Shown: positions 1-8,325 of the stretch, piece by piece
Layout: each line of letters opens with the position of its first letter
Numbering within the stretch: the first letter of the stretch is position 1
Translations under genes and position numbers: made by a program
Source: Promethearchaeota archaeon
Lineage (GTDB): Archaea; Asgardarchaeota; Thorarchaeia; Thorarchaeales; Thorarchaeaceae
DNA: 8,325 nucleotides
Assembly: GCA_027031765.1 (NCBI GenBank)
Contig: JALVPN010000220.1
Coordinates: 1 to 8,325, forward strand
Direction of reading: 5' to 3'
Notes under the pieces: model-generated
Database searches by the model: none
What the model was told of the DNA's origin: nothing
The model's input: the letters and a program-made list of their open reading frames with translations, nothing else

Positions 1-28
1 CTGTCCGAGTGAATTTGAATTGTTATGT
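1..28 (-). mobile_element. Putative 5' part of an integron attC recombination site, truncated by the window edge
   Basis: The minus strand reads ACATAAC-AATTC-AAATTCACTCGGACAG and overlaps the TAA stop of the toxin fragment. This resembles the R'' (RYYYAAC) / spacer / L'' start of cassette attC sites of the TAACAAnnnAATnCACTCGGAC type. R'' is an imperfect match, and the L'/R' half lies outside the window. Confidence 0.5.
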
Positions 29-262
29 TTCACTTTCATCTGGCAATCTGAGGATTCGTTCACTGCGCCACACCCTTATGAGATGAATTGAGTCAAACTC
101 TCTTAAATAAACAACTCTAAATGGAGGATGAATTAACTCCCTTATTTTCTCCTCACTGAGACCGGAGAGCATACCCGTCTTTAGGGCTTTGATTGTGATG
201 TCCTCACTCAAGTCTATAGCCTGGTTCATCATCTCAATAATATTAGTGTTCGGGGAAGCCAT
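23..262 (-). pseudogene. Chimeric ORF: C-terminal half of a RelE/ParE-family type II toxin (about 23-157) fused to an unrelated ~35-aa N-terminus
   Basis: The C-terminus EEKIRELIHPPFRVVYLREFDSIHLIRVWRSERILRLP matches the RELIxPPFRIVY...VRVWRSERLL tail of RelE/ParE toxins. The expected N-terminal half (W/S..A..DL..I..Y... HP..GR.VPE) is absent. GC is about 37% over 1-150 and about 47% over 151-260. Confidence 0.7.
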
Positions 263-630
263 CGTTTCTGGTGCGGGTGAGTGTCAACTTACAGTCTGGG
301 CTTGAATGTCATGGAGTCCAAGTCCACACCAACTGTTGATTGCGGGTGTGACAGACCTGGGCATGTGGCTCGTGCTGTCCGGCTACGGCTCCTGCCGCAG
401 GCCGCAGGGTGTGTTGATGAGAGTGGGAACCACAGGTCGCTGGTATGGGCAGGTCTGGTGCAACTGCGGTCAGGTGCGGGCCTAGTTCCTTTCGTGCAAC
501 ACCGGGCCACATAGTATCGGTACTAGATCCGGCCCATGAGGCCCAAGACTCTGCAAACACACATATGCACAGGTGCGTTCGTACCGCAGTACCCCGGGAC
601 CGTGGCCGGATGTGGCTACGGGTCGCGGTC

Positions 631-636
631 AGGAGA
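631..636 (+). promoter_or_regulatory. Shine-Dalgarno-like AGGAGA upstream of ATG 647
   Basis: AGGAGA lies 10 nt before ATG 647. The ORF residues upstream of this ATG (536-646) do not look protein-like. Confidence 0.5.
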
Positions 637-646
637 AGACAGTCTG

Positions 647-1948
647 ATGACACATGACAGTCGCAGTCAATACAGTGCACTACTCAGTGCGTCTTCCAAG
701 CTCCTTGAGAGTGCAGAGTGGCCAGTGCGTCTTGGTGCCGCGACCGGCCTGGCATGTATGGCCCCCAGCCCTGGGCTCTGCGACCGGGTAGCGGCCATGT
801 TGGGCCCTCATTTCAGCGACTGGGCCGCCAGCGTCCGGCGTGTCGCGGTATTTGGGGCTGCTGTCGGTACCGCCTGCTCACGCGGAGTGAATGAGGCGGT
901 AGCCCTGATGGGCCGCCTGCTGCCGGGTGATGCCTACACTAGGATTGGGGTCGCGCTTGCCCTAGGTGTGGTCGGCATCACAGCAGACGCTGTGAACAGA
1001 ACCCTAGACATCCTGATGATGTTCCAGCAGGACCAGTCACCGGGGGTCAGGACTGCGGCCGCTCTGAGCGCAGGTATGTTGATGGGTATACACAGGCCTG
1101 CCGGAGTGCCAGACATCGTGAGCACGGAGGACATGTTCGGCGGGCCGAGGGAACGGCAGGCCGTAGTGCTGGGCACTGCGCTCGTGGGAGCTACAACGGG
1201 GCGCCCAGAGAGCGTGGAGGCAGTGATAGGACTGCTGGACAATCCCATGGACGGGCCCACACCGGCCACACTGCTGGCCCGTGCGCTGGCCGCTCTCTGT
1301 CGGGGCAGTCTGAGTGAGGACGCGGACGCACTGAGGGAGTATCTTGGGAGTGGAGAGTGGGCCGCCCGTCTGGGTGCTGTCCTCGGCCTCAGCCTGATGT
1401 GTGCAGAGTCCCACAGACCACTCATCACTCCGGACGACCTCCGTCCCCTGCTCTCTGACCCCAACTGGCAGGTATGCAGGACTGCAGCATTTTCGATGGG
1501 CGCCGTACTGGCTGCACAGGACGATGGACCACTGAAACCGCTTGCGTCTGCGGTCAAGGACGGGTCGAATACTGTACGGGCGGCTGCAGGATGGGCACTG
1601 GTACACCTTGTTGCAGGAGGTCGGGGGGACATCGCAGCACCACTCCTCGAAAGGCTGCTCAGTGACGACTTTGGGCCTGCGCGGCGAGCTGCAGCCGTAG
1701 GCATTGGAGTCCTCGAAGGGCGCGTGGGCCACGCGGCAGAAGACTGGACGCCTCCAAGAGTGGTCGTGCACGATGACATCTATGTGCGTCAGGGAGGCGG
1801 GACTGCTCTCGGGCTGTCCGTTGCACTAGACCACGCCCCCCTTGCTGTGGCACGTGGGGTTGCGCTGCACTACGCTGACGTACTGCCGGTTGAGACCGCG
1901 CTCCCGCTGGCCAGTGCTCTGGACCAGCAACGCGTGAGCGGGCAGTAG
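647..1948 (+). CDS. HEAT-like / PC (proteasome-cyclosome)-like alpha-solenoid repeat protein, 433 aa, about 11 repeats
   Basis: Long ORF with a recurring unit [L/F]xxDx(1-3)xVRxxAAxxLGxx, e.g. LESAEWPVRLGAATGLA, DQSPGVRTAAALSAG, GSGEWAARLGAVLGL, LSDPNWQVCRTAAFSMG, KDGSNTVRAAAGWAL, LSDDFGPARRAAAVGIG, HDDIYVRQGGGTALGL. The start was moved from 536 to ATG 647 on RBS evidence. Confidence 0.8.
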   Translation: MTHDSRSQYSALLSASSKLLESAEWPVRLGAATGLACMAPSPGLCDRVAAMLGPHFSDWAASVRRVAVFGAAVGTACSRGVNEAVALMGRLLPGDAYTRIGVALALGVVGITADAVNRTLDILMMFQQDQSPGVRTAAALSAGMLMGIHRPAGVPDIVSTEDMFGGPRERQAVVLGTALVGATTGRPESVEAVIGLLDNPMDGPTPATLLARALAALCRGSLSEDADALREYLGSGEWAARLGAVLGLSLMCAESHRPLITPDDLRPLLSDPNWQVCRTAAFSMGAVLAAQDDGPLKPLASAVKDGSNTVRAAAGWALVHLVAGGRGDIAAPLLERLLSDDFGPARRAAAVGIGVLEGRVGHAAEDWTPPRVVVHDDIYVRQGGGTALGLSVALDHAPLAVARGVALHYADVLPVETALPLASALDQQRVSGQ

Positions 1949-2182
1949 TCTGGCCAGCCAGATGCAGATGGGGTGTTGCCGGACGGCATGGCAGGCCCAA
2001 TGGCACGGTACCGGTGAGTGACACGCGTACACAGCTGGAGTGATACCTCATGCCCGGCCCGGCATGCACTATGTGTCATGCCCTACCCATCGGGTGTACT
2101 ATGAGGCCGGTCAGCCGTATTGCTGGGCCCCGACCGCTCTGACACGGGCGAGTCGGGGGGAGTCCCAGCGTAGTCATGGGGC

Positions 2183-4783
2183 CTAGTGTGGTCTTCGCAC
2201 TACATAGACTATGAGGGCGACTGCGGCCAGTCCTGCTGCGCCTCCAACAATGAAGACCCATAGTGGGACCTGACCATCAGTTGGTGTGGTCGTGGTGGAG
2301 CTCGTGTTTGTTGTCGTTGTCGTGCCTGTTGTCGTGGTGGTTGTTGTCGAGAGCTGCAGCGGACTATACGGGGACTGCACTGTGTTGCCCGAGCGGTCGG
2401 CTGCAGACACGAAGTAGTAGATGGTGTCCGAACTGAACTCCGTGACGTTGACAGTGGCGACATAGAGTGTCCCATTGAACGTCATTCCATGCAGCACTGC
2501 GAGTGCAGGGTCGGGTGAGCCGTCCATGACCCCCAAGAGCACGGACGACGTGTTGAGGTCGTGGTCCGAGACATCGGCGCTGACGACGACAGTGTCGTGT
2601 GCTGTATTCAGGGGTGCTGTGACCGTGCTGATGGACGGTGGTGTGGTGTCCTGGAGCACAAATGTGTAGTTCCAGTAGTCGTGGAACATCGCTGCAGGCT
2701 TGTATACGGCTGCAATCATGTAGTCGCCGGGCTTGATGCCGAGCGATCCAGTGTCGGCAACTGTGGTCAGGGTGCCGTTGGCTTGGGCTGTTACCGGCAG
2801 TTCAATCATGGGGTGGGGCAAGTTGTTGATTGCTGCACAGGCCCTGCTGGCATCCGTCAGTTGCGTCCCGTTCTCGTCCGTGACGACCAGCGAGATGGGG
2901 ATTGCGGTGCCCAGTTCGACCGTGAACGGGAGCGTGCGGTTGAGTGTGATGTGGCACTGGCTGATGACGATTGAACCGCGTGGTGGCGTTGGATAGATGC
3001 GGCCGCGTGCATACTCGCCGGGCTGAAGCGAAGACCTAGCGTGTGTCGCCTCTTGTAGTGCAAAGTCCTCGATGTAGAGGTGGCCGGTCAGCGTCCGGGA
3101 GCCGTTCACTGACTGGATACGTCCGACGACCGGGAAGATGTCACGGGACGAAAGGATTACCTGCGCACTGTACGTGTCACCGAAGTACAGCCCCTTCGGG
3201 TGGCTCTCAATGGACTTGTTGTTGATGAAGTCGTACCCGAGGACTGGGAGTCCGGTCGTCTCGTTCACGAACGTGAGCCTGACCTTCCATATCTCGACGG
3301 GCGGGTCGATGACTGGGATGCTCTCTGCAATCTCGCGGGCCCTCTTTAGCCAAGAGGGTATTGGCACCTCCAACTTCTCAAGTATCTTTATGCCCTTGAC
3401 AACGATGTCCTTTACTGTTGTTACTGAGAAGACTACCTTGAGGAAGCTCTTGAGGGCCTTCTTGGTGATTTTCTCAAGGAGGGCTTTCTTGATGCCGTCA
3501 AGCATCTTGCCTTGGATGAAGCCGATTATCTTCTTCATGAACTGCTCAGCGAAGTCCGCGCCTCTTTTGACCGCGTCCAATACGTTCTCAGCGATGTCGA
3601 GGACGATAGAGATGTCAAGGTCGAACTTCTCCTCGGCAACGTCCGTGGTCGTGTCAACGGTATTCAGAGTGGTATACTTCGCATCAATCTGGTGCTGGCA
3701 GGCAAAGTAGTTGTGCGGGTCGAAGGTGCCCTCAACCGTATAGTCGATGAGATGATAGTTCCTCACGCGGTGGTCGTGGGCGATGTAGTGTGAGAATGCA
3801 TCAAAAAAGGCCGCCTGCACCGTGGCATTGCCGTTGATGATGGTCATATTCAGCAGGTCATGTGACCCGAGGAAGGTCATGTACTCGTAGGGACTCGGGA
3901 ATGGCAGGGTGAGTTCGGTCTGGCAGATGACGTAGTAGTGCGACTCGTCAATGTCCTCATAGTCGATAATGCCCAGCTTGACGAACGGCATCAGGAACTC
4001 CTGATTGGTAGCGCTTTCAGCAGCCACTCCGACCAGTCCCATGATCCCGAACGTGTGTCCGTGCATGTCGACATCAAGCGTCATGTTGTACATCTCAATG
4101 CTGGGGTTCTGCCATATGTCGGGGATACCGTCGTTCTCGGTGTCGGCCATGACATTGGTGTGCCCGTGCACCTCTACAGCGTCGACTGCGTAGTAGTATG
4201 TCGGGTTGGACACAGAGGAGTGTCCGACAAGCAGCACGTACTCAATCGAACAGTTGGCGTACTCGAGGACGACGTCTCCCGTTTCTGTTACAACGTCCCC
4301 GAGATGGCACCAGTCGTACGGGTCAATCATCGACACATTGAACCCCTTGCTGTTGGGTGAAACATAGGGGTCATTCCATGTGTACACCTCCAGGATGGTG
4401 TCAGCGGCACCCTCATCGACTACCGCTTTGAGCACCAGCATGTCGCTCATTATTGAGCCATTGACCTTTAGCAAGGCGTACTCAGATTCAGAAGGAAACC
4501 CCATGCGCATCTGGAGGCCATCTGGAATGCCTACGATGGCCTTGGCGTCCTCCACACCAGGACTAGTCACATTGTCAGACCACGCCTCGATATAGCAGGT
4601 CACTGCCTCTTCGTTGTAGAGGTCAGGTGCAGATGAGATGGCGTTACGTTCCGGGGCGTGTGCCCCGTGGGCTTTCGGTGGCGCGGCCGCTCCGGGCAGC
4701 GTGGCCACGCCATAGTTCGAGACCAGCAAGACCATGAACAGAAGACTCACAGCCCTGGTCCTAATACCAATAGTGGTGTGCAT
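2183..4783 (-). CDS. Large secreted, C-terminally membrane-anchored cell-surface glycoprotein (866 aa) with Ig-like domains
   Basis: It has an N-terminal signal peptide (RTRAVSLLFMVLLVSNYGVATLPGAAA) and about 18 N-X-S/T sequons. A DTENDGIPD Ca-binding-like loop is present at 4112-4144. The C-terminal Ig-like module (DTTPPSI...YYFVSAADRSGN) is followed by a Thr-rich linker, a TM helix (VPLWVFIVGGAAGLAAVALIVYVV) and an RRPH tail. ATG 4783 was chosen because GAGGT lies just upstream. Confidence 0.85.
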   Translation of the reverse strand: MHTTIGIRTRAVSLLFMVLLVSNYGVATLPGAAAPPKAHGAHAPERNAISSAPDLYNEEAVTCYIEAWSDNVTSPGVEDAKAIVGIPDGLQMRMGFPSESEYALLKVNGSIMSDMLVLKAVVDEGAADTILEVYTWNDPYVSPNSKGFNVSMIDPYDWCHLGDVVTETGDVVLEYANCSIEYVLLVGHSSVSNPTYYYAVDAVEVHGHTNVMADTENDGIPDIWQNPSIEMYNMTLDVDMHGHTFGIMGLVGVAAESATNQEFLMPFVKLGIIDYEDIDESHYYVICQTELTLPFPSPYEYMTFLGSHDLLNMTIINGNATVQAAFFDAFSHYIAHDHRVRNYHLIDYTVEGTFDPHNYFACQHQIDAKYTTLNTVDTTTDVAEEKFDLDISIVLDIAENVLDAVKRGADFAEQFMKKIIGFIQGKMLDGIKKALLEKITKKALKSFLKVVFSVTTVKDIVVKGIKILEKLEVPIPSWLKRAREIAESIPVIDPPVEIWKVRLTFVNETTGLPVLGYDFINNKSIESHPKGLYFGDTYSAQVILSSRDIFPVVGRIQSVNGSRTLTGHLYIEDFALQEATHARSSLQPGEYARGRIYPTPPRGSIVISQCHITLNRTLPFTVELGTAIPISLVVTDENGTQLTDASRACAAINNLPHPMIELPVTAQANGTLTTVADTGSLGIKPGDYMIAAVYKPAAMFHDYWNYTFVLQDTTPPSISTVTAPLNTAHDTVVVSADVSDHDLNTSSVLLGVMDGSPDPALAVLHGMTFNGTLYVATVNVTEFSSDTIYYFVSAADRSGNTVQSPYSPLQLSTTTTTTTGTTTTTNTSSTTTTPTDGQVPLWVFIVGGAAGLAAVALIVYVVRRPH
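2279..2350 (-). repeat. Low-complexity Thr-rich linker (STTTTTTTGTTTTTNTSSTTTTPT) within the surface protein
   Basis: Imperfect (ACN)n codon run, seen as TGT/CGT/GGT triplets on the + strand, immediately before the TM anchor. Confidence 0.9.
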
Positions 4784-4791
4784 TGTTCTAT

Positions 4792-4796
4792 ACCTC
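4792..4796 (-). promoter_or_regulatory. Shine-Dalgarno-like GAGGT for the surface protein gene
   Basis: The minus strand reads TTGAGGTATAGAACAATG, with GAGGT 8 nt before ATG 4783. Confidence 0.55.
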
Positions 4797-5109
4797 AACA
4801 GAACGCGAAGTGCTGGTTCACGACGTTATGTCGATGGCACGGCTTTGTCGTGCATACAGTCTAGCGCTATAGAACCAGTTCGCATACATTATCATGGGTC
4901 CGCATCTATTAAATGGTCCTGTAGTCATCTCACCGACCTACGGGCCCTGCGGTCTACGCCTGGACGGCCCATTCCCGACGGCCCGCAGTCTCAGGCTGAA
5001 GGTGTACTCCTATGCAGCAAAGGGACTAGACCCCGGTGCACCTCTCGCCTCCGCGTGCCAAGGGAAGGATGATAGGGACCACATGGCCCCTGTCGTATGA
5101 GGGTTCCTG

Positions 5110-5564
5110 TTGCTGACATGGGGCTTCGGTGCATGCAACAGAGAAGAGATGGTGCGTTTCATTGCACAGTTCAGACAGACCTCTGCCGGACTGAAACAGC
5201 GAGGAACACCGCTCACTCTTGAGGCTGCAGGCGAAGAACTGGACTATTGTATGGGCCGGGGTTGTCCGATATTCGTTGCAGTGCACGAGGACCGCGTGGT
5301 CGGATATCTGGTGTGCTGGGTCGACGAGGACACGGTGTGGACGGAGTCGCTGTATGTCGTACCTGCCCTGCGCCGCAGAGGGGTGGCATCTGCCACGTAC
5401 GAGGGGGCCGAGGAGTTCGCATGGACTCTGGATGGCGGCACAGTCCATAGCCCTCCTCAAAGGCCGCGGACACGATGCCGTCAACCTAGTCGAAGTGCAC
5501 CGGTGCGTACAGGGACGAGCAACTGGGGAAGATTGCTGTCGTCAGCCACGAGTTCCGATACTGG
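5110..5564 (+). pseudogene. GNAT-family N-acetyltransferase pseudogene with two frameshifts and a probably lost stop codon
   Basis: Frame 1 carries PIFVAVHEDRVVGYLVCWVDEDTVWTESLYVVPALRRRGVAS (acetyl-CoA motif A). At about 5446 the protein-like sequence moves to frame 2 (IALLKGRGHDAVNLVEVHR; GNAT motif B, ..FL...GY..LNL.E.R). At about 5504 it moves to frame 3 (AYRDEQLGKIAVVSHEFRY), followed by TGG where a TGA would be expected. The start is uncertain (TTG 5110, or ATG 5118 with a further shift). Confidence 0.75.
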
Positions 5565-5629
5565 TCCTTGCAGGTAGTTGGCGCCCCCGTGCCGGCCAGT
5601 ATGTTGAGCAACACGACTACTACCCACGA

Positions 5630-5836
5630 CTAGTCCAGCGTGCTCTCAAGTGCGAGCGCAGTCCGAACAGCCTCGCGCACCGTATCGGCAACGTACAACA
5701 TACCGCACTCAGGTCGTACCCCATTTTCCTCTCTTGGATCTCATTCCAGACACACGTGGCTATCAACCCGGTGCACATCACTACCCAAGAGTCCCCGCAC
5801 CACATCAATGACATGGGCACTACCGCGTACGTTCAT
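5630..5836 (-). pseudogene. Possible decayed remnant of a LOG/TIGR00725-like Rossmann-fold gene
   Basis: One frame gives MNVRGSAHVIDV...HVCLE*DPREENGVRPECGMLYVADTVREAVRTALALESTLD*, with an internal TGA at 5741-5743. A shifted frame gives GAGTLG* at 5787-5801. These resemble the LOG-like motifs NVRS.DAVI.VGGG.GTL and A.T.EEAV..AL. The similarity is short and judged by eye. Confidence 0.3.
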
Positions 5837-5962
5837 GCTCTGTCGAAGTATTGCTGGCGAATAGCAGAGGACAGCCAAAGAACCTTTTTCTTGAGAGATG
5901 GAGTGACCTATTCGCCTCCGGCCACCGAGAACGTCATGGCACAAAAGGGAGACTTGAACGCT

Positions 5963-6091
5963 ATGCCGACATGCAGTGACTGCAAGTACTACAGACCAAT
6001 AAATGAGAACGAGGGCGATTGCTTGGGGGCCAAGGTACCTGCTGACAGGGATGCTGGGCTGTGTCCTGCTAGGGCGTTCACACCCAAGTGA
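5963..6091 (+). CDS. 42-aa four-cysteine miniprotein, putative [4Fe-4S]/Zn-binding, resembling BssC/HpdC-type small subunits
   Basis: The sequence MPTCSDCKYYRPINENEGDCLGAKVPADRDAGLCPARAFTPK has a C-x2-C-x12-C-x13-C motif. A purine-rich AAGGGAG at 5945-5951 precedes ATG 5963. An alternative ATG is at 5936. It is hidden at the end of the composite ORF 5219..6091. Confidence 0.75.
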   Translation: MPTCSDCKYYRPINENEGDCLGAKVPADRDAGLCPARAFTPK

Positions 6092-6382
6092 GCGGCGGGG
6101 GCAGGACACCCCCATTCTGCCCAGTCCGGCCTTCAGGCTAGGACTCGCAACTCCAGACAGGTTGGACGAATGTACCGACGCATGTCCTACCAAGTGGGGT
6201 TCAGTGCATGAGCGCTTGCCCCGGACCCGGCCAGCGGGATGAGCATGTCAGCTCCACCACACCGGTGACCAGCCCCCGACCGGGGAGGCTCCCATTGGAC
6301 GGCCTACGCACTCTGTCAGGCCGTTTCGGCAACTGCACCCGCACGCACGCACTAGTGTGTTTCCGGTGGGACCATACACACG

Positions 6383-7885
6383 CTACCACACCCACATCCC
6401 GAAGAGCTGGAAGACGACGGCCTGAGCGAAGACTATGGCCAGCAACAAGCGACTCTCTCTGCGGCTCATGTCTGTCCTCATGATGTATGTGAGCACCGGG
6501 ACGAGGAGGAATGGTAGGACGAACATGCAGATCCTTGCGGTCTCCCCTTTTTTCGGCGTCCCGGCCAAGAACAAGAGTGCAAGGGAGAGGAGTGCAGCCT
6601 TGACCAAGCTGTACTCTGTTGGAAACTGCCCACCCGTGACCGCCTCCCCCCTCATCGTCACGAGCCCCCGGTATGTGAGGACGCACATTGCAGGGCCCAG
6701 GAAGACCAAGATGTCCATGACATCCTGTACGCGCGTCACGACGTATTCGACTGGACTCGCCACGAGCATGAACCCACCCGGGTTCTCAAGGGAGCTCGCG
6801 TAGAGGAATGCATCGACGTAGTTGAAACCGGTTGTCACGAACAGCAGCAGGTAGACCCCGCCGACACTGGCTGTGACGAGGAGAGGAAAGCCCATGGGAC
6901 GCAAGACGCTGGCCATCCGGGCGAGCAGGCTGTTGTTGTCGGCCCCGGCAAGTGCCCTGAGCCCCTCGAAGGTGAAGAGCAACAGCACTGCAAAGACAGA
7001 CAGGAACGTAATGAATGTCAGCAGGAATAGACAGACCGAAGAACCCAGAAATGCGACACGCCGGTCTTCGTAGAGGTAGAAGTACACGACGCCCGACACC
7101 AGTGTCGCCACTACTGCATAGACGTTCGCAAGATAGTACACCTGGACTGCTGGGAGGAGCAGGTAGAGGAGCACGGCATATGCTGCTGTTTCCTCGTCCA
7201 CGCCAAGGAGTCTCACGAGTATGCCCCTGATGAAGAACGCCGAGCCGATGGCTGCGAGCACACAGATGGCAATGGCCACTGCGCCCGGTGACCCTACCAG
7301 CCGATAGAGCACGTATACCAAGAGGACTGCTCCAGGTGGCTGGGTCTGCGCATGCACTGTGAGTGTCGGTTGCAGCTCCTCATAGTTGCTGATGAAGTCG
7401 ACTATGCTCACAACTCTGGGCAGATCAGTAAAGAGCTCCAAGGGCCCTGCAATAGGCTGCACTATGCCGGCGTCCCAGCCATGGACCAGACTGGTGGCAA
7501 TGATGGACAGGGTGCCGACCACGGCCGCCTGCCAGACACTGAGATGTGCACCTTCCCGTCTGTTGAGGTGTCCCAAGCAGACTGCTGCAATGACTGCAAT
7601 TGGCACAGCGACCATCAGCTCTCGGACACCCGGCAACACCAGCTGACCCCACAGAGGCCAGCTGTCGAACCTGCCATACGTGCATGTCCCATCCCGTGGT
7701 GGCGGACCGGGCGGTGGGGGACCACCAAGGTACCCTCTCGCAGATGCGGGGCCCAGTAAGAGGCGATATGCAACGACCACTACGATGATGCCGAGGAGCA
7801 CTGCGGTGTAGGCCCTGAGGTTCTCTCTACTGAGGAGGACTCGATGTCCTGCGCCACCAGCAGCCCGTGATGTGATGCCCGTCAT
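6383..7885 (-). CDS. Polytopic membrane protein, GT-C-fold glycosyltransferase-like (mannosyltransferase-like), 500 aa
   Basis: It has more than 10 hydrophobic segments. The loop GWDAGIVQPIAGPLELFTDLPRV...FISNYEELQPTLTVHAQTQPPG resembles the GW..G...EY...HxxxHPPG loop, and KKGETARICMFVLPF resembles the KxExxRIWLPF motif, of uncharacterised GT-C membrane proteins. Confidence 0.7.
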   Translation of the reverse strand: MTGITSRAAGGAGHRVLLSRENLRAYTAVLLGIIVVVVAYRLLLGPASARGYLGGPPPPGPPPRDGTCTYGRFDSWPLWGQLVLPGVRELMVAVPIAVIAAVCLGHLNRREGAHLSVWQAAVVGTLSIIATSLVHGWDAGIVQPIAGPLELFTDLPRVVSIVDFISNYEELQPTLTVHAQTQPPGAVLLVYVLYRLVGSPGAVAIAICVLAAIGSAFFIRGILVRLLGVDEETAAYAVLLYLLLPAVQVYYLANVYAVVATLVSGVVYFYLYEDRRVAFLGSSVCLFLLTFITFLSVFAVLLLFTFEGLRALAGADNNSLLARMASVLRPMGFPLLVTASVGGVYLLLFVTTGFNYVDAFLYASSLENPGGFMLVASPVEYVVTRVQDVMDILVFLGPAMCVLTYRGLVTMRGEAVTGGQFPTEYSLVKAALLSLALLFLAGTPKKGETARICMFVLPFLLVPVLTYIMRTDMSRRESRLLLAIVFAQAVVFQLFGMWVW

Positions 7886-7907
7886 GGCAGGTCAGTCAGC
7901 TGTGCGA

Positions 7908-7925
7908 CAGTATATGCACTTTTGC
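7908..7925 (-). promoter_or_regulatory. Putative archaeal BRE-TATA promoter for the GT-C gene (probably leaderless)
   Basis: The minus strand reads GCAAAAG-TGCATATA-CTG. The AT-rich box is centred about 28 nt upstream of ATG 7885 and preceded by a purine run. There is no SD before the ATG. Confidence 0.45.
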
Positions 7926-7981
7926 CGGACTCCGTCCTGTTCTGGCCCAGTTCTGACCCAGATCTGACCCAAATCCGCTGG

Positions 7982-8323
7982 TCAGTCAAGACTGATGTAC
8001 AGGAACGCAACAAGTGCTACGCCAGCGAAGATGTCGGGGATCAGGACAAATGGTCCAAGCCCCTGGGCGCGGAAGCCAAACAGCAGGTGCAGGAGAGGGT
8101 TTGAGGCCACGGCGTACAGCAGCAGAGCGGCCACGATGAGGACGAGCCCGAGTGTGAAGCGCGTGTGGAGAGTCCTATAGATGTCCACGTACACGACAGT
8201 CAGTGCCATGGCAACGATGGCATTGAAGAACGAGAGGAACGCCTTGACTTCCAAGAGCAGCGCCATTGTCGCAGGGTCGGCCAGTGGTGGCGGGGGCTGT
8301 GCTTCGGGCGGCGGGAGGGCAAT
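7982..8323 (-). CDS. Small archaeal multi-pass membrane protein of unknown function, 5'-truncated by the window edge
   Basis: The frame stays open upstream of ATG 8266 to the window end (IALPPPEAQPPPPLADPAT-MALLLEVKAF...). It has three hydrophobic helices and the motifs IYRTLHTRFTLGL, SNPLL and FGFRAQGLGPF..IPDIF, recalled from a family of small archaeal membrane proteins whose members carry a Pro-rich segment at this position. Confidence 0.75.
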   Translation of the reverse strand: MALPPPEAQPPPPLADPATMALLLEVKAFLSFFNAIVAMALTVVYVDIYRTLHTRFTLGLVLIVAALLLYAVASNPLLHLLFGFRAQGLGPFVLIPDIFAGVALVAFLYISLD

Positions 8324-8325
8324 GA

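Follow-up and report, generated by a model that had tools for sequence, protein, structure and literature searches.

The 433-amino acid (aa) protein P0001, encoded by a free-standing gene of an Asgard archaeon, is probably a solo, strongly diverged and lineage-specific PC-type ring that belongs to the class of rings carried by Asgard STAND-like NTPases and would act as a docking platform. For this ring, we infer both the docking function and an origin by duplication. The window analysed corresponds to an entire contig (C220, 8,325 bp) of a MAG of 2.95 Mb (229 contigs, 59% GC). The original prediction had made its evolutionary reading of the gene conditional on an Asgard host, and the host indeed belongs to the Thorarchaeota: its proteasome beta subunit shares 76-84% identity with the corresponding proteins of many Candidatus Thorarchaeota MAGs, and the archaeal model matches an SSU rRNA fragment of the genome.

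An intact gene encodes eleven helix-turn-helix repeats

The open reading frame (ORF) of the repeat protein, recognized from the ORF list, HEAT_2 and HEAT matches and an AF2 model, runs on the forward strand from the ATG at 647 to the stop codon at 1946-1948 (647..1948 including the stop), and the ORF list and the translation agree on 433 aa. An alternative in-frame ATG at position 536 would add 37 residues, which are Gly- and Cys-rich. We favor the ATG at 647 because AGGAG, a possible Shine-Dalgarno-like site read from the sequence (631..635, forward strand), is found 11 nt upstream of it. The GC3 of the gene (0.64) is inside the genome range (0.71 +/- 0.06), and the Ala+Gly content of the protein is at the 99.9th percentile among the long ORFs of the genome. 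The 433-aa sequence shows no apparent signal peptide or membrane segment; as judged from its residues, the protein is cytoplasmic and composed of repeats only.

The gene is monocistronic, being divergent from a 79-aa ORF upstream (23..262, reverse strand, from the ORF list) and convergent with a gene for an 871-aa surface protein. We also considered whether the 433-aa ORF could be a detached C-terminal remnant of one of the long genes described below. This was rejected, as no NTPase remnant was found in the upstream spacer (263..646) and the neighbouring gene is divergent.

The original prediction called for about 11 Gly/Ala-rich repeats, and 11 Arg-anchored units were found along with all of the quoted motifs (GAATGLA at residue 30, GVALALG at 101, GAVLGL at 243 and DDIYVRQGGGTALG at 376). 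The units are helix-turn-helix repeats ~35-36 aa apart, with the loose consensus D...VR.AAAlGL and a conserved Arg as anchor (residues 28, 64, 99, 135, 170, 211, 241, 278, 311, 346 and 381; spacing 30-41 aa, median 35). A BLOSUM autocorrelation of the protein peaks at lags of 35-37 residues (z = 4.9 vs 500 shuffles). DSSP applied to the AF2 model gives 11 helix pairs together with an N-terminal cap helix (residues 5-20, 659..706) and a C-terminal tail (residues 398-433, 1838..1945) that is predicted to be helical with pLDDT < 50. The eleven ~36-aa repeats themselves occupy 701..1867, as delimited by the periodicity, the Arg anchors, the model helices and the ring-shaped fit described below; all three of these features are on the forward strand. 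The least regular units are repeats 4-6 (residues ~150-220, pLDDT 56-67).

Sequence comparisons indicate a HEAT-superfamily protein with a lean towards PC repeats

Pfam matches the protein to HEAT_2 (61.5 bits, 9.7e-17, cut-off 27.7) and HEAT (47.8 bits, 7.8e-13, cut-off 23.5), and no domain beyond these was found, which agrees with the predicted near-absence of other domains. The Pfam comparison of PC_rep with HEAT_2 that had been suggested for the repeats was thus positive for HEAT_2 and negative for PC_rep (PF01851, gathering score 21 bits), which gave no match to the protein even at E <= 10. In a six-frame PC_rep scan of the host genome, matches were detected only in contig C95 and none in the window. 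NCBIfam gave sub-threshold noise only (for example, CpcF at 16 bits vs a cut-off of 220), PADLOC returned nothing, and every neighbour in the ESM Atlas belongs to a HEAT family (HEAT, HEAT_2 and HEAT_PBS clusters).

In searches against PDB sequences, the top matches overall were synthetic alphaRep designs (6e-9), which cover residues 265-389 only. The best natural match was Rpn2/PSMD1, in line with the resemblance to the Rpn2 repeat that had been claimed, though the match is weak (E 6e-4 to 1e-3). It aligns residues 58-353 with residues 385-690 of Rpn2, corresponding to the PC region of Rpn2. When the N-terminal 262 residues were searched alone, Rpn2 was the top match (E 8e-4), and the N-terminal half aligns with it in register (D..VR.AA..S.G, then an A-G-T-G-type turn and the second helix). 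Additionally, with 11 units at a median spacing of 35 residues, the protein falls within the range of ~9-11 repeats of 35-40 residues by which the PC-toroid family is recognized. By sequence, P0001 is a member of the HEAT superfamily that leans weakly towards PC repeats but does not pass the formal test of the PC_rep model.

The repeats are predicted to close into a ring

The AF2 model of the 433-aa protein (pLDDT 78.9, pTM 0.79) was computed from a shallow and heterogeneous alignment of 29 rows (A1), consisting mostly of generic HEAT_2 proteins. Because these sequences dominate A1, a search of the PDB with the A1 profile is uninformative on the choice between PC and HEAT repeats; for the same reason, AF2 was not pushed towards a PC ring. 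The low-confidence parts of the model are residues 150-220 and the C-terminal residues 398-433.

Foldseek against the PDB matched the model to Rpn2 chains with TMq 0.56-0.63 and rmsd 6-9 A. PP2A-A, karyopherins and armadillo and alphaRep proteins reached a TMq of only 0.27-0.39, with an rmsd of 15-25 A. A VIA-align search covering 48,161 PDB representatives superposed the model on Rpn2 (8amz_N; Z 26.5, 4.5 A, 383 aligned), Rpn1/PSMD2 (7ujd_A; Z 20.8, 5.0 A, 370 aligned) and APC1 (4ui9_A and 8a3t_C; Z 13.4 and 12.1, 5.3-5.8 A, 372-378 aligned), with the other matches of comparable length, including open HEAT/ARM solenoids, at 9-24 A. The ring-shaped fit to Rpn2, Rpn1 and APC1 spans model residues 3-403. 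As these three known PC toroids are the only structures to fit the whole chain, we read the model as a closed ring, and the repeats of the protein are most likely, on this prediction, to close into a toroid. AlphaFold followed by Foldseek had been named as the check for a closed toroid, and it returned a predicted ring with Rpn2, Rpn1 and APC1 as the only low-rmsd PDB matches. An open superhelix with no PC_rep signal had been named as the outcome that would count against the idea; the PC_rep signal is indeed missing, but the model is a ring and not an open superhelix.

In the Rpn2 crystal structure (4ADY), two axial helices fill the centre of the ring. The low-confidence, predicted helical residues 398-433 of P0001 fall outside of the aligned range of 3-403 and are uncertain counterparts of the axial helices.

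The closest relatives are ring modules of Thorarchaeota STAND-like NTPases

P0001 is an orphan of a single genome. A word-indexed homologue search of 5.8 billion proteins recovered only the protein itself, a word-indexed search for longer or fused forms found none, and a related-locus search of genome contigs gave no relative. No orthologue was found in 40 relatives, 400 Asgard genomes or 1.84 billion representatives. An exhaustive phmmer search of the 1.84 billion representatives gave 103 matches, of which only the protein itself and P0002 were below 1e-15. P0002 (1,040 aa) combines an N-terminus that weakly resembles nSTAND_NTPase5/Avs2 with a highly regular array of twelve 36-aa repeats. 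Its alignment to the query is end to end (7-391 vs 607-996, 30% identity, 79.8 bits), and the C-termini coincide. In the 40 relatives and 400 Asgard genomes, the matches (best E 5e-12) were always to the repeat array of proteins of ~1,080-1,200 aa.

Ten such Thorarchaeota genes were retrieved (loci L075-L084), and nine of the ten form one orthologous family (33-54% identity). In the members of this family, the N-terminal half is STAND-like with a P-loop (sub-threshold matches to nSTAND_NTPase5 or NPHP3_N), and a linker rich in Pro and Thr connects it to a ~432-aa C-terminal ring module with a conserved tail. The N-terminal half of a long Thorarchaeota protein gave no match in the PDB. P0001 matched the nine ring modules in hhalign at 98.7% (E 1.6e-16, 304 columns, covering most of the repeat array). 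Its identity to any ring module is 22-30%, and the tail after the last repeat has the same length in both, the tail of P0001 being the positional counterpart of the two C-terminal helices of the Thorarchaeota module. P0001 itself carries no P-loop STAND-like NTPase. The nearest kin of the protein are the C-terminal ring modules of STAND-like NTPases. The long family has a patchy distribution (at E <= 1e-25, 11/85 genomes from the family of the host), and the host has its own copy, one part at an end of contig C131 and the other at an end of C95, which makes the 433-aa gene an additional, solo paralogue. The neighbourhoods of the ten long genes contain no conserved proteostasis neighbour; a ~720-aa family was seen in four of the ten loci, and VWA and histidine-kinase genes were seen in some.

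The ring modules were also compared with the known toroids in their own right. Pfam detected HEAT_2 in all nine and PC_rep in four (best 9.7e-13), and P0011 (NWF96016.1), one of the long Thorarchaeota STAND-like NTPases, passes the PC_rep threshold with 35.6 bits. An alignment of the nine modules plus the 433-aa protein (A2) was used as a profile against the PDB. The best natural proteins were Rpn2 and Rpn1, with E values of 2.6e-29 to 7e-28 for Rpn2 of yeast, plants and human (in-register stretch 138-372 vs 441-673) and Rpn1 at 3e-18 to 1e-15; PP2A-A was matched at 2.8e-18. AF2 of one ring module with alignment A2 gave pLDDT 92.8 and pTM 0.91, with confident tail helices at 404-415 and 422-438. 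For this model, VIA-align reported Rpn2 at Z 28.9 (3.7 A, 407 aligned, reaching the last residue), Rpn1 at Z 24.9 and APC1 at Z 19.9, and the Foldseek TMq was 0.69-0.73 for Rpn2 and 0.69-0.71 for Rpn1 as against 0.25-0.43 for open solenoids. An Rpn2-like ring is, in these models, a confident property of the closest kin of the 433-aa protein, and because the module models confidently in this form, the weaker ring model of P0001 itself is backed.

PC_rep matches to single repeats were above the cut-off in 8/400 Asgard genomes and in 0/14 control genomes. Bacterial proteins positive for PC_rep also exist (for example, P0024 and P0027). We also noted other Asgard proteins with textbook PC-like repeats, namely free forms of 477 and 481 aa with a hydrophobic tail, and further PC-like architectures, namely 670-aa proteins to which a C-terminal domain is added and an 840-aa protein whose tandem units are almost identical.

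Part of this evidence would also be expected if P0001 were an open solenoid of the common HEAT_2 type that serves as a general scaffold for protein binding, with the ring an AlphaFold artefact arising from PC-like repeats. Pfam reports HEAT_2 and HEAT only, with PC_rep silent, the alphaRep designs lead the PDB sequence matches (6e-9), the Atlas neighbours are HEAT_2/HEAT_PBS clusters, and the pLDDT drops to 56-67 over residues 150-220. We nevertheless regard an open solenoid as unlikely, given the pTM of 0.79, the fit of 383 of the ~400 residues to Rpn2 at 4.5 A (open solenoids, 9-24 A) and a repeat period of 35-36 aa, not 31. The AF2 input of mostly generic HEAT_2 sequences, which gave no push towards a PC ring, likewise argues against an artefact, as does the same ring obtained at pLDDT 92.8 for the homologous Thorarchaeota module.

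The gene is in a variable island

Elsewhere on the contig, a 500-aa membrane protein and an adjacent 113-aa protein have orthologues of 41-61% identity only in the same Thorarchaeota family, and this gene pair is syntenic in 3/3 of the relatives' loci inspected, the only genes of the window to be so kept. A mis-binned contig was rejected on these grounds. The 433-aa gene, the 871-aa surface-protein gene and a GNAT gene are missing from the syntenic loci, and we therefore place the 433-aa gene in a variable island. No proteasome, PAN, MPN or ubiquitin gene was found among its neighbours in the window.

These observations bear on the possibility that P0001 is a functional relative of Rpn1/Rpn2, that is, a minimal archaeal base subunit that would dock on PAN or the proteasome and receive ubiquitin-like tags. 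The predicted fold matches Rpn2 and Rpn1, no natural protein in the PDB gives a better sequence match than Rpn2, and the Asgard host has four proteasome-subunit genes. A core partner of the proteasome would be expected to be conserved, however, and the protein is an orphan in 400 Asgard genomes and among 1.84 billion representatives. The gene lies in a variable island where its neighbours include a surface-protein gene and a GNAT gene but no proteostasis genes, the product is without the N-terminal helical rod and C-terminal domain of Rpn1/Rpn2, the closest kin are STAND NTPase rings, and a PC_rep match is absent. Together, these points leave a proteasomal subunit a very slim chance at best. 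The original proposal of a minimal prokaryotic relative of the PC toroid, and hence a candidate eukaryotic-signature protein, is retained with respect to the ring fold, as modelled. It is given up with respect to a conserved Rpn1/Rpn2 forerunner, in view of the orphan status, the STAND-ring kinship and the lack of proteostasis neighbours. As none of 400 Asgard genomes has an orthologue, the 433-aa protein cannot be a conserved archaeal forerunner of Rpn1/Rpn2.

Orphan status and location in a variable island could also reflect a STAND-ring duplicate that is decaying or drifting neutrally and has no function of its own. The identity of only 22-30% to any ring module, the irregular middle repeats and low-confidence tail, and the Ala+Gly content at the 99.9th percentile are consistent with this, and the extreme Ala/Gly content together with the degenerate middle repeats could point to relaxed constraint. 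A decaying duplicate nonetheless appears improbable, since the 433-codon frame is intact and without stops, the helix-turn-helix pattern is preserved in 11/11 units with a model that is confident overall, the GC3 is in the genome range and a plausible ribosome-binding site is present.

A solo ring as a possible docking platform

The rings of Rpn1, Rpn2 and APC1 are rigid docking platforms, and STAND NTPases sense their ligands through the C-terminal repeat domain. Under the reading that we favor, a solo PC-type ring, the eleven-repeat alpha-solenoid of P0001 would close on itself into a toroid as in Rpn2, Rpn1 and APC1. The ring would be a diverged solo copy of the C-terminal ~432-aa module of the ~1,100-aa Asgard/Thorarchaeota STAND-like NTPases, and it would serve as a rigid platform on which one or more partner proteins dock. 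Being free of the NTPase, it may bind, titrate or present the ligands recognised by its ring class. By analogy, it would most plausibly take up ligands of the same type without passing on a signal, and thereby act as an adaptor, buffer or decoy.

The PC toroid has so far been described only for the eukaryotic proteins Rpn1, Rpn2 and APC1, as judged from solved structures and the literature searched, and our search of the literature for prokaryotic or Asgard proteins with PC repeats or related to Rpn1/Rpn2 found no description of archaeal rings of this type. Asgard rings of the same predicted shape are a possible prokaryotic source of the scaffold common to the 26S proteasome and the cyclosome. 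For the broader scenario, in which an Asgard stock of PC-type rings, both STAND-borne and free, was ancestral to Rpn1, Rpn2 and APC1 and the free ring docks PAN/Cdc48 or ubiquitin-like tags, we see only a slim chance. The weight that the 433-aa gene can carry in such questions is limited, as it is an orphan, is not conserved and is untied to proteolysis. What the gene does provide is the smallest form seen in the host genome's family, the ring alone, which shows that the ring module is separable from the STAND NTPase that normally bears it. Being only 433 aa long and without extra domains, P0001 is also a handy construct for structure work on ring closure and for a search for partners.

Comparison with known systems

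P0001 shares with the HEAT_2/PBS-lyase-type repeats (alphaRep, MTH187, CpcE/CpcF and YibA) the D..VR..AA.ALG helix motif and the HEAT_2 match. Unlike P0001, these proteins have repeats of ~31 aa and form open right-handed superhelices, and their structures fit the 433-aa model only locally or with an rmsd of 8-18 A.

Eleven repeats of ~35-40 aa are likewise found in the toroids of Rpn2/PSMD1 (8AMZ chain N, 4ADY and human 26S chain U), Rpn1/PSMD2 and APC1. With Rpn2, P0001 has in common the predicted closed ring, superposed at 4.5 A over 383 residues, and the VR..A..(L)G inner-helix motif. Rpn1 has been reported to contain 9-11 PC repeats, each up to 40 residues long, and to bind ubiquitin and UBL domains at the T1 site of its ring (PMC8405992). 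Rpn1 and Rpn2 are proteins of roughly 900-1,000 aa, whereas P0001 is the ring alone, without an N-terminal helical rod or C-terminal domain. Unlike Rpn1, Rpn2 and APC1, it is archaeal, an orphan and negative for Pfam PC_rep, with no tie to the proteasome or APC/C found.

The Thorarchaeota STAND-like NTPases (~1,080-1,200 aa, annotated as 'HEAT repeat domain-containing protein') differ from P0001 in having an NTPase domain and share no synteny with it, and the conserved tail motif of their main family, GE.FWG..PL.HDEC...LRYG, is absent from P0001. With the ~432-aa ring module of these proteins, however, P0001 shares its size, its ~36-aa period, the length of its tail and the predicted Rpn2-like ring.

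A variable island beside two conserved membrane-protein genes

Within the window, conservation with synteny in related Thorarchaeota (genome and contig: G004:C29, G003:C26 and G017:C151) is confined to the genes for a 500-aa polytopic membrane protein and the neighbouring 113-aa small membrane protein (6383-8323, reverse strand). These syntenic loci lack the target gene (647-1948, forward strand), the GNAT gene and the gene for the 871-aa surface protein, so most of the contig (1-6380) is a variable island. In a stretch where the gene boundaries are tentative, the GNAT acetyltransferase ORF (5110-5577, forward strand; Acetyltransf_1, 4.8e-9) is overlapped in a different frame by a 290-aa ORF (5219-6091, forward strand) for which a family search returned no match. 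We also noted three tandem copies of the 11-bp unit GTTCTGACCCA (7939-7971) in the spacer separating the 500-aa and 113-aa genes.

The STAND-NTPase/ring gene in the host and its neighbours

The ~1,100-aa STAND-NTPase/ring gene is present in the host genome (G000), but is broken by assembly into the pair L097/L098. An N-terminal piece with 42% identity to aa 1-235 of the L075 protein lies at one contig end (C131:3546-4247, forward strand) and a ring fragment with 46% identity to aa 847-954 at another (C95:4515-4847, reverse strand), while the central part, including most repeats, is unassembled. Across the ten Thorarchaeota loci, the sole recurrent neighbour of this gene is a ~720-aa protein family without a Pfam match, which adjoins it in four (L078:795-2969 and L081:799-2955, reverse strand; L084:7300-9054 and L083:7916-8512, forward strand).

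Other proteins with PC-like repeats

Two free Asgard proteins of 477 and 481 aa from genome G033 (L011:940-2370 on contig C91, reverse strand; L086:940-2382 on C53, forward strand) are composed of textbook PC-like repeats, with the pattern GLIF.GTG..E....L.PLL.D....VR.GAA.G.G and PC_rep scores above the cut-off, and end in a hydrophobic, membrane-anchor-like C-terminal tail. PC-like repeats were likewise found in 670-aa Asgard proteins, as an N-terminal array followed by an unrelated C-terminal domain, and in an 840-aa protein carrying near-identical tandem PC-consensus units, one unit alone scoring 35 bits with PC_rep (loci of this group: L008:700-2709, G027:C62, reverse strand; L088:1078-3093, G038:C150, forward strand; L085, G325:C131). 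PC_rep-positive proteins exist outside eukaryotes. PC_rep scores are strong for the metagenome sequences P0024 (879 aa, 1.5e-25) and P0027 (461 aa, 9.4e-31), one of which is a fusion with a Ser/Thr kinase domain.

Follow-up and report, generated by a model that had tools for sequence, protein, structure and literature searches.

The window, that is, the whole stretch of 8,325 nucleotides analysed here (contig JALVPN010000220.1 of the Promethearchaeota archaeon assembly GCA_027031765.1), carries on its minus strand at positions 2183-4783 a gene for an 866-aa type I membrane glycoprotein. The ATG lies at 4783 and the stop codon at 2183-2185, while the open frame extends to a TTG at 4798 (ORF 2183-4798, 871 codons). 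P0003 matches the product at 100% identity over 866 aa, and 27 homologues, each of about 850 aa, have been found. A sequence-only reading had singled out 3299-3616 as a Lys-rich amphipathic stretch that might be membrane-active. Translation of this interval on the minus strand gives exactly the 106-aa peptide of that reading, corresponding to residues 395-500 of the 871-codon ORF or 390-495 of the 866-aa product. The features along the 866-aa product are as follows.

4685..4783, minus strand: signal peptide of about 33 aa with a basic start, a hydrophobic core and an Ala-rich end (from the sequence)
4169..4618, minus strand: head domain, residues 56-205, galactose-binding-domain-like jelly roll (CBM32 / F-type lectin fold), pLDDT 85-91
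3734..4168, minus strand: residues 206-350, alpha/beta domain preceded by an acidic D-x-N-D-G-I-P-D motif, pLDDT 70-83
3629..3733, minus strand: linker from the alpha/beta domain to the helical block, residues 351-385, low predicted order, pLDDT 26-41
3299..3628, minus strand: helical block, residues 386-495, five predicted helices, pLDDT 28-53
2969..3298, minus strand: beta-sandwich, residues 496-605, with LLGYD and GLYFG motifs
2348..2968, minus strand: two Ig/FN3-like (filamin / macroglobulin-like) stalk domains, residues 606-812, pLDDT 75-88
2186..2347, minus strand: Thr-rich stalk, single membrane helix and four-residue basic tail, residues 813-866 (from the sequence)

The protein around the block is acidic and beta-rich, and the signal peptide, the Thr-rich stalk (probably O-glycosylated) and the C-terminal anchor bear out the earlier description of an anchored glycoprotein with an Ig/Thr stalk. 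AlphaFold2 predicts a helix at residues 2-27 in the signal peptide, followed by a disordered linker. In the model the head has a galactose-binding-domain-like (CBM32 / F-type lectin) fold, a match of fold only: residues 54-212 align with IFT25, CBM32 4zxe and fucolectin (VIA-align, Z 12.0-12.4, rmsd 2.6-3.1, 122-132 residues), and Foldseek gives a TM of 0.61 with 4zxe. The stalk domains match filamin, complement MG and S-layer Ig-like domains with Z of about 10. The D-x-N-D-G-I-P-D motif, thrombospondin-type-3-like and a possible Ca site, begins the opening part of a conserved module (residues 206-350), in which the alpha/beta domain has a net charge of -18. In the helical block, an acidic helix H1 (LDxxE) is followed by the Lys-rich helices H2-H4 with Gly breaks, an LPxW turn, H5 and an invariant DPP hinge. 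The beta-sandwich reached pLDDT 73-89 in AlphaFold2 after Bathyarchaeia sequences had joined the alignment. A lectin/CBM head, Ig/FN3 stalk, Thr-rich linker and membrane or dockerin anchor are also the parts of modular prokaryotic surface adhesins, and the dockerin module is a known means of attaching proteins to archaeal cell surfaces (PMC9012536). However, no described adhesin family has anything equivalent to the central 400 residues, and here the central core, not the head, is the most conserved part.

Mean pairwise identity is 79% in the block and 76% in the beta-sandwich versus 45% in the lectin-like head, which is the folded domain with the least conservation. Conservation along the whole protein peaks in the block, where 44 of 106 columns are invariant, including Gly421, Gly425, Gly430 and Gly464 and the acidic H1 residues Asp396, Glu399 and Asp403. 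The beta-sandwich accompanies the block in every relative, so that block, DPP hinge and beta-sandwich form one conserved unit preceded by the alpha/beta domain. Among 15 representatives taken from Thorarchaeia, Heimdall/Hodarchaeia, Bathyarchaeia and other Asgard families, the LDxxE helix, hydrophobic helical block, D-P hinge, LLG and G-x-Y-F follow one another in this order and are invariant or nearly so; three remoter Asgard proteins share the same pattern of motifs. The membrane-anchored glycosylated protein itself occurs in a few Asgard archaea. Its module is hosted by Thor- and Heimdall/Hodarchaeial proteins, by Bathyarchaeia proteins that bear a dockerin and no membrane anchor, and by larger Asgard paralogues; the D-x-N-D-G-I-P-D motif and alpha/beta domain recur in the Bathyarchaeia proteins and in the Asgard paralogues. 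The earlier reading had proposed a check for recurrence of the helix-plus-DPP block, with variable flanks, in Asgard or other archaeal surface proteins; it does recur in those of Asgard and Bathyarchaeia, where heads and anchors differ. Some relatives have H2 and H5 deleted, and in the L008 paralogue a heptad coiled coil immediately precedes the membrane anchor.

Database searches place the module in no described family. A Pfam search with residues 380-500 at E up to 1 gave nothing but a chance match to NACHT-helical (E 0.069, 13 bits vs 27). NCBIfam gave no match, and neither the family profiles nor the segment had a significant one in PDB; the top PDB sequence matches of the family profile are the designed four-helix bundles S-824/S-836 (E 0.12-0.24, non-significant). 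ESM Atlas feature searches with residues 385-620 and with the homologue P0004 yielded no usable match, the ESM Atlas fold search weak rows only (TM <=0.33), and a word-index search with P0030 the query alone. The G-F-I-Q-G...L-D-G stretch somewhat resembles the influenza HA2 fusion peptide, a likeness dismissed as chance because no haemagglutinin chain matched even at E up to 10. On sequence comparison, the module (alpha/beta domain, helical block, DPP hinge and beta-sandwich) is a new, previously undescribed family, and the suspicion that something undescribed lay here was well founded, there being no sequence relative in Pfam, NCBIfam or PDB.

Lysine is strongly concentrated in the 106-aa segment, as had been seen by eye: it holds 16 Lys (the best 80-aa window also 16), against 13 across the remaining 765 aa (hypergeometric P = 1.4e-8; about 1e-5 when corrected for all window positions). 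The K:R ratio is 16:3 in the segment versus 13:21 elsewhere in the protein, and the net charge +5 versus -49 outside. All 18 N-x-S/T sequons of the protein fall elsewhere than in the segment, in agreement with the earlier count; the single-sequence P is about 0.10. In 24 homologues, none of 361 sequons lies in the block versus about 47 expected by length, a count on related sequences and not an independent-sample statistic. The block is also free of sequons in 14 of 14 superfamily representatives, whose proteins carry up to 26, and its hydrophobic content is 45-53% in all 14. At eleven columns, Lys is present in 22 or more of the 24 sequences, and the close family, P0030 and the Bathyarchaeia proteins have 15-19 Lys and 0-3 Arg in the block. 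Nevertheless, the cationic helix holds for the subfamily of the 866-aa protein and not for distant paralogues: the blocks of Bathyarchaeia have a net charge of 0 to -5, and the larger or more distant Asgard paralogues keep the helices and the invariant LDxxE while losing the lysines. The cationic character is, on these comparisons, one subfamily's trait.

The five predicted helices of the block (391-406, 411-435, 442-452, 454-470 and 477-487) are short, 11-25 aa, and are interrupted by invariant Gly and Pro. Four of them have hydrophobic moments of 0.49-0.64, which 2-5% of shuffles reach, and every 18-mer of the protein with a moment above 0.5 falls inside the block. Hydrophobic residues recur with a peak at 85-90 degrees (i/i+4), whereas a heptad coiled coil would peak at 103 degrees. 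The longest helix is hydrophobic all round (moment 0.26, matched by 28% of shuffles). The amphipathicity of the block is real and moderate in degree. The identity of 79% goes far beyond what amphipathicity by itself would need. As regards membrane insertion, even the 19-mer of highest hydrophobicity in the block contains three Lys and one Asp, scores +9.7 kcal/mol on a Hessa-type scale and is far from insertable as a membrane helix; transmembrane-grade hydrophobicity in the 866-aa protein is confined to its C-terminal membrane helix (-1.3 kcal/mol). On the other hand, the homologous segments of two distant Asgard paralogues, the L006 and L031 proteins, reach 0.0 and -1.3 kcal/mol, with own anchors at -2.6 and -1.8. 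Transmembrane-grade hydrophobicity at the block position is thus found in 2 of 11 members examined.

These properties might recall a toxin-like pore former or a cationic antimicrobial-peptide precursor, with Lys-rich helices that, once released or exposed, would make competitors' membranes permeable. The excess of K over R, the net charge of +5 and moments up to 0.64 resemble those of cationic helical peptides and colicin-type domains, and some peptide precursors, too, have an acidic helix ahead of their cationic part. Colicin-type pore domains, like the diphtheria toxin T domain and Bcl-2, likewise arrange Lys-rich amphipathic helices around a more hydrophobic hairpin, although a transmembrane-grade hairpin is shared by the L006 and L031 proteins only. 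Unlike a colicin domain of about 200 aa and ten helices, terminal in a secreted toxin, the block has about 100 aa and five short predicted helices and is internal to an anchored glycoprotein, and its hairpin is charged in place of an uncharged hairpin of about 40 aa. Profile searches revealed no significant match to a colicin-type pore-forming domain, and no toxin or bacteriocin family in Pfam or NCBIfam matched at E up to 1. The helices are continuous with conserved folded domains on either side, with no conserved processing site next to them, and paralogues that keep the module lose the lysines. Antimicrobial-type peptides typically diverge rapidly, the opposite of 79% identity. The block is inseparable from the beta-sandwich, and the autonomous module of the earlier reading, comparable to an antimicrobial peptide or toxin hairpin, must give way to one half of a block-hinge-sandwich unit. 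A toxin-like pore former or antimicrobial-peptide precursor is therefore highly improbable.

The genome context points in the same direction as regards toxins: no immunity-like or export gene is a conserved neighbour, and the loci compared show no synteny at all. No conserved partner gene was found at four homologous loci or by tblastn of the window's neighbours against 16 loci. Flanking repeats around the gene amount to short, chance-level matches. No RNA dataset containing the sequence is listed; the sole match is a single DNA run of a hydrothermal vent metagenome, which is probably the source sample. Several homologues have GNAT genes nearby, and orthology among these GNAT genes is not detectable.

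A second rival explanation, a fusogen for cells or vesicles, supposes a metastable type I glycoprotein in which binding by the head would release the hairpin into a target membrane and refolding would join the membranes, in a manner analogous, not homologous, to class I viral fusion proteins. The type I topology, the variable lectin-like (in viruses, receptor-binding) head and a glycan-free, hydrophobic helical middle that is conserved most would suit such a device, as would the poor single-state prediction and the membrane-proximal coiled coil of L008. Asgard cells, moreover, lack an ordered S-layer and make intimate contacts via numerous surface proteins (PMC9834061). Nevertheless, the block is without the long heptad repeats of class I proteins, its helices being at most 25 aa long, broken by Gly/Pro and periodic at 85-90 degrees. 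There is no conserved priming site upstream, dibasic or other, in the linker 351-390, and the Lys-Arg pair at residues 406-407 varies among homologues. The hairpin of the 866-aa protein is too charged for insertion. No relative was found on the viral contigs searched, and a fusexin/HAP2-like fold is absent among the fold matches listed for both models, though a family beyond those listed may still exist. Bathyarchaeia relatives carry a dockerin and no membrane anchor, and a fusogen therefore could not work there. Fusion is accordingly a very unlikely role; the pore-forming toxin, antimicrobial-peptide precursor and class I fusogen readings are all without their defining features.

An ordinary soluble bundle is a serious competitor, somewhat doubtful in itself. 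According to this explanation, the five helices might pack on the beta-sandwich or alpha/beta domain, or join two or three chains, with no membrane involved; the block could be a structural or partner-binding hub of the module, and its lysines could form salt bridges to H1 and the acidic neighbouring domains or bind an anionic protein or glycan partner. The conservation is very high at the level of residues, and includes polar positions and the four invariant glycines, which form small-xxx-small packing motifs. The invariant H1 acids face the Lys-rich helices, next to an alpha/beta domain with its net charge of -18. The longest helix is not amphipathic, and block and beta-sandwich are always together and equally conserved. 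The coiled coil of L008 suggests that family members can be oligomers. The binary patterning is like that of designed four-helix bundles: S-824/S-836 share the alternation of hydrophobic residues with Lys/Glu/Asp in short helices, a likeness of pattern only to artificial proteins with weak, non-significant matches. Small helical bundles are usually packed readily by AlphaFold2. Here, however, five short helices are left without confident packing, while the flanking alpha/beta domain and beta-sandwich are folded at pLDDT 70-89 from the same alignment. A water-exposed bundle would not usually have a hydrophobic content of about 50% or, as in two paralogues, transmembrane-grade segments. Across subfamilies, the charge of the block and that of its neighbouring domains do not vary together, and deletions of H2/H5 would be poorly tolerated by a fixed five-helix fold.

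The fold searches are uninformative about the fold of the block, because it is modelled at pLDDT 28-53. With the full and core models, Foldseek against PDB and BFVD and wide VIA-align searches listed only jelly-roll and Ig/FN3/filamin/macroglobulin-like matches, and for the alpha/beta domain, block and beta-sandwich alone no fold match is listed, which does not prove these folds new. The AlphaFold/Foldseek comparison proposed earlier has thus identified the folds of head and stalk and left the block helices unpacked and unmatched. The alignment given to AlphaFold2 was shallow and of little diversity (24-30 sequences), and the low pLDDT of the block may be a simple consequence of this.

Low-confidence packing without a ligand would also be consistent with a holder of lipid or other hydrophobic cargo, in which the helices and beta-sandwich would enclose a cavity that extracts, carries or presents greasy molecules, P116-like and not homologous. 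P116 of Mycoplasma pneumoniae extracts lipids by means of a hydrophobic cavity built from helices and a sheet (PMC10023570), and the protein moves lipids between liposomes without ATP (PMC12487902), a precedent for a surface protein working in this way. The block has broad hydrophobic helix faces beside an ever-present beta-sheet domain, is free of sequons and 45-53% hydrophobic, and could form a similar cavity with the beta-sandwich. P0030 matches the Mycoplasma P116 model NF045696 non-significantly (E 0.07, 11.3 bits vs a cut-off of 65), a lead only, and the 866-aa protein is unmatched. However, there is no significant similarity to P116 or any lipid-transfer fold, the organisms are unrelated, and a block of about 100 aa is small beside the P116 core. 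Asgard archaea synthesise their own lipids, so that a need for uptake is unclear, and the block model is unreliable for inspection of a cavity. Cargo holding is unlikely on this balance.

The explanation preferred here is that the block is a latent element contacting a membrane or lipid surface, which on the sequences and models is the foremost of the readings though held tentatively, the helical bundle being almost as likely. The data support the block as a genuine element under selection, helical, cationic and hydrophobic, whose greasy helices are likely to make contact with a membrane, a lipid or a protein partner. On this reading, an anchored archaeal surface protein would have, between its lectin-like head and its Ig/Thr stalk, an extracellular core of two halves with the DPP hinge between them, the block being the helical half and the beta-sandwich the other. 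The acidic LDxxE helix and the neighbouring domains would shield a hairpin of helices with broad greasy faces, which in the subfamily of the 866-aa protein would be fringed by the strictly conserved lysines. The head would bind a glycan on a partner surface first, and the cationic hairpin would then rest on or dip into an anionic lipid surface, which may belong to the cell itself, to a vesicle or to a partner cell. The outcome would be tighter adhesion or lipid contact, with no pore. To the observed composition, conservation, helicity, domain context and family distribution of the block, the lipid-contact reading adds that the hydrophobic faces would meet lipid rather than protein, and that the contact would presumably be made in trans and be non-lytic.

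In favour of lipid contact, the block is both highly hydrophobic and sequon-free in all 14 representatives, and the segments of two distant paralogues at its position are as hydrophobic as their own anchors. Soluble domains with transmembrane-grade hairpins are typically membrane-inserting, as in colicins, the diphtheria toxin T domain, Bcl-2 and viral fusion peptides. The strong selection for Lys over Arg is counted here too, and a segment that becomes stable only against a partner surface would be expected to look as this one does in the model, with unpacked helices beside folded flanks. A variable binding head with a constrained effector core is a pattern seen in surface glycoproteins, and by this analogy the constrained block and variable head may also be counted for lipid contact; with its CBM32/F-lectin-like head, stalk, and membrane or dockerin anchor, the protein is built for outward contact. 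Against lipid contact, the block is not insertable, with Lys at almost every turn, and the longest helix is hydrophobic all round, as in a bundle core. The identity of 79%, the 44 invariant columns and the fact that Lys is never replaced by Arg exceed the needs of electrostatic lipid binding, which suggests specific protein contacts. The Bathyarchaeia blocks are neutral to acidic, and cationic docking is therefore not general. The non-significant PDB matches are designed four-helix bundles, just two members reach transmembrane grade, and no relation to any membrane-active family is detectable in Pfam, NCBIfam or PDB. Killing, membrane damage or fusion, and cargo translocation would go beyond these observations. 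Taken together, the transmembrane-grade paralogues, the hydrophobic sequon-free composition and the unpacked helices make a membrane or lipid role possible, and a bundle likewise.

A more far-reaching form of the lipid-contact reading, improbable as it stands, would give Asgard (and Bathyarchaeia) cells a device that engages membranes when triggered, in which a head bound to a partner's surface glycan would free the hydrophobic or cationic hairpin from the beta-sandwich so that the hairpin inserts into or clamps the partner membrane. If this were true, archaea without an S-layer would gain intimate membrane contact, lipid exchange or even fusion with syntrophic partners, by a non-viral, previously unknown contact/fusion machinery in the lineage nearest to eukaryotes. 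Cultured Asgard archaea have many uncharacterised surface proteins, which are thought to mediate cell-cell contacts relevant to eukaryogenesis (PMC9834061). The 866-aa protein defines a compact, strongly constrained extracellular module without a described relative, common to Asgard and Bathyarchaeia surface proteins with differing heads and anchors. The helical block at its centre, glycan-free and very hydrophobic, has a coat of lysines in one branch and transmembrane-grade hydrophobicity in another. If the block does not contact lipid, the module would still be a new structural domain family for the annotation of archaeal surface proteins; if contact with membrane or lipid is true, it would be a first molecular handle on how Asgard archaea touch partner cells.

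The lysine-rich segment lies on the minus strand within the open reading frame 2183-4798, and the peptide quoted in the sequence-only reading is the exact translation of window positions 3299-3616 (-), corresponding to residues 395-500 in the 871-codon frame and to residues 390-495 in the 866-aa product from the ATG at 4783. The 866-aa form is the recorded one (P0003), and its residue numbering is followed here. AlphaFold2 models from a 24-sequence alignment, and from a 30-sequence alignment for residues 205-712, supplemented with fold searches, predict the following architecture.

Predicted architecture of the surface protein (gene 2183-4783, minus strand)
N-terminal part: signal peptide
Residues 56-205: head, a jelly roll with a galactose-binding-domain-like fold as in CBM32 modules and F-type lectins
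Residues 206-350: acidic thrombospondin-type-3-like motif and alpha/beta domain, pLDDT 70-83
Between the alpha/beta domain and the helical block: low-order linker
Residues 386-495: helical block, five helices (H1-H5) of 11-25 aa each, pLDDT 28-53
Residues 496-605: beta-sandwich, pLDDT 73-89 in the model of residues 205-712
Two Ig/FN3-like domains: Z ~10 to filamin, macroglobulin and S-layer Ig-like domains
C-terminal part: Thr-rich stalk, then a single membrane helix, then a four-residue basic tail

The fold of the head is matched with Z of 12.0-12.4 and rmsd of 2.6-3.1 over 122-132 residues, and with a Foldseek TM of 0.61 to 4zxe. The block, proposed to be helical from its sequence, is also predicted as helical by AlphaFold. 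No family in Pfam or NCBIfam matches any part of the protein, and no PDB chain has a sequence match to it. The central module, consisting of the alpha/beta domain, the helical block, an invariant DPP hinge and the beta-sandwich, is outside every described family.

The window is a complete contig of 8325 nt (G000:C220), in which GC falls to 0.50 at the contig start (1-500) as against 0.55-0.65 elsewhere. Two genes away from the gene of this heavily glycosylated surface protein, 6383-7885 (-) encodes a multi-pass membrane protein of 500 aa whose N-terminal region is rich in Pro and Gly; raising the E limit to 5 gave it no Pfam match. A GNAT acetyltransferase reading frame, 5110-5577 (+), has a Pfam profile match confined to residues 43-107, followed by a Pro/Arg/Ser-rich tail that is apparently out of frame, and is overlapped in a different frame by a 290-aa reading frame, 5219-6091 (+); a frameshift or assembly error may account for this.

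As the sequence-only reading had it, the segment is rich in lysine: 16 of the 29 Lys residues of the protein fall within its 106 residues (hypergeometric P 1.4e-8, or ~1e-5 once every window position is allowed for), with 16 K to 3 R versus 13 K and 21 R in the remaining protein, and a net charge of +5 versus -49. This enrichment is far beyond chance. The reported lack of glycosylation sequons also holds, since all 18 N-x-S/T sequons are located outside the segment, which is unremarkable alone (single-sequence P ~0.1). Among 24 homologues, none of 361 sequons falls in the block against ~47 expected by length, a count that is descriptive only because the sequences are kin, and the block is free of sequons in 14/14 representatives of the wider family. 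The claimed amphipathicity is present in four of the five predicted helices (hydrophobic moment 0.49-0.64, matched by 2-5% of shuffles), and all 18-mers of the whole protein with a moment above 0.5 fall in the block. It is only moderate, however, and does not extend to the longest helix, which has a moment of 0.26 and hydrophobic residues on all sides. Hydrophobic periodicity in the block peaks at 85-90 degrees, unlike the heptad value.

On alignment, the block is the best-conserved part of the protein.

Mean pairwise identity by region
Helical block: 79% (minimum 67%), 44/106 columns invariant
Beta-sandwich after the block: 76%
Alpha/beta domain: 58%
First Ig domain: 55%
Head: 45%
Second Ig domain: 44%

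In eleven columns of the block, 22 or more of the 24 sequences carry Lys, and Arg does not replace it. Four glycines (Gly421, Gly425, Gly430, Gly464) and three acidic residues of the first helix (Asp396, Glu399, Asp403) are invariant. A superfamily alignment of 15 representatives retains seven invariant and four nearly invariant columns.

Conserved positions in the superfamily
H1: Glu of the LDxxE motif, invariant
Lys-rich helix preceding the LPxW turn: one Leu, invariant
DPP hinge: Asp-Pro, invariant
LLGYD motif: Leu-Gly, invariant
GLYFG motif: Gly, invariant
Conserved in at least 90%: Tyr and Phe of GLYFG, Asp of LDxxE, Pro of the LPxW turn

Because these invariant columns are shared across the superfamily, the block and the beta-sandwich behind it form a single evolutionary unit; among the relatives found, neither occurs without the other. 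Some relatives lack helices H2 and H5, and thus the minimal element is the acidic helix, the helical hairpin and the LPxW turn. In a variant reading, helices and beta-sandwich might enclose a cavity and act as a lipid holder resembling P116 (PMC10023570, PMC12487902), although the sole link is a non-significant HMM match of one relative, and this is improbable.

The extreme residue-level conservation, polar positions included, argues for a buried or oligomeric helical bundle, and so do the Gly motifs of the small-xxx-small type, the complementarity of the invariant acidic and basic residues and the non-amphipathic long helix. The block also resembles designed four-helix bundles, if not significantly, and its low pLDDT possibly reflects just a shallow alignment; such a bundle is a serious contender, with perhaps a third of the weight. 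Conservation this high is hardly expected of a toxin or antimicrobial-peptide precursor, which is very improbable given also the absence of processing sites and of immunity or export neighbours. Tests for a profile match or an uncharged helical hairpin as in colicin-type pore domains, for long heptad repeats or a priming site as in class I fusion proteins, and for the processing sites or fast divergence of antimicrobial-peptide precursors were all negative for this protein. The matches listed in the fold searches are of jelly-roll and Ig/FN3/macroglobulin-like type.

Among 5.8 billion proteins searched by word index, there are 27 homologues of ~850 aa at 45-66% identity, all named 'hypothetical', from Thorarchaeota and Hodarchaeales bins, and a scan of species-representative genomes finds carriers among Thorarchaeota and Heimdallarchaeota MAGs. 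When 1.84 billion cluster representatives were searched exhaustively with HMMER, only 14 matches came up. Three of these span the block and widen the family: the membrane-anchored singleton P0030, and the Bathyarchaeia proteins P0036 and P0039, whose relatives have no membrane helix at the end but dockerin repeats or CARDB-like domains. Dockerin repeats end the Bathyarchaeia relatives (Bathyarchaeia contig L005, 6001-8070 and 8146-9657; P0036, P0041-P0043), and the next gene on L005 codes for a BNR/CARDB/dockerin protein, which hints at a cohesin-dockerin surface assembly in Bathyarchaeia. A fusogen would agree in topology and conservation pattern, but the protein is without long heptad repeats, a priming site or viral context, and the idea is inapplicable to the dockerin-anchored relatives; it is less probable still than the lipid holder.

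The block and DPP do recur with variable flanks: the core is found in Asgard and Bathyarchaeia proteins behind different heads and anchors. In the L006 paralogue it follows strings of Big/Ig domains. In the 1145-aa L007 paralogue (29-3466 (-), G051:C67) it is preceded by an FG-GAP (integrin-alpha-like) beta-propeller, and followed by Ig-like domains (Big_13 / Y_Y_Y) and then a membrane anchor. The 622-aa Asgard paralogue L008 (30-1898 (+), G105:C54) has a clear acidic heptad coiled coil of ~45 aa immediately before its membrane anchor and a weak sub-threshold match to SlaB, a stalk protein of S-layers (E 6.4e-5, 22 bits vs 700). Certain members of the family may accordingly form oligomers, and this coiled-coil stalk is a further point for the bundle.

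Profile searches of 400 Asgard genomes reveal a patchy distribution: the close family is present in 12, including 8 of the 85 that belong to the window's own family, three more have larger paralogues with the complete module, and another three have remoter paralogues. No homologue was found on viral contigs, and homologues have no conserved neighbour and no synteny. A distribution so patchy and lacking in synteny fits an accessory gene, though a search for repeats around the gene in the window gave just short matches at chance level. Ras-family and Arf-family small GTPase genes (L003 10104-10700; L004 3934-4818) lie a few kb from two of the surface-protein homologues, perhaps by coincidence because Asgard genomes abound in such genes.

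Across the family, 45-53% of the residues of the block are hydrophobic in all members examined. Part of its lysines is retained in the P0030 and Bathyarchaeia blocks (15-19 K, 0-2 R), and the Asgard paralogues have lost most of them (7-11 K), their block being plainly hydrophobic. On a Hessa-type scale, with approximate values of the 2005 biological hydrophobicity scale, the best 19-mer of the window's block is ~+9.7 kcal/mol and not insertable, and values from +4 to +9 kcal/mol apply to the remaining members examined. In two distant paralogues, the block-homologous regions of L006 (2780-6781 (+)) and L031 (G043:C15, an open frame of 1432 aa) reach ~0.0 and ~-1.3 kcal/mol, against -2.6 and -1.8 kcal/mol for their own C-terminal anchors on the same approximate scale. 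These segments match true membrane anchors in hydrophobicity and have sequons on both sides; it would be unusual for a membrane hairpin to sit midway in a protein that is extracellular in all other parts.

A membrane or lipid contact element is favoured by the strongly hydrophobic and glycan-free composition of the block, the transmembrane-grade segments that two paralogues have in its place, the strict preference for Lys fringing greasy faces, and an outward-facing adhesin architecture with a lectin-like head. The failure of AlphaFold2 to pack the helices points the same way, given that one alignment sufficed for it to fold the domains on either side. This is the preferred reading, held tentatively and nearly balanced with the bundle. 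Before the head binds, the hairpin would be covered by the acidic helix and neighbouring domains; upon binding, the cationic hairpin would come to lie on an anionic lipid surface. With so many charges the hairpin could not span a bilayer, and therefore interfacial binding rather than a pore would be expected. The protein is not assigned to any membrane-active family; it is a surface glycoprotein of adhesin-like kind whose core module is new, and is built, and would work, like a modular surface adhesin with head, stalk and anchor.
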